Assembly (NCBI GenBank): GCA_041746575.1 | Contig: JBGTGT010000046.1 | Coordinates: 1 to 64,000 of the forward strand | Reading direction: 5' to 3' | Source of the DNA: Microcystaceae cyanobacterium | Lineage (GTDB): Bacteria; Cyanobacteriota; Cyanobacteriia; Cyanobacteriales; Microcystaceae | Length of the DNA stretch: 64,000 nt | In this document: one piece after another, positions 1 through 64,000 of the stretch | Position numbering within the stretch: position 1 is the first letter of the stretch | How the letters are laid out: every line of letters begins with the position of its first letter | Translations under genes and position numbers: made by a program | The notes under the pieces: model-generated | Databases searched by the model: none | Told to the model about the DNA's origin: nothing | What the model saw: only the letters and a program-made list of their open reading frames with translations

Positions 1-59
1 TTTAGCGATCGCTTTTAGATGCTCTTTCAATTTTTCTCTTTCGGCATTATTTAATTCTG

Positions 60-338
60 TCATGTTACTTCCCCTTTCTTCAATAGAGTTATCTTTGATT
101 TATCATGTTTTGAGTATTTTCGCCAAACTGAGATGCACCCCTTCTCTGCCTTGAAGAATCCATCTAGAAATTGTTTTTCTAAATTGTATTTTGTGATAGT
201 TTGAGCCAATCGGTAATTTCTTGAACTTTCCATCCTTTGGCATTCAAACCTACTTTCAGGAATTTTTGGGTGACGAGTTAACTTTGACAGTTCTTGCTCC
301 TCTACTTCTGTTAGCTGAGTTTTTAGGCGGGCTGGCAT
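60..338 (-). pseudogene. IS630-family transposase N-terminal fragment, frameshifted
   Basis: MPARLKTQLTEVEEQELSKL..P start, continuing in shifted frames as LNAKGWKVQEITDWL..SQNTI / KTISRWILQGREG. This resembles the HTH region of cyanobacterial IS630 transposases; no DDE domain follows. Confidence 0.65.
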
Positions 339-532
339 ATAGGGGTTTCTCCGCTTTAACTACTTTTCTATTTTAGATTTAATTAAGTTCACTTACTTAT
401 CACAATGCAAAAAAGTTTCAGCTTTTTTCAGCAACGCCTTTATTTAGTTGGGTTATTTTAATGAATTTCTCAGGCAAATCTCAGAAACCTATGGGCTAAT
501 AAACCTAGTTGATTATTACATATTCCAAAGCT

Positions 533-1339
533 ATGATCATGATAAATAAACTTCTTATTGGCAGTTTAGTTGCCTTCGGTTCTTTACTTTCGCTGACTTT
601 ACCCTCTAAAGCAGCTACTATTAGAGTGACTGTTACGAACCTCACCAGTAATAGTGTTATTAGTCCTGTTAGTAGCATTTTCCACAATGGTAGCTTTGAC
701 AATTTTAATTTAGGTCAAGCGGCTTCTCCAGAGATTGAAAGAGTTGCTGAAGATGGCAATGCTTCTGTCTTAAATGCCGATGCCAATAATAGTCCTTTTG
801 TAGCTGTAGCAGGAAGTGTTGGAACGGGTCCAATTACCGCAGGGATGACTTTTTCGCAGATTTTTACCGTTAATTCTAGTCAAGGACGTTACTTTAATTT
901 TGCTGCCATGTTTGTTCCTAGTAATGATGCCTTCATCGGCAACGATGACCCGATAGAATATGAAATCTTTGATATTAATGGAAACTTTATCTCTCAAATT
1001 ATCGAGGTTCCAACGTCAGAAATTTGGGACGCCGGGACAGAAGAGAATGATGAAAGCATTGCTAACGCAGCCATTCCTGGTCAACCTTTTACCAATGATT
1101 CTGGAACGCCTCAAAATGGCGTTGTAACCGTTCATCCGGGATATATTCCTAATGGAAATTTTGAACAATTAGGATTTATCAGTCCCACCAATCTTAGTTC
1201 TCCTGTGGTTAGAATTGCCCTTGAAGAAATTACCTCTGTTCCCGAACCCACTACTATCTTTGGACTCTTAGTGGCAGGAGGCACAGGATTGTTAATTTCT
1301 AAGCGTAAAAAAGAGCATAAAAATGGCATTGCTGAATGA
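533..1339 (+). CDS. Spondin_N-domain PEP-CTERM surface protein
   Basis: Signal peptide (..PSKAAT), spondin motifs (AEDGN, MFVPSNDAF, WDAGTEENDE), C-terminal VPEP + transmembrane segment + KRKK. Confidence 0.85.
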   Translation: MIMINKLLIGSLVAFGSLLSLTLPSKAATIRVTVTNLTSNSVISPVSSIFHNGSFDNFNLGQAASPEIERVAEDGNASVLNADANNSPFVAVAGSVGTGPITAGMTFSQIFTVNSSQGRYFNFAAMFVPSNDAFIGNDDPIEYEIFDINGNFISQIIEVPTSEIWDAGTEENDESIANAAIPGQPFTNDSGTPQNGVVTVHPGYIPNGNFEQLGFISPTNLSSPVVRIALEEITSVPEPTTIFGLLVAGGTGLLISKRKKEHKNGIAE

Positions 1340-1404
1340 GCAGTTGATCGTATCCCTCAAAGCTTGATAATTCGTGGCAGATCAACACTAAAATCAGCAA
1401 CACC
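1325..1404. mobile_element. MITE-like element with imperfect GGYRTTGCTGA terminal inverted repeats
   Basis: ggcattgctga (1325) ... tcagcaacacc (1394-1404). Related ends at 428-438 and 2511/2665. Confidence 0.45.
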
Positions 1405-1494
1405 TCTCTGACACGGTGATTTCTTCAATAATTTAATTTCAGTTTATCACTTTGCAGACACGCCCTAAGGTAAAGGAGGTTTTCCATCAGAAAA

Positions 1495-1932
1495 TTACCA
1501 TTTTTTGTAGGGTAAAAACTTACCGCACATCGTCACTTTAACGCGATCGCCTTTGGGATCTTCTACTTTATCGACTTCAACAGAAAAGTCAATAGCACTC
1601 ATAATTCCATCCCCAAATTTTTCATGAATCACTGCTTTTAATGGCATTCCATAAACCTGCATAATTTCATAAAATCGATAGATTAATGGATCAGTAGGAA
1701 TCACGGGATTTAATGATCCTTTTAGGGGAGGAATGGTTAATTCTTCGGCTAAGTCTTCCGATAATCCTAGGGTAGAAACAAGCTTTTTAGCTTCTTCTAT
1801 ACCGGCACTGGCTTGACGATATAGCACTGACGCAATCCATGTTTCGTCTCGTCCGACGATTTTTTCTAAGTCTTCAAAAGTTAAGCTTTTAGCTTTTTTA
1901 GCTGCTAATAGTTTTTCCGTTATTGTTGTCAT
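1495..1932 (-). CDS. cynS: cyanate hydratase (cyanase)
   Basis: [24 protein letters not shown] and GKFLPY motifs. Confidence 0.97.
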
Positions 1933-2060
1933 CGTTATTGGCTCTTTTTTCTTGAATAATTTTGATTGTAAATTAACAAGAAATGAGGCTATTAAATCTT
2001 AAAAAAAAGCGAAGATTTTCTGAATGATCACATTTATAAATGGCTGATTAAGATGAGGTT

Positions 2061-2384
2061 TTAAGTATTGGGTGAGCAAAGGGGCGTAAAATAGAAGCGT
2101 ATTTTACCTTGTTCAGTCATTTTCAAGAATAGGGCTTTGCGGAGTTCGGCTTGGTGAATGCTATCGGCAATTTTAAAGGACTCTGGCTTATAAAGTCCCA
2201 TTTTAACCAAATCATCTATCATATCCCCTGGATTTTGAGGCATATCAGCTATGAATTGTCAGTGGTTATCTGTTAAATGAAACCCACCACAAACGCTACA
2301 GGATCGCTCAAATTGGCTAATTTCTTTCGATTTTACCCATGTACTTTCAGATGTTAGGGTCGCGGTACGGGTTTTATTCGCCAT
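2061..2384 (-). pseudogene. truncated gene remnant, probably the N-terminus of a cyanate/nitrate-type ABC substrate-binding protein
   Basis: Frame MANKTR...CSVCGGFHLTDNH*QFIADMPQNPGDMIDDLVKMG with in-frame TGA at 2259-2261. Lies directly upstream of cynS and downstream of an NtcA box. Family assignment is from recall only. Confidence 0.5.
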
Positions 2385-2449
2385 TATTGAATAAATGATA
2401 AAGTTAACATAATTGAGAATCTATTACACGCTGTTTCAGGCTTTTTTTT

Positions 2450-2465
2450 TGTAAAATTAACTACA
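2450..2465. promoter_or_regulatory. NtcA binding site
   Basis: TGTA-AAATTAAC-TACA is an exact GTA-N8-TAC consensus, upstream of the cyanate-utilisation genes. Confidence 0.75.
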
Positions 2466-2510
2466 TTTGAAATGTTCCCCCCAAAACTGACAGGGAAATA
2501 AGCCCTAAAC

Positions 2511-2665
2511 GGTGTTGTTCAAAAACGGGCTATTTTGGGTAACACTCTCAAAATCTATTCGCTCTACAGTTGTAGATAGAATAGAAAAATAAAAAATCAA
2601 TAACCAAAATGATAGAGCAGTTCTATTGCAAAAAATGTTTGAACCATACTCTATTTAGCAACGCC
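2511..2665. mobile_element. MITE-like element
   Basis: ggtgttg... at 2511 and ...tagcaacgcc at 2656-2665; same end family as 1325-1404. Confidence 0.4.
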
Positions 2666-2900
2666 AAAATACTTCTCCGATCATTTCCGATTTAGACTGA
2701 AAGCGTCGTGTGTTTTTGAAGTGTTTACAATTTTTATCTTGTACTTAGGGGATTCTTAGGCTTCTCTCAGATAAGACTCAGACCTTTCTCAAATTTCTCA
2801 GCGATCCTTAGAGTGTATCCCCATTAAACGCTATCTGTGTCCCTTTGGTCAATATTCAGATTTCAGAAATTTTCTTAATCCCCAAAAAGGAGCTTTTGTC

Positions 2901-3587
2901 ATGATGAAGCATCACTCTATTTTCTTTTCTCACCTAACTTTAGGACTGAGTTTATTAATTTTTTCATCGTCTTGTGCGGTTTTAGCCAATAGTAAATCGC
3001 CCAAACCTATTCCTAAACCTACTATTGATCTTCCCGTTTCTCTGGCGAAGGGAAAACAAACAGCCATTTTTGCGGGTGGGTGTTTTTGGGGAATGGAAGC
3101 TGTTTTTGAACATCTTAAAGGCGTTGGTGACGTCGTGTCTGGTTTTTCAGGCGGCACTGCAGCAACCTCATCCTACGAAAATGTTAGTTCGGGGCAAACA
3201 GAACACGCTGAATCCGTTAAAATTATTTATGACCCGACTCTAATTTCTTATGGTCAACTCTTAGAAATCTATTTTTCAGTCGCTCATGATCCTACCCAAT
3301 TAAATCGTCAAGGCCCTGATTGGGGTAAACAATATCGCTCGGCTATCTTTTTTACTACTAATGAACAGAAGCAAGTTGCCCAAGCTTATATCGAACAACT
3401 TAACCAATCCCCGTTTTTTAGGATGAAAATTGTTACCGAGTTAGTGCCTTTCAAAAATTTTTATGCGGCGGCAGAATCTCACCAAAACTTTATCGAAAAT
3501 AATCCCAATAATCCTTATGTTGTTATTAACGATTTACCCAAACTTGAACAACTTAAGAAACAGTTTCCTCTTCTTTACAAACCTTAA
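2901..3587 (+). CDS. msrA: peptide-methionine (S)-S-oxide reductase with signal/lipoprotein leader
   Basis: AGGCFWG, HAESV, HDPTQLNRQGPD and QYRSAIF motifs. Confidence 0.95.
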   Translation: MMKHHSIFFSHLTLGLSLLIFSSSCAVLANSKSPKPIPKPTIDLPVSLAKGKQTAIFAGGCFWGMEAVFEHLKGVGDVVSGFSGGTAATSSYENVSSGQTEHAESVKIIYDPTLISYGQLLEIYFSVAHDPTQLNRQGPDWGKQYRSAIFFTTNEQKQVAQAYIEQLNQSPFFRMKIVTELVPFKNFYAAAESHQNFIENNPNNPYVVINDLPKLEQLKKQFPLLYKP

Positions 3588-4066
3588 ATATCGTAAAATA
3601 TCGTATTGGTTTTGAGTTTTTCTGATTTGATTGACAGGTCAATAAAGTAGATTTAAAACAATATCAATTAACTGCTAATCCACTGCTAATTGAGCGAGCC
3701 GTTCTAAAAATCGCCAAAACAGTTAAAAATGTTGAGGTAAAGTAAGAGGTAAAGTAAAAGGATTGATGTCATCGGAACTCATCCCTATTCTTTGAGATAA
3801 ATCGAAGCGAGATAGGTCTTTTGTTGGGGAAGTGCTTGATTTTCTTGTTGTTCTCAGAGGGTTTTTTGATAGTGAAAAATTCAATTTTTCCATTTAATGC
3901 GAAAATCTTTATTCATGGTTAAGTCGGTAGTGCGACTATTTCTTAAAGAGCGGTTGTTTGTATTAAATAAATTGAGTTGATTCATTAATAGTAAATTCAG
4001 GATTGACGGCTCCCTAACAATCGAGAATTTTAGGCTACATTTGCAGTTGTTTTGGGGTTTAAATAT

Positions 4067-4291
4067 CTAAAGAGATTCAAAGTCAGAGGTAAATCCCAGA
4101 AACTTGCTACAATCTTCCTGAAAGGTTTCGACTTCATTAATATCTTCAAATTTATAAGCCATGAGGCGTGTCTCGTCCGGTTTTTTTTGGGAAGCGATCA
4201 ATTCGGCTTGATAGTTCTCAGTCATTGTTTTAAAATCAGCCCCAAACTGTTTCCACGCATCTGCATTACAATGAACATTAACTCGCCACAT
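4067..4291 (-). CDS. small acidic hypothetical protein
   Basis: 74-aa ORF with protein-like composition; no recognised motif. Confidence 0.55.
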   Translation of the reverse strand: MWRVNVHCNADAWKQFGADFKTMTENYQAELIASQKKPDETRLMAYKFEDINEVETFQEDCSKFLGFTSDFESL

Positions 4292-5163
4292 TTTTCTTGA
4301 ACCTCATTAACAACAAGTCTCTATCTTACCACTCTGGAGTCGCTCAACTTTGATGAGGATTAGTCGTTTCGGGAGGGAAATCTCAATCGCATCTCATGGT
4401 TGAACTGAAATTTTCTCCCGCAGTCTCCTCCTAAAAGTACTGGAAAATATTGACATTTTAGGTGGGGTTAGGGAGAACTAAAGTAAAAAGTGCAGCAACA
4501 TGATAGTAGCATAATATTGGTACAGCCAAGCGAAATTTCATGGAGGCACGACCACTTACCGCAATTATTGATGTTAGGAATTGCTAGTTTTTCTGGGGTT
4601 TCCGTAAACAAAAGTTTTTACGACTCACTGAGGACGCCAGTATATCTAGAAACGCTTAGAAGTCTTTTGGTTCTAACGCGTAAGAATCCTCAACTATAAT
4701 CGCAAGAATAGGTTGGTGGTGTGTTTAATCTGAAAAATTGCCGACTGAAAATCAACCTCAACAATGGTTTCAAGATTATTTTTAATTACAACAAGATAAT
4801 TTTAATTAACTCCATCTCGGTTCTGATGCAGAAGCCATCCACCTTTCTGTAACCCAAGCAGATTATAACCGGCTCATAGGGTCGTTTAAGGTGTTTTTGA
4901 CCCGACTTTGAAACGAGAGTTGTTTACCCAGTGACCAAATAAAATAGCGATCGCTTGGCTAATGCGCCAGCAATATTGTCAGCAATTGTTTCTATTCAAT
5001 TAATTTCTCTATAAAAAAGAGAAAACGTGGCTATGGAGGAAGAACAAAGGATTTATCCCAAGTTTTGTTTCCATTCAATTAATTTCTCTACAGAAAAGAG
5101 AAGTCCTAGTTGTGTGCTCATTGTTATCTCCTAACTTGTGTGAATCATGCCGTACTAGATCGA

Positions 5164-5511
5164 TCAAGACAGTGGTGGGTCAGTCCGATGATTCGCTTGA
5201 TGTTCCAGTTTTCCAATCGTGTGCTCGATCAAGTGGGTTAATTTCTCCGCCGCCCCGTCAACGGCTTGGTCTAAGGTGGCTGCCTGATGGGTTACCGCAA
5301 GGGGTTGGACTCCTTTGAGACGGGCTTCGATCATGCAACGCATATCTTCCTCGCCGCCCTTTTTGTCGCTGTTCTCATCGCTCAGGTGCACATCAACGTT
5401 AGTGAGGCGATCGCTAAATCGGCTTAGGCTCTCTGCCACGACACCAGTAAAATGGGTGGCCAGTGCTTCGTGACCTTCGATGTTATGACCAGTATTGATT
5501 TGGATTTGCAT
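5164..5511 (-). CDS. HPF/RaiA-family ribosome-associated protein (ribosomal subunit interface protein), located inside the CRISPR array
   Basis: MQIQINTGHNIEG..RFSDRLTNVDVHLSDEN..DMRCMIEARLKG..AVTHQAATLDQAVDGAAEKL; RBS AAGGA upstream; ORF intact (115 aa). Confidence 0.85.
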   Translation of the reverse strand: MQIQINTGHNIEGHEALATHFTGVVAESLSRFSDRLTNVDVHLSDENSDKKGGEEDMRCMIEARLKGVQPLAVTHQAATLDQAVDGAAEKLTHLIEHTIGKLEHQANHRTDPPLS

Positions 5512-5583
5512 GGTAATTTCCTTTTGTAATTGTGATTGACTCAACTTGAATCAACGGCGATCGCCGGATCTGTCTTAGCCCTG

Positions 5584-6192
5584 TTACAGAAACGCCTTAA
5601 CCACCGCGTCAAATTTCACCTTGATGGAGTCGTCATGGTGCAGGATGGGTGGAATCTCTCGCTCGATGCCCAGCAGTTCGTAGACTTTCTTTGATTCTTC
5701 TACTATAACCAATTATCTAACACGTGGAATCTCTCGCTCGATGCCCAGCAGTTCGTAGACTGCCATTTGGGCAACCCGGACGGAATATTCCACCGTAAAA
5801 ACCACATCATCAGGGATTTCGACAAACTGGCTAATAAAGGCGAGATTCTTAGAGTTCTTGGGTACGGGCAGCGGGCGATCGCCGTGGGCGCGGGGCATAA
5901 ACATGCTGGTGATGTAGGGCATTCGGCAGGGAATACAGATAGCAGAGGCGATCGCCGATTGATCAAAATTGAGATGACCGCATAGTTCTTGCAGAATCTC
6001 AAGACCGTTGCAATCAGTCATGGATTTGGGTACGAAGTCACCAATGCGATCGGGGTGTAGAGCATAGCCCCAAAACACTTGCACATCGGCAGGTTGGTTG
6101 AGGTAGTGGGGTTGATGGGCTAACACGATTGACATCATCCAATTGGAATCCTTGAACGTCACCAAACCGCCAGTGCCAGCCTTATTCCCAGA
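5584..6192 (-). pseudogene. oleate hydratase (myosin-cross-reactive antigen family) 3' fragment, truncated by a CRISPR repeat and interrupted by an insertion
   Basis: SGNKAGTGGLVTFKDSNW, MPYITSMFMPR..GDRP, NLAFISQFVE..DVVFTVEYSVR. The native C-terminus PPILHHDDSIKVKFDAVVKAFL* resumes after the duplication. Confidence 0.85.
5649..5761. repeat. 38-bp perfect direct duplication flanking a 37-bp AT-rich insert
   Basis: GTGGAATCTCTCGCTCGATGCCCAGCAGTTCGTAGACT at 5649-5686 and 5724-5761; insert TTCTTTGATTCTTCTACTATAACCAATTATCTAACAC at 5687-5723. Confidence 0.95.
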
Positions 6193-8095
6193 GTTTCCAT
6201 TCAATTAATTTCTCTACAGAAAAGAGAAATATCTTTCTGTTGCAGAAAAAGCCGAATTAAACAGAGTTTCCATTCAATTAATTTCTCTACAGAAAAGAGA
6301 ACGATTTCTGTTATCAACCCCTAAAAGAGTTAAACCTTTTTGGGTTTCCATTCAATTAATTTCTCTACAGAAAAGAGAACCATGAGAAAACTACTGAAAG
6401 ATGTAAAAAGGTTCAACCAGTTTCCATTCAATTAATTTCTCTACAGAAAAGAGAATTAATATCTTCAAGGCTTTCGTGCCACCCAGTAGTCGCGTTTCCA
6501 TTCAATTAATTTCTCTACAGAAAAGAGAACTGAAGAGTTAATCGTTAAACTCGCTAAAGATAACAGTTTCCATTCAATTAATTTCTCTACAGAAAAGAGA
6601 ACATCAATATCCGTTTGCATCTTGAACGGGACAAGATCATTTTCGGTTTCCATTCAATTAATTTCTCTACAGAAAAGAGAAAAGCATTGAACCGCGGCGC
6701 GATTGGCAATGACTTCGTTTCCATTCAATTAATTTCTCTACAGAAAAGGGAAGCATTTCTCAAGAAATCGCCCCTGAACAAAGTGATTGTTTCCATTCAA
6801 TTAATTTCTCTACAGAAAAGAGAAGATTCTTTAAAACCTTCGTTCCAACCAATTACTAATGTGTTTCCATTCAATTAATTTCTCTACAGAAAAGAGAAGA
6901 GCGAATGCTCGTAGATGTTTTAACCGGCGAAATCATCCTTGTTTCCATTCAATTAATTTCTCTACAGAAAAGAGAAAACCACTACAAAAAAGTTCCCACA
7001 GATAATCGCACAAGTTTCCATTCAATTAATTTCTCTACAGAAAAGAGAAAATTCCTGTCCGCTCATCAGCCATCTGCCAGAGTTGAAAGACGTTTCCATT
7101 CAATTAATTTCTCTACAGAAAAGAGAACCTATAAGGATAAAGCCTCTGGCGAAGCGCGGCATAAATTGAAGTTTCCATTCAATTAATTTCTCTACAGAAA
7201 AGAGAAAGCCCAGAGGCGCTTATTCTACTTCCAATTATCAGGAAGTTTCCATTCAATTAATTTCTCTACAGAAAAGAGAATCTTGAGATAATTGTAACCC
7301 TTCAATCTGATCTTTTGGTTTCCATTCAATTAATTTCTCTACAGAAAAGAGAATCGTACGATAACGGTTGTTATGGGCTTGGGCATCCTCAAAAGTTTCC
7401 ATTCAATTAATTTCTCTACAGAAAAGAGAACTATTTTGCCCTGGAGTTTTAACCAGTTATTTGAGCCTTGTTTCCATTCAATTAATTTCTCTACAGAAAA
7501 GAGAATTCCTAGGAGTCCCAATTTACTCAGAAGGGGAGATCGAGTTTCCATTCAATTAATTTCTCTACAGAAAAGAGAATTTTCGGACTAGATGCGAGTC
7601 AGTGGGGGCAAAGATTACAAGTTTCCATTCAATTAATTTCTCTACAGAAAAGAGAAAATTTGGTGCTTAAAATACTAGCCCCATTTTTATTAAGTTTCCA
7701 TTCAATTAATTTCTCTACAGAAAAGAGAATAAGAATTTCCGTCTTGGGCAGGCTCTTGAATCAAGTTTCCATTCAATTAATTTCTCTACAGAAAAGAGAA
7801 TTAACGAATATTCCAACAGAATTCACCCCGTCAGATCGTTTCCATTCAATTAATTTCTCTACAGAAAAGAGAATCTTCGAAGGGATTAAAAATTCCCCAT
7901 TCGATAGGGGGGTGTTTCCATTCAATTAATTTCTCTACAGAAAAGAGAAGATTTCATCTACAAAGCCCAGCTGCGCTTAGTAAAGTGTTTCCATTCAATT
8001 AATTTCTCTACAGAAAAGAGAATTAAAAATCAAAATAGGGGGCTAGTATTGATTTGCACGTTTCCATTCAATTAATTTCTCTACAGAAAAGAGAA

Positions 8096-8278
8096 GGTCG
8101 TTCACAGACCCCTGATGTAGTCAAACTTCCAAAAGGGGTTTGCGAGGGATAGAAATATTGTAGCTCTAAATTGCCAAAAACGACTCGATAAAAACACTGA
8201 AACCTTTGCTCTATCTAAAATCGAGGGATAGAACGAGATAATAGGAATCATCGTCATTGAATTTGAGCCTCGCAAAAT
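8096..8278 (-). promoter_or_regulatory. CRISPR leader
   Basis: Non-coding stretch between the cas2 stop and the first perfect repeat; contains repeated CGAGGGATAGAA motifs. Confidence 0.8.
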
Positions 8279-8563
8279 TCAGATAATAATAAACGTAGGA
8301 GGCTGAGTAAGCGGTGGATTGCCCCATATATCTACTTGGGATAAAGTATGACCGGAAATAGGATAAAAACGTAAACTGTCTTCTCCTTCCCTAAAAATGC
8401 GCTTTAGGCGTTTTTGTAGCTCATCATATTTTTTCTTCGCTAACATACACTCAAAGACTGAATATTGTACCCTTGTGCCGTAGCCTTCCAAAACATCAGA
8501 AATCCGTTTACGCCGTTTATCGCAGGGAATATCATAAGCAATAACATAGAGCAACATAATCAA
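8279..8563 (-). CDS. cas2: CRISPR-associated endoribonuclease Cas2
   Basis: YVIAYDI...RVQYSVFEC...DSLRFY. Confidence 0.97.
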   Translation of the reverse strand: MIMLLYVIAYDIPCDKRRKRISDVLEGYGTRVQYSVFECMLAKKKYDELQKRLKRIFREGEDSLRFYPISGHTLSQVDIWGNPPLTQPPTFIII

Positions 8564-9555
8564 CGAATTTGATGAGGCTGATAACCTGAAATCGGATGAT
8601 AAACAAAATTCCTATATTTTCGGACTTGCTGACCTAAAACATCCCATCGGAGTCTTTTTTGTTCATCTTCCCCCTTGATTTCTTCCTCCATACGATTCAT
8701 AAAGCTTTGGAGATATTTCTTCCGTCCTGAATTACTTAAGAAACATCCTCCCTCTCGATAATCAAAATCCTCATCGGCTTTGATGACTCCGCGATTGACA
8801 AGATACAAAACCAGAGAATCCACTATTGGCGCACGAAACTCCTCAATCAAATCAGATGCTAAAGCTGCATGACGCTCTGAGCCTTCGTGAAGACAAGCTT
8901 GGTAGGGATCTAAGCCTGAAACTTCAATTAAAGCCAGTAAATGATTCCATAATACTTGATAACCAAAACTTAACAACGCATTGACCGGATTGCGAGGAGG
9001 ACGACGAGAACGAGTGAGAAAAACAAAGTCTGAGTTAGTCAAACAGTCTCCAAAGGCAGAAAAATAAGATGATGCACCCGCCCCCTCAAACCCCAATAAT
9101 CGCTCATGATTTTCAGCATCCTTGGCTTTAGTACAGAGATAATCTAAAGTTTTCAAGGATAACTCTATCTGATTCGCTTCGGTGCGCCGTAATTGTCTTT
9201 GCAGAATCACCTTACAATTTTTTAGCTTGCCATAAACCATATTTCTAGCCGTGATTAGTCGTTCAACTCGACTAAGTTGCTGTTGATAGCGAGATAACTG
9301 ACGATAACCCCGTTCAATCGACATAATACGTCCGTAACAATATCCCATACGAGATAAATAAACGATAGGAACATCTTGCTTTAAACAGGCGTGTATCGCT
9401 TGGGTTGTTATCTGCGATTTGCCAAAAATGAGAATTTGTTCCAATAATGGCAACTGAACGGATGATAATAGCTCATCTTGCCGTTTTACCAGTAATGTTT
9501 CCTTTTGCAAAGAGACATAACATCCTTGTTGCGACACGTATAAACTTAAAACCAT
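8560..9555 (-). CDS. cas1: CRISPR-associated integrase Cas1
   Basis: GFEGAGASSYF, RSRRPPRNPVNALLSFGY, LASDLIEEFRAPIVD; ORF intact. Confidence 0.97.
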   Translation of the reverse strand: MVLSLYVSQQGCYVSLQKETLLVKRQDELLSSVQLPLLEQILIFGKSQITTQAIHACLKQDVPIVYLSRMGYCYGRIMSIERGYRQLSRYQQQLSRVERLITARNMVYGKLKNCKVILQRQLRRTEANQIELSLKTLDYLCTKAKDAENHERLLGFEGAGASSYFSAFGDCLTNSDFVFLTRSRRPPRNPVNALLSFGYQVLWNHLLALIEVSGLDPYQACLHEGSERHAALASDLIEEFRAPIVDSLVLYLVNRGVIKADEDFDYREGGCFLSNSGRKKYLQSFMNRMEEEIKGEDEQKRLRWDVLGQQVRKYRNFVYHPISGYQPHQIR

Positions 9556-9765
9556 TCACTCTAATCGATTCAAGGTACATACTGCCATAAGGACAAAATA
9601 AAACCCTGTTCCCACCAAAAACGTCGCTAGACTAACAAAAATCGTATTACTAATAACAGCCACTAAACCTAATGGCGCAATTAGAAGTAATATAAGTGTT
9701 ATTAACCCATTGACCAAAGCCATCGCTATATTTCGCACAAAAGCTGCTTTTATTGATAAATACAT
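9556..9765 (-). CDS. csx18: CRISPR-associated membrane protein Csx18
   Basis: VNGLITLILLLIAPLGLVAVISNT motif and position immediately upstream of cas1; may be C-terminally shortened. Confidence 0.75.
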   Translation of the reverse strand: MYLSIKAAFVRNIAMALVNGLITLILLLIAPLGLVAVISNTIFVSLATFLVGTGFYFVLMAVCTLNRLE

Positions 9766-9938
9766 AAAAAACGTTCCTCTTCATTTCGCTTTCCTCTAAC
9801 CTATCTTTCTCTGGTTGGAATATCTCGAAAAAGCCAATATTAAGCGATTTGACTGATATGACTCTACAAGACTTATTTGTCAACTTTTTGAGTCAAAGAT
9901 GGGTAGATTAAAAATATATTGTTTTTCCCTTGACAATT

Positions 9939-11144
9939 ATGAGGAAAGCCCTTGATTCCCATCCTTACAGCGAAAGAATCGCATTTGAACGATTAATGTT
10001 GCTGATTGCCACCTTAGTAAGATATCCGGGCATCGGTTATCTTAATTGGGAGGATAATCAATATCACTCTTCTTCAGAACACCACAACGCCTTAGAAGAA
10101 CTACAGCAATATTTACACAAGTTAGCCAGTGAAATCGGTTATTATTTGCCTAAAAACTACCCTTCCGCCCCCACTTTAAGAAAAGACCTCGAAAATTTAC
10201 GGAATTTCCACATTTTAGAGCGTCGTATGTACCGTTGGGGCTATTATTTAGGAACTGGCGTGATGAGTCCAGACCAATTAAAAGCCGCTTTTAATGCCCT
10301 ACAATCTCAGGCGATTTATCAAGGAGATCCCCGCATTCGACAAACTTATCAAGAATTAGCCAAAAGATTACGAGGATATGAGCTAAAAACGTCCCAAGAT
10401 TTCTTTTATCCCGTTAGGCAACACCTGAACCGTGCTATTAATTATACCGATCCGATGGAAATGATGGAAAAGGGAGAATATCGTAACACCCTTTATCATC
10501 ATATTGAGACTATTGAAACAGCGATTATTGACGGGCAAATGTTAGAAATCTCTCGACATACGAATTATTATGACCATCAACGACTGGGAACGGTTTTAAT
10601 TTTTCCCTTACAACTAATTTATTACGATATTGCTTGGTATTTACTTTATGAAACTTGCGCTTATCATCATTTTGCGATTGGGCGGATGAACCGTTTCAGT
10701 GATTATTGTCAAGTGCATCCCGTCACTAGAGGCATTTACGCACAGCAAGAAGGCTTAAAATCTGCCTATCAGCTGTTAAATAATGGATGGGGCTTAAAAT
10801 TGGGAGATCCTGCTGAACAAGCACCAGAATTATCGGGAGAATTAGACTTTGTTCCGATTAAAGTCCGATTTTATCCGCCTGTCAGTGATTTTATTGCAGA
10901 AGGAGAACGTCGCCATCCAAAACAACACATCCGCAAGGGAAAACGGGATTCTGCAACAGGAAAACCGCAATATATTGACTATCTAATTGATTTGCCCCCT
11001 CGTTCCCTCGATGAGTTCAGTATTTGGGTACAACGCTACGGCGACAAAGCACAAGTTTTATGCCCTTCTAAATTAGTAGAAAAGCATGAAAAAATCGCTC
11101 AAAATTTGGTAAGACTGTATTCACGAATCCCTAAAACAAGTTAA
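9939..11144 (+). CDS. WYL-domain transcriptional regulator
   Basis: N-terminal HTH-like TLRKDLENL; PLQLIYYDIAWYLL; WCX-like tail (AQVLCPSKLV). Confidence 0.9.
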   Translation: MRKALDSHPYSERIAFERLMLLIATLVRYPGIGYLNWEDNQYHSSSEHHNALEELQQYLHKLASEIGYYLPKNYPSAPTLRKDLENLRNFHILERRMYRWGYYLGTGVMSPDQLKAAFNALQSQAIYQGDPRIRQTYQELAKRLRGYELKTSQDFFYPVRQHLNRAINYTDPMEMMEKGEYRNTLYHHIETIETAIIDGQMLEISRHTNYYDHQRLGTVLIFPLQLIYYDIAWYLLYETCAYHHFAIGRMNRFSDYCQVHPVTRGIYAQQEGLKSAYQLLNNGWGLKLGDPAEQAPELSGELDFVPIKVRFYPPVSDFIAEGERRHPKQHIRKGKRDSATGKPQYIDYLIDLPPRSLDEFSIWVQRYGDKAQVLCPSKLVEKHEKIAQNLVRLYSRIPKTS

Positions 11145-11366
11145 AGCTTTCTTTTCAATTTTGTGGGATAGAAAGCGATCGCACGTCACTCTAAAACTCT
11201 GATAAAGAAAATAATTACTTAACATAGATTAACAAACTTAAAAGTCATGCCACATAAGCATTACAGACCTTTGTCTAAATTAATTTACAATATTGTTAAT
11301 TTCTGGCCTTGACTGGGGAATATTGATTACAGTTGAAATTGAATTCGGAACAAGGACAGATTAACC

Positions 11367-14362
11367 GTGACAACAGCTTACTGGCAAGCCAAAATCTGGG
11401 GATTACTCCATGATCCCGCACTTAAAGCTTTACACAATAATTCAGGTAGAGGCGGAAATAGCTTTTGGCAAGACTTAGCAGTAATGGCGCAATGGAAGGA
11501 AAAAGGCTGGAATCCTGAAAAATCGGGTAAGACAATCTTAAAACACATTAAACGTGCTGACTATATTACCTCAGCGAGCGATCGCAGCGCAATCGGCAGT
11601 CTTTCTACCAGCGTTAACTATAATCAGGAAAAAGGATTAGAAATTTCTCACTTACTTTCAGGAGAAAAACTAACCCTTAAGTTAAAACAACATGATGAAC
11701 TGATTCAAAATCGTCTTGAATTTTTAACCCATAAAGAAAATCAATTATTAAACTTAATTCCTCCTAATAATACTGACCGAACTCCCACAGAAACTGAAGA
11801 AATTAAGAGAATTTTCTGGTGGTTATGGCGATGCCTTCCTGAAGCGACTTTTCAAGCTTTTGATAATGACTCATCTTTATTATTAATGCCAGCAGAAACC
11901 CGCTTTCCCGATGCGTCTTTGTGGAGTCATGTCAGTTTAACAGCAGCAATGGCAGGTGCATTAGCAGGATACAATTTAACCCCAGAAGATATTGAAAAAA
12001 ACTGGAAAGCAAACAAGCCTTTATCCCACGCTTATCTCACAAGTTTTACCTTTAGTCCTATTCAAGAATTGATTAAAGCCAGTCGCAAAATGAGAGACTT
12101 ATGGGCAGGATCTTGGATTTTACATTATCTTTCTGCCAAAGTATCATGGAAATTAGCAAATATTTATGGTGCAGATTGCTTAATCTATCCTAATCTTTAT
12201 AATCAACCCTTAATTGACCATTGGTTACTGCAAGAATATCCCGAATTTAGCCAATGGATACCCCAACCCACAGAAAAAGCTTTACTTACTGCTGGATTTC
12301 CCAATGTTTTAATTTTAGTACTTCCTAAAGATAAAGTACAAGCAGCCATGCAAACTGCTAAAAGTACTCTCATTGAAGAATGGTTAAAAATTGGAAAATT
12401 GGTCTTTGAAGAATTACACGATAAAAGATACTGGATGAAAGGCTTATCGTTTGACCATAAAACATGGAAAGAATGGTTAAAATCTCAATGGCAAGTCTAT
12501 TGGACGGCGGTACCTATTGGGGTAGATGATTATGATCAAAATAATCAAAAAATTCCTTTAACCAGTAGTGAAATTTATCGAGAAGATAGCCAAACTTGGG
12601 AAAATAATCCCGAAAAAGATACCAGTTGGCGAAATCGTCAAAATCAAGCCTATGGATTAAATAAACAAAACGCACTCTTTCTCGAAAATGAATTAGAATT
12701 TCTACAAAAAGCGGCTAAATTACGACAAAAAAGACGAGGTATAAATGCCCCCAACACCAACATTGGTTCATGGTGGAATCATATCTTTGACCAAACTCGT
12801 TTAGCTTTAACATCTATTAAGAATGGCAGATGTTGGGAACTTCCCACTGCATTTAGTACCCGTTCAACTATATCAGGAATCGGTTCAGTTGTGCATCCTG
12901 ATAATGATTGGATTTCTGAGGGAAAAACGAAAGATTTATGGAAGTATCATGCAGGATTATTTGATGGTAAAGAACAACTAAATGCAACGGAAAGCGTTAA
13001 AAGGGGTTTACATTTAATCTTACCTCAACTACTAGGTTTAGATAATGATAAAATAGAAATTACTTATCCCGATTTAACGTCGGGAGTTGCAGGATATCTC
13101 CATCAAGGAAATGAAGAAGACTTAGACTATTTTTATACAACTTGTCAAGCTGTTGTTCGCAAATATAAACAAGATAATCAAAAAATTCCTGATGAAATTA
13201 CTGAAAAATGGGGTATTCCTTGGGCGGATAATCATGAGGATTTAAGAGTGAGAAAATCCCATCCTCGTCTTCTTAATGCAGGTTGGTTGATAGAAGATTT
13301 AGAAACTGAATCATTCTCCACATATCGAGAAGAATTAAGAACTTTTATTGACTCTTATTATCCTCAAAATAACCCGACAAATTGGTATGTTCTTGCTGTT
13401 GGAGATGGAGACGGAATGAGTGAGTGGTTAAAAGGAACAAAAATGAAACCTTATCGAGATTATTTACCAGATGCGTTGGTCATTGACTCAGAACTTCAAG
13501 AAAGTTTTGCTAAATTTCAAGACTTACAAAAACGGATGGGGCCTTCTACCCATAATGCTTTAAGTCGTGCGTTACTTGATTTCTCTAATCAACTTGTTCC
13601 CTATTTAACTGAAGAAAGATATGCAGGACGCTTAATTTATAGCGGAGGTGATGACGTTTTAGCCTATACGAATCTTTGGGAATGGGATAACTGGTTATGG
13701 GATATTCGTCAATGTTTCAAAGGAGATAAAGATCCAAAAAATGAATTTACCGAAGAAGGAAACTATTGGAAATCTGATCAATTTTCTCGTCCCTTATTTA
13801 CTATGGGAAAATATGCCACAATTAGTTTTGGAATCGTCATTGCTCATCACTTTGTTCCCTTAGCTATTGCTTTAGAAAGTTTATGGAAAGCTGAAGGTAA
13901 AGAAGAAGGTGCAAAAGGGCATAAATATCATAGTAGTTGTTCTTTAACTAATAAAAAAGAGCAATTTAATCAAAAAGATGCTGTGCAGATTCGGGTAATA
14001 TATGGCAATGGAAACATACTCAAATCTACTGCAAAATTTGAAACCTTTCATCAATGGCAAAAATTAGTTAAATTAGACTTAGAACCCAGTTTATTTGAAC
14101 AAGCCGCTAATCTTTGGGAACAACATCCTATCCCTGTTTATCAAGCGATTGAACCTTGGATAAAAGCCTTTTGTAACCGTCGAGAGCAACTGCGAAATGA
14201 TAAAAATGGAGACTTTGAAGAAGCCTTAGCAGACTTTATCAAACATCTTTGGCTAACCACACCTTCTGATGACTTAGAAAAAGAAGTAAAAAACTGGCTA
14301 AAACTAACAGCTTTTGTCAAAAGAAATCGTAAAATTCTAGACTTAAAAAAGGAGTTGAAACA

Positions 14363-14372
<10 letters not shown>
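11367..14372 (+). CDS. cmr2: type III-B Cas10/Cmr2
   Basis: LHDP, FSPIQELIKASRKMRDLWAGS, GDGDGM and YSGGDD palm motifs; ORF intact. Confidence 0.96.
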
Positions 14373-16086
<1,714 letters not shown>

Positions 16087-16089
16087 ATC

Positions 16090-17361
16090 ATGGCTAGTAT
16101 TATTTTATCCTTTGTCGGAAGTCAAGATCCTGAATCAAAGAATACGAAAGAAGAAGGTTCAATCGTAACTTTAATTCGTCATTTACTCAACCAAAAATAT
16201 CAAATCAAAAAAATTTTATTGCTTCACACTCAAGACACTTATGATAATGCTATTTTAACTCAAGAATGGTTAAAAGACTATTTACAAATAGAGACTAAAA
16301 AAGTTGAATTACTCGCCGTTTCTTCTGCTTTATCAGAAGATCCCATTGATGTTAGATTAGCTACTCAAGAAGCTAATAAAGGAGTGCAAAAAGCTCAAAA
16401 TTATCGTGACAATAATGATATTTTTGAATTTAATTCTTCGTCAGGCACACCCTCTATGAAAACAGCTTGGGGAATTTTACAAGCTTCAGGTTACGGAAAA
16501 AATAACCGACTTTGGCAAGTGAGAAATTCTGAAAAAATGAAACAACATCAGCAACTTGTCTTTGAGAACAATGTTAATGTCTTTAAACATGAATCTGATT
16601 TAACTGTTATCAAGAAATAACTACAAAACTATAATTATGGAGGAGCGTTACAAACATTAAAAAGTAGTAATTTTGAAAGTGAGATTGCTCAAGCTTTATT
16701 AGAATATGGTTATTACCGTTTAGCTTTTGATTTTAAATTAGCTAAACAAGTTATTAGTCTTTATCAACAAGAGGTTAAATCAGAATTAGTACATAATATT
16801 GAAGAATTGTATGATGAACATATCCTAGAATTGTTACAAGAAGCTTATTACAAGGGAATTCTCAAAATCAAAACAGAACAATACGCTGATTTTTTGATCT
16901 TATTATTTTCGTTCCAAGAAAATATGCTAAAATTCTTAGTCAAACAACAACTATTAAGATCAAAGTTTAAAAAATTAGACTGGAGAAATGCAGAACATCA
17001 AATTCGTTCCAAAATAGAACAAGGAGAATTAAATCGACACCTTAAAGCCTATCGCTACAATGGACGATCATTACAATTAGAAGGGACAATCAACCGAATT
17101 ATAATGCTTGCTATTTTAGATTATTTTTCCGATCTAAAGTCAGTAACGTTATTACTTAAAAAATTGGAATCCTATTGTCAAGATAGGAATGACTTAGTTC
17201 ATGATCTTAAAGGAGTTTCTGCACTTAAAAATGAAGGAGAAATCATCAGAGCAATGTGTCAAATCATGGAATATGTAAAGCCAGATTTTGATGCAACAAA
17301 TCCCTTCAATTCACTCAATGAACAAATTCTTAATCAATTAACACCCATTGTAAGAGGTTAA
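16090..17361 (+). pseudogene. CARF-HEPN (Csm6-like) ancillary ribonuclease with in-frame TAA at 16618-16620
   Basis: SFVGSQDP and NSSSGTPSMK CARF motifs; ..KK*LQNYNYGGAL.. continues in frame; HEPN R-x4-H motif RNDLVH. Confidence 0.75.
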
Positions 17362-17366
17362 ATTAC

Positions 17367-18173
17367 ATGACTCAATCAATCAATACAGTTCATCTCTATC
17401 TTCTCTCTCCTTTACATACAGGAGGAACAACTCAAGAAGGCAATCTATTAGGAATTGCTCGTGAATCTCATACCAATTTACCTTATATTCCCTCAAGTAC
17501 CATTAGAGGAAAACTGCGATCTTCTGTATCTGATCAAACTCAACAATATAAGCTTTTTGGAAATGAATTAAATGGCAATAACTCATCAAATGATAAACTG
17601 ACTCAAGGAGATATTTGGATAGGAGATGGTTCAATTTTATGGATTCCTATTCCTTCTCTAAGTCATGGAGTTGTTTGGGTAACTTCTCCCATGTTATTAA
17701 GTCGATGGACAAGATTTAATAACTCTTCACTAACGATTCCTCCTGAATATAGCACTAATCTTAAGAATAATGTCTATCTCAAAGATGCTATTCTCAAGTC
17801 AAATACTTTACAGCAAAATTGGCAAAATTGGCAACAATTTATACCTCAAGAGCCTGCAACTAATCAAATTCAAAAGGTTATCGTCTTACCAGATCGTCAT
17901 TGTTCAACAATTATTCAAATGAGTCTCTGGCGACAAGTTAAAATTAAGCTAGATTCATCTAAATCCGTTGATGGTGGTTTTCGTTATGAAGAAGCCATTC
18001 CCCCTGATACCTTAATGTATTTTACGTGGGGAATTACGTCTCAAGCAAATGGTTCGTCAACTCAATCTAAACAGGATTTTAAAAATTTATTAGATTCTAA
18101 CTCTATCCTCCAAATTGGAGGACAAGAAAGCTTAGGACGGGGTTTTGTTCAACAATTTATACCCCAAAATTAA
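17367..18173 (+). CDS. cmr4: Cmr4 RAMP
   Basis: SPLHTGG, ARESHTNLPYIPSSTIRG, YEEAIPPDT, QIGGQESLGRG. Confidence 0.95.
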   Translation: MTQSINTVHLYLLSPLHTGGTTQEGNLLGIARESHTNLPYIPSSTIRGKLRSSVSDQTQQYKLFGNELNGNNSSNDKLTQGDIWIGDGSILWIPIPSLSHGVVWVTSPMLLSRWTRFNNSSLTIPPEYSTNLKNNVYLKDAILKSNTLQQNWQNWQQFIPQEPATNQIQKVIVLPDRHCSTIIQMSLWRQVKIKLDSSKSVDGGFRYEEAIPPDTLMYFTWGITSQANGSSTQSKQDFKNLLDSNSILQIGGQESLGRGFVQQFIPQN

Positions 18174-18186
18174 GGAGAAAATTAAA

Positions 18187-18597
18187 ATGTTTGATTCAAG
18201 AACAATTAGTAAACCAGTGTACGAAGCTTTATTTGATTTACGTTCTCAACAAGAAGCGAAGGAAAGAAATCAAGACAAGCTAAAAAATGACTTAAAAGAT
18301 CAAAAAAATCAGGCAATTGAACTTTATACTTACTTAGCAACATGGGGATTAATGCGACTAAAAGCAGAGGAAAAAGATTTAAGTCAAGAAGGAAAAAAAC
18401 AAGTAGTTAGAAAGTTTTTTACTTGCTTAGAATCTCTTTCAGGAAAATCTGCCTTAGCTAATGATCAAGGAGTCAAAACTTTAATTGCTTTAAGTCCAGA
18501 TGACTATTTAGGTTTAACAGGACTTGGCCTAGAATTGGCACAAGAATTTGCTTTTTGGGCTAATGCTGTTTATCACAATATTAAAGGAGAAGATTAA
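18187..18597 (+). CDS. cmr5: Cmr5 small subunit (Cas11)
   Basis: Small helical protein directly after cmr4; LYTYLATWGL, FAFWANA. Confidence 0.75.
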   Translation: MFDSRTISKPVYEALFDLRSQQEAKERNQDKLKNDLKDQKNQAIELYTYLATWGLMRLKAEEKDLSQEGKKQVVRKFFTCLESLSGKSALANDQGVKTLIALSPDDYLGLTGLGLELAQEFAFWANAVYHNIKGED

Positions 18598-18609
18598 ACT
18601 TTAACACTA

Positions 18610-18964
18610 ATGAAATTAGGAAAAATTGTTACTAATTTACAAATTGATCAGCGTAAATTGACGGAATATGCCCTCAATTCTGAAAACCCGAAAGGAGTTC
18701 ACAAAGCTTTTATGTTTCAACAACATCTAGGTTATACCAAAAATAATTATGAATCTCTCCTAAGACAAATTCAGGAAAAAGCTTTAGATGCAGAAGCCAT
18801 TCCCACAGACAATGATGAATATGGACAACGTTATCAAGTTGACTTAAAAATGTAGGGGAGTGAACGATCAAAAAATAGAAATAGTGAGAACAGGATGGAT
18901 TGTCAAACCCTTAAGTAAAACAGCAAGATTAGTTACACTATATCTCAAAAAAAATTATGATTGA
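18610..18964 (+). pseudogene. DUF6883-like protein, frameshifted near 18853
   Basis: KLTEYALN..NPKGVHKA.MF..LGYT, DEYGQRY; C-terminus GVNDQKIEIVRTGWIV..ARLVTLY continues in the +1 frame. Confidence 0.7.
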
Positions 18965-19283
18965 ACCTCATTTATTTGATATTGTCGAATTATTAATTGA
19001 CATCCCTGACAAGAATCTTTTTGCAGGAATGCAAGGGACAATTGTTGAACAGTATGAAACCAGAATATTTGAGATAGAATTTAGTGATAAACAAGGACAA
19101 ACTCTGGCACTCTGTACCCTTGAAAAATCAAATTTTTTTGTCGTTTGGCAATCTGCTACTAAACAATGGTTAAACCCTACTGATCAATTAATAACACTTG
19201 TTAATCATCTTTCTGAATCTCGTCAGCAAGAAGTTCTAGATTTTGCTCGATTTCTCTACAAAAGACAACAAATAACCTCTTAA
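18957..19283 (+). CDS. DUF4926-like protein with a DUF2281-like C-terminal helix
   Basis: LFDIVELLIDIP..L.AGMQGTIVE..FEIEFSDKQGQTLA; tail LSESRQQEVLDFARFL. Confidence 0.75.
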   Translation: MIEPHLFDIVELLIDIPDKNLFAGMQGTIVEQYETRIFEIEFSDKQGQTLALCTLEKSNFFVVWQSATKQWLNPTDQLITLVNHLSESRQQEVLDFARFLYKRQQITS

Positions 19284-19303
19284 ATGAATTAAGGAAATCA
19301 CTA

Positions 19304-21175
19304 ATGACTCCTAATCCTTTACAAAGACCTAAACCCCCTCGCAAGATCCAACCACAGGGAAATCAACAACGTAATCAAACGCCATCTACATCTCATCCTG
19401 CTTCAGGAGGAAATAGAGGAAATAATGGGAATAGAAATAATAATAATGGTGGCAATAATCAGCCTCCTTCTCCTTGGTTAGATGAAACCCCTTCACCTGA
19501 TTCTACTGCGAGTTTTGTTGAATATTTACGTTGGATGCGTGAACCAGATCATCCATATAAAGATGCAACTAAAGTTCAAATTCTTCAATTAGCAACAGAG
19601 AAAGCTAATTATAGGGAGCATTTAACCACCCTCAACCAACGCCTTGAATTAATGGCAGGAAAAGATAACACCTTTACTGTTAAATGTGCTTGGCGTATTA
19701 GAGTGGGAGGACATCGAGGCCCTGAAAGTATATTATTACCTGCTTTTGATGCTTTGGGAATGCCCTATATTCCTTCTTCTACTTTAAGAGGAGTTGCTAG
19801 AACTCAAGCCATTCGAGAAGTGATGGAAGATAAAGGAATTGATTGGAAAGAAGCAGAAAAAGAGCCAGAAATTGTCAAACATTTTGGTTCTTTGGAAGCA
19901 GATAAACAGGACAAAGCAGGTAAAGTTATTTTTTTTGATGCTTATCCTTTACCCAATGAACATGGCTTAGAAATGGACATGGCAAATAATATCTGGAAAT
20001 GGGAGAATAATCAACTTAAGTACGCTTCTAATCCTAATGTTTTTCTATCCCTTAAAGAACCCACTTTTAAAATTGGTTTGAAGTTAGTCAATGGACTCAA
20101 AGACCCTAAAATTTTGGAAAAGGTCAAGCAGTGGTTAATCAAAGGATTACAAACAGGGGTTGGTTCTCAGGTTAATACAGGCTATGGAGAATTTTTAATA
20201 GCAGGAAAAGAACAACCTAGCCATGAATTTTTCCGAGTTAAATTTGGCTTGGAAGGACAGTTAATTCATGGATATCAACGATTGAATCAAGGACAGACGA
20301 GAGGAAATCCAGTAGCAGAAGTACGTCCTATTGCTTTTAAATCAATGTTACGTTATTGGTTTAGGGCGTTTACTCTTGGTGTTTTAGAACCGAAAAAAGT
20401 TCAAGAACTGGAAGCTCAATTATTTGGTGGGATTGATCCTCAACAATGGGGGTGGTTGAAAGTTAATATTGAACAATGGCAATTAGATCGAAAAGAACCT
20501 AAAACTAAGGATGAAAAAGTAGGTCAAGAATCAGGCATTTTAATTTTATCCCATTCTCTTAACAGTCCTAATGATTATAAAGAATCACTTGAAAAACTTT
20601 GTAAAAATTTAACTTGGTTAATGTTTAATTTGGGAGGAGTCGGTCAAGGTGCAAGACGACCTTGTTATTCTCGAAAAAACCGTCCTAATCCTCGTCCTTT
20701 CTATCGTGGTTCAACGTTAATTGTTAAGGATGATAACCCTTTTTGGGATAGAGGCGAAACGATTCAAGAATTTAAGCCTTTATTTCAGAAAAAATTAATT
20801 ACTTTTTACCAAGCATTAGGTAGTCTAACATCTGAAAAATTGAACTATCGCAATCTTAAATCCTGTGGAAGGGTCAATCAAAGTCAATGGGAAAATGCAA
20901 TTGACAGAAACTGCAGAATTGTTGTTTGTAGTGGTCAAACAGATTTTGATAAACCCTACGCATTAGCAACACTTCATCATCGAGACTTCAAGCACAATGA
21001 TAGATATGATAGATACCTATGTGGAGAAAACGGTAAACCCTCTCCTGTTTGGATAGCAGATTTAGGTGATTTTCAAGTCGTTACTGTCTTTGGTGCAACA
21101 GAAAACCCTCGCAAAAGTTACTTAGAAAAATTACATTCTTATGCTCAAGAAATTGCTCAAATTTTCCCATTATAA
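19304..21175 (+). CDS. cmr6: Cmr6-Cmr1 fusion RAMP protein
   Basis: First RAMP: PYIPSSTLRG, VIFFDAYP, GVGSQVNTGYG. Second RAMP: EVRPIAFKSMLRYWFRA, GGVGQGARR. Low-complexity N/G/P-rich N-terminus. Confidence 0.88.
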   Translation: MTPNPLQRPKPPRKIQPQGNQQRNQTPSTSHPASGGNRGNNGNRNNNNGGNNQPPSPWLDETPSPDSTASFVEYLRWMREPDHPYKDATKVQILQLATEKANYREHLTTLNQRLELMAGKDNTFTVKCAWRIRVGGHRGPESILLPAFDALGMPYIPSSTLRGVARTQAIREVMEDKGIDWKEAEKEPEIVKHFGSLEADKQDKAGKVIFFDAYPLPNEHGLEMDMANNIWKWENNQLKYASNPNVFLSLKEPTFKIGLKLVNGLKDPKILEKVKQWLIKGLQTGVGSQVNTGYGEFLIAGKEQPSHEFFRVKFGLEGQLIHGYQRLNQGQTRGNPVAEVRPIAFKSMLRYWFRAFTLGVLEPKKVQELEAQLFGGIDPQQWGWLKVNIEQWQLDRKEPKTKDEKVGQESGILILSHSLNSPNDYKESLEKLCKNLTWLMFNLGGVGQGARRPCYSRKNRPNPRPFYRGSTLIVKDDNPFWDRGETIQEFKPLFQKKLITFYQALGSLTSEKLNYRNLKSCGRVNQSQWENAIDRNCRIVVCSGQTDFDKPYALATLHHRDFKHNDRYDRYLCGENGKPSPVWIADLGDFQVVTVFGATENPRKSYLEKLHSYAQEIAQIFPL

Positions 21176-21184
21176 ATCATCACT

Positions 21185-22654
21185 ATGTCTCGCAAAAAAT
21201 CAATTCTTATTGCTACTATTGGCACTCGAGATCTTGCTTTCCGCATCGCTGAAAACGAATGGCGTAATATTGGAAATGATCGCTCTCCAGATATAAATAC
21301 TAGAAGTGAACAAGCTCTAGTTCAAAATTATCTTGGTTTAGATAAAAGTAGTTTTCGATTGTTAACAGAATATCTGTTAGATGTTTGGTCAGATTATCAA
21401 GATTCCATTAAACCTATCATTATAGGTAAACTTCTACAAGATGAAAATCAAAACCTCAAAAAAATTTACTTAGTAGGAACTAATCAACCTGAATCAGTGG
21501 CTCAACGAGACAAAGATACTTTATACTCAGCACAACTCATTAAATTATGGATATAAAAGCATTATAAAATTTCGACAGAAATTATTAAACAAGGAGAAAG
21601 TGGAGAAAATCCATCTGATTTTGAAGTAATGTTTGCTTGGTGGAAACAAGTTTGGACAGACATTGCTCAAGAAACGAAGGAAGGTACTAAAATTATCTTA
21701 TGTATTAAAGGAGGCGTGAATCAATCTTCTGAAGCCGCCAGAATAACGGCACTTAGTCGCTTTGGAGAAGCTACTTATTTCTATGATTTTATTCAAGATG
21801 CCGACAAGAACCTTCTGGGATATCCTTCTCAATATACCAAACCCTTTCAAGGTCGAAATTATCTTTGGAATCTCAAACAAACAGAAGCCTTATCATTGTT
21901 AAGTAGATGGGATTATCCGGCTGTTCAACGGGTTTTACGTCCTTATAAAGAGAATGCTGATGAAAACGATCAAGCCATTCAAGCCATCTGGCATAAATTA
22001 GAAATGGCTATTGCGTGGAATATGGCTGACTTTGAAGCCTTTGCTAATTTACTAGATGAATCATCTCAACAAAGAACTAAAACTTGGTGGTGGACAGCTT
22101 ATGAAGCCGCATATTTAGCTGTTATCCGTTTTCAACAAGGGAACACCACAGAAGCTTTTTTCCATAGTTTTCGTGCTGTCGAAGGTTTGATGATTGAATG
22201 GGCAATTCAATATTATCATCCTCATGTTAAAGTCTCGAAAGGACAACCCCGTATTCTGAAAAGATCTATCTATAATGATTCAAAATTTCCCGAAGCTAAA
22301 GAGTGGAATAGTTATTTTGATCATAACGGTGAGCTTAAACTTTTTGGGGATAAACTTGAGCAATTATTATTTTCATCACGGTCTAAATTAGGTCGTGAAT
22401 ATCATTGGCAAGTTTTTTTTAAGACCCGTAAAAAGCGAAATCAGATATTCCATAGACTTTACAAATTAGATAGACAAGAATTATTTCAAGCTTGGAATGC
22501 CGAGACACAGAGAGCTTGGCAAGATAAAATTTTAGCCTATCTCAATGATTTATCTTCTCCTACTTCTCTAAGCCTAAGTCTTGAGTCTTCAAGCTTGATG
22601 TCTAGCATTCACAAAGCTCTTGAAGTAGAAATTCAAGAATATGGCTTTCATTAA
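21185..22654 (+). pseudogene. second CARF-HEPN-like ancillary nuclease with in-frame TAA at 21554-21556
   Basis: ILIATIGTRD, KDT, NPSDFE and CIKGG CARF-like motifs; ..LWI*KHYKI.. continues in frame; FRAVEGL and HEPN-like RNQIFH. Confidence 0.7.
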
Positions 22655-22917
22655 AAGAATTACATTTGTATTATCTTATCACGAACTAACTTCTGCTCTA
22701 ACTCCCTTGCTTTTTAATTAAAGCTGTAAAATTCGATAAATGGTCATGCAAGAAGGGGAAGTTACGCCTAATTCTTCCACTTTCGCCTCAATTTTCCGAT
22801 AAATTTGCTCAGGGACATAACTGTTTATGTAGTATTAGTCACTGTACAAATTTGTTTAAGTTAAGTTTTTCATCACAGTATCTCTCTTCTTCAAGTTGAG
22901 CTATTATAAGTCAGAGT

Positions 22918-22927
22918 GTGTGAGGAG
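22918..22927 (+). promoter_or_regulatory. candidate Yfr1 sRNA target site overlapping the RBS
   Basis: GTGTGAGGAG is complementary to 10 of the 11 nt of the Yfr1 motif ACUCCUCACAC and ends 11 nt before the ATG. Confidence 0.6.
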
Positions 22928-22938
22928 AACAACTAAAG

Positions 22939-24114
22939 ATGAGCATTTTGACCCGAACGGTTTTCGGATTGTTCCGCTTAAAGAAATTTGGATATTTAGG
23001 GTTTTTATCCGGATTATTATGGCTCTTGTGGCTACTTCCCGTTGAAGCAAAAGAATTGAGGATTGCTATCCTCAAAGGCACCAATCTCGTGAAGGTTGGA
23101 AGTTCTACCCCAGCGATTGTCAAGGATGGATCAGGTCGCAAAATTGGAGAATTAACCCCAATGGACGGCATTTCTGCCACCGCCAACGGCAAAGGGGTTG
23201 CCCTCAAACAATTGAAAAGCAGTCAACTGACTATTGAACCAACAGAGAATGGAGTGGTCTGGATTAATGACCGTTGGTATCGAGGTCGAACTCGTTTAAT
23301 TCGCCAAGAAAGTGGGGTAACTGCCCTGAATTTAGTAGATTTAGAAGAATATCTTTATAGTGTGGTTGGGGCGGAGTCCATTCCCAGTTGGCCTCTAGAA
23401 GCGTTAAAAGCTCAAGCAGTGGCAGCGCGTACCTATGCCCTTTATAAAATTGCCAAATCCGCTAATCGTTACTATGATTTGGATACCACTACCAAGACTC
23501 AAGTTTATAAAGGCTTAAATTCAGAAGCTCTAAGTACCCACGAGGCAGTTAATAGCACCGTAGGCGAAGTCATAACCTATAATGGTCAAATCATTCTATC
23601 GGTCTTTCATTCTTCGTCAGGGGGTCACACAGAAAACGTTGAAGATATTTGGTCATCCCCTTTGCCCTATCTACGGGGAGTGGTCGATTATGATCAGTTT
23701 GCACCGGTTTTCCAGTGGACCAAAACCTTTACTGCTAATCAGCTAAGTCAAGCGATCGGAGGCATTGGCACGATTCGTTCCTTTATTCCCGAAAGAACCA
23801 CTCCTCACGGTCGGATTGTTACGATGAAAGTGGTAGGAACAGGAGGGTCAAAGCGAGTGAATGGCACCCAACTACGAGAGGCATTAGATTTAAGAAGTAC
23901 CCTTTTTTCGGTTGCCAATGTCAACGGCATTTTTCAAGTAAATGGACGAGGTTATGGTCATGGCATCGGCTTAAGTCAGTGGGGAACCTATTCTTTGGCC
24001 GAACAGGGAATCAGTTATGACCAAATCTTGACCCATTATTATCAGAATTCCAGTTTGTCTCCTCTAACAGCTTTAGAATCAACACCGTCCTTATCTGCTA
24101 AATCGGGTGAATGA
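22939..24114 (+). CDS. SpoIID/LytB-domain peptidoglycan hydrolase
   Basis: LEEYLYSVVGAE, EALKAQAVAARTYA, GYGHGIGLSQWG. Confidence 0.93.
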   Translation: MSILTRTVFGLFRLKKFGYLGFLSGLLWLLWLLPVEAKELRIAILKGTNLVKVGSSTPAIVKDGSGRKIGELTPMDGISATANGKGVALKQLKSSQLTIEPTENGVVWINDRWYRGRTRLIRQESGVTALNLVDLEEYLYSVVGAESIPSWPLEALKAQAVAARTYALYKIAKSANRYYDLDTTTKTQVYKGLNSEALSTHEAVNSTVGEVITYNGQIILSVFHSSSGGHTENVEDIWSSPLPYLRGVVDYDQFAPVFQWTKTFTANQLSQAIGGIGTIRSFIPERTTPHGRIVTMKVVGTGGSKRVNGTQLREALDLRSTLFSVANVNGIFQVNGRGYGHGIGLSQWGTYSLAEQGISYDQILTHYYQNSSLSPLTALESTPSLSAKSGE

Positions 24115-24412
24115 ATAGAAATAGACTTTGCTACCGCATAGATTATTAGCGGTGACTAGGTGTGAGGGACGGAGCAAACGGCGAGTTGAGATCACAATAC
24201 CCCTCTGGGCGCAAACATAAGCACCCCTACTATCAATCATGTACCTCATCAAGTCGCAAAACGCTGTCAGTCAGGGTTAAAGTTGGATTCCTAAAAACCT
24301 ATAACCTAACCTCTACCCGATTTCTTTAACCCAAACTCAAGTTAAAAAAAGAGGGAGAAATAAAGCAAAGCTCTATCCTCCCTTAATATTAATTTTGCCG
24401 ATCAAAATAATT

Positions 24413-24922
24413 TTACAAAGATACTTCGCTGAGTTCACGGGTTAAATGGTCAAAGGGCGCATCAATAAAGGATGTGTCATTGATTCCCGCATCGGCAACC
24501 TTGTTTTTGACCATTTCCTTCATAATTTGAATCCCTCGAACCGTTGGACCAATGGGAACACCCAAGGAATTATAAGTTTCCCGCAATCCCTGCAATACTC
24601 GTTCATCTAGAACATTTGTATCGCCGGCGACGAGGGCGTAACTAGCATAGCGCAAATAATAATCCATATCCCGTAAACAAGCCGAATAACGACGAGTCGT
24701 ATAAGCATTGCCACTAGGACGGATTAACTCAGGGACTTCTTCAAAAAGTTGCAGTCCAGCATTTTTTACAATGTCTGGTGAATTGGCATTGATAACGGCC
24801 GCAGCAGCTATCCGGGCTGTACCAGAGGTAAAAAAGGATTGTAGATTATCAAAGGCCGAGCGATCAAGATAGCGACCTGTGATATCGTAGTTTCTAATGA
24901 GATTTGTGACCGCGTCTCGCAT
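24413..24922 (-). CDS. apcF: allophycocyanin beta-18 subunit
   Basis: MRDAVTNLIRNYDITGRYLD, NAYTTRRYSACLRDMDY; 169 aa. Confidence 0.95.
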   Translation of the reverse strand: MRDAVTNLIRNYDITGRYLDRSAFDNLQSFFTSGTARIAAAAVINANSPDIVKNAGLQLFEEVPELIRPSGNAYTTRRYSACLRDMDYYLRYASYALVAGDTNVLDERVLQGLRETYNSLGVPIGPTVRGIQIMKEMVKNKVADAGINDTSFIDAPFDHLTRELSEVSL

Positions 24923-25236
24923 TAATGGTTTCTCCCAACAGCATTTTTTGGTATCGGCTTTTAATAAAGATAAAGCCAAATCAGTCATTAATTATCTATC
25001 TATAATCCCACAGGGTGAACCGCAATCGGCAAAGTGAGGGAGATGAGTTTTTTGATTGTTACAAAAGTTTACTTCCAGACCCCTTCACCTTCCCTTGACC
25101 CCTTAAAAAGGTGATAACAGAAATTCAACAACACTTCAAAACCGTTGCGGGGGTGGAGGAAAGATAATACTCAGTTAAGTTAACCTTTTCCCCTTTCCCT
25201 TTTCCGCTCGCCTAGCTTGACAATGAGATGGCGAGA

Positions 25237-27336
25237 TTAGCTGTCACTACTGGCTGAAGAACGCCGACGACGACGACGGATTACCGGATATTCCTGCGAG
25301 TTATCTTCGTCCTCCCCTTCGTCGGTATCAGAAGAAGAAAGACTCAATTCGGGTTCTAGCATGGTCGTCACGTCAACCCCATTCAATTCAACGTTATCAA
25401 AGGTTTCCTGTTCTTGAGGAAGATCAAGCGTTTCTGCCATCAATGACTCGGAAGACCGACGGCGACGTAGAACAGGATAGTCTGTCGCCGTTTCTAATTC
25501 TGCTGGGGAGGTCTCTGAAGAGAGAATTTCCGTCCCTGTGATCGGAAAGTTATCCGAAGGCATTTCCGTTACTTCACCGCCATTTGCCGTCTTAATTGAT
25601 AAAATGACCGATTTGGGATCTTTGACTTCCTGTTGCAAACGAACAAGGGGTGAAATTCCCATCAAAGCATAAACATCTTGCTCTAAAGGTGTCATTTCTA
25701 CCGAAATTCGCTCTTTAGGAAGTTCTTCACGACGAATTGTTCTAAAAGATCGTTCTTTTCGTTCTTCTCCTCCCGTTGTTTCTGAATCATTACTCAATTC
25801 CCCTTTTTGAGGCAGGTCTTCTTTCACTAAATCAACGCCCCGACGACGACGACGACGGCGATCCTTATTGGCACCCATGCCTTGTTCTTGATAACTGGGA
25901 TGGTAGAGTAAGTCAAGCGTACTTTCGTCTTCTGTTTCATCGTCTAAAAAGGCATCATTCACGCCGAAAATCTCCTCTTCTACAGGGCGAGAAATGGTAA
26001 TAGGAGGTGAAGGCGAAGGTGAAGGTGAAGGCGAAGGTGAAGGAGAGTTATAAGTAATCGGAGAGACAACAGTGGCTGATTCTAAGGCAATAGAATCTGA
26101 TTCCCCCGGCAAGTGAGCCAAATGCCCTAATCCACCACAAGTCGGGCAAGGTTGACCAAATAACTCATAAATATTCTTTCCTTGCCGTTTTCGGGTCAAT
26201 TCCACCAGTCCTAATTCTGATAACTGGGCAATTTGGGGACGGGCTTTATCTGCTTTTAGGGCTTTGTTAAAATGCTCTAACAACTTGAGTTGATCTCGTC
26301 GGGAGTCCATATCGATGAAATCCACAATCACAACGCCCCCAATATTTCTTAAGCGCAACTGACGAGCGATTTCGGTGGCCGCTTCACTATTTGTCCAAAG
26401 TACCGTTTCCCGTGCCGTGGCAGAACGGGTAAATGAACCAGAGTTTACGTCGATCACGGTTAAGGCTTCTGTTGGTTCAATAATGACATAGCCCCCAGAG
26501 GGTAAATCTACCCGTGGTTTTAACGCTTCCCGAACGGCGGCATTCACCCGAAAGTAAGCTAAAACAGACTGAGCTTCTCGATGGTGATCAATTAGAACTC
26601 CTGTCGGTGATTTACCGCCACTCCAACTCATTAAATGCTGTTTGACCCGTTTAACTGCATGGGGAGAATCCACGACAATTCGGTTGACATCACCACTGTA
26701 CATATCCCGTAACACCCGTTGGATGAAGTCATCATCTCGATTCAATAAAGCCGGCGGACGGCTGGCGATCGCCTGTTGTTGAATTGATTCCCATTGTCGT
26801 TGCAAAAATTCTAAATCTTCGATTATAGCTTCTTCTGCTTTTCCTTCTGCTTCTGTTCTCACTAACAATCCCATTCCGGCCGGTTTAACCAAAATCGCTA
26901 ATGCCCTCAAGCGGTTACGTTCCTCTTCACTCCGAATGCGTCGAGACAAATTGACCCCTCTGCCATAGGGCATCAAGACCAAATAACGCCCCGGTAAAGT
27001 GATATTTCCGGTTAAGCGAGGCCCCTTATTTCCTGTCGGTTCTTTCATCACTTGAACCAAGACTTTTTGCTGGGGAGTGAGCAATTCGGTAATAGCACCA
27101 GCTGATTTCTTTAAACGTAAGGGACCTAGATCGGTGACATGGATAAAACCGTTTCGTTCTGCGTCTCCAATGTTGACGAAAGCCGCATCAATGCCCGGAA
27201 TGACGTTTTCGACAATACCGAGGTAAGTATCCCCCACTTGTTGATTTCCCGTGGCAACGACTAATTCTTGAATTTGCTCTTCCCAGAAAACAGCAGCAAT
27301 GTGATGCTGTTCTGCAATAATAATTTGCTTTGGCAT
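25237..27336 (-). CDS. rne: ribonuclease E
   Basis: S1 domain, DVNSG, IGGVVIVDFIDM, CPTCGG; Arg-rich C-terminal motifs; Ser-Pro repeat. Confidence 0.96.
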   Translation of the reverse strand: MPKQIIIAEQHHIAAVFWEEQIQELVVATGNQQVGDTYLGIVENVIPGIDAAFVNIGDAERNGFIHVTDLGPLRLKKSAGAITELLTPQQKVLVQVMKEPTGNKGPRLTGNITLPGRYLVLMPYGRGVNLSRRIRSEEERNRLRALAILVKPAGMGLLVRTEAEGKAEEAIIEDLEFLQRQWESIQQQAIASRPPALLNRDDDFIQRVLRDMYSGDVNRIVVDSPHAVKRVKQHLMSWSGGKSPTGVLIDHHREAQSVLAYFRVNAAVREALKPRVDLPSGGYVIIEPTEALTVIDVNSGSFTRSATARETVLWTNSEAATEIARQLRLRNIGGVVIVDFIDMDSRRDQLKLLEHFNKALKADKARPQIAQLSELGLVELTRKRQGKNIYELFGQPCPTCGGLGHLAHLPGESDSIALESATVVSPITYNSPSPSPSPSPSPSPPITISRPVEEEIFGVNDAFLDDETEDESTLDLLYHPSYQEQGMGANKDRRRRRRRGVDLVKEDLPQKGELSNDSETTGGEERKERSFRTIRREELPKERISVEMTPLEQDVYALMGISPLVRLQQEVKDPKSVILSIKTANGGEVTEMPSDNFPITGTEILSSETSPAELETATDYPVLRRRRSSESLMAETLDLPQEQETFDNVELNGVDVTTMLEPELSLSSSDTDEGEDEDNSQEYPVIRRRRRRSSASSDS

Positions 27337-27905
27337 TCAATTTCCTCAAACTTGTATTTTCAAATGCGATAACGCCTCTAACAGCTAGAATTTAAAAAAA
27401 GGATTAGGATGAACTATCCTAGACGTTGAATCTGTTAGCGTGGCGGTAGGAGGTAAGATTTGACGGTATTGATAGACGGTTAATGTTGCCTGCATTAAGA
27501 TTCTTCAAAAACCCGTTAAGCCATAGATTTGGTGCTTTTCTCACTTTTTTGGATATTTTATAAATGCCTAACCATTGCGAAGTCCTTAACTTCAATCGCG
27601 AAAGCTTTCTTGAGATAAGAACTGAACCCCCTGCGAATTTTTCGAGGGTCAGTGAGTCGTCAATGGTTACTTAGACCCACAGAAGGGTCATCTTGAACCC
27701 TTACTCAAAAGCTGGATGCTTTATGATATATTCTATTCTGACTTTCGGCGTTTGGCCTTGACAGTTTTCTGGCTTAAACGCTCATCATAAGAATTATAGA
27801 CGAGTAATAACAATTCATTTTAACCTGACTATAACCTGAAGGTGACCCTCTTGACAAGCGTACTTTCAGAGCGGTGCTAGGGGTTAGGTTACGAGAGTTA
27901 GGTTT

Positions 27906-29258
27906 TCAGCCGTAACGATAAGTAACGGGTAACGAATCAAGGTTGACGGTACTCATATTGATGGGTAAATTGTGGCGTAATGCTTTCATGCCGTAAAAGC
28001 TATTCATCAATAAAGAAAGTAAAAATGCTCCCGGACGTAAACGAAGGGATTTAAAGATTCTTTGGAGAACATGAAGCGGAGAAAAGGCTAATTTCCAGAG
28101 GCGACGATGAGCATTCAATAATTGATCGGGGGTCATTTGTCGCGGTTCAAAGGTAACATTGTACCCATTGTAAAACTGCCAGCCCCGTTGATAGAGTAAG
28201 CGACCTTGCTGTTCTAACTTGTCATAGAGGGGTGTTCCCTTATAAGGCGTTAAAATACTTAAAAACGGGACATCTACGCCAATATCTAGTAAATTTTGCG
28301 CCATAGCCTCGATACTTTCTGGTGTATCTCCATCAAAACCTGCAATAAACCCAGCCATTACGGCAATACCATGCTTGTGAAGCGCATCGATAGATTTCTT
28401 GTAGTAATCAATTCGATTTTGCTTTTTATTGGCTTCTTTTAAGGAATCTTGACCAAAACTTTCAATCCCTAGGAAGACCCCAATGCACCCCGATGCTTTC
28501 ATTAAACCTAATAATTCGGCATCACGGGCAATGTCCATACTGGCTTGGGTTAACCACCATCGCTTTAAGGGAATCATTTCTTTAAGAAGCTCTTTAATAT
28601 AAGGGCGATTAGCGGTGAGATTATCATCCCAAAACCAAATCGTTTTACGTTGCCACCAAAAAGGAAAGCGATTATAACGGATATCTTGCAAGACATCTGG
28701 AATCGGACGCATCCGAAATCCCGGATTCACGGCGGGTACGGAACAAAAAGAACAATGAAAGGGACACCCTCGCGTGGTTTGGATCACCCGTTGCATAAAA
28801 AAGCGAGGTGAGAGTAAATCATAACGAGGCGTCGGAATATCTTCTAAAGGAATAGAATGTCCTTGATATTGAGGTTTCAGGGTGTTATTTTCGGCATCTT
28901 CTAGCACGGTTGCCCAAATAGATTCTGCTTCTCCGATGACCACTGCATCACAAAAGTTTAAGGCTTCTAGCGGCCAAAAGGTGGCGTGAGGCCCCCCCAT
29001 AATAACTTTTTTACCCTGTTGTTGATATTTTCGACCCAAACGATAGGCTTCTGGCGCAAATCCACTAAAAAAGGACAGAATCACTAAATCCGCCTCAAGG
29101 GAGTCAGGGATGGGATCAACTTGTTGATGAATCAGTTGAACAGGATACTGAGGAGGCGTAAGAGCGGCTAAATGGATACCTGTTAAAGGTGGGACAAAAT
29201 TAATCTCATGGCCTCGCTCGTAGCGGGGCATATAGACAATAATAATCGCAATTTTCAT
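27906..29258 (-). CDS. B12-binding radical SAM protein
   Basis: [22 protein letters not shown]. Confidence 0.9.
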
Positions 29259-29433
29259 GAGTTTTGAGGAGAAGCTTTGCCTCATTGTAGGGATCTTTTT
29301 CTGAGGTTGATCTATGTTTGAGATAAAAATTTACCTTTTGTACTTTTTGTCAAGTTTTTTTATAAAACTTTACATTTACGTAAATTTTTGTTAACTTATG
29401 ATCAGTAATTTAATCTTTACACCTACGCTCCAC

Positions 29434-29796
29434 ATGATTATTCCCATTCCTCCCCCCCTTAAACCCCAAAGCACAGTACAAGACCTTCATCGTCGTCTGA
29501 ATTGGGGTGAACCAGCTTTGACCCTGATTGATGTCAGAAATCGTGATTCTTTCAACACGAGCCACATTATGGGAGCTATTTCTTGTCCTTTAGAAACATT
29601 GGTTTCAACTGCCTTAGCAAATCTTGAATTTGTGAGAGATATCTACGTTTACGGCGAAACCGATGAAGTGACAGCAGAGGCGGCTCACCGCTTACGAGAC
29701 GTCGGTTATCTAGCTGTTGCTGAATTAAAAGGCGGCTTAGCGGCATGGAAAGCGCGGGGATTTGCGATTGAAGGCAATTCTGCAATTATTGCCTAG
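29434..29796 (+). CDS. rhodanese-like protein
   Basis: LIDVR..SHIMGA..LKGGLAAW. Confidence 0.88.
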   Translation: MIIPIPPPLKPQSTVQDLHRRLNWGEPALTLIDVRNRDSFNTSHIMGAISCPLETLVSTALANLEFVRDIYVYGETDEVTAEAAHRLRDVGYLAVAELKGGLAAWKARGFAIEGNSAIIA

Positions 29797-29824
29797 TTTA
29801 AGCCTTAAATTTTAACTATCTCCC

Positions 29825-29860
29825 AAGGACTTACACAAATTCGGTTAAGTCCTTTTTTTT
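29825..29860 (+). terminator. intrinsic terminator
   Basis: AAGGACTTA / TAAGTCCTT stem followed by a T-tract. Confidence 0.65.
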
Positions 29861-29902
29861 GGGTTTCATCCGTCCAATGAATGAAGGTATGAGGGAATGC
29901 CA

Positions 29903-30340
29903 CTAGGGTAAATATTTTTGAACAACCACCCAACCACTAAGAGAGACAAAAGCAAAGCTCAGTAAAAGGATTAAATTGGTCGTAACGTGAATAGAACGCA
30001 TCCACGGACGCTGAGGATTAATTTGTAAGGCACTCACGGCCGAAATTAAGACGAGAATAACAGTTATAATTCCTGCTACTAAATGGGGAGAATGACCTAA
30101 ATTTCCATAATAGCCGAGGGTTCCCATGATACCAATCGCTAGCAATAAAATAACTAAAATGACTAAACTAATGCCGATCGTGTAATGTAAAGGGCGTAAC
30201 CAAGGCGGACGAGGCTTTTTCTTTGCTCTACGCCAGAATAGCCAAATTCCTGATACACCCAAGATAGTATAACAAAGTAAAGACAGTCCCATTGACCAAG
30301 CGGCGATTTTCCATAGCCACAGGAAAGACGGCAAATCCAT
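29903..30340 (-). CDS. DUF4079-like membrane protein
   Basis: Four transmembrane helices with His residues; MDLPSFLWLWKIAAWSMG start. Confidence 0.75.
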   Translation of the reverse strand: MDLPSFLWLWKIAAWSMGLSLLCYTILGVSGIWLFWRRAKKKPRPPWLRPLHYTIGISLVILVILLLAIGIMGTLGYYGNLGHSPHLVAGIITVILVLISAVSALQINPQRPWMRSIHVTTNLILLLSFAFVSLSGWVVVQKYLP

Positions 30341-30450
30341 GATAATTGATCCCCTATTTTTTATTCTCTATTATTCATGATTTGCGCCCCAAAAAAAGGT
30401 TGCCTAAAAAGGACAACCTGATAACGATTCAGAATGATACTTAAGAAGCT

Positions 30451-30798
30451 TCAAACTAAAGCCAACTTAAGAGATGAGGACTTTTTTGTATTTTCGACTG
30501 GGATGGCAGATTCGGAATTCAATACCTCTTCTTCATCCATTGCATCACTAATTGAAAGACGTTCACAGGGAATCGTATCTGATAAGATAGAACTCGCTAT
30601 CATACCCGTATGGATTTCTAACATAGATTCCGGCATGGCTTCAAATACCAAACGTTGTCCCGGAAAAACGACTCTTTCAAAATACCAGTTGGGGATATTA
30701 GTAATCCGTACGATTTGAATATGGCTGGTAGCGTTAACGTAACAACAGAGAATACTAAGTGTTTGCCCGTTAGGCAAGGGATCAAGAATTTGAGCCAT
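30451..30798 (-). CDS. DUF1830 protein
   Basis: CCYVNATSHIQIVRI..WYFERVVFPGQRLVFEA. Confidence 0.85.
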   Translation of the reverse strand: MAQILDPLPNGQTLSILCCYVNATSHIQIVRITNIPNWYFERVVFPGQRLVFEAMPESMLEIHTGMIASSILSDTIPCERLSISDAMDEEEVLNSESAIPVENTKKSSSLKLALV

Positions 30799-31059
30799 GA
30801 CAATCGAGAAGTTATTAAATGGGGTTTTTCATTTCCCTTTTACCCTAACACCCTCTGATCCCCATTGACTGTAAAGATAATAACAATCAATCCTCTCAAG
30901 GTGCAGAACCGGCATTAATCTCATCGTAAGATAGCATAATTTTGACTTTGGGTTATTGACAAACTGTCTGACATAAATTTCCCTTGACTCGAGAGTTAGT
31001 GCAAGAATATGAAGTTAAGTTATATTAAGAAAATGATAGCGGTTTCCTTAGCTTTCTCT

Positions 31060-32622
31060 ATGACTCAACGTATCCTCTATGTTCGTCTCCCTTGCAACCC
31101 CATTTTTCCCATTGGTGTGGTCTATTTAGCCGATCATGTTCACAAGCAACTTCCCGATATAGAGCAGAAAATATTCGATTTAGGTACAATTGTGCCTTTA
31201 GACTTCAATAAATCTTTAGATCAAGCAATCGACGAATTTAAACCGACGTTACTTGTTTTTTCGTGGCGAGATATCCAAATTTACGCACCCGTAGGAGGAC
31301 GAGGTGGCAATCCTCTCCAAAATGCCTTTGAGTTTTATTATGCTAACAATCCTCTAATTAAGCTAAGAGGGGCTTTAGGGGGCTTAAAAGTAACAACGGC
31401 TTACTATGGCGAGTTATGGCGTAATATTAACCTAATTCGGCGAGGGTTAAAGCGATCGCGTCGTTACGTTTCGGATGCTCGTTTAATTGTGGGTGGTGGT
31501 GCGGTTAGCGTTTTTTATGAGCAGTTAAAAACCCAATTACCTCAAGGAACAATTGTTTCCGTTGGAGAAGGGGAAATATTGTTAGAAAAATTTTTAAAAG
31601 GACAAGATTTCCACGATGAGCGGTGTTATGTGGTGGGGCAAGATCATCCTCGTCCTCGTTTAATTCATGAATCGCCGACGCCTTTAGAGAAAACAGCGTG
31701 TAACTACGATTATATTGCACAAATTTGGTCAGAATTTGACTATTATTTTCAAGAAAATGATTTTTATATTGGAGTACAAACTAAGCGCGGTTGTCCTCAT
31801 AATTGTTGTTACTGCGTTTATACTGTCGTTGAGGGAAAACAGGTTAGAATTAACCCTGCCCATGAAGTGGTTCAGGAAATACGGCAACTTTATAATCGAG
31901 GAATTCGCAATTTTTGGTTTACAGATGCCCAATTTATCCCCGCAAAACGGATGATTACAGATGCAGAAGAATTATTACAAAAAATTGTTGACTCTGGCAT
32001 GAATGATATTCACTGGGCGGCTTATATCCGAGCAGATAACCTGACGCCTAAGTTGTGCGATTTAATGGTTCAAACCGGCATGAATTATTTTGAAATTGGC
32101 ATTACTAGCGGTTCACAAGAATTAGTGCGAAAAATGCGAATGGGGTATAATTTACGAACCGTTTTACAAAATTGTCGTGACTTAAAAGCGGCCGGATTTA
32201 ATGATTTAGTATCGGTTAATTATTCGTTTAATGTCATAGATGAAACCTTGGACACCATTCGTCAAACGGTTACTTATCATCGAGAATTAGAAGCCATTTT
32301 TGGGGCAGATAAGGTTGAACCGGCCATCTTTTTTATTGGCTTACAACCTCACACCCATCTTGAAGAATACGCTTTTAAACAAAATATTCTCAAACCCGAT
32401 TATAATCCAATGAGTTTGATGCCTTGGACGGCGAAAAAATTACTCTGGAATCCCGAACCCTTAGGGTCATTTTTGGGTGAGGTTTGTCTAGAAGCATGGC
32501 AAAGCAATCCCAATGACTTTGGACGAGAAGTCCTGCGAATTCTAGAAAATCGCTTAGGTAAAGCCGATTTAGAAGATTCGCTTTCGGCTCCGATTAAAAA
32601 GGATCTGGCTTATTCTATATAA
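31060..32622 (+). CDS. radical SAM protein (PSII high-light acclimation family)
   Basis: RILYVRLPCNPIFPIGVVYLADH; KRGCPHNCCYC. Confidence 0.85.
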   Translation: MTQRILYVRLPCNPIFPIGVVYLADHVHKQLPDIEQKIFDLGTIVPLDFNKSLDQAIDEFKPTLLVFSWRDIQIYAPVGGRGGNPLQNAFEFYYANNPLIKLRGALGGLKVTTAYYGELWRNINLIRRGLKRSRRYVSDARLIVGGGAVSVFYEQLKTQLPQGTIVSVGEGEILLEKFLKGQDFHDERCYVVGQDHPRPRLIHESPTPLEKTACNYDYIAQIWSEFDYYFQENDFYIGVQTKRGCPHNCCYCVYTVVEGKQVRINPAHEVVQEIRQLYNRGIRNFWFTDAQFIPAKRMITDAEELLQKIVDSGMNDIHWAAYIRADNLTPKLCDLMVQTGMNYFEIGITSGSQELVRKMRMGYNLRTVLQNCRDLKAAGFNDLVSVNYSFNVIDETLDTIRQTVTYHRELEAIFGADKVEPAIFFIGLQPHTHLEEYAFKQNILKPDYNPMSLMPWTAKKLLWNPEPLGSFLGEVCLEAWQSNPNDFGREVLRILENRLGKADLEDSLSAPIKKDLAYSI

Positions 32623-32697
32623 ATAAAGAAAGTTAAATCTTTGTATATTTTCGTAAAAGCTTGAAGACTTTAGGGCAAAGGGTGCTAAGTTAAAAGT

Positions 32698-33015
32698 AGG
32701 CACATAAGAGACTTAAATGTGTTTCTGAAAACCCCCCAGATTTGGAGCATTGTGTCTTCGGCTCTGATCTAATCTTTTTCTTGAGGCAATCGCATTATTC
32801 AATTCACAATGTATGACTTTCGTTCCTAATCGTTGGAGCTTGAGTTATAATCAACACCTGAAACGGCAAAATAATGTGGAGGCGATAACAGTCAAGAGAA
32901 AGAGTAAGTGTATAGTTGTTTAGCTGAAATTATTGTTCGTTTCTTCTTTTCAGGAGTCCCTAAATTATTTACTTGATTATATAACCCACCTCCTTAGGTG
33001 GGTTGATTGTTTTTG
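32698..33015 (+). ncRNA. putative intergenic sRNA (unassigned)
   Basis: Extended -10-like TGCTAAGTT at ~32683; terminator AACCCACC/GGTGGGTT plus T-tract at 32982-33014; no long ORF. Confidence 0.35.
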
Positions 33016-33085
33016 CGGAAACCCCAACGCATCCTCTCGATTATTCGTTAAAGTAAAAGAATCAGCGAGTTGATAGAGGTATATC

Positions 33086-33715
33086 ATGACAGGTTCTGCT
33101 TATGTGGAAGGCGGGTGGAATTTTACTGATTTTGCGCCCCAACCTCAAGGTGACAGTGAATTATTGCATCAATTAGGCTTTTTACCCGGTTTGAAAGCTT
33201 TATTAATGACACGACAAGTTCACGCGCTTGAACACGCAACGGTTTGGTTACTCAGTCGGGAGACTGCATCCAATCAAACAGCAGATAATTCCCCCGATAA
33301 CGAGAATTTGGGCGGTCTTTCCACCGAAAATGGCTTTTATTTGTACGGTCAAGTCAAGCGACGGAATTTGCACGAAGCGGTACGTCAGGCTCTCTTGCGC
33401 TTAAAGCAGGGAGAATGGAATTTGGCGATACATCCTCGCTGTGGGACGAATTTATCCGTCGCCCTAATTTTAACGGCGGGATTTGTCTTAGGGGTTAACA
33501 CCTTGCTCCCGAAAGATCCTTTTGGACAACTCATCGGTTTAGGCATAGCGACGACGACGGCTTCTCAAATTGCCCCCGATTTAGGGCAGTCAGTGCAACG
33601 TTATATTACAACAGCAATTCCTTTTAATTTAGAGGTGGTTGAAATCAGTCCAACTCAAGATTTTTGGGGACGTTCTGCCTATTTTGTGCGGGTGCGTTGG
33701 TGTGATTTGCAATAA
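33086..33715 (+). CDS. DUF6391-like protein
   Basis: RQVHALEHAT, LAIHPRCGTNL. Confidence 0.75.
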   Translation: MTGSAYVEGGWNFTDFAPQPQGDSELLHQLGFLPGLKALLMTRQVHALEHATVWLLSRETASNQTADNSPDNENLGGLSTENGFYLYGQVKRRNLHEAVRQALLRLKQGEWNLAIHPRCGTNLSVALILTAGFVLGVNTLLPKDPFGQLIGLGIATTTASQIAPDLGQSVQRYITTAIPFNLEVVEISPTQDFWGRSAYFVRVRWCDLQ

Positions 33716-33852
33716 AACTTAAAATTTCTAGCGATACTGAAGACCCATCCAATAGTACGCTAATTAAGCAAGAAAGCCTTATGGTGTCTCTGTCTTTTTA
33801 GCAGGGGAACATAGTGGTTCTTTTCAAGATAGATTTATTAAGGAAAACAGCA

Positions 33853-34083
33853 ATGGATCTAAAACGAGGCGATCAAGTCAAAATCAAGCGTCAAGAATCC
33901 TATTGGTTTAATGAAGTCGGTACTATTGCCAGTGTCGACACCAGTGGCATTCTCTATCCCGTTATCGTCCGCTTTGACACCGTTAACTACAATGGTTTTA
34001 GCGGCAATACCTCTGGCGTTAACTCCAATAACTTCAAAACGTCAGAATTGCAATTAATGAAAGCTGCTCCTGCTAAAAAGTAG
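33853..34083 (+). CDS. psaE: photosystem I subunit IV
   Basis: [35 protein letters not shown]. Confidence 0.95.
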
Positions 34084-34165
34084 TTCAAGGACAGAATTAA
34101 AACAAAAAGTCGTCTTTTTCGGGGAAAGTAAGCACTACTTCCCCTTTTTTATCAGAGAAATGATT

Positions 34166-35023
34166 ATGCCCGAATTACCTGAAGTCGAAACGGTTTGCCG
34201 AGGATTGAATGCAGTGACGATTGGCCGTGTCATAGAAGGAGGTGAGGTCTTATTACAACGTAGTTTGGGTTATCCTGAGTCTGTTGTTGAATTATGGCAA
34301 AATATTACGGGTTTACGCTTTTTGCAGTGGCAAAGACGGGGCAAATATTTATTAGCCGAGTTGACAGACGAAACAGGAGCGAAAAAGGGAGGGTTAGGGG
34401 TGCATCTGAGGATGACAGGTCAATTATTATGGGTTAAACCAGAGATTTCTTTGCAAAAACACGCTCGCATTCGCTTTTTTGTTGACGGTCACCGGGAATT
34501 ACGCTTCGTAGATATTCGTACTTTTGGTCGAGTTTGGTGGATACCATCGGGGAAGTCTCCTGAAAATATCATAACTGGCCTCCAGAAATTGGGGGTAGAA
34601 CCCTTTTCCTCGGAATTTTCGACGGATTATCTATACAAGGCGTTTAAACGCCGTCAACGCGCCCTGAAAACGGTGTTACTCGACCAAGATATTGTGGCAG
34701 GATTGGGGAATATTTATGCGGATGAGTCGCTGTTTAGGAGTCAGATTACCCCCATCGCGATCGCATCTGAGTTAAGTTTAGTTCAATTAGAGCGACTGAG
34801 AACAGCAATTCTTGAGGTTTTAACAAAAGCAATTGAACAAGGTGGGACGACTTTTAGTGATTTTCGAGGAATAACGGGAATTAATGGCAATTATAGCGGC
34901 GTTGCTTGGGTTTATCGCCGTACAGGGCAACCCTGCCGAGTTTGTCATACTCCGATTGAGAGAATTAAATTGGGAGGACGTTCGACCCATTTTTGTCCGC
35001 AATGTCAAGGTCATCTAGTATGA
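34166..35023 (+). CDS. mutM: formamidopyrimidine-DNA glycosylase
   Basis: MPELPEVE, HLRMTG, GLGNIYADE, C-terminal zinc finger. Confidence 0.97.
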   Translation: MPELPEVETVCRGLNAVTIGRVIEGGEVLLQRSLGYPESVVELWQNITGLRFLQWQRRGKYLLAELTDETGAKKGGLGVHLRMTGQLLWVKPEISLQKHARIRFFVDGHRELRFVDIRTFGRVWWIPSGKSPENIITGLQKLGVEPFSSEFSTDYLYKAFKRRQRALKTVLLDQDIVAGLGNIYADESLFRSQITPIAIASELSLVQLERLRTAILEVLTKAIEQGGTTFSDFRGITGINGNYSGVAWVYRRTGQPCRVCHTPIERIKLGGRSTHFCPQCQGHLV

Positions 35024-35032
35024 ATAATACAG

Positions 35033-36238
35033 TTAAGATTCATAATATTTTTCTAGACAACGAATAAACATTTCAACTCCCATTGGAAGAACATCCTCGT
35101 CAAAATTAAAACAAGGATGATGGTGAGGATAATTTAACTGTTTTTCTGGATTAGATGACCCTAAAAAGAAATAACAACCGGGAACTTCTTGTAAGAAGAA
35201 AGACATATCTTCCCCGCCCATGGTTTGACACTCTGGAGCAATTCCTAAGGGGGTTTCTATCACTTCTAAAGCGACAGCGTGAACCAATTCAGCCATTTTT
35301 TCATTATTAATTAAAGCAGGATATAACTGCCAATAATTAAAATCATAAGTTGCACCATACCCTTGGCAAATTCCTGCAATCATTTGTTCCATTCGTTGCT
35401 CAAAAAAGCCTGTAAATTGCGGATTAAAATAGCGGACAGTTCCCCGTAAAATGGCCGTATCTGCAATTACATTTAAGGCAGTACCTGCTTTGAATTCACC
35501 GATGGTAACAACGGCCGATTCAAGAGGATTAATATTACGAGAAACAATGCTTTGTAATGCGTTAACAATCTGCGCTCCGACAACGACAGAATCAACCGTA
35601 TGCTGAGGAATTGCTCCATGACCTCCTTTTCCTTGAATTTTAAGCTCAAAGCACTCTACTGCCGCCATTAATGCTCCTTTTCTGACACCTATCGTTCCCT
35701 TTGGTAAATAATTCCAGAGATGAAGTCCAAAGATAGCATCAACTTTGGGATTTTGCAGTATTCCTGCCTCAATCATTGGTTTTGCACCGCCCGGACTTTC
35801 TTCGGCGGGCTGAAAGATGATTTTAACAGTTCCTTTAAATTTATCGGGATATTTCCTTAAATATTGGGCAACTCCTAAAGCGATCGCTGTATGACCATCA
35901 TGTCCACAAGCGTGCATCTTACCGTCATGCTGAGAGCGATAGGGAATGTCATTTGCTTCTTGGATGGGTAAAGCATCAATATCTGCTCGAATCCCTACAA
36001 CAGAGCCAGAATAAGAGCTTTCTACGGTAGCGACAATCCCCGTTTTGGCAATTTCCGTTTGATGGGAAACCCCCATTTGCTGTAATTGTTGACTAATATA
36101 TTGGGCAGTTAAAATTTCTTGAAATCCTAATTCTGGATATTGATGTAAATGTCTGCGCCATGATATTAATTGAGATTGTAAAGCGCGGATTTCTAGGCGA
36201 ATTTGGGGTGAATTAAGCGAGGGAAGAGACATATTCAA
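35033..36238 (-). CDS. M20-family amidohydrolase (N-acyl-L-amino acid amidohydrolase)
   Basis: RADIDALP, MHACGHDGH, FQPAEE, GGEDM. Confidence 0.92.
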   Translation of the reverse strand: MNMSLPSLNSPQIRLEIRALQSQLISWRRHLHQYPELGFQEILTAQYISQQLQQMGVSHQTEIAKTGIVATVESSYSGSVVGIRADIDALPIQEANDIPYRSQHDGKMHACGHDGHTAIALGVAQYLRKYPDKFKGTVKIIFQPAEESPGGAKPMIEAGILQNPKVDAIFGLHLWNYLPKGTIGVRKGALMAAVECFELKIQGKGGHGAIPQHTVDSVVVGAQIVNALQSIVSRNINPLESAVVTIGEFKAGTALNVIADTAILRGTVRYFNPQFTGFFEQRMEQMIAGICQGYGATYDFNYWQLYPALINNEKMAELVHAVALEVIETPLGIAPECQTMGGEDMSFFLQEVPGCYFFLGSSNPEKQLNYPHHHPCFNFDEDVLPMGVEMFIRCLEKYYES

Positions 36239-36507
36239 TAACCCGTTATCAGTTAATAATAATTAGTGACTTTTAAACAGGGATCAGTTATTTAATTATT
36301 TATTGGGAGATTCTTGATTTCTTTTTTTGTTTTTATCTCGAATATAGCGTTTCTTTTTCGTCGTGAGGTTTACCTCATCTCAAATGCCTTCAAAGTCGGT
36401 TATTAGAGCTTCACTCCATCTCGCACACGTCTAGCACCTTCGCCAGAGTGGCCAAAAGGAAGATTATATAGTTGGATTCTTGTTAGTTTACTTGATACAT
36501 ACAAAAA

Positions 36508-36581
36508 TCGGGATGACTGGATTCGAACCAGCGGCCCCTTCGTCCCGAACGAAGTGCGCTACCAAGCTGCGCTACATCCCG
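36508..36581 (-). tRNA. tRNA-Pro(CGG)
   Basis: CGGGATGTAGCGCAGCTTGGTAGCGCACTTCGTTCGGGACGAAGGGGCCGCTGGTTCGAATCCAGTCATCCCGA; cloverleaf with anticodon CGG; CCA not encoded. Confidence 0.97.
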
Positions 36582-36689
36582 TGCAATTTTGTCGAGTTGC
36601 CGAACACCACGATAATTGTCATCGTACCACTTCACTGTCATTTTATCGAAGTGACTAGGTTAGACTTTAACTCATAGAGATACACGGGT

Positions 36690-36760
36690 GATCGGGAAAC
36701 TCAGTGTCTTTAGACCTGAGAGGAAAGCGACACGAGCGGTTTTAACCGCCGTAGTATTTA
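36690..36760 (+). mobile_element. possible IS200/IS605-family end remnant
   Basis: Hairpin CTCAG-TGTCTTTAGAC-CTGAG followed by a GCGGTT/AACCGC hairpin; no transposase. Confidence 0.35.
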
Positions 36761-37003
36761 TATTATACATACTGAAACTAACTCCCGTTTTTCCCCTACT
36801 CTTCGGTAGGCGGCATCAGATGGAAGTATAGCATATTGGTTTATAATCTGCTTATTTCACGGCTAAAACTGCGATCGCCGGAAGCCACTGGGTGCTTTCC
36901 CAAGCTAGCAAGAAAGGGATAGATAGCATTGATCGCTTTATGCCAATCTCATCTAGAGAAATGGTTTTCGAGATTTCTACTTCATACATTTAAGTTTTTT
37001 AGA

Positions 37004-37423
37004 TTATTTTGAGCGCATAATACTCGGTTGATTGTTCTCAATATCACTTAGAGCGATGTTAAGGGCATTAATAGAAATAGAAACTTCGTAAAGAGACAGT
37101 AATAGAGACAAACACATACTGCCGAGACTGATTCCAAAAGTAATTGCCCCTCCCGCTCTTTTTTCTAAAAAAAGAAATAACATAGAAAAAGTACAGAGCA
37201 GAAAACTCAAAACCCCAAAAATTTGCATCCACTTAATTAATTTCACTCTTTTTCTCAGATTAAAAATTTGCCTTCGAGTAATATCGGAATGGGTCTGAGA
37301 ATGCTGTTGATGCAGTTCTCGAATGAGTTGAGCAATCACCAGAAAACGATTGGTATAAGCGAGTAATAACAAGGAAATGGCGGGAAAAAGTAGAGCCGGA
37401 GTGGTCAATGATAAGTCATTCAT
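37004..37423 (-). CDS. DUF2721 membrane protein
   Basis: TTPALLFPAISLLLLAYTNRF. Confidence 0.85.
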   Translation of the reverse strand: MNDLSLTTPALLFPAISLLLLAYTNRFLVIAQLIRELHQQHSQTHSDITRRQIFNLRKRVKLIKWMQIFGVLSFLLCTFSMLFLFLEKRAGGAITFGISLGSMCLSLLLSLYEVSISINALNIALSDIENNQPSIMRSK

Positions 37424-37626
37424 TTTTAATTGACAGCAACTTACAAAAAACGACAGTACATCTTAAATTTATGCCCTTTTTACTTTATAAATACCTTTTC
37501 TGGAAGTGGGTGCGAAAGTGGTCATCAATTAAACGTGATTTTAAGTAGTAATAAATGTCCGAATCGTCTCAACCATGCGCTGACTATTGTTATCAGAAGT
37601 AATCAGTTCAATTTGTTCGGTTCGGC

Positions 37627-37860
37627 CTACCCTACCCCTAAACCCAATTCGACAGCGCGTTGAATCTGTTCAAGTTGCCAAACCGATCCTTGAGCGACAT
37701 CGGGAGTCGTTCCTAAAGAGCGTAGTAAGCCGATCGCCACCACATCTATAGCCACGTGGTCAGTTCCCGCTAAAATCACGTTAGAACGCACCTTTTTACC
37801 AGAGGCAGGTCCACCCTTCACAAAAGCTTCCACTCCGTCAAGAAGGATCAAGGCAGGTTG
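37627..37860 (-). pseudogene. C-terminal fragment of a DUF362-like protein
   Basis: ILLDGVEAFVKGGP..ILAGTDHVAIDVV..QIQRAVELGLG; no N-terminal part upstream. Confidence 0.65.
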
Positions 37861-38046
37861 ATGATTTCATTACAACTCAACCCCTTTCCCGTCGAGCAGG
37901 AAGTGCATCAAGAAGCCGTCGTAGCACAATGGGGTTTTAAACCCAGTTTTTTGATAAAAGAAAATTGCGGACAACCGAAATCAGAATTATGCCAAATTCC
38001 TTTATACTGCTAGATGTGCGATCGCTGTTAACGGGAGTAAAGACTG

Positions 38047-38547
38047 ATGAACGCTATATATATCCCCCGATTACTAAACGCCCCCCAAAAGACTGAAGAA
38101 ATCCTTCTCAAAGAATTTATCGCTGGTTTAGACACCTTAACCCCCGTTCGTGGATTATTAACCCTCACCCACGGTGGAACTTATCTCGACGTTTCTTTAA
38201 CGGTCGAAACCATTCTTACCTTAACCTGCGATCGCTGTTTACAACAATACAATCATCGCTTAAAAGTCAACACCAGCGAATTATTATGGTTAGATGCAAA
38301 AGCGAATCAATTAGACTTCTTACCCCTAGACAAAGATTTGAGTCAAACCGATCTTGCGGAAACCTTGAATCCTGACGGATATTTTGAAGTGAATACATGG
38401 ATTTACGAACAGTTATCCTTAGCTTTGCCCTTTCGTCAACTCTGTGGCAAAAATTGCCAAATTCCAAATAATCCTATCTCTTTATCCCCTTTACAGGATA
38501 GCCGATGGTCAGCCCTCGCCGCCTTTAAAGATCAACTGGAAACCTGA
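38047..38547 (+). CDS. YceD/DUF177 family protein
   Basis: CDRCL, EQLSLALP, DSRWSAL. Confidence 0.9.
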   Translation: MNAIYIPRLLNAPQKTEEILLKEFIAGLDTLTPVRGLLTLTHGGTYLDVSLTVETILTLTCDRCLQQYNHRLKVNTSELLWLDAKANQLDFLPLDKDLSQTDLAETLNPDGYFEVNTWIYEQLSLALPFRQLCGKNCQIPNNPISLSPLQDSRWSALAAFKDQLET

Positions 38548-38648
38548 AAAAAATGAAGTAAATAATTGTAAAAAAATATGTCAGAAAGTGTCCAGAATGA
38601 CGCAAAGTAAGGGTTAAATCTAATCGTTAATATGGAGTTTAAACCCCG

Positions 38649-38738
38649 ATGACTGATACTCAAGTTCTAGTTGCCCTTGTAATCGCACTTTTACCCGGCA
38701 TTTTCGCTTTTCGTCTAGCGACGGAACTTTATAAGTAG
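38649..38738 (+). CDS. psaM: photosystem I subunit XII (absent from the ORF track)
   Basis: MTDTQVLVALVIALLPGIFAFRLATELYK*, with GGAG RBS upstream. Confidence 0.95.
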   Translation: MTDTQVLVALVIALLPGIFAFRLATELYK

Positions 38739-38997
38739 ATATCTCGTTTAATAGCACAGGTAATGCTCATTCCTTTTTGAAAGTCCTCTCTTCTCTAGAA
38801 CTTACCCCAGATGATGACAGAGGGATGGGTCATTACTGCGGAGATGCAATCATCGCAGGCTCCGGCAATTCATCGCCGGAGTACCGATGACCCTTCTCAT
38901 ACCAAAAGGGGTAATCATCGGGCGTGATCTTTGGCCTTTGATCTTCTAGAATGATCGTTTTAACGTTTCCCTTTGGTTTTTGCGAGATAATCTTCCC

Positions 38998-39426
38998 ATG
39001 ACAGTTTCTCAACGCTTGGTCTCTCCCTCACCTGCGAAAAAACGCAAGCCCCGTCGTAATCCCGTCAGAAAACCAGATGAAAGCTGGATTGTCCTAGAAA
39101 TTTCCCTAAAATTGGTCTTTAATAGTGTTTTATCTGTGGTAGCGATCACCACCCTAATTAAGCTACTGCCTTATCAAGCAACACAACAGCAAAAAATCAA
39201 AGAAGTACAGGTAGAAGTCCAGAATACCGAAAATCGCGTCAACGAATTAAGAGATCATCTGAATCGTAACTTTGACCCCTTAGAAAGTCGTCGAATTATG
39301 CAAGAACAAAGTTCTATGATCGATCCTGACCAACGACGCATTGTTTTTTTACCGACTGAACCGAGTAATCTGATCACCCAAAAAAAGTCCTCTTCTAACC
39401 CTCGTCTAGCCGCGAAGGTAGAATAA
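38998..39426 (+). CDS. putative cell-division protein (single transmembrane segment plus coiled coil; FtsL/DivIC-like)
   Basis: Basic N-terminus, transmembrane segment, LLPY..QQ coiled coil. Confidence 0.6.
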   Translation: MTVSQRLVSPSPAKKRKPRRNPVRKPDESWIVLEISLKLVFNSVLSVVAITTLIKLLPYQATQQQKIKEVQVEVQNTENRVNELRDHLNRNFDPLESRRIMQEQSSMIDPDQRRIVFLPTEPSNLITQKKSSSNPRLAAKVE

Positions 39427-39505
39427 GTGCTACGACAGATCAGTATTAATTATCGTCTCTAATCGGTTAAATTTTGCCAAGAAAAAGCGACAGAGGAGAT
39501 TAACG

Positions 39506-40231
39506 CTAATTTTGTGTATTTTCCCTCGTAAGATTGCCTATTTCTGGAAAATTTAATAATTGGTCTAGATGATACTGAATTTGATCTCGATAATCTGAGG
39601 AAGGAAGTTCTCGTAATACCCGGCGATAATCAGCGATCGCAGCATTCCAATCCCCATTGAGGTAATGAGTATAACCTCGTTCACCATAAATCCGTAAGTG
39701 ATGGGGATCTCTAAGGGAGAATGCCGTATCAAATTGAGCAATTGCCGCCGGATAATCTCCTAATTCTCTGTAGGTAATGCCCAAATTAATCAAAGCACGT
39801 CCATTCCAAGGATTCAAATCTAACGCTATCTGATAATCCCGTAACGCCGCAAATAACTTACCTTGTCGGACATAACAATTGCCTCGGTTATTATAAGCTC
39901 GGTCTAAGATCGGATCGAGGGCGATCGCTAAATTATAATCATGAATCGCTTTCATCAGTTGCTGATCGTAAAAATACATCAATCCCCGATTATTATAATG
40001 AACTGCAATGTCGGGGTGATGGTGAATGAGTTGGGTGAGTAAGGCGATCGCTTCGGCATAATCACCACTTTCTGCGCATTTTTTGACCAAACTCTGTAAA
40101 TTCTGCTCGATTTTGCGCTGACGTTCCACTGTCGCCAAGCAGTGCGTCCAAATCTGATAATTGCTGTCAGATAAGGGAATAGAATCGGCTTTTATCGGTT
40201 GAATCGCTGAGGCGAGGCGGGGAAAGTTCAT
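39506..40231 (-). CDS. TPR-repeat protein
   Basis: Repeated YNNRG motifs. Confidence 0.88.
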   Translation of the reverse strand: MNFPRLASAIQPIKADSIPLSDSNYQIWTHCLATVERQRKIEQNLQSLVKKCAESGDYAEAIALLTQLIHHHPDIAVHYNNRGLMYFYDQQLMKAIHDYNLAIALDPILDRAYNNRGNCYVRQGKLFAALRDYQIALDLNPWNGRALINLGITYRELGDYPAAIAQFDTAFSLRDPHHLRIYGERGYTHYLNGDWNAAIADYRRVLRELPSSDYRDQIQYHLDQLLNFPEIGNLTRENTQN

Positions 40232-40359
40232 GGCTCACAAGGGGACTCATATTCTTACTTTAGCGGAAATGGGGTCTTGATGGTCAAAGGTATCGTACAG
40301 ATACTTCGACTAAAATAAGTTAAGTTAATTCTCATGATTAATCGGGCTGTAACGAACGG

Positions 40360-41067
40360 ATGACACACTATTTTCCTAAAAAAGCGGTGGTACTTTTGTC
40401 AGGGGGGTTAGATTCGGCAACCACTGCCGCCATCGCGATCGCCGATGGGTATCAAATCATTGCCTTGTCTTTTCGCTATGGCCAACGCCACCAACGAGAA
40501 TTACAGGCCGCTACTGACATTGCCTCTGAGCTTGGCATACGAGAACACTATATTATGGATGTCAATTTAGCCCAGTGGGGAGGGTCATCTTTGACCGATA
40601 GACAACAAAATTTACCTCAATCAGGTATTAATTCGCATATTATTCCTTCTACTTACGTTCCTGGCAGAAATACGGTGTTTATTGCCCTTGGACTCTCTCT
40701 GGCAGAAGCAAAAGGAGCAGAAGCAATTTATTTAGGGATTAATGCGGTAGATTATTCCGGTTACCCCGACTGTCGTCCTGAATATTTAGAGGCTTTTCAA
40801 GAATTGGCGAATTTGTCGTCAAAAGTGGGCATAGAAGGCAAAGCTCCCCGATTAATTGCTCCTCTAGTCAAGGATAGTAAAGTGGATATTGTCAAACGAG
40901 CGCTCTCGCTGAGGGTTCCCCTTGAAAAAACATGGTCTTGTTATCAAGGAAAAGATCATCCTTGTGGATTATGCGATTCTTGTCGGATTCGCGATCAAGC
41001 ATTGATCAAAGTGGGTTATCCAGAACTAGCCAGTGAAATAGGACGAAAAATTGCTTTTGAAATTTAG
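40360..41067 (+). CDS. queC: 7-cyano-7-deazaguanine synthase
   Basis: [34 protein letters not shown]. Confidence 0.97.
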
Positions 41068-41380
41068 AATGATTCTTTTGCTCATTATTTGCTGTTTATT
41101 CGCCATTGACAGCCCATTGCAAAGAGAAAGAAGTTTTTCACAGGGAGGAACGAAATATCTCTAGCGTATGAGTGCCTGTCCTCAGAAGTCGCTTATGATG
41201 AACGAGTTCAGCATAAAACTTGCCTGCTCCCTCAAATCCTTGTACTGTATCAAGTTGCCATACTACAATTCAGTCAAGTATAATGTTAAATTAAGTTTTC
41301 TAAAAAATGTTATATTTTTGTTAAAGTCATTCTGTAAAATCCTGAGTTTGCGTAAGTCAATACAATCTACCATTAGGAAG

Positions 41381-41791
41381 ATGCCAAATAAACGGAAAAA
41401 ACCTCAAAAATTTTACTGTCCTTGTTGTCAGCGTCGCTTGTGGCGTGTCGGCAGCCCTAAGCATTATCTCTTTTATCAGGGAAAACAAGAAATTCAGCAA
41501 GGATTCAAGTTGACTGCTCAAAAAGCTGGCTTCCTAGCCGCTCAAAATGATGTTTGGGTTGATCGACAAGTTTGGCTCGAGGAGTTTTTTTGCGAAGAAC
41601 ACGGCAAAATGTGGATGCGCTTGTTTCGCTCAGAAGAAGGATTGCTTTGGGCCAAACCGGCTAAACGAACAGATTGGCAAAGAACAACTCGTACCCTCGA
41701 TCCTGACCGTCCCCAATGTGGAGTTAGTGAATTTACTTATCGGACGAGTCGCCGTAGCGCGCCGGCTCTGACCCAACGCTTTTACGAATAA
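41381..41791 (+). CDS. hypothetical protein with putative Zn-binding Cys/His residues
   Basis: YCPCCQRRLWR...FFCEEHG; AGGA RBS before the ATG at 41381. Confidence 0.65.
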   Translation: MPNKRKKPQKFYCPCCQRRLWRVGSPKHYLFYQGKQEIQQGFKLTAQKAGFLAAQNDVWVDRQVWLEEFFCEEHGKMWMRLFRSEEGLLWAKPAKRTDWQRTTRTLDPDRPQCGVSEFTYRTSRRSAPALTQRFYE

Positions 41792-41846
41792 CGGAGTAAA
41801 GAAGGTGATTTTTGGCAAAAAATAAACACGAAGTCAGACTTTTTTG

Positions 41847-42236
41847 TCAAATTTCTAATTCACGGTACTCAGCAGGGGTGCATTTTTCGTAAGCTTCCAT
41901 TGCTTGAGCCGATAAGGCGTAAACTAAAATTTCTTCGTTAAAAAGATGACAATGCTGATCAACGAGGGAAATTAATTTGACGGGATGTTCAGAATCTTTG
42001 TTAAGAAACAAAACACCCGCCTCATCGGGTGCAGTCCAAGAATAAACTGCCAGTAGAGCTTTCCCGCTCCGATAATAGCAACAGTATGAACCTTGCCCTT
42101 GCTTTTGCCGCTCCTTAATTTCGTCAATCACCTCAGCGAGAAGCGTCTGATCACGCAGGGAGTGAGGCATAGAATTCTCTCTTTCTCTGTAGGACGATGT
42201 TTCACTGCTATTTAATGCCATTTCTAAAAACCGCAA
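41847..42236 (-). CDS. hypothetical protein
   Basis: ~120-aa ORF; start uncertain; no recognised motif. Confidence 0.5.
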   Translation of the reverse strand: MRFLEMALNSSETSSYRERENSMPHSLRDQTLLAEVIDEIKERQKQGQGSYCCYYRSGKALLAVYSWTAPDEAGVLFLNKDSEHPVKLISLVDQHCHLFNEEILVYALSAQAMEAYEKCTPAEYRELEI

Positions 42237-42444
42237 AAGGCCTAACTGAATGTTTTTCGTAAGCCCTTTAATATCTATATATTTATTATAAGGGCTAATG
42301 AGCTTAAGACCTTTTCCTACAACCTTGTATCTCTCTTAGTAATTAGGGAAATTGACATAAGTATATATGTCAGCAATAATACGCTAAAAATGATTCATCA
42401 TTTACCTCATCGGCCAATCAGTCCCAAAAAGAGAATGTGAGGGG

Positions 42445-43530
42445 TCAATCAAGGATTTTAAGCAAAATATCTCCCATTTCTCGACAACTGACCAACTGTT
42501 TATCTGTCGAAAGAATGTCTCCGGTGCGATACCCTTGTTCGAGTACTGTTGAAACGGCCTGTTCAATTTTGGTCGCCGCTTCGGATTGATTTAGAGCGTA
42601 CCGTAACATCATGGCGGCACTGAGAACTTGAGCGAGGGGGTTGGCTTTATCTTGGCCAGCAATATCGGGGGCAGAGCCATGAACCGGTTCAAAAACCCCT
42701 GGATTTTGTTCACCTAGACTGGCAGAGGGTAACATTCCTATGCTACCCGTAAGCATAGCCGCCGCATCGGAGAGAATATCGCCAAATAGATTACCCGTGA
42801 CGAGGGTATCAAATTGCTTAGGGGCGCGGACTAATTGCATGGCGGCATTATCGACGTAGAGATGGGACAGTTCAACGTCTGGGTACTGTTGTGCCATAAG
42901 GGTGATGCGATCGCGCCATAACTGCGAAACATCTAAAACGTTGGCTTTATCTACAGAACAGAGCTTTCCTCGACGTTTTTGGGCAGTTTCAAACCCGACT
43001 TTAGCAATGCGATCAATTTCTGAGGCGGTATAGGCCATGGTGTTAACGCCTCGTTTTTCGCCGGTTTCTGTAGCAAAAATACCTTTGGGTTGGCCGAAAT
43101 AAATCCCTCCCGTCAATTCTCGCACCACCATGATGTCAACGCCTTCGACAATTTCTCGTTTCAGACTGGAAGCTTCAATCAGTTGAGGAAAAATGGTTGC
43201 AGGGCGCAGATTCGCAAAAAGGTTTAATCCAGATCTGAGTCCAAGTAATCCGGTTTCTGGTCGCTGTTGACGGGGTAAATTATCCCATTTGTAGCCTCCG
43301 ATGGCGGCTAAAAGAACTGCATCACTTTCCTGACAGATTTTAAGGGTTTCTGCGGGGAGGGGATGACCGGTGGCATCAATAGCCGCTCCCCCAATTAGGG
43401 CTTCTTGGAAATAGAAATTGAGCTGAAATGACGAGGCGATCGCTTTGAGAATATCAACAGTGACTGCCATAATTTCAGGGCCAATGCCATCACCGGCTAA
43501 GAGAGTGATACGGTAGGTGGGTTGCGTCAT
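42445..43530 (-). CDS. leuB: 3-isopropylmalate dehydrogenase
   Basis: [36 protein letters not shown]. Confidence 0.97.
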
Positions 43531-43934
43531 AAAAAGTCATTAGGGTTAATTGACCAGATCTTTTATCGTAACGGAAAGATTACAGCTCAATCAATCGGTT
43601 GAGAAATTGTTAATTTTTGTAATAAATATTGTGATCAATTATCAAGACATTATTGCTAAATATGAGGCAATATTTTTTTGTTTATTTTCTTTAATAAGAA
43701 TCATTGTAAAATATTTAGATTTTCTCAGTTTTGCTAAGATTAAATAATTCTTTCTTTTAGAAAAAAATATAAGTAAAAAAACATTTACTATAAAATATAA
43801 TTAACAAAAAACTATATTAAACAGGCTTAACATTGATAAAAACTGTAAATAATTAAATAAACATCAAGAGTTTTTGTTGAGCAAAAAAATAATGCTATAA
43901 AAATAGAGAAAGACTCATTTATTTAGGCTTAAGC

Positions 43935-44801
43935 ATGATGTGGAAAATCAAGCCCCTTCTTCCCTGCGCTGCCACTGCCCTAACGCTCGCCATTGTTCCT
44001 GCGGCGCAAGCTGTGGTGATGATACCAACACCTTTTATCCCTGCTGGGAGCATCGTCCCTGCCGAAAATTCGTTTAATGACGGTGAGCCTCCGAGTAACG
44101 CCGGACTTCTTATTAAAGATATTGTGGTGCAAACATCTGCAAATTTTGCGTCGGTTTATGAAGCTTGTTTTGAATATGGGCTATATGTAGACATATTTAA
44201 CGCCAATCGCCCCCCTGCTTGTGTTGACGTTGCTAGTCTCAATACACCGCAGTTTCTGAACCAGATGGACTTAGCGATCTTGGCTGGGGGAGCCATCAGT
44301 TCACCGCCGCCTGATTTTGAACCCACGTCTAACGGGATGTTAACAGCTTTAAATAATGCCGTTGTCAGTGGGGTACAACGAACTCAAGGAAAGTTTTATT
44401 TTGATCTCAATGAGAATGGGATCATTGAGGTAGATAACCTGAATCCTCCTGTGGACGATGCTTCCTCTGAGGTGGGGGATTTTGAAGGAACGATAGTGGG
44501 TTATTCCGTTAATACTTTCATGATTCCCTATTCTCTACAAGATATCAACAATACGCCGGGGGATCTGTTGGACGATCAAGTCACGGGTGTCTTAGGCACC
44601 TATAACCCCCATACGGGAACATGGTCAATTGATACGGATAATACAACTTTTTCAGGAGATTTGGCGATGCACGTTCGTTTTCGTCAAACTCGCACCATTA
44701 ATCTGAATCCTGTCCAGAGTACACCCGAACCATCTAGCTGGGTTGGTATTTTATTGGGGGGAATTTCTCTTTTAGTCACTCGTCGGTTTCGTCGCCGCTA
44801 A
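43935..44801 (+). CDS. PEP-CTERM surface protein
   Basis: Signal peptide ..PAAQA; TPEPSS + transmembrane segment + RRFRRR. Confidence 0.85.
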   Translation: MMWKIKPLLPCAATALTLAIVPAAQAVVMIPTPFIPAGSIVPAENSFNDGEPPSNAGLLIKDIVVQTSANFASVYEACFEYGLYVDIFNANRPPACVDVASLNTPQFLNQMDLAILAGGAISSPPPDFEPTSNGMLTALNNAVVSGVQRTQGKFYFDLNENGIIEVDNLNPPVDDASSEVGDFEGTIVGYSVNTFMIPYSLQDINNTPGDLLDDQVTGVLGTYNPHTGTWSIDTDNTTFSGDLAMHVRFRQTRTINLNPVQSTPEPSSWVGILLGGISLLVTRRFRRR

Positions 44802-45198
44802 AGATTAACGGTTAAAAATTAGGGCAAAAAGCGAAAAAATTGTAAAAGTTAGATATCAATCAGGTTTTACTTCTACATTCTACTTATTGATCCATCTCTT
44901 ATTCTTTTTCTGTGGTTTTCAGAGGAGATGGATTTTGGGGATCACGTTTAAATTTGGTTTAAATTTGATTAAATCTCAGTTCGGCTGTCTCTATTAGTTG
45001 CATTGAAGAGAAATGATTGATTCTTGCTTTAACATTCCTTAACTTTGATTTTAACAACAGGATTGAGTCTAGGCATTTTTTCTATCTTTTTAACACTCAA
45101 TTTTTGTTACGAAAGTATTAAGTAAATTCAAAAAGTCTTTTTCTTCAATAAAGTATAATGTTATAAAAGACAAGTAAACTTTGATTTACTTAAATAAT

Positions 45199-46431
45199 AT
45201 GTCTGGAAAATTTAAGATATTAGCAACCTGTTCCGTGGTGGCTGCTGCATTGGGGATTTCGCCCATTGCCCAGACAGCGTTTAATATGGCGCAGTCCTCA
45301 GATTATATCCCTTCTATTAATCGCGGGTTTTCTGCACCGACTCTTGATATTCGTCCTCTGGGTTTATTTGGTCGTACCATTCCCGTCGCTTCAAGGAATG
45401 TACTGTCCTCATCCCCTTCTTCTTTATTAAAAATTACCATGCCCTTAGTAGAAGATCTGCCAGAGGAAACAGAGTCAGAAAGGATAGAGGCTACACCTTC
45501 GTTCCTTCCTGCAACAAGTGTTCAACCCGATCTTTCTGTTAACCCCCCATTGTCGTCTCAGGGAAAGACGGTCGCACCAACGTCATCAGCTCCCCCAGAG
45601 ATAGTTGCGATTAGAACAACCAACCAGAATCTTTCACCGACAGCAGATTCTCTGCCTATCCCCACCGTTACGGTTTCTGAACCCGCCGAAAATCCGCAAA
45701 ACTCAGGAGGGCCGAGTAATGCCGCCTTATTAGTGGAAAATGTCTATGTGCAGAATCCGAATAAGCCGAAGTTTGCGACGGAATATAGTGTTTGTTTTGA
45801 GTATGGACGATATATAGACTTATTCAACCTCAATCGCCCTAATATTTGCTTTGAAATCCCTAGTTTTGACTTAGATCCAGTCATTGCAACGGCAGAACCC
45901 GAATTCTTAAATAATTTTGACGGAGCAACACAGGTAGCAAATGGAGTAACCCAGTCCGGTTTCCCTTTCTTCAAGCCTGTCTCCAATGGAATTAGTACTG
46001 CCTTAAATAATGCAGTTGTTGATGATGTTCGCCGCGTTCAAGGGAATTTTTACTTTGATGTCAACGAGGATGGGATTATTGAAAATCCTGATGACATCGC
46101 TGAATTTGACGGAAACATTACCAACTATTCTACGGGAGAATATCTCGTTCCCTATGCGCTTCAAGATCCCAATAACACTCCCTCAGACCCAACGGATGAT
46201 ACGGTTTTTTCTGTTAAATATATCTATAATTCAACCCTTGCACAATGGACATTTGATGGCACAAATTCGACCAGCACGGATGATCTCCAGTTTTACGCTC
46301 GTTTTAAGGAGACTGGCCAAGTAACCGTTCTTGCGGAATTGCCGGAATCGTCTGGTTTGGGGGGAATTTTAGGGTTTGGGGGTTTCGTTTTGTTAATAGT
46401 TCGGCGTTTCGGCAAAAAAGACCAAGATTAG
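45199..46431 (+). CDS. PEP-CTERM-like surface protein, paralog of 43935-44801
   Basis: Signal peptide, P/S/T-rich linker, shared core domain, LPESS + transmembrane segment + RRFGKK. Confidence 0.8.
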   Translation: MSGKFKILATCSVVAAALGISPIAQTAFNMAQSSDYIPSINRGFSAPTLDIRPLGLFGRTIPVASRNVLSSSPSSLLKITMPLVEDLPEETESERIEATPSFLPATSVQPDLSVNPPLSSQGKTVAPTSSAPPEIVAIRTTNQNLSPTADSLPIPTVTVSEPAENPQNSGGPSNAALLVENVYVQNPNKPKFATEYSVCFEYGRYIDLFNLNRPNICFEIPSFDLDPVIATAEPEFLNNFDGATQVANGVTQSGFPFFKPVSNGISTALNNAVVDDVRRVQGNFYFDVNEDGIIENPDDIAEFDGNITNYSTGEYLVPYALQDPNNTPSDPTDDTVFSVKYIYNSTLAQWTFDGTNSTSTDDLQFYARFKETGQVTVLAELPESSGLGGILGFGGFVLLIVRRFGKKDQD

Positions 46432-46657
46432 TCTTCTCGCGGAAGTCGGCTCGTATTTGGCACACTTGATGAGGTGGCAATCGGCGGTAATTGCTTTTTT
46501 TGAACGATCTCAAGGTCAAGCTTGCACAGCGATCGCTGATGTCTAAGGGTTCTGTTAAGATTTAAGGAGTAGCCGCTATCTTTGATTTGATGAAAAGAAC
46601 GATAATTTTCTCGATAACTGGGTGTTTAGGCTCCAGATTATTTCAACCGCTCATCAA

Positions 46658-47200
46658 TTAATAATTTCCCAAAAACCAATTCCCTTCAGCCTCTGGTTTT
46701 TCACTATAAAGAAACTCATCAAATAAGGCTATCAATTCATCTTTGTCCAAAAAACCATCTTGATTTAGATCTAATTTTGAAAAGATTTGTCGTGCTTCGG
46801 GTTCTGCAATTTCATAGATTTGATAAAATTGCTGAAATTCTGCTGAATTTGCCTTCCCGTCTTGGGAATAATCCATCGCTTTTAAGGTCATATTAATAAT
46901 AGCTTGCTTAACGTAGGGTGCTTCTGAAAGATAAAGCATTTGCTCTAAATACCATAACCATTCTTTTAAAGTGATTTTACCATCAGCGTTACGGTCTGCC
47001 CAAACTTGTAAACGATGACTAAAACCAGTCCAAAAAAAATGGAGTTCTTCGTAATCGGGATTATCCCATGTCCATCCTCGCAAATGAATAATTTTGTCGA
47101 GGGTTTGCTGGAAATCTTCTGGACTAAGTACTCCATCTTTATTTCGATCTAAAATATGAAAGAAACGGGTTAATTTTCTTTGTCTGAGTTCACTGAGCAT
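46658..47200 (-). CDS. EF-hand calcium-binding protein
   Basis: DRNKDGVLSPED, DRNADGKITLKE, DYSQDGK, DLNQDGFLDKDE. Confidence 0.92.
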   Translation of the reverse strand: MLSELRQRKLTRFFHILDRNKDGVLSPEDFQQTLDKIIHLRGWTWDNPDYEELHFFWTGFSHRLQVWADRNADGKITLKEWLWYLEQMLYLSEAPYVKQAIINMTLKAMDYSQDGKANSAEFQQFYQIYEIAEPEARQIFSKLDLNQDGFLDKDELIALFDEFLYSEKPEAEGNWFLGNY

Positions 47201-47330
47201 GGCAATATAATTCTGAGATAGCCTAGTTATTTTACTCTGCTAAAAGCATCAAAAAAACTGAATTCTTAATCTTACTCCGCTTGTTGAGTTTTCGTCTTTT
47301 AATAATTCATCAAATCAATCAAAAAACGTT

Positions 47331-48086
47331 TTAAATCCGATTACTCATTAAGGCGAATCCGATCGCAATTATTGCGCCTAATAGGGTATTGATAAAATTC
47401 ACCACTTCATTGGTCAACCATTGCCAGCGAGATTGTAAGGTTGCACCGATGAGACTTTCGAGGTTTGTGGCGATAAATGCCGCTAAAATGCACCAAAGCA
47501 CGCCGATTAAGGGGATTATACCAATCAACCACCCTAAAAGGGCAATAGCGATCGCCCCAACTATTCCCGCCAATGTGCCTTCTAAGCTCACTGCACCTTC
47601 TGTGCCTCGTGGTACGGGTTGTAAGGTTGTAATAAGAAAGGTGCGTTTTCCGTAGGCTTTTCCCACTTCTGAGGCAGTCGTATCTGCCAATTTTGTGCAG
47701 AAACTAGCAACATACCCTAAAATCAGCAATTCTCGGACAGGATATGTCACAAATAACGTTCCGATGGCGCATAGCGTCCCCGTTAAGGCAGAACCCCAGA
47801 CATTTTCTGGACCTCGTTGACCTGAGCGTTTTTCGGCAATCCCTTCAGCGGCTTTTTGTACCATACCGATCCGCGTTACCGCAGAACCAACGAGAAAATA
47901 GAATATAACAATCGCATAACCTCGCCATCCGAGGGTTCCCCATACAATAACCCCTAAGAGCCAGGCATGGAGGTAACCAACGGGAGTTAAAAGTTTTTTC
48001 GGTGCAATGAAAGCAAAAGAAAGTAAAAGCGTATTTAAACCAATCGCCAGCCACCACGGTTGATAAGAAGTAAAAATTTCAGTCAT
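47331..48086 (-). CDS. TIGR00297/DUF92 membrane protein
   Basis: RGPENVWGS, DTTASEVG, GTEGAVSLEGT, ESLIGA. Confidence 0.9.
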   Translation of the reverse strand: MTEIFTSYQPWWLAIGLNTLLLSFAFIAPKKLLTPVGYLHAWLLGVIVWGTLGWRGYAIVIFYFLVGSAVTRIGMVQKAAEGIAEKRSGQRGPENVWGSALTGTLCAIGTLFVTYPVRELLILGYVASFCTKLADTTASEVGKAYGKRTFLITTLQPVPRGTEGAVSLEGTLAGIVGAIAIALLGWLIGIIPLIGVLWCILAAFIATNLESLIGATLQSRWQWLTNEVVNFINTLLGAIIAIGFALMSNRI

Positions 48087-48223
48087 ACTTTTATCTTTGC
48101 TTGAGTTTAACTTTGATGGGCTTACTTGAGATTATGTTTGTAAAAACTACATAAAATAAGAAATTAGCCAGAAATCTTGAATTGAAAGCCGATAGGGCTA
48201 CAAAGCTTTCGCCCAAGACCTTT

Positions 48224-49696
48224 CTATCTTCCTCCGACGGTGATGGAATCGACCTTTAAGTGGGGTTGTCCAACGGTGACATAGACGCTACCACTGACGG
48301 AACCGCAGAATCCGGCGGCTAATCCTAAATCTTGCGAACAGAGGGAGATTTTTTGCATAATATCGGTTGCTGTACCAATTAAGGTTGCCCCCTTCAAGGG
48401 TTTGGTAATTTTGCCATTTTCAATTAAATAGGCTTCTGATACAGCAAAATTAAATTCTCCTGTCGCGCCAACACTTCCGCCACCCATTTGCTTACAATAG
48501 ATTCCTTTATCTATCGAGGCAAATAGAGCATCGAACGTGGCGTCACCTGACGCAATATAGGTATTACGCATCCGAGAGGCTGCAGCATAGGCGTAACTTT
48601 GACGGCGACCACTTCCTGTGCGAGGGTGACCTGTCCGCATTGAACCTGTGCGATCTGCGATAAAATTCTTTAAGATGCCATTTTCAATCAATAAGGTGCG
48701 CTGGGTGGGCATTCCTTCATCATCCATGTCAATCGTGCCGAAAGCTTTATCCGTTAATCCTTCATCCCATGCGGTCAAACTTTCGTGGGCAATTTTTTCG
48801 CCCTTTTTCTCGCTAAAGGGACTGGTTTTATGTTCAATTTGCGTGGTTTCGAGTAAATGTCCGCACGCTTCGTGGAAAATCACCCCGCCAAACTCGTTGG
48901 CCATAATAATGGGATACGTCCCCGATTCTACATAATCGGCATAAAGCATCTTACCAGAGGATTCTGCCAGTTCTTCGGCAGTTTTTTCTCGATTCCATGT
49001 TCTCAGGAAGTCTGGCTCACTGGTACTGCCTAATCGTTTACTCATTGAGGAACGATGTTCACCATCAGCGCAAAGTAAGGAGCATCCGACGGATTGGGTT
49101 AAGCGAATGTCTCTAGCAAATGTGCCATCACTAGCGGCGATTAGAACTTCTTGCCAATCCCGAAAGTACATCGCTCGTCGAGATTGAATGTGAGAGGCTT
49201 TCTGATTAAGCTTATCTGTAGATTCTAAGAGAATATCTCCCATTTCTGCCATTGAGCTACAGTTTCCCAGCCAAATTTCTTTATTTTTTAGAGTAGCATA
49301 ATCCCGTAGAATCTCTAAGTTAATTTCGGGAATATAGGCGTTAGCTGAGGGTAAATTTAAGCCTAAAATGGATAATCCTTTCTCTAGAGAAGATTTTAAA
49401 CCAGAAAATGACAAATTATTGGTGCTAACGTAACAATCCGACTTGTTTTTGTACACTCGAACGCCGGCACCAGTGGATAAACGGGGGGAAATGCTCGTAA
49501 TTAGGTTGTCTTCTGCTAAACAACTAATATAATTGACTCTTTCTAAGAAAAATTCTACAAAATCAGCCCCTGCCGCTCGTCCTAAGCCGAGTAATGTTGA
49601 GAGAGGCGCACGCCATGTTTCATCAAACCGTTCACGACTGGGATGATATTGCAGTTTGGGTAATTCTTGGGAAAGTAGCAAGGAAGTCCGTGACAT
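48224..49696 (-). CDS. tldD: TldD-family metalloprotease
   Basis: [26 protein letters not shown]. Confidence 0.9.
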
Positions 49697-49853
49697 AAAT
49701 CTTTATCGTTTGATGGATAAGTAGGGTTGCAGTTTATTTATTATAACTTCTCATTAATTAAATTCCCATCTAACTCCTTCTCTGTTTGAAGATATATAAT
49801 CTTAAATTAAGTAACCAATTTAAGGCGTATTAAGAGTGATAAACCTTTTTAGA

Positions 49854-50420
49854 TGCCAGTAATTTAGTTTTAAAAGATGTGCATAATTCTCTTAAACTCG
49901 AACGAAAATTAAAAGACTCTTTTATTTTCTTACTTCCTTTGGAAGATTCGTCTGAGAAGGAACAAGGAGCTTTGGAAAAAATTTGAAAGCTATTATGAGG
50001 AAGGTAAACTTTTAGAAGGAGAAGTTAAATTTTTAGTGTTATCATCTTTGATTTGGTTAGCAGGTTTTTATAACCCTCAGATTAAAATTACATTGGAGGA
50101 AAATATTACGACGATTCAAATTCAAGATGGGGATATCTTAATTAAAGGTCGCATGAGTACTTTAGCAGTGACTCGGACTGAAAATGATACCACTTCGCTA
50201 TGGATATTATTAATCAAATCCAAAAGAAGTCGGATTATTACTTTAGAAGGTTTACCCCAATTATTAACCTATGCTTCCACCAGTTTAAATCATCAAGATT
50301 CGGTTTAGGGATCAACTCCCAATGGCATTAACTATCAATTTATTTATCTTGAAAAAAATCAAAATATGGTTTATTACCTTTATCAGAATTAAGTCTTACA
50401 AGTTTTAACAACATTAAATA
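49854..50420 (+). pseudogene. degraded cyanobacterial HsdR-N-like / PD-(D/E)xK protein
   Basis: EGEVKFLVLS..LAGFY, ILIKGR, WILLIKSK, LPQLLTY, NG..YQF, with stops and frameshifts. Confidence 0.55.
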
Positions 50421-50480
50421 AACAGTTATGAGCGAGAACTTTTCTCTATATTGTAAAAAGTAATGATCTAAGCATATTAT

Positions 50481-50951
50481 TCAAAGTAAATAATCCTCGT
50501 TCAAATTCTCTGCTAAGGTAAAAGGAGACTCAATAGGGAAAATATAAAAATTTAACCCTGTTTCCAAAGATGCTTCTTTTCTGACTTTACGATAACAGTG
50601 AGTCAAAATCTCAATAACATTCAGTAATATAAGGCATTAAACGGGTACTATTTTCTCAAGATTCTCTGATTCTTACTCGATCTTCAAAAATCGTATATAA
50701 ACAACTATTGGAACGTTTTTTAGATTAATATTTACATTTTAATAAGTGCATTAAAACTACTCTTAAATTACTTGCCAAAGCGTGCTTTTCTATCCTTTCC
50801 ATACTTTCAATTTCTTCAATTAAATTTTCGTAGTCTAACTGATCCAACTGACGATCGCTTAATAATTCTGCTGTTCTTTTTAACCAAAGATAATATCTTG
50901 TTCATAAAGATGGTTGCTTTTTTCATAATCATTAGGTTTAATCAAAGTCAT
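50481..50951 (-). pseudogene. DUF29-family pseudogene
   Basis: LYEQD, LDYENLIEEIESM, LASNLRVVLMHLLK, KEASLETGL, FPIESPFT read across several stops and frameshifts. Confidence 0.8.
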
Positions 50952-51189
50952 AATTTGATCATTTTCAAGAAATAAATAGGATTATTTTGATATTATCTTA
51001 CACGATTTTTCAAAAACAATGAGAGACTTAGAGGATAACGTAATCCGGTGCATCATTCACTGAGGACATAACTGTCAAACCCTCACCCGATCAGTCACAA
51101 TAAGTCAATTCAATGCGTAACAGCCGATTAACTCTTACCATTGTTTTAAGTTAAGATAAGATAAGTATTATTAACATCTCTTAATCTAT

Positions 51190-52200
51190 ATGATGCTGAA
51201 CCGTCTGAAAACCTCCCCCTTTTTTTACCCAATTATTTTGATTTCTCCCTTTTTTCTGTGGGGAACAGCGATGGTGGCGATGAAAGGAGTGATGGATACG
51301 ACTACTCCCCTTTTTATGGCGGCAATTCGTCTGTTTCCGGCGGGATGCTTGATTTTACTACTAACAGTTCTGTTGAAACTGCCTCAACCGAAAACCCTTA
51401 AGGCATGGTTAGGGATTGCCCTTTTTGCCTTATTAGATGGCACAATGTTTCAAGGATTTTTAGCGGAAGGATTACAGCGAACAGGTGCAGGATTAGGCTC
51501 AGTCATTATTGATTCTCAACCCCTTGCAGTCGCGTTACTTTCTAGCTGGTTATTTGGCGAAATTATCGGGGGATGGGGATGGTTAGGCTTAATTATTGGT
51601 ATTTTTGGTATTAGCTTAATCGGTCTACCTCAAGAGTGGTTATTACACGCTTTTGATAGTCAATCGGTGGCGATGAGTTGGGAATGGCAGGGGTTATTGA
51701 ATAGCGGAGAATGGTTGATGTTGATGGCTTCGCTATCGATGGCAACGGGAACAATTATTATTCGCTATATTAGTCGTCAGGTTGACCCCGTAGTGGCGAC
51801 AGGTTGGCACATGATTTTAGGAGGAATTCCTTTATTTATTGGGTCTAGTTTATGGGAGTCCCATCAATGGCAAGCGATTACCCCGTCTGGTTGGCTCTCT
51901 CTAAGTTATGCAACGATTTTCGGTAGTGCGATCGCTTATGGGGTCTTTTTCTATATCGCTTCTCAAGGAAATCTGACCAGTTTCACTGCTTTAACTTTTC
52001 TTACGCCTGTTTTTGCCTTAACGTTTGGCAATTTCTTTTTAGCAGAGGTTCTGACGCCGTTGCAATGGTTAGGGGTTGGTTTTACGTTAGTCAGTATTTA
52101 TTTAATTAATCAACGGGAAAAAATGGCAGAAAATATACAGTTATTACTATCTTTTCCTCAATACCTTAAGCAGATTATTAAAAATCCCCTTATTAGTTAA
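51190..52200 (+). CDS. DMT/EamA family transporter
   Basis: PFFLWGTAM, GAGLGSVIIDSQP; about 10 transmembrane segments. Confidence 0.9.
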   Translation: MMLNRLKTSPFFYPIILISPFFLWGTAMVAMKGVMDTTTPLFMAAIRLFPAGCLILLLTVLLKLPQPKTLKAWLGIALFALLDGTMFQGFLAEGLQRTGAGLGSVIIDSQPLAVALLSSWLFGEIIGGWGWLGLIIGIFGISLIGLPQEWLLHAFDSQSVAMSWEWQGLLNSGEWLMLMASLSMATGTIIIRYISRQVDPVVATGWHMILGGIPLFIGSSLWESHQWQAITPSGWLSLSYATIFGSAIAYGVFFYIASQGNLTSFTALTFLTPVFALTFGNFFLAEVLTPLQWLGVGFTLVSIYLINQREKMAENIQLLLSFPQYLKQIIKNPLIS

Positions 52201-52235
52201 TCGTTAATCGTTGGCGTTTTTTTAAAGAGAATAAA

Positions 52236-52859
52236 CTAAGAGAATTGACCATAAAAAGGCAAAGAATCTGACCACTGAGGTCGTTGACCTTCTTGCCATT
52301 GCATATTCGCTAATTCTAATAAACTGTCGACTGTGTCGCCTAAATTATCTGGCGTTTGGATCACTTTTTCTTTTAGTTCCAAATCTTCTAATTTTTGTTC
52401 CCATACTGACGGCAATATAACCTGATCTTCAACATAGGGAATAAGCTGGGTCTTCTCTGCATTAAACTGATAAACTGCTCCATAGAGATAGTCTTTTGTG
52501 GCGATCATTTGTAGAGGAAGATAAGTATCAAGAAAATAATGGTTTCGGCATGACCAAGCGTAGGTTTTTAAACTAGAAAGGCTAAAAATAGGAAGGTTTA
52601 ACTGTTGTCCTAACGTTCTCGCTGTGACAATCCCAAGGCGGGTACTGGTAAAACTACCGGGTCCCTTTGCGACGGCAATATAGGCGAGTTCTTGCCATGT
52701 TTGAGGTTGAAGAAAATGAAGTAAAAGTAAATGTAATTGATTCGATAATTGACGATCTAATTGCCATGTTTGATATCGAATAATGTTGGTATTCAAGTTT
52801 AATCCTAGTCCTAATTGACCCGTTGTTGTGTGGATTCCTAATCCGTATTTTTTTTTCAT
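52236..52859 (-). CDS. tsaB: tRNA threonylcarbamoyladenosine biosynthesis protein TsaB
   Basis: GLGIHTT, GPGSFTSTRLG. Confidence 0.9.
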   Translation of the reverse strand: MKKKYGLGIHTTTGQLGLGLNLNTNIIRYQTWQLDRQLSNQLHLLLLHFLQPQTWQELAYIAVAKGPGSFTSTRLGIVTARTLGQQLNLPIFSLSSLKTYAWSCRNHYFLDTYLPLQMIATKDYLYGAVYQFNAEKTQLIPYVEDQVILPSVWEQKLEDLELKEKVIQTPDNLGDTVDSLLELANMQWQEGQRPQWSDSLPFYGQFS

Positions 52860-52928
52860 ATCAATGGAGATTTGACCAGATAACAAATCATCTAATTCTT
52901 AATAACTGCCTAACGTCTAAAAGTCTTT

Positions 52929-53393
52929 TTAACGCTTCATTGCTCTTGCCATTTCTCTAGCATCGTCGCGCCGTTTTACCGTTTCTCGTTTATCATGAAT
53001 TTTCTTCCCTTTCCCTAAGCCTAAACTGACTTTGACTTTACTGCCTTTAAAGTACATCTTAATCGGTACTAGGGTTAAGCCTTTTTGCTCTACTTTACCA
53101 ATTAATTTGTTAATTTCTTGTCGGTGTAAAAGCAATTTTCGGTCACGACGTGGATCATGGTTAAAGTATTCGCCACTGGCTTGATAAGGTGAAATATGAA
53201 CATTAATCAACCAAATTTCTCCTTGGCGGATTAAACCATATCCATCTCGCAAATTAATTTTTCCTTCCCGAATAGACTTCACCTCTGTACCAACAAGTTG
53301 AATTCCCGCTTCGTAGGTTTCGAGGATTTCGTAGAGAAAGCGAGCTTGACGGTTATCACTGATGATTTTGATGCCACTTGTTTGATTACCCAT
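52929..53393 (-). CDS. smpB: SsrA-binding protein
   Basis: NRQARF.Y, EAGIQLVGTEVKSIR, RKLLLH, GKKIHDKRE. Confidence 0.98.
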   Translation of the reverse strand: MGNQTSGIKIISDNRQARFLYEILETYEAGIQLVGTEVKSIREGKINLRDGYGLIRQGEIWLINVHISPYQASGEYFNHDPRRDRKLLLHRQEINKLIGKVEQKGLTLVPIKMYFKGSKVKVSLGLGKGKKIHDKRETVKRRDDAREMARAMKR

Positions 53394-53435
53394 AGTCTTT
53401 CTAGGATAACATTTGTTTAAGAAAATAAGATAATT

Positions 53436-54386
53436 TTAAATTCCGCCCCAAAAGAAGCGCATTAACCAAAAAGGAACTAAAAGTCCTAAAACGATCCAGT
53501 CTGCTCCTCTTAACTGTAATTTGTGCCATTGGACTTCATGTTCATTGGGACTGGTAAATCCTCGCACATCCATGGCGGTCGCAATTTGTTCAGCACGCCT
53601 TAAGAGATTTTCTAAGAGTCGTTCCACAACAATCAGCCAAACCTGCATACTACGCTTAAAACCCAGTTTTTTCCAATTAATTGCCCTAGTACGAATCGAT
53701 CTAGCTAAATTTTGAATTTCTTCAAGCACTAAGGGAATAAAGCGTAGAGAAAGGGTAAGGGTTAACATTACTTCAGTAATTGGCAGTTTAAAGCGACGCA
53801 AAGGGGAAAGGAGGTCATCTAGCCCTGCAGTGATGGCTTCAGGTGCAGTAGTGAGTAAATAGAGGTTACAGCTATAAATCAGGGTAAAAATGAGGGTACT
53901 GATGCGGATTCCCAAGTCTAAGGAGCGACGGGTTACAAAAAGCTTTCCCCAGTCTAGGACAACATAATTATAATCGCTAGGTTGAGGTAAACCTTTTAAG
54001 GCTTCAATTTTTTGTTCAATTTCAGGGCAAAGGCTAAATTTTCCGTTTTCTTGGCAATACTGCGGGATAATATCTCCGGCGGGCAGACGAGATTGGGTGT
54101 TAATATCAAGGCCATCGGGACTGATAGCAGTTAAGAGGAAAACCAATCCCCCCAAAGTTAATAACCATCCCATTTGTTGCCGCCAAACTCGTAGCGGAAT
54201 TCTGGCTAGTAGGGTTAACACGATTAATAGAATTACTATCCCGATACGCCATTCGGCGGTGGCTAATAAAGGGGCGAGTAAAAAGGTCATTAACCATGTT
54301 AACTTGACTCTGGGGTCGAGGTGATGTAACCAAGTAACGGGTTTTTCTAAGTAGAGGCCAATAGGAAGCGATCGCAGTAAATCCAT
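53436..54386 (-). CDS. ECF transporter transmembrane component T (CbiQ family)
   Basis: LDPRVKL, LSLRFIP, AMDVRGF. Confidence 0.9.
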   Translation of the reverse strand: MDLLRSLPIGLYLEKPVTWLHHLDPRVKLTWLMTFLLAPLLATAEWRIGIVILLIVLTLLARIPLRVWRQQMGWLLTLGGLVFLLTAISPDGLDINTQSRLPAGDIIPQYCQENGKFSLCPEIEQKIEALKGLPQPSDYNYVVLDWGKLFVTRRSLDLGIRISTLIFTLIYSCNLYLLTTAPEAITAGLDDLLSPLRRFKLPITEVMLTLTLSLRFIPLVLEEIQNLARSIRTRAINWKKLGFKRSMQVWLIVVERLLENLLRRAEQIATAMDVRGFTSPNEHEVQWHKLQLRGADWIVLGLLVPFWLMRFFWGGI

Positions 54387-54423
54387 GCTATCTGTTGATC
54401 AAGAATGAATATTAAAACACATT

Positions 54424-54951
54424 ATGGAATTTCTTTATCTTAACACCCAATTACCCCATCTTGCTACGGAAATTCGTTCAATTTTAACGCCATCAATTCT
54501 TAAAGAAATGTATCTTCATGCTTATCGTTGTTATCCTGAAGAATGTTGCGGTTTGGTCTTACAAAAAGGGCTGAAGGTTTGTCAAAATATGCAGAATAAA
54601 TGGCATACTCTCGACCCCATTCATTATCCAAGAACGGCACAGGAAGCTTTTCTTTTGTCTGCGGAAGATTCTTTGTTTTTGAGTCGTAATATCGAATCAG
54701 AAAATTCGGTTAAAATTCTTTATCATTCCCATGTGAATGTGGGAGCTTATTTAAGTGAAGAAGATCGCCAAAATGCTTTATTTGAAGGAAAACCGATTTA
54801 TCCAATCGATCATTTTGTTATTGATATCCGTCAAGAGCAAGTGGTCGAAGCTAAATTATTTCGTTTTAGGGAAGATAACTATCAATTAATAGCAACATTG
54901 TCGGGTTTGAAATTGAGCGAATCCTTCAGGAACTCATCGGAAAAAAAATAG
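54424..54951 (+). CDS. JAB/Mov34/MPN metallopeptidase
   Basis: YPEECCG...YHSH...YLSEED. Confidence 0.85.
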   Translation: MEFLYLNTQLPHLATEIRSILTPSILKEMYLHAYRCYPEECCGLVLQKGLKVCQNMQNKWHTLDPIHYPRTAQEAFLLSAEDSLFLSRNIESENSVKILYHSHVNVGAYLSEEDRQNALFEGKPIYPIDHFVIDIRQEQVVEAKLFRFREDNYQLIATLSGLKLSESFRNSSEKK

Positions 54952-56344
54952 AAAAAATACTTCCCTGATTGGGTTTAGACATAACTTGAATCGTGCCGCC
55001 CATTCCTTCAACTAAAGTTTTAACAATAGAAAGACCTAAGCCTGTGCCTCCTGTGGTGCGAGAGCGGGCTTCATCTACTCGATAAAAACGTTCAAAAATA
55101 CGCCCTTGATCGGCTAAAGGGATGCCTAACCCTTGATCACAAACTTCAATAATCACTTGCTTTTCTTGTTGCTTTAAGTTAAGCGTAATGGGAGTACCAT
55201 CAGGGGAATATTTAACGGCATTATCAATCAAATTTAATAAGACTTGTTTTAAGCGATTGATGTCTGCTTTAATCATTAATAAAGTGTCGGCTTCATTCAC
55301 ATTAATCGGACGGTTGCTGTATTGACGCGTCATTTTAATCACTTCTTTGATGAGAGAATTAACAACAACTTGATCCCGATGGAAGAGCATTTGACCCCCA
55401 TCTGCTCTGGCTAAGTCTAATAGGTCTTGCAATAATTGGGTTGTTCTTTCTGCTTCTGAAACGGCAGTCTCTAGGGCTTCTCTTTGGGATTGTGTTAAAT
55501 TACTGCCTCGTCTTAAGGTACTTTGTAAATAACCCGAAACGATGGTGAGAGGGGTACGTAATTCATGGGAGACATTGCTTAACAACTGTTGTTGATGATC
55601 CCATGCTTGACTCAATCGATCTAACATTTGATCGAAGGTTCGGGCTAATTTTTTGACCTCTTGGGGGGCGTTTTCTAAGTGTAGGCGAGCTTGAGATAAT
55701 TGAGCAATAGACAGATTAGCCGAGAGTTGACTGATGCGATCTAAGGGTTGTAAGCTTTTTTTGACGTACCATGCGATTAATCCCGTCATCAAGGTAATCG
55801 CGATCGCTGTCGCTAAACTTAAACTTTTAATCAAATTAATAAACATGGTCTGATCCCCTGTAATATCTTGAGCAATGTAGAATTTGCCAATATTTTGACC
55901 GCTTATTCGTAAATCCAACGCACAAACTAGCCAAAATCGTCCTTTTATTCTTTTTAATTCGGGTTTAGGAGGAATTTGGGCTAAAGCCGTTAAGTCCATT
56001 TTTTGAGGGTGGAGGGGCATCAGATGGGATTGTGCTAGGATTTGGCCTTGAGGATTTTTTAACCAGAGTAACGTCTGAGTATTGGTCAAATTATTAATCG
56101 TTTTCTGCGCGCCCTCTTCAACGGTCACCATATCGCTGTAAATCTCTACATCATGGGGTAATCGTTCAGCAATGTAGCGGACATTTTGCTTATGGGTAGC
56201 GATTAAAATTGTCTGCATTCGCCAGCTCATCCAAGCAGAAAGACTGCTTAATCCTAAAATAGAGACGAAGGCAACTCCCAAGGTCAATCGCCAGCGTAAT
56301 GATGTAAAATTTTGTTCTAACCAAAGTTTAAGGGGTTTTATCAT
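54926..56344 (-). CDS. membrane sensor histidine kinase (HAMP-HisKA-HATPase)
   Basis: Two transmembrane segments, SHELRTPLT, NLIDNAVKYS, GTGLGL. Confidence 0.92.
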   Translation of the reverse strand: MIKPLKLWLEQNFTSLRWRLTLGVAFVSILGLSSLSAWMSWRMQTILIATHKQNVRYIAERLPHDVEIYSDMVTVEEGAQKTINNLTNTQTLLWLKNPQGQILAQSHLMPLHPQKMDLTALAQIPPKPELKRIKGRFWLVCALDLRISGQNIGKFYIAQDITGDQTMFINLIKSLSLATAIAITLMTGLIAWYVKKSLQPLDRISQLSANLSIAQLSQARLHLENAPQEVKKLARTFDQMLDRLSQAWDHQQQLLSNVSHELRTPLTIVSGYLQSTLRRGSNLTQSQREALETAVSEAERTTQLLQDLLDLARADGGQMLFHRDQVVVNSLIKEVIKMTRQYSNRPINVNEADTLLMIKADINRLKQVLLNLIDNAVKYSPDGTPITLNLKQQEKQVIIEVCDQGLGIPLADQGRIFERFYRVDEARSRTTGGTGLGLSIVKTLVEGMGGTIQVMSKPNQGSIFSIFFPMSS

Positions 56345-56715
56345 TGAGCGTTTCCCAGAATTAAGATATATTTCTCCACTAATTCGAGTGTGCGGATTGT
56401 ATATAAGGAATATCTGATAAAAAACTGAGAATTTGCTGAAGCATAGGAGATCGCAAAGAGTCAATCTGCTGTCTAAAACGAGGAAATTAGCCACTTTTTC
56501 TGCTCGTTTTGCCTAAGGATAAAGCAAGAAGTCAATATCTCTTATCCCGTTTCCCAGATGAGAGGCGTTTTGCTTTCGTGTCGCACCTGCGATACAATTC
56601 AGAAGTGGCATTTTCGCTGGTTCATAAGTATTTCTGCCCCAATTCAAGATGTTTGTCTTTTTCGGTTGACGTTAGTTTCTCATCTTGCTCTACTCGACGA
56701 ATTCAAGTGAAAAAT

Positions 56716-58863
56716 ATGCCAAGTCAAAACTCTGAAGGTTTGTACATTGCGCTAATCAGCGTGCATGGCTTGATCCGAGGCCATGATTTAGAACTAGGAC
56801 GGGATGCCGACACGGGCGGCCAGACGAAGTATGTCGTGGAACTTGCCCGTGCTTTGAGCCGATTGCCTGACGTAGCCGCCGTTGACCTGTTTACTCGTTT
56901 AGTGATGGCCCCCGAAGTAGATACAGATTACGGTGAAGAAATTGAATCGCTAGGGGACGGAGCGCGCATTGTTCGCGTTGTTTCTGGGTCACCAGAGGAG
57001 TATCTTGCCAAAGAATCACTATGGGATCACCTAGACAGTTTCTTCGATAATATGCTAACGTTCATTCGTCATCAAGAGCAAGTGCCGGACATTATTCACA
57101 GTCACTATGCGGATGCAGGTTATGTAGGTAGCCGCTTAACCCATTTTCTTGACGTGCCGCTGGTACATACGGGTCATTCTTTGGGCAGAGTGAAACGCCG
57201 TCGGTTACTGGCTAGTGGCCTGTCTTCAGACGAAATTGATCGCCGCTATAATATGTTACGCCGCATTGAAGCAGAGGAAATGACTCTTGCCAGTGCAGAT
57301 CGGGTGATTACCAGTACCCATCAAGAGATTGAAGAACAGTACGAATTCTACGATTGCTATCAACCTGATCGGATGCGCGTCATTCCGCCTGGTACAGATT
57401 TGACGTTGTTTTACCCGCCCGAGGGAGATGAATGGCAAACTTCAATTGGTAAAGAAATTAGCCGCTTTTTGGACGATCCGAGTAAGCCGCTGATCCTAGC
57501 GTTGTCTCGTCCTGATGCTCGCAAAAATATTGAAGCGTTAGTGGACGCCTACGGGAGTTCGACTGAGTTACAGGAATTAGCCAATCTAGTCATTATTGCG
57601 GGTAATCGAGATGACATCAATGACATGGATGAGGGAGCGCAGGAGGTTCTAACGAATTTGCTTTTGGCTTTTGATCGTTATAATCTTTATGGTCGAGTCG
57701 CTTATCCTAAGCACCACAAAGCCGACGAAGTTCCTTATATCTACCGCATCGCTGCTTTATCCGGTGGCTTATTCGTCAACCCAGCTTTGACTGAACCCTT
57801 TGGGCTGACCTTGATCGAGGCAGCGGCCAGTGGATTGCCCCTTGTGGCCACTGAAGATGGAGGACCTCGTGATATTACCCGTAATTGTCATAATGGCATT
57901 CTCATTGATCCCCTCGACAACGATACCATTACTACGGCATTACTGACCTTGTTGCATGATCCTGCAAAGCGGCAACAGTTGGCAGATAACGGACTACAGG
58001 GGGTGCGCCAACATTACTCTTGGGAAGCTCATGCGACGAGTTATCTTAAAACCATTCGCCCATTGGTTGATAAGACTGAAGTGGTACAGGCTGTCCCCCA
58101 AACCCGCCGTCCCATGCCTTATCATGATCGTGCTATCTTTAGCGATCTTGATCAAAACCTCTTGGGTAATCCTGCCGATTTACCCCGTTTTCTTGAGGTA
58201 CTCCGCAAAAACCGTACGTCCACCACTTTTGGGATCGCCACAGGTCGTCGCTTAGATACCGCCCTTGAAGCTCTGCGCAAGCACAATGTCCCTGATCCCG
58301 ACGTGTTGATTACCAGTGCAGGCACGGCTATCCACTACTATCCAGACCTCATAGAAGATATTTGGTGGACACAGCATATTGATCGTCGCTGGACGCCACC
58401 AGAAGTTAAGCGGGTGCTGTCTGGTTTGCCTGGTCTAGAATTACAGCCAAAAGGGCAACAAAGTCGCTTTAAAATCAGCTATTTCTACAATTCTAACATT
58501 GCGCCTCCAGTGGAGGAAATTAATAGCTTATTGTACCAAGAAGACCTAGCGGTGAATGTCATCCTTTCATTCGGGCAGTACCTTGATATTTTCCCCATTC
58601 GTGCCTCTAAGGGTCAGGCTTTGCGTTATGTTGCCGATCGCTGGAGTATTCCTTTAGAACAAATCTTGGTTGCTGGTGGCTCGGGTGCTGATGAGGATAT
58701 GATGCGGGGTAATACCTTGGCGGTGGTTGTCGCTAATCGCCACCATGAGGAGTTGTCACATCTAACAGATACTGACCAGATCTATTATGCAACACAATCT
58801 TACGCCTTGGGCATTTTGGAAGCGATCGACCACTTCGATTTTTTCAACCGTTTTTCTGCGTAA
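56716..58863 (+). CDS. sps: sucrose-phosphate synthase (GT4 plus HAD-like domain)
   Basis: ISVHGLIRG..LGRDADTGGQTKY, EPFGLTLIEAAA, SDLDQNL, GGSGADEDM. Confidence 0.95.
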   Translation: MPSQNSEGLYIALISVHGLIRGHDLELGRDADTGGQTKYVVELARALSRLPDVAAVDLFTRLVMAPEVDTDYGEEIESLGDGARIVRVVSGSPEEYLAKESLWDHLDSFFDNMLTFIRHQEQVPDIIHSHYADAGYVGSRLTHFLDVPLVHTGHSLGRVKRRRLLASGLSSDEIDRRYNMLRRIEAEEMTLASADRVITSTHQEIEEQYEFYDCYQPDRMRVIPPGTDLTLFYPPEGDEWQTSIGKEISRFLDDPSKPLILALSRPDARKNIEALVDAYGSSTELQELANLVIIAGNRDDINDMDEGAQEVLTNLLLAFDRYNLYGRVAYPKHHKADEVPYIYRIAALSGGLFVNPALTEPFGLTLIEAAASGLPLVATEDGGPRDITRNCHNGILIDPLDNDTITTALLTLLHDPAKRQQLADNGLQGVRQHYSWEAHATSYLKTIRPLVDKTEVVQAVPQTRRPMPYHDRAIFSDLDQNLLGNPADLPRFLEVLRKNRTSTTFGIATGRRLDTALEALRKHNVPDPDVLITSAGTAIHYYPDLIEDIWWTQHIDRRWTPPEVKRVLSGLPGLELQPKGQQSRFKISYFYNSNIAPPVEEINSLLYQEDLAVNVILSFGQYLDIFPIRASKGQALRYVADRWSIPLEQILVAGGSGADEDMMRGNTLAVVVANRHHEELSHLTDTDQIYYATQSYALGILEAIDHFDFFNRFSA

Positions 58864-58942
58864 CTCAATTTTGGGTGAGTGGTTCGGACGTTAATGATGA
58901 TTAAATCGCCTTTTTTTCAGTTTTAGAAATGAGAAGGTGGGT

Positions 58943-59860
58943 TTATAATTTATAATTTTTAAATACTGTTAAAGCCGCACGATGAAGCAGGGTATGACGA
59001 TAAACTAAAGCGTTTAAATCTTCACTATAACCCCCACCAATTACACAAGCAACGGGATACCCTAAGGCTAAACAGGTACTCAAAACCTGCATTTCACGGC
59101 GATAAATTCCTTGATCGCTTAAGGCTAATTTACCCAGTTTATCATCTACATGGGTATCGACTCCCGCATCATAAAGTACTAAATCGGGCTTAAATTGCGT
59201 TAAGATATTGGGTAAAAATTGCGCCAAAACTTGTAAATATCCTTCATCATCTAAACCAATCGGTAAAGGAATATCGAGGTCACTATTTTGTTTTTTGCCC
59301 GGAAAATTGGCTTCACAGTGCATCGAAAAGGTAAAAACATAAGGATCATTTTGGAAAATCCACGCCGTTCCATCCCCTTGATGAACATCAAGATCCACAA
59401 TGAGAATTCTAGCGACTTCTTCCATTTGTCGCAAATAGCGAGCCGCGATCGCTAAATCATTAAAAATACAAAAGCCCGATCCATAGCTAGGAAAAGCATG
59501 ATGAGTTCCCCCCGCAGTATTACAAGCTATTCCGTATTTTAACGCTAATTTTGCGGTTAATAACGTGCCACCAACAGCTGTGCAAGTTCGTTTGACTAAG
59601 GCAGGACTCCAAGGTAAACCGATACGACGCTGTGCTTTTACGTCTAATGTTCCATTTAAATAAGCAGAAACGTATTCAGGGCGATGAACGGTTTGAATTA
59701 ATTGATCATCGGGTAATTCAGGTTTATAAACCCCCGCAGAATCGATAATTTCATCTTTGAGTAATAATTCATAAATTCGTCTAAACTTAGACATCGGGAA
59801 ACGATGTCCCTCTGGCAATGGTACAACGTAATTAGGATGATAAACCGTAGGTAAGGTCAT
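58943..59860 (-). CDS. histone deacetylase family protein
   Basis: GHRFPM, GGTHHA, GFCIFND, DLDVHQGDGT, GGGY. Confidence 0.93.
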   Translation of the reverse strand: MTLPTVYHPNYVVPLPEGHRFPMSKFRRIYELLLKDEIIDSAGVYKPELPDDQLIQTVHRPEYVSAYLNGTLDVKAQRRIGLPWSPALVKRTCTAVGGTLLTAKLALKYGIACNTAGGTHHAFPSYGSGFCIFNDLAIAARYLRQMEEVARILIVDLDVHQGDGTAWIFQNDPYVFTFSMHCEANFPGKKQNSDLDIPLPIGLDDEGYLQVLAQFLPNILTQFKPDLVLYDAGVDTHVDDKLGKLALSDQGIYRREMQVLSTCLALGYPVACVIGGGYSEDLNALVYRHTLLHRAALTVFKNYKL

Positions 59861-59918
59861 GTAAAAAAAAAAATGACGGAGATAAAGCCAGTCAAACTCC
59901 ATTATAAAGGGCTTTTTT

Positions 59919-62735
59919 ATGAATTCAGACCTAACGATTCACGCACTCCAAACAGAGATTGAAAAATTGAAAGCACAATTGGCAGACTTTCAGCCCTTAC
60001 ATCAAAATCTGCTCCAAAAAATTCAGGATATTCAAGAGCGTTGGGATCTGGTTTTACAGGGAACAAATGATGGTATTTGGGATTGGAATATTCAAACCAA
60101 TGCGTTATTTATTTCTCCCCGTTGGCAGGAAATGTTAGGCTATCAACCCTCTGAATTAGTCAGTCATTTTGAGACGTGGCATTCCTTATTACATCCGCAA
60201 GATCGAGAACGGGTTTTACAAAGTTTACAGGATTATCTGGCGCAAAAAGTTCCTTCCTACGCGGTAGAGTTTCGCTTAAAAAGTAAAGGGGGAAGTTATC
60301 AATGGATTTTATCACGGGGTCAAGCCAAATGGGATAATCAAGGTCGTCCAATAAGGATGGCTGGTTCTCATACGGATATTAGTGAACGCAAAATGATTGA
60401 GGAGTCGTTAGAATTAGAAAAAACGCTCTTACGCTCAATTATAGATTGTATTCCTGATAGTATTTTTTATAAGAATCATCGAGGTATTTACTTAGCATGT
60501 AATCAAGCTTTTCAAAATCAATTAGGCAAGGATGAAACAGAAATTATTGGTGCAACAAACTTTGATTTATTTGACTCAAAGATGGCCATTTTATCTCGAC
60601 AGCAAGATCAAGAAATGACCCAGTCAAAAAAACCGCAACGTCACGAAGAATGGGTAATCTACCCTGATGGAAAGCGTCGTCTGTTAGATACCTTAAAAAC
60701 GCCTTTATTTGGCTACCAAAATGCCGTGATTGGTCTTATTGGAATTAGTCGAGATATTACAGACAGAAATCAGAAAGAAATTGCTTTGCAAAAACAGGTT
60801 GAACGGAATCATTTACTCAGTCGAATTGCGCGCCAGTTGATTGATCAAAACTTGGATTTAGCGATCCAAGATACCTTACAAAAGATTGGGCAGTTTACGG
60901 ATAGCGATCGCGCTTATATGATTCATTATTCTTCAAGTCAAGAACATTGGAGCATGAAATATGAATGGTGTCGTGAGGGAATTGAAGCATTAATTGAGCG
61001 GTCTCAGGATGCCCCAAAGGATACAGTTCCTTGGTTTTCTCAGCAATTATTGAAGGGACATTCTATTAGGATTAATTGTTTAGAAGATATTCCTTTAAAT
61101 GCTAAAGTGGAACGGAGTATTTTCCAAAAAAGTACCAGTCCAACTCTAGTTGTTGCACCGATGATTCGAGGCGGTAAACCCTTTGGCTATCTGGGATTAG
61201 AGGGTTCAAGTAGTAAGATTTGGCTGCAAGAAGATATCGATTTTTTGAAGTTAGTTGGAGAATTTCTAGCCATTGCTGAGACTCGTTTTCAAGCGGAAGA
61301 AGCGTTAAAAAAAGCCAAAGAAGATGCCGATGCAGCTAATCGAGCAAAAAGTGATTTTTTGGCAAGTATGAGTCACGAATTACGCACGCCGCTTAATGCG
61401 ATTTTGGGCTTTACTCAAGTGATGAATCGAGATAATAATCTCAATGTAGAACAAAGACAAAATATTAATATTATTAGTCGTAGTGGTGAACATTTGCTAG
61501 ATTTAATTAATGATATTTTAGAAATGTCCAAAATTGAGGCTGGACGCATTAGTTTAAACAAAAATAGCTTTGATTTATATCATCTTCTTGACAGTTTAGA
61601 AAGTCTGTTACAGGGCAAAGCACAAACCAAGGGTTTGCAACTCATTTTTGAACGAACAGCTGATGTTTCTCAATACATTCAAACCGATGAAGGAAAATTA
61701 CGCCAAGTTCTTTTAAATTTACTGGGAAATGCTCTTAAATTTACTCACGAAGGAGGAATTATTCTACGGATAAAAAAAGGTCATCAATTTCATAGATTAC
61801 TATTTGAAATCGAGGATACGGGTGAAGGCATTGCCCCAGAGGAAATTCCTCAATTATTTGAAGCCTTTAGTCAAACGAAAACAGGTCGAAAAGCGCAACA
61901 AGGCACTGGGTTAGGACTCTCTATTAGTCAAAAATTTGTTCAGTTAATGGGGGGGGATATTCAAGTCAGTAGTGCCGTTGGGAAAGGGAGTTTATTCCTG
62001 TTTGAAATTACTATCGAAATAGCGGAAGAAAGTCAAGTTAACCGTCCTAAAAACATGCTTAAAGTGATTGGTTTAGCTCCTAATCAACCCATCTATCGGA
62101 TTTTGGTCGTAGATGATCGCCATGAAAGTCGTCAATTACTGTTAAAATTGCTATTATCTGTGGGTTTTGAGGTAGAAGAAGCCAGAAATGGCAAGGAAGC
62201 GATAGGTATTTGGGAAAAGTGGCACCCTCATTTAATCTGGATGGATATCCGAATGCCGATTATGGATGGTTATGAGGCAACTCAACGCATTAAAGCGACA
62301 CCTCAAGGCAAAGACACGATGATTATTGCCCTGACGGCGAGTGCTTTTTCAGAAGACTGTGAGATGGTGTTATCAGCAGGCTGTGATGATTTTATGCGTA
62401 AACCATTTCGAGAAGAGGTATTATGGCAAAAAATGGCAGACTATTTAGGGGTTCAATATGTTTATGAGGAGACGAACACCAAAACGGACACTTTGCTCAG
62501 TCAACGTCCTAAATTGGCAACTTTTCAGCAATTAAAAGACGAATTGGAGCAAATACCTCAACAGTGGCTTTCAAATTTCCATCGGAAAGCTTTAGAGTGT
62601 GACGATGACGCATTGTTGACGTTAATTAATGATCTGCCTCCTCATTTATCTTATTTATCACAAACGCTTCATCATTGGAATAACAATTATCTCTTTGAAC
62701 AAATGATAGAATTAATAGAGAATCTGGAAAAATAG
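59919..62735 (+). CDS. hybrid histidine kinase (PAS-PAS-GAF-HisKA-HATPase-REC)
   Basis: DGIWDWN and DITDR PAS/PAC motifs, MSHELRTPLN, GTGLGL, LIWMDIRMP. Confidence 0.94.
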   Translation: MNSDLTIHALQTEIEKLKAQLADFQPLHQNLLQKIQDIQERWDLVLQGTNDGIWDWNIQTNALFISPRWQEMLGYQPSELVSHFETWHSLLHPQDRERVLQSLQDYLAQKVPSYAVEFRLKSKGGSYQWILSRGQAKWDNQGRPIRMAGSHTDISERKMIEESLELEKTLLRSIIDCIPDSIFYKNHRGIYLACNQAFQNQLGKDETEIIGATNFDLFDSKMAILSRQQDQEMTQSKKPQRHEEWVIYPDGKRRLLDTLKTPLFGYQNAVIGLIGISRDITDRNQKEIALQKQVERNHLLSRIARQLIDQNLDLAIQDTLQKIGQFTDSDRAYMIHYSSSQEHWSMKYEWCREGIEALIERSQDAPKDTVPWFSQQLLKGHSIRINCLEDIPLNAKVERSIFQKSTSPTLVVAPMIRGGKPFGYLGLEGSSSKIWLQEDIDFLKLVGEFLAIAETRFQAEEALKKAKEDADAANRAKSDFLASMSHELRTPLNAILGFTQVMNRDNNLNVEQRQNINIISRSGEHLLDLINDILEMSKIEAGRISLNKNSFDLYHLLDSLESLLQGKAQTKGLQLIFERTADVSQYIQTDEGKLRQVLLNLLGNALKFTHEGGIILRIKKGHQFHRLLFEIEDTGEGIAPEEIPQLFEAFSQTKTGRKAQQGTGLGLSISQKFVQLMGGDIQVSSAVGKGSLFLFEITIEIAEESQVNRPKNMLKVIGLAPNQPIYRILVVDDRHESRQLLLKLLLSVGFEVEEARNGKEAIGIWEKWHPHLIWMDIRMPIMDGYEATQRIKATPQGKDTMIIALTASAFSEDCEMVLSAGCDDFMRKPFREEVLWQKMADYLGVQYVYEETNTKTDTLLSQRPKLATFQQLKDELEQIPQQWLSNFHRKALECDDDALLTLINDLPPHLSYLSQTLHHWNNNYLFEQMIELIENLEK

Positions 62736-62777
62736 AATATAAACAATTTTAATGCTTAGGGTGAGGAAAGGGTAGAA

Positions 62778-63809
62778 ATGGATATTCGTTGTTGCCCCAT
62801 TAATTTTAATTATTGGTATGCTATTGCCTCATCTCAAGAGGTTAGAAATGAGCCTATTGGAGTAATTCTTTGGCACAAAGCAATTGTTATTTATCGAGAT
62901 AGTAACGGTAAAATTAACGCATTAGAAGATCGATGTCCTCATCGTCAAGTTAAACTAAGTCATGGAAAAGTAATTACTGACGCGATAGAATGCACTTACC
63001 ACGGTTGGCAATTTAATAATAAAGGAGAGTGTACGTTAATTCCTTACCTTGCTAGCCATCAAAAATTACCCTCTTGTTCGATTGAAGTTTATCCTGCTAA
63101 AGAGTTAAATGGATTTATTTGGATTTATTTAGGAGATAAAAATAATTTAAAAACAGAAAAAATTGAACCTTTAGTCATTCCTGAATGGGATCATCTCAAT
63201 TATATCGCCACGGTGTCTACTATTGATTGTCGAGGACATTTTTCGTTTTTAATTGAAAATTTAATGGATATGTATCATGGTCATTTGCACAATAATTATC
63301 AAGCTTGGACATCTGCTAAACTAAAACATCTTACCAGTGAAGACCACAAGGTGGAAGCGGAATATGAAGCGCAAAGTTATTATAAAATTGATCAGATTTG
63401 GTCTATTTCTCAACTCTTTTTTCCGTCTTTACGTCGCTTGCATCCTGAGCCGTTAAAGGTGAGTTATCTATATCCAAACTGGCGGTCAACGTTAGGTCAA
63501 GATTTTGTAATTTACTGCTTATTTTGCCCCATCAATCAAACCCACACTCGTGCTTTTTTAATCCATTTTACTTCTTTAAATGCTTTTTGGCGACTACACA
63601 AATTGCCCATTAAATTTCGCCGTGGGTTGAAAAATCGCTTATATGGTTCAGCACAAAAGTTACTCGATGGTTTAGTGGCTCAAGATGTTAAAATGATTGA
63701 ACAAGAGCAACAAGCTTATCTCAAAGATCCCCAGTCTCGAACCTATGAAGTCAATCCTACCCTTGGCAAAGTTCAACAACTAATTGACCAAGAAGTTAAA
63801 AAAATCTAA
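62778..63809 (+). CDS. Rieske non-heme iron oxygenase alpha subunit
   Basis: CPHR..CTYHGW; ENLMDMYHGHLH. Confidence 0.92.
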   Translation: MDIRCCPINFNYWYAIASSQEVRNEPIGVILWHKAIVIYRDSNGKINALEDRCPHRQVKLSHGKVITDAIECTYHGWQFNNKGECTLIPYLASHQKLPSCSIEVYPAKELNGFIWIYLGDKNNLKTEKIEPLVIPEWDHLNYIATVSTIDCRGHFSFLIENLMDMYHGHLHNNYQAWTSAKLKHLTSEDHKVEAEYEAQSYYKIDQIWSISQLFFPSLRRLHPEPLKVSYLYPNWRSTLGQDFVIYCLFCPINQTHTRAFLIHFTSLNAFWRLHKLPIKFRRGLKNRLYGSAQKLLDGLVAQDVKMIEQEQQAYLKDPQSRTYEVNPTLGKVQQLIDQEVKKI

Positions 63810-63884
63810 ATTATGAACACTACCCGCCTAATGTCAATTATAAATAATAAGGAATTAACCTGAACCTAGGAGAAAGTGAACGTT

Positions 63885-64000
63885 ATGAAAGGTGATATCA
63901 TGTTTCATCTTGCCATTCCTATTAATAACATTACCCAAGCAAAAGCGTTTTATGAAAAAGGTTTAGGGTGTCAAGTAGGACGAGAAAATGAGAAAGCAAT
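63885..64000 (+). CDS. VOC/glyoxalase family protein (partial; runs off the window)
   Basis: FHLAIPINNITQAKAFY..GLGC.VGR. Confidence 0.8.
   Translation, partial: MKGDIMFHLAIPINNITQAKAFYEKGLGCQVGRENEKA

Follow-up and report, generated by a model that had tools for sequence, protein, structure and literature searches.

In textbook accounts, CRISPR adaptation cuts and pastes a measured ~30–45 bp of DNA. Type III-Bv systems have no cas6, and their guide RNAs are matured by the host RNase E. Nivala, Shipman and Church reportedly observed in 2018 that Cas1-Cas2 can also integrate spacers off-target in the E. coli chromosome ('neo-CRISPR' integration), and Varble et al. are said to have reported spacer-protospacer recombination in 2019, as a single crossover with a phage.

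CRISPR3, which is the type III-Bv system of Synechocystis sp. PCC 6803, has csx18-cas1-cas2 together with a cmr set and no cas6, and the passages describing it make no mention of long spacers (PMC12464536). Long stretches of DNA between two repeats can be IS, MITE or Tn7-like elements, which lie within a repeat or spacer and bring inverted ends, target duplications or transposition genes (PMC4524480, PMC11837452), and according to the survey passages of PMC4524480 most long 'spacers' resemble transposons. Casposons also employ a Cas1-family enzyme, which inserts kilobase DNA with a target-site duplication; as outlined in the relevant part of PMC6452270, they carry their own inverted repeats, polymerase and casposase, and a family B polymerase is a criterion for them. 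We found no published kilobase insertion by Cas1-Cas2 in vivo, and the long-spacer tables of PMC4524480 might include cases that are not transposons.

Here we describe a 1,090-bp block lying between two perfect CRISPR repeats in a hot-spring cyanobacterium of the Microcystaceae. The window analysed comprised 64,000 nucleotides (positions 1 to 64,000 of contig JBGTGT010000046.1 in the 134-contig assembly GCA_041746575.1; hot-spring metagenome runs contain this genome). As in canonical Cas1-Cas2 acquisition, complete exact repeats stand on both sides of a foreign insert, next to a cas1-cas2 module and a conserved leader, but the block measures 1,090 bp (originally 1,015 bp) against the usual 35–44 nt and spans three genes, one of them intact. 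The locus shares with Synechocystis CRISPR3 the csx18-cas1-cas2 and cmr sets, an apparent lack of cas6 (over the frames scanned between 8279 and 22654) and, by eye, a repeat with a 5' stem-loop and then an AU-rich tail that has GGAAAC at its end; it differs in having cmr3 and csm6 each in two frames. None of the features of IS, MITE or Tn7-like elements occurs in the block, whilst two related arrays (L141 and L125) do show them. The casposon features searched for (terminal inverted repeats, casposase, family B polymerase) were likewise absent from it; unlike a casposon, it carries an arbitrary piece of chromosome and has the CRISPR repeat as its duplicated target.

Results

The array and its Cas locus

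The positions of all features are collected in Table 1. Of 28 repeat copies, 26 were perfect, one (6717–6752) carried a single mismatch and the terminal copy, R28, carried three. The array holds 26 ordinary spacers of 35–44 nt each, and the oldest of these, at the trailer end, was without a match elsewhere in the genome or in donor-like loci. Two further 'arrays' called by our script in this genome (C71 and C92) proved to be plain tandem repeats.

Table 1. Features of the array, the block and the neighbouring Cas locus (positions in the window).
Feature	Position	Strand	Remarks
CRISPR array repeat, 36 bp	28 copies, one contig	+ (all copies)	none elsewhere in the 4.2-Mb assembly
Degenerate terminal repeat R28 (trailer end)	4988..5023	-	far from cas2 and leader
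Oldest ordinary spacer, 43 nt	5024..5066	-	
Perfect repeat R27, left border of block	5067..5102	-	
'Giant spacer': foreign cyanobacterial chromosome fragment, 1,015 bp, plus nested 75-bp unit	5103..6192 (1,090 bp)	-	
Third donor gene, first 19 nt (MSTQLG), cut by repeat	5103..5121	-	ATG 5121-5119
Intact small HPF/YfiA-like gene, 115 aa	5164..5511	-	Pfam Ribosomal_S30AE E 4.6e-9
Oleate hydratase (MCRA) 3' part	5584..6192	-	in frame from first base beyond repeat
38-bp exact duplication (pseudo-repeat), copy 1	5649..5686		
AT-rich insert, 37 nt, 27% GC, spacer-sized	5687..5723		
38-bp duplication, copy 2	5724..5761		
Perfect repeat R26, right border of block	6193..6228	-	
Remainder of array: 25 ordinary spacers (35-44 nt) and 25 repeats	6229..8095	-	
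Leader	8096..8278	-	motif CCTCGCAAACC at 8138-8148, 42 nt from first repeat
Adaptation module	8279..9765	-	csx18 9556-9765, cas1 8560-9555, cas2 8279-8563; no cas4
Type III-B (Cmr) effectors	11367..21175	+	cas10/cmr2, cmr3 (two frames), csm6-like (two frames), cmr4, cmr6-like

Pfam identified Cas2 (E 1.7e-23) and Cas1 (E 1.9e-87), and Csx18 scored 76.7 bits with its NCBIfam model (cut-off 50); family matches were likewise obtained for Cmr2, Cmr3, Cmr4 and a Cmr6-like protein. A scan of 24 different frames between 8279 and 22654 gave no match to a cas6 family, and over that interval the gene content is that of a cas6-less, cas4-less type III-Bv system with csx18-cas1-cas2. Two other arrays with a related repeat, L142 and L147, carry the same leader motif CCTCGCAAACC, 41 nt from their first repeat; they have repeat and leader in common and share no spacers.

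The repeat itself, allowing up to three mismatches, was absent from the 88 other genomes of the family and from 400 other genomes of the order, and a 28-mer of it had no match in JGI metagenome contigs. The comparison of orthologous arrays suggested in the first-pass annotation accordingly found none with this repeat in those three collections, so that the earlier state of the array is not visible.

The block is a cut through three ordinary genes

Perfect repeats finish immediately before the block and restart immediately behind it, with no spacer remnant. The earlier claim of exact repeats with neither filler nor transposon ends at the junctions thus held, since homology runs from the first bases on either side: BLAST alignments to Nodularia and Spirulina loci start exactly at 6192, and that to genome G072 starts exactly at 5103. 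The block ends showed no terminal inverted or direct repeats beyond chance (1630 and 758 out of 2000 shuffled sequences scored at least as high), and no target duplication surrounds the block. It contains no transposase, tns or recombinase gene; MCRA and S30AE are the sole Pfam families matched by its frames, and Rfam had no match within it.

The block is one co-linear piece consisting of the 3' part of an oleate hydratase gene, an intact HPF-like gene and 19 nt of a third gene, i.e. an arbitrary cut through three ordinary genes. As first read, both ends fall within donor genes. At the right, the minus-strand frame SGNKAGTGG... begins at base 6192 and corresponds to residues 347–495 of the 495 of Pfam MCRA (E 3e-70); the part is 94% identical to Nodularia in amino acids and 90% in DNA. 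Apart from the nested 75-bp unit described below the reading frame has no defect and, with that unit removed, runs uninterrupted through 177 codons as far as its own stop. At the left, the third gene, with its ribosome-binding site (AGGAGA, 5127–5132), breaks off after 19 nt, as had been reported; its homologue in G072 continues as MSTQLGLWIDH... to 134 aa and matched no Pfam family. The intact gene between them aligns over its full length to Nodularia (89% amino acid identity) and scored 29.3 bits with the NCBIfam yfiA model, under the cut-off of 40.9. Neither a second HPF-like gene nor another MCRA gene was found in the host, and a simple consensus scan gave no promoter-like or terminator-like sites on the minus strand of the block.

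The DNA is foreign to its host. Its GC content is 49.8% against 40.3% for the genome, in which just 0.8% of 1-kb windows reach 49%; GCGATCGC occurs at 3.67 per kb against 0.42 per kb, a roughly nine-fold difference; and the block is single-copy in the genome. The order MCRA-HPF is natural in Nodularia harveyana, with whose locus the block is co-linear. The best DNA identity was 85% in searches of 41 relatives and of 401 genomes of the phylum (both sets including the host), and the HPF-like protein reached at best 89% amino acid identity across all species genomes, with no near-identical donor among them. The best plasmid match was 76% identical, no phage match was obtained, and a 24-mer from the block had no match in JGI metagenome contigs.

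A search for an uninterrupted donor had been proposed, and it produced a donor-type gene in place of a near-identical donor genome. One metagenome run, X4, contains a contig identical to the block over 6119–6192 (74 nt) which then continues with 55 letters of sequence other than the repeat; over 30 letters of this extension, 29 agree with the MCRA flank of Spirulina (by eye). The donor-type gene is therefore uninterrupted at the breakpoint, continuing as plain oleate-hydratase sequence. Homology between donor and repeat at the breakpoints, put forward in the first-pass annotation as the sign of recombination, was not found, a result in favour of that annotation: when donor-type flanks were aligned to the repeat, 2556 and 4407 out of 5000 shuffled sequences scored at least as high. 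Within the donor flank, 8 nt share 7 of 8 letters with the beginning of the repeat, but they lie 4 nt off register, and local alignment of that flank to the repeat was no better than shuffles; we rejected breakpoint homology as a cause.

Independent contigs across both junctions

In order to assess the assembly we used Logan k=31 contigs, assembled independently from four metagenome runs (X1–X4), all of one study and possibly the source of this assembly. A 605-nt contig covering 5074–5678 crosses the border between R27 and the block in all four runs, and a contig covering 5732–6221/6222 crosses the right junction in three of the four. These contigs enter the repeat by 29–30 nt, which is the maximum for a k=31 graph across a multi-copy repeat but 1–2 letters below the 31-letter bridging rule. 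Depths of flank and of the two block contigs were 33.6 against 39.7 and 35.6 in X1, 24.5 against 32.2 and 31.9 in X2, and 11.9 against 12 and 18.7 in X3. The block at its repeat borders is a confirmed, real observation.

A nested unit resembling an off-target integration

The fragment length of 1,090 bp given in the first-pass annotation has to be corrected: a nested 75-bp unit, in which a 38-bp exact duplication encloses a spacer-sized insert, had been overlooked, which brings the original fragment down to 1,015 bp. The unit is missing from all four homologous loci compared (G417, L028, L033 and L034). A Logan contig covering 5657–5753 occurs in all four runs at host depth, and the second 38-bp copy has its own 38-nt contig at about twice the depth of its neighbours. 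Neither the genome, viral contigs (searched with the exact 37-mer) nor 203 loci yielded a source of the 37-nt insert.

The nested unit looks like an off-target spacer integration. It shares with neo-CRISPR integration the duplication of repeat-sized DNA that is not a repeat (38 bp against 36 bp) around a 37-nt insert, but lies within a type III-Bv giant spacer, and its pseudo-repeat has no significant likeness to the true repeat (score reached by 1327 of 5000 shuffles). Across the genome, two-copy direct repeats of 30–45 bp numbered six with inserts of 28–55 nt, four with 56–83 nt and two with 84–111 nt, which gives no clear excess behind this reading. The six candidates of the first class were the nested unit, C73, C86, C117, C28 and C127; C73 and C86, which by eye look like ordinary tandem repeats, and the ambiguous C117 were set aside, and for the clean candidates C28 and C127 relatives align outside the unit only.

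Long segments in related arrays

Related arrays were screened with our own script, in place of a validated CRISPR finder, at 100 of ~125 csx18 places, those omitted being too near a contig end or having the weakest matches, and lengths were counted without 17 arrays whose consensus was truncated or unlike the family. The 51 related arrays counted gave 2,046 inter-repeat segments, 1,973 of them of 30–46 nt, 51 of 47–60 nt and five of 61–89 nt. Three long segments (184, 282 and 283 bp) lie between full repeats and hide no repeat. The screen for segments above 200 bp recommended earlier thus yielded two exact cases, with the 184-bp one below that limit. The 282-bp segment, an internal gene fragment, corresponds to residues 37–130 of a protein of 379 aa and occurs once in the complete genome that carries it; two of the three share one 15-repeat array, L142. 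Between 86 and 184 nt the distribution is empty except for one hidden-repeat case, so the long class is more than the upper end of what a loose ruler would produce, and it may have arisen in another way.

Other arrays of the set carry cargo of a different sort. In L141 an insertion sequence that has 15-nt inverted ends and has duplicated 3 bp of its target splits a spacer into halves of 29 nt and 12 nt (by eye), and L125 has a mobile-element insertion, a second positive contrast. L167 carries a 4.5-kb multi-gene insert, and L138 and L158, from different families, share a conserved ~0.5-kb element ahead of the last repeat (75% identical); Rfam had no match in the conserved trailer elements of related arrays.

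Discussion

How the fragment may have entered the array

The reading that we favour, at about even confidence, is that Cas1-Cas2 of the type III-Bv module integrated the whole fragment as a spacer. The substrate would have been an untrimmed linear fragment of ~1,015 bp from a co-resident cyanobacterium; Cas1-Cas2 would have attached the fragment's two 3' ends to the borders of the repeat that was then leader-proximal, and gap repair would have duplicated that repeat, leaving the fragment in the place of a ~38-nt spacer. This could have been a single integrase event, either with one complex holding the looped DNA or with two complexes each making a half-site attack. Structural work on Cas1-Cas2 describes a ruler of ~23 bp, which counts against a single complex holding 1 kb. 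A normal prespacer would later have been integrated off-target within the block, producing the 38-bp duplication around the 37-nt insert, with the same kind of enzyme acting on block DNA. Against this, the nested unit may have arisen in the donor.

If the block was leader-proximal when inserted, 25 normal acquisitions would have followed, and the number of ordinary spacers between block and leader stated in the first-pass annotation is correct. Its description of the event as old applies to the relative order in the array; the HPF-like gene is intact, the oleate-hydratase frame is undamaged apart from the nested unit, and 74 nt are identical to a co-resident donor-type contig. Its claim that the integrase had joined a ~1-kb fragment agrees with the geometry, but goes further than sequence allows, because one-step integration and a double crossover with two co-linear spacers give an identical product.

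The array may be little affected by the long unit. Because the minus strand of the array is the one read, and guides of III-Bv systems are trimmed at the 3' end, an ordinary guide is expected from the first ~35 nt of the block; with such a guide still made, the unit would cost the array little. The predicted pre-crRNA includes the intact HPF-like gene in sense, so that this gene could be expressed.

The main rival, the double crossover, is in our judgement somewhat unlikely. It supposes that two co-linear spacers were acquired in succession from the ends of the fragment and that a further copy of the donor DNA then recombined with both, replacing spacer-repeat-spacer by continuous donor DNA, and it predicts the observed sequence exactly. 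Spacer-protospacer recombination of the kind reportedly seen by others could likewise connect donor DNA to an array at spacer borders, but the block would require two co-linear spacers and two crossovers, and no intermediate was seen. Repeated exposure is plausible because the community also contains donor-type DNA with at least 74 identical nt, and the length gap between 86 and 184 nt suits a separate mechanism for the long class. Against this, the route demands several rare steps: adjacent spacers from the same source, in the right order and orientation, and crossovers on ~40 bp per side. Among the loose ends of the Logan contigs, none leaves the block for repeat ~40 nt in from either end; neither spacer adjacent to the block matches donor-like loci (which cover only a few kb), and the array spacers as a whole gave nothing beyond 15-nt chance matches to such loci. 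The two long segments of L142 would moreover require the full series of steps twice.

We consider it unlikely that the block came by another route, either already placed between the same repeats on foreign DNA (a plasmid array or another strain) or carried by an unknown element or recombinase. The 4.5-kb and ~0.5-kb inserts in related arrays show that cargo other than spacers does occur there. Transfer of a ready-made arrangement, however, merely shifts the question to an earlier host; a repeat-flanked block in the donor is without support because the repeat was found nowhere else in the family and order genomes and JGI metagenome contigs searched, and at the breakpoint the donor-type gene of X4 shows no interruption. 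The modest identity of the closest plasmid, the lack of a phage match, the arbitrary gene content of the block and its absence of a recombinase gene, inverted repeats and target duplication also speak against this explanation.

An assembly or binning artefact, in which reads of a second cyanobacterium of ~50% GC were misthreaded through the array, is highly improbable. In its favour, the genome is a 134-contig assembly present in hot-spring metagenome runs, at least one of which (X4) contains a donor-type organism, and in several runs the contigs of the block have a somewhat greater depth than the flank. Against it, junction 31-mers have to be present in the reads, contigs pass from repeat into block at both ends, the depth of the junction contigs follows the host over a roughly ten-fold range, and a chimera would require k-mers shared by donor and repeat at both breakpoints, where donor-type flanks are unlike the repeat.

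Implications

Integration by Cas1-Cas2 remains the reading on which the following rests. If the block is an integrase product, this natural kilobase insert shows that length control fails or is optional in vivo, and it ties present-day Cas1-Cas2 to its transposase ancestry. A tentative extension, to which we give somewhat less than even credence, is that the cas4-less csx18-cas1-cas2 modules of cyanobacterial III-Bv systems may on rare occasions act as length-unconstrained, transposase-like integrases of 0.2–1 kb DNA which also hit DNA that is not a repeat, and that their arrays may serve as gene-capture sites whose captured genes are transcribed from the array promoter.

The case is testable, given the co-resident donor-type gene, the putative nested off-target event, the tractable CRISPR3 of Synechocystis and the further exact long segments. 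In practice, spacer catalogues and array finders with length limits discard long units or split arrays at them. Were the block an integrase product, CRISPR arrays would become a possible route of horizontal gene capture, and if the length-unconstrained reading is true, such events would be a present-day echo of the way CRISPR adaptation arose from casposons.

A kilobase block between two intact repeats

The single CRISPR array of the window comprises 28 copies of a 36-bp repeat, 26 of them perfect, one with one mismatch and the leftmost with three, separated by 26 spacers of 35-44 nt and one segment of 1,090 bp (hereafter the block). The first-pass annotation, made from the sequence alone, had placed the block precisely between two perfect repeats, and this was confirmed, 5102 being the last base of one flanking copy and 6193 the first base of the other. 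The repeat forms no second array in the 4.2-Mb, 134-contig assembly and our own array script detected no other array in the host genome, its two extra hits being plain tandem repeats.

Four lines of evidence support the minus strand as that on which the array is read: cas2, cas1 and csx18 lie on it, the degenerate repeat sits at the far (left) array end, the repeat on this strand by eye opens with a 6-bp stem-loop and closes with an AU-rich tail ending GGAAAC, and the motif CCTCGCAAACC was located by eye 42 nt ahead of the first repeat (41 nt in two related arrays). The effector set is of the Cmr type (cas10/cmr2, cmr3, cmr4 and a cmr6-like gene), with cas6 and cas4 both absent among the frames scanned near the array, and agrees with subtype III-Bv of Synechocystis CRISPR3, which lacks cas6. 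The effector operon (14363-17361) looks worn, with two genes split. One 41-nt spacer is 100% identical to positions 23551-23591 of host contig C28, whose GC content of 41% is host-like, the match being a self-target or an integrated element.

Features of the CRISPR locus in the window
Feature	Position (nt)	Strand	Details
CRISPR array	4988-8095	-	
Degenerate repeat	4988-5023		three mismatches
Block	5103-6192		
Third gene, start	5103 end of block	-	ribosome-binding site and first 19 nt only
HPF/YfiA-like gene	5511-5164	-	intact, 115 aa; Pfam S30AE, E 4.6e-9
Nested duplication, two copies	5649-5686; 5724-5761		38 bp each
Oleate hydratase, last part	from 6192	-	frame from first base past repeat; Pfam MCRA 347-495 of 495, E 3e-70
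Spacer matching C28	7354-7394		
cas2, cas1, csx18	8279-9765	-	
Uma2-family nuclease gene	14363-14911		between cmr2 and cmr3
cmr3, split into two frames	14914-15456; 15499-16086		
csm6-like gene, split	16090-16620; 16807-17361		CARF frame; HEPN frame

The coding sequence of the block lies entirely on the minus strand and is hence sense to the array transcript. With a nested 75-bp unit removed, the oleate hydratase frame extends uninterrupted through 177 codons to its own stop, and the homologue of the third gene in a relative's genome (G072) runs on for 134 aa, a version for which no Pfam family was matched. Both ends of the block therefore cut donor genes internally, as had been proposed.

The block is foreign to its host. 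Its GC content is 49.8% versus 40.3% for the genome, where only 0.8% of 4,147 1-kb windows reach 49%, and GCGATCGC occurs at 3.67 per kb versus 0.42 in the genome. A search of the host genome returned only the block itself and no second MCRA or small HPF-like gene. It represents cyanobacterial chromosomal DNA in its natural gene order: Nodularia harveyana UHCC-0300 carries an MCRA gene whose end lies 55 bp ahead of the HPF-like gene, with identities of 94% (amino acid) and 90% (DNA) for MCRA and 89% (amino acid) for the HPF-like protein. No near-identical donor genome was found among those searched; at the DNA level the block matched 5 of 41 relatives' genomes and 25 of 401 in the phylum (the host included in both counts), none at more than 85% identity.

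BLAST homology to Nodularia and Spirulina loci opens exactly at 6192 and that to G072 at 5103, so that the junctions carry no filler, and the ends of the block show no terminal inverted or direct repeat beyond chance, in keeping with the first-pass view that transposon ends are lacking. Donor homology to the repeat at the breakpoints was also looked for and not found. The block resembles neither of two kinds of mobile element in related arrays. One is a 1,493-bp insertion sequence inside a spacer of locus L141, recognisable by eye from inverted termini of 15 nt, a duplication of 3 bp and the two halves of the split spacer. The other is a pair of small MITE-like elements in L125 (6340-6553 and 7761-7905) that interrupt repeats, not spacers; by eye, each shows short inverted termini together with a TA duplication. 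Read on the minus strand, T-N-T-G-G follows directly on both breakpoints (TCTGGG within the block, TGTGGA in a relative's flank, using donor-type flanks from loci L010 and L033), which may be chance as the left flank comes from a relative at 80% identity.

Origin of the block

Exact duplication of a 36-bp target around an insert denotes staggered attack at both repeat borders followed by gap repair, the chemistry of Cas1-Cas2. Because the block carries this signature, and random insertion would be very unlikely to strike both borders, we favour integrase-catalysed insertion of a whole, untrimmed fragment, at evenly balanced confidence. The untrimmed long fragment would be joined by staggered attack at the two borders of one repeat, and gap repair would then double the repeat around it. 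The proposal that the integrase captured a fragment of ~1 kb thus stands as regards its geometry and a donor without repeat homology, but a double crossover gives the same sequence.

In this main rival, which we consider unlikely, the array had already acquired a spacer from each end of one donor fragment, the two lying side by side and co-linear, and donor DNA then recombined with both in a double crossover. This route predicts exactly what is seen, but requires more rare steps than integrase insertion, and the two-spacer intermediate was not seen among Logan contigs (assembled at k=31) of four runs; nor was an earlier state of the array found when the repeat was sought in 88 family genomes, 400 order genomes and metagenome contigs. 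Other routes, through a donor in which repeats already flanked the block or an unrecognised cassette mechanism, are doubtful. An assembly artefact is highly improbable, the left junction being spanned by a 605-nt Logan contig (5074-5678) in all four runs and the right junction (5732-6221/6222) in three.

These four hot-spring metagenome runs, from one study, are those containing this stretch and may be the assembly's own source, so that they check the assembler, not the sample. The junction contigs reach 29-30 nt into the repeat, just below the 31-letter threshold for bridging and as far as k=31 contigs can extend into a 36-bp repeat present in many copies, and contig depths track the flanking chromosome from ~34 down to ~3. 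In run X4 a contig is identical over 6119-6192 and then continues for 55 letters, none of them repeat; 29 of the 30 displayed letters equal the Spirulina MCRA flank and the reading frame continues (by eye), indicating that an uninterrupted donor-type gene coexists with the host. In several runs the depth of block contigs somewhat exceeded that of the flanking chromosome (32 versus 24.5 in X2), which would fit a low-abundance donor-type organism with identical 31-mers in more samples than X4.

A nested unit within the block

Within the oleate hydratase gene, a 38-bp stretch is exactly duplicated around a 37-nt insert of 27% GC. The additional 75 bp are missing from all four homologous loci compared, and a 97-nt Logan contig covers the insert (5657-5753) in all four runs. 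In work by Nivala et al. of 2018, off-target Cas1-Cas2 integration reportedly leaves a duplication about as long as a repeat around an insert about as long as a spacer, and the nested unit is probably such an event. The duplicated stretch shows no likeness to the true repeat and no source of the insert was found in the host genome, viral contigs (exact 37-mer) or 203 fetched loci. Genome-wide, units of this build numbered 6, 4 and 2 in successive insert-length bins, not clearly above background. Two further clean candidate units lie at C28:59068-59176 (exact 36-bp duplication, 37-nt insert) and C127:7345-7453 (37-bp, 35-nt) on host contigs; at both, relatives align only outside the unit.

Long segments in related csx18-linked arrays

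Csx18 is present in 109 of 401 genomes of the order (host included). Up to 14 kb was fetched downstream of 100 of the roughly 125 listed Csx18 places, excluding those near contig ends and the weakest matches, and our script detected arrays in 64 of these regions. Lengths were counted for 51 arrays in 50 loci with a full-length repeat of the host array's family, giving 2,046 inter-repeat segments: 5 under 30 nt, 1,973 of 30-46 nt, 51 of 47-60 nt, 5 of 61-89 nt, 1 of 90-130 nt and 11 over 130 nt. The 12 longest comprise one that conceals a degenerate repeat, two stretches of N, the L141 insertion sequence, two inserts of several genes each (4.5 and 9.4 kb), three segments ahead of the last repeat (506, 565 and 964 bp) and three, of 184, 282 and 283 bp, that lie between full repeats with no repeat remnant within. 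The screen for segments above 200 bp suggested at first pass thus yielded two exact units, besides that of 184 bp.

The 282-bp segment (L173:3970-4251) is open end to end, corresponds at 85% identity to residues 37-130 of 379-aa proteins without known function and is unique in its complete genome; here too, then, a piece from the interior of a gene occupies the place of a spacer. Relative to the array transcript this segment is antisense, the orientation that a type III guide needs. Both other segments occur in one 15-repeat array (L142:11722-12004, 283 bp, and 12268-12451, 184 bp), are unique in that genome and matched no Pfam family; the former holds a complete reading frame of 70 aa, sense to the array, that includes a hydrophobic stretch.

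Directly between the last two repeats of two csx18-linked arrays (L138:7146-7651 and L158:5244-5808) lies a conserved, single-copy element of ~0.5 kb, 75% identical across genomes of different families and without an Rfam match. A 4.5-kb insert flanked by two full repeats (L167:5169-9698) encodes an HTH-STAND NTPase with TPR repeats, a 23S-rRNA-intervening-sequence-type protein and a Uma2 nuclease, and looks like defence-type cargo within the array.

Present role and implications

Leader-driven transcription should run through the block, in which a simple scan found no terminator-like site, and the predicted array transcript would include the HPF-like gene with its own ribosome-binding site. 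In Synechocystis CRISPR3 (III-Bv), RNase E cuts the repeat and the guide 3' end is trimmed (PMC12464536). Were maturation similar here, an ordinary-sized guide would form from the ~35 nt immediately downstream of the repeat handle; being sense to the donor oleate hydratase mRNA, it is probably useless for RNA-targeting immunity.

In the literature we found no description of a spacer of kilobase length that has exact repeat borders and is not a transposon, and a survey assigns to transposons most spacers at least 100 nt long (PMC4524480). Exact long units recur in the csx18-linked array family, and the gap in the length distribution between 86 and 184 nt (the hidden-repeat case aside) argues against explaining the long class as no more than the extreme of an imprecise length ruler. 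On the favoured integrase reading, what is new is a substrate length that is unheard-of, the reaction itself being known CRISPR adaptation.
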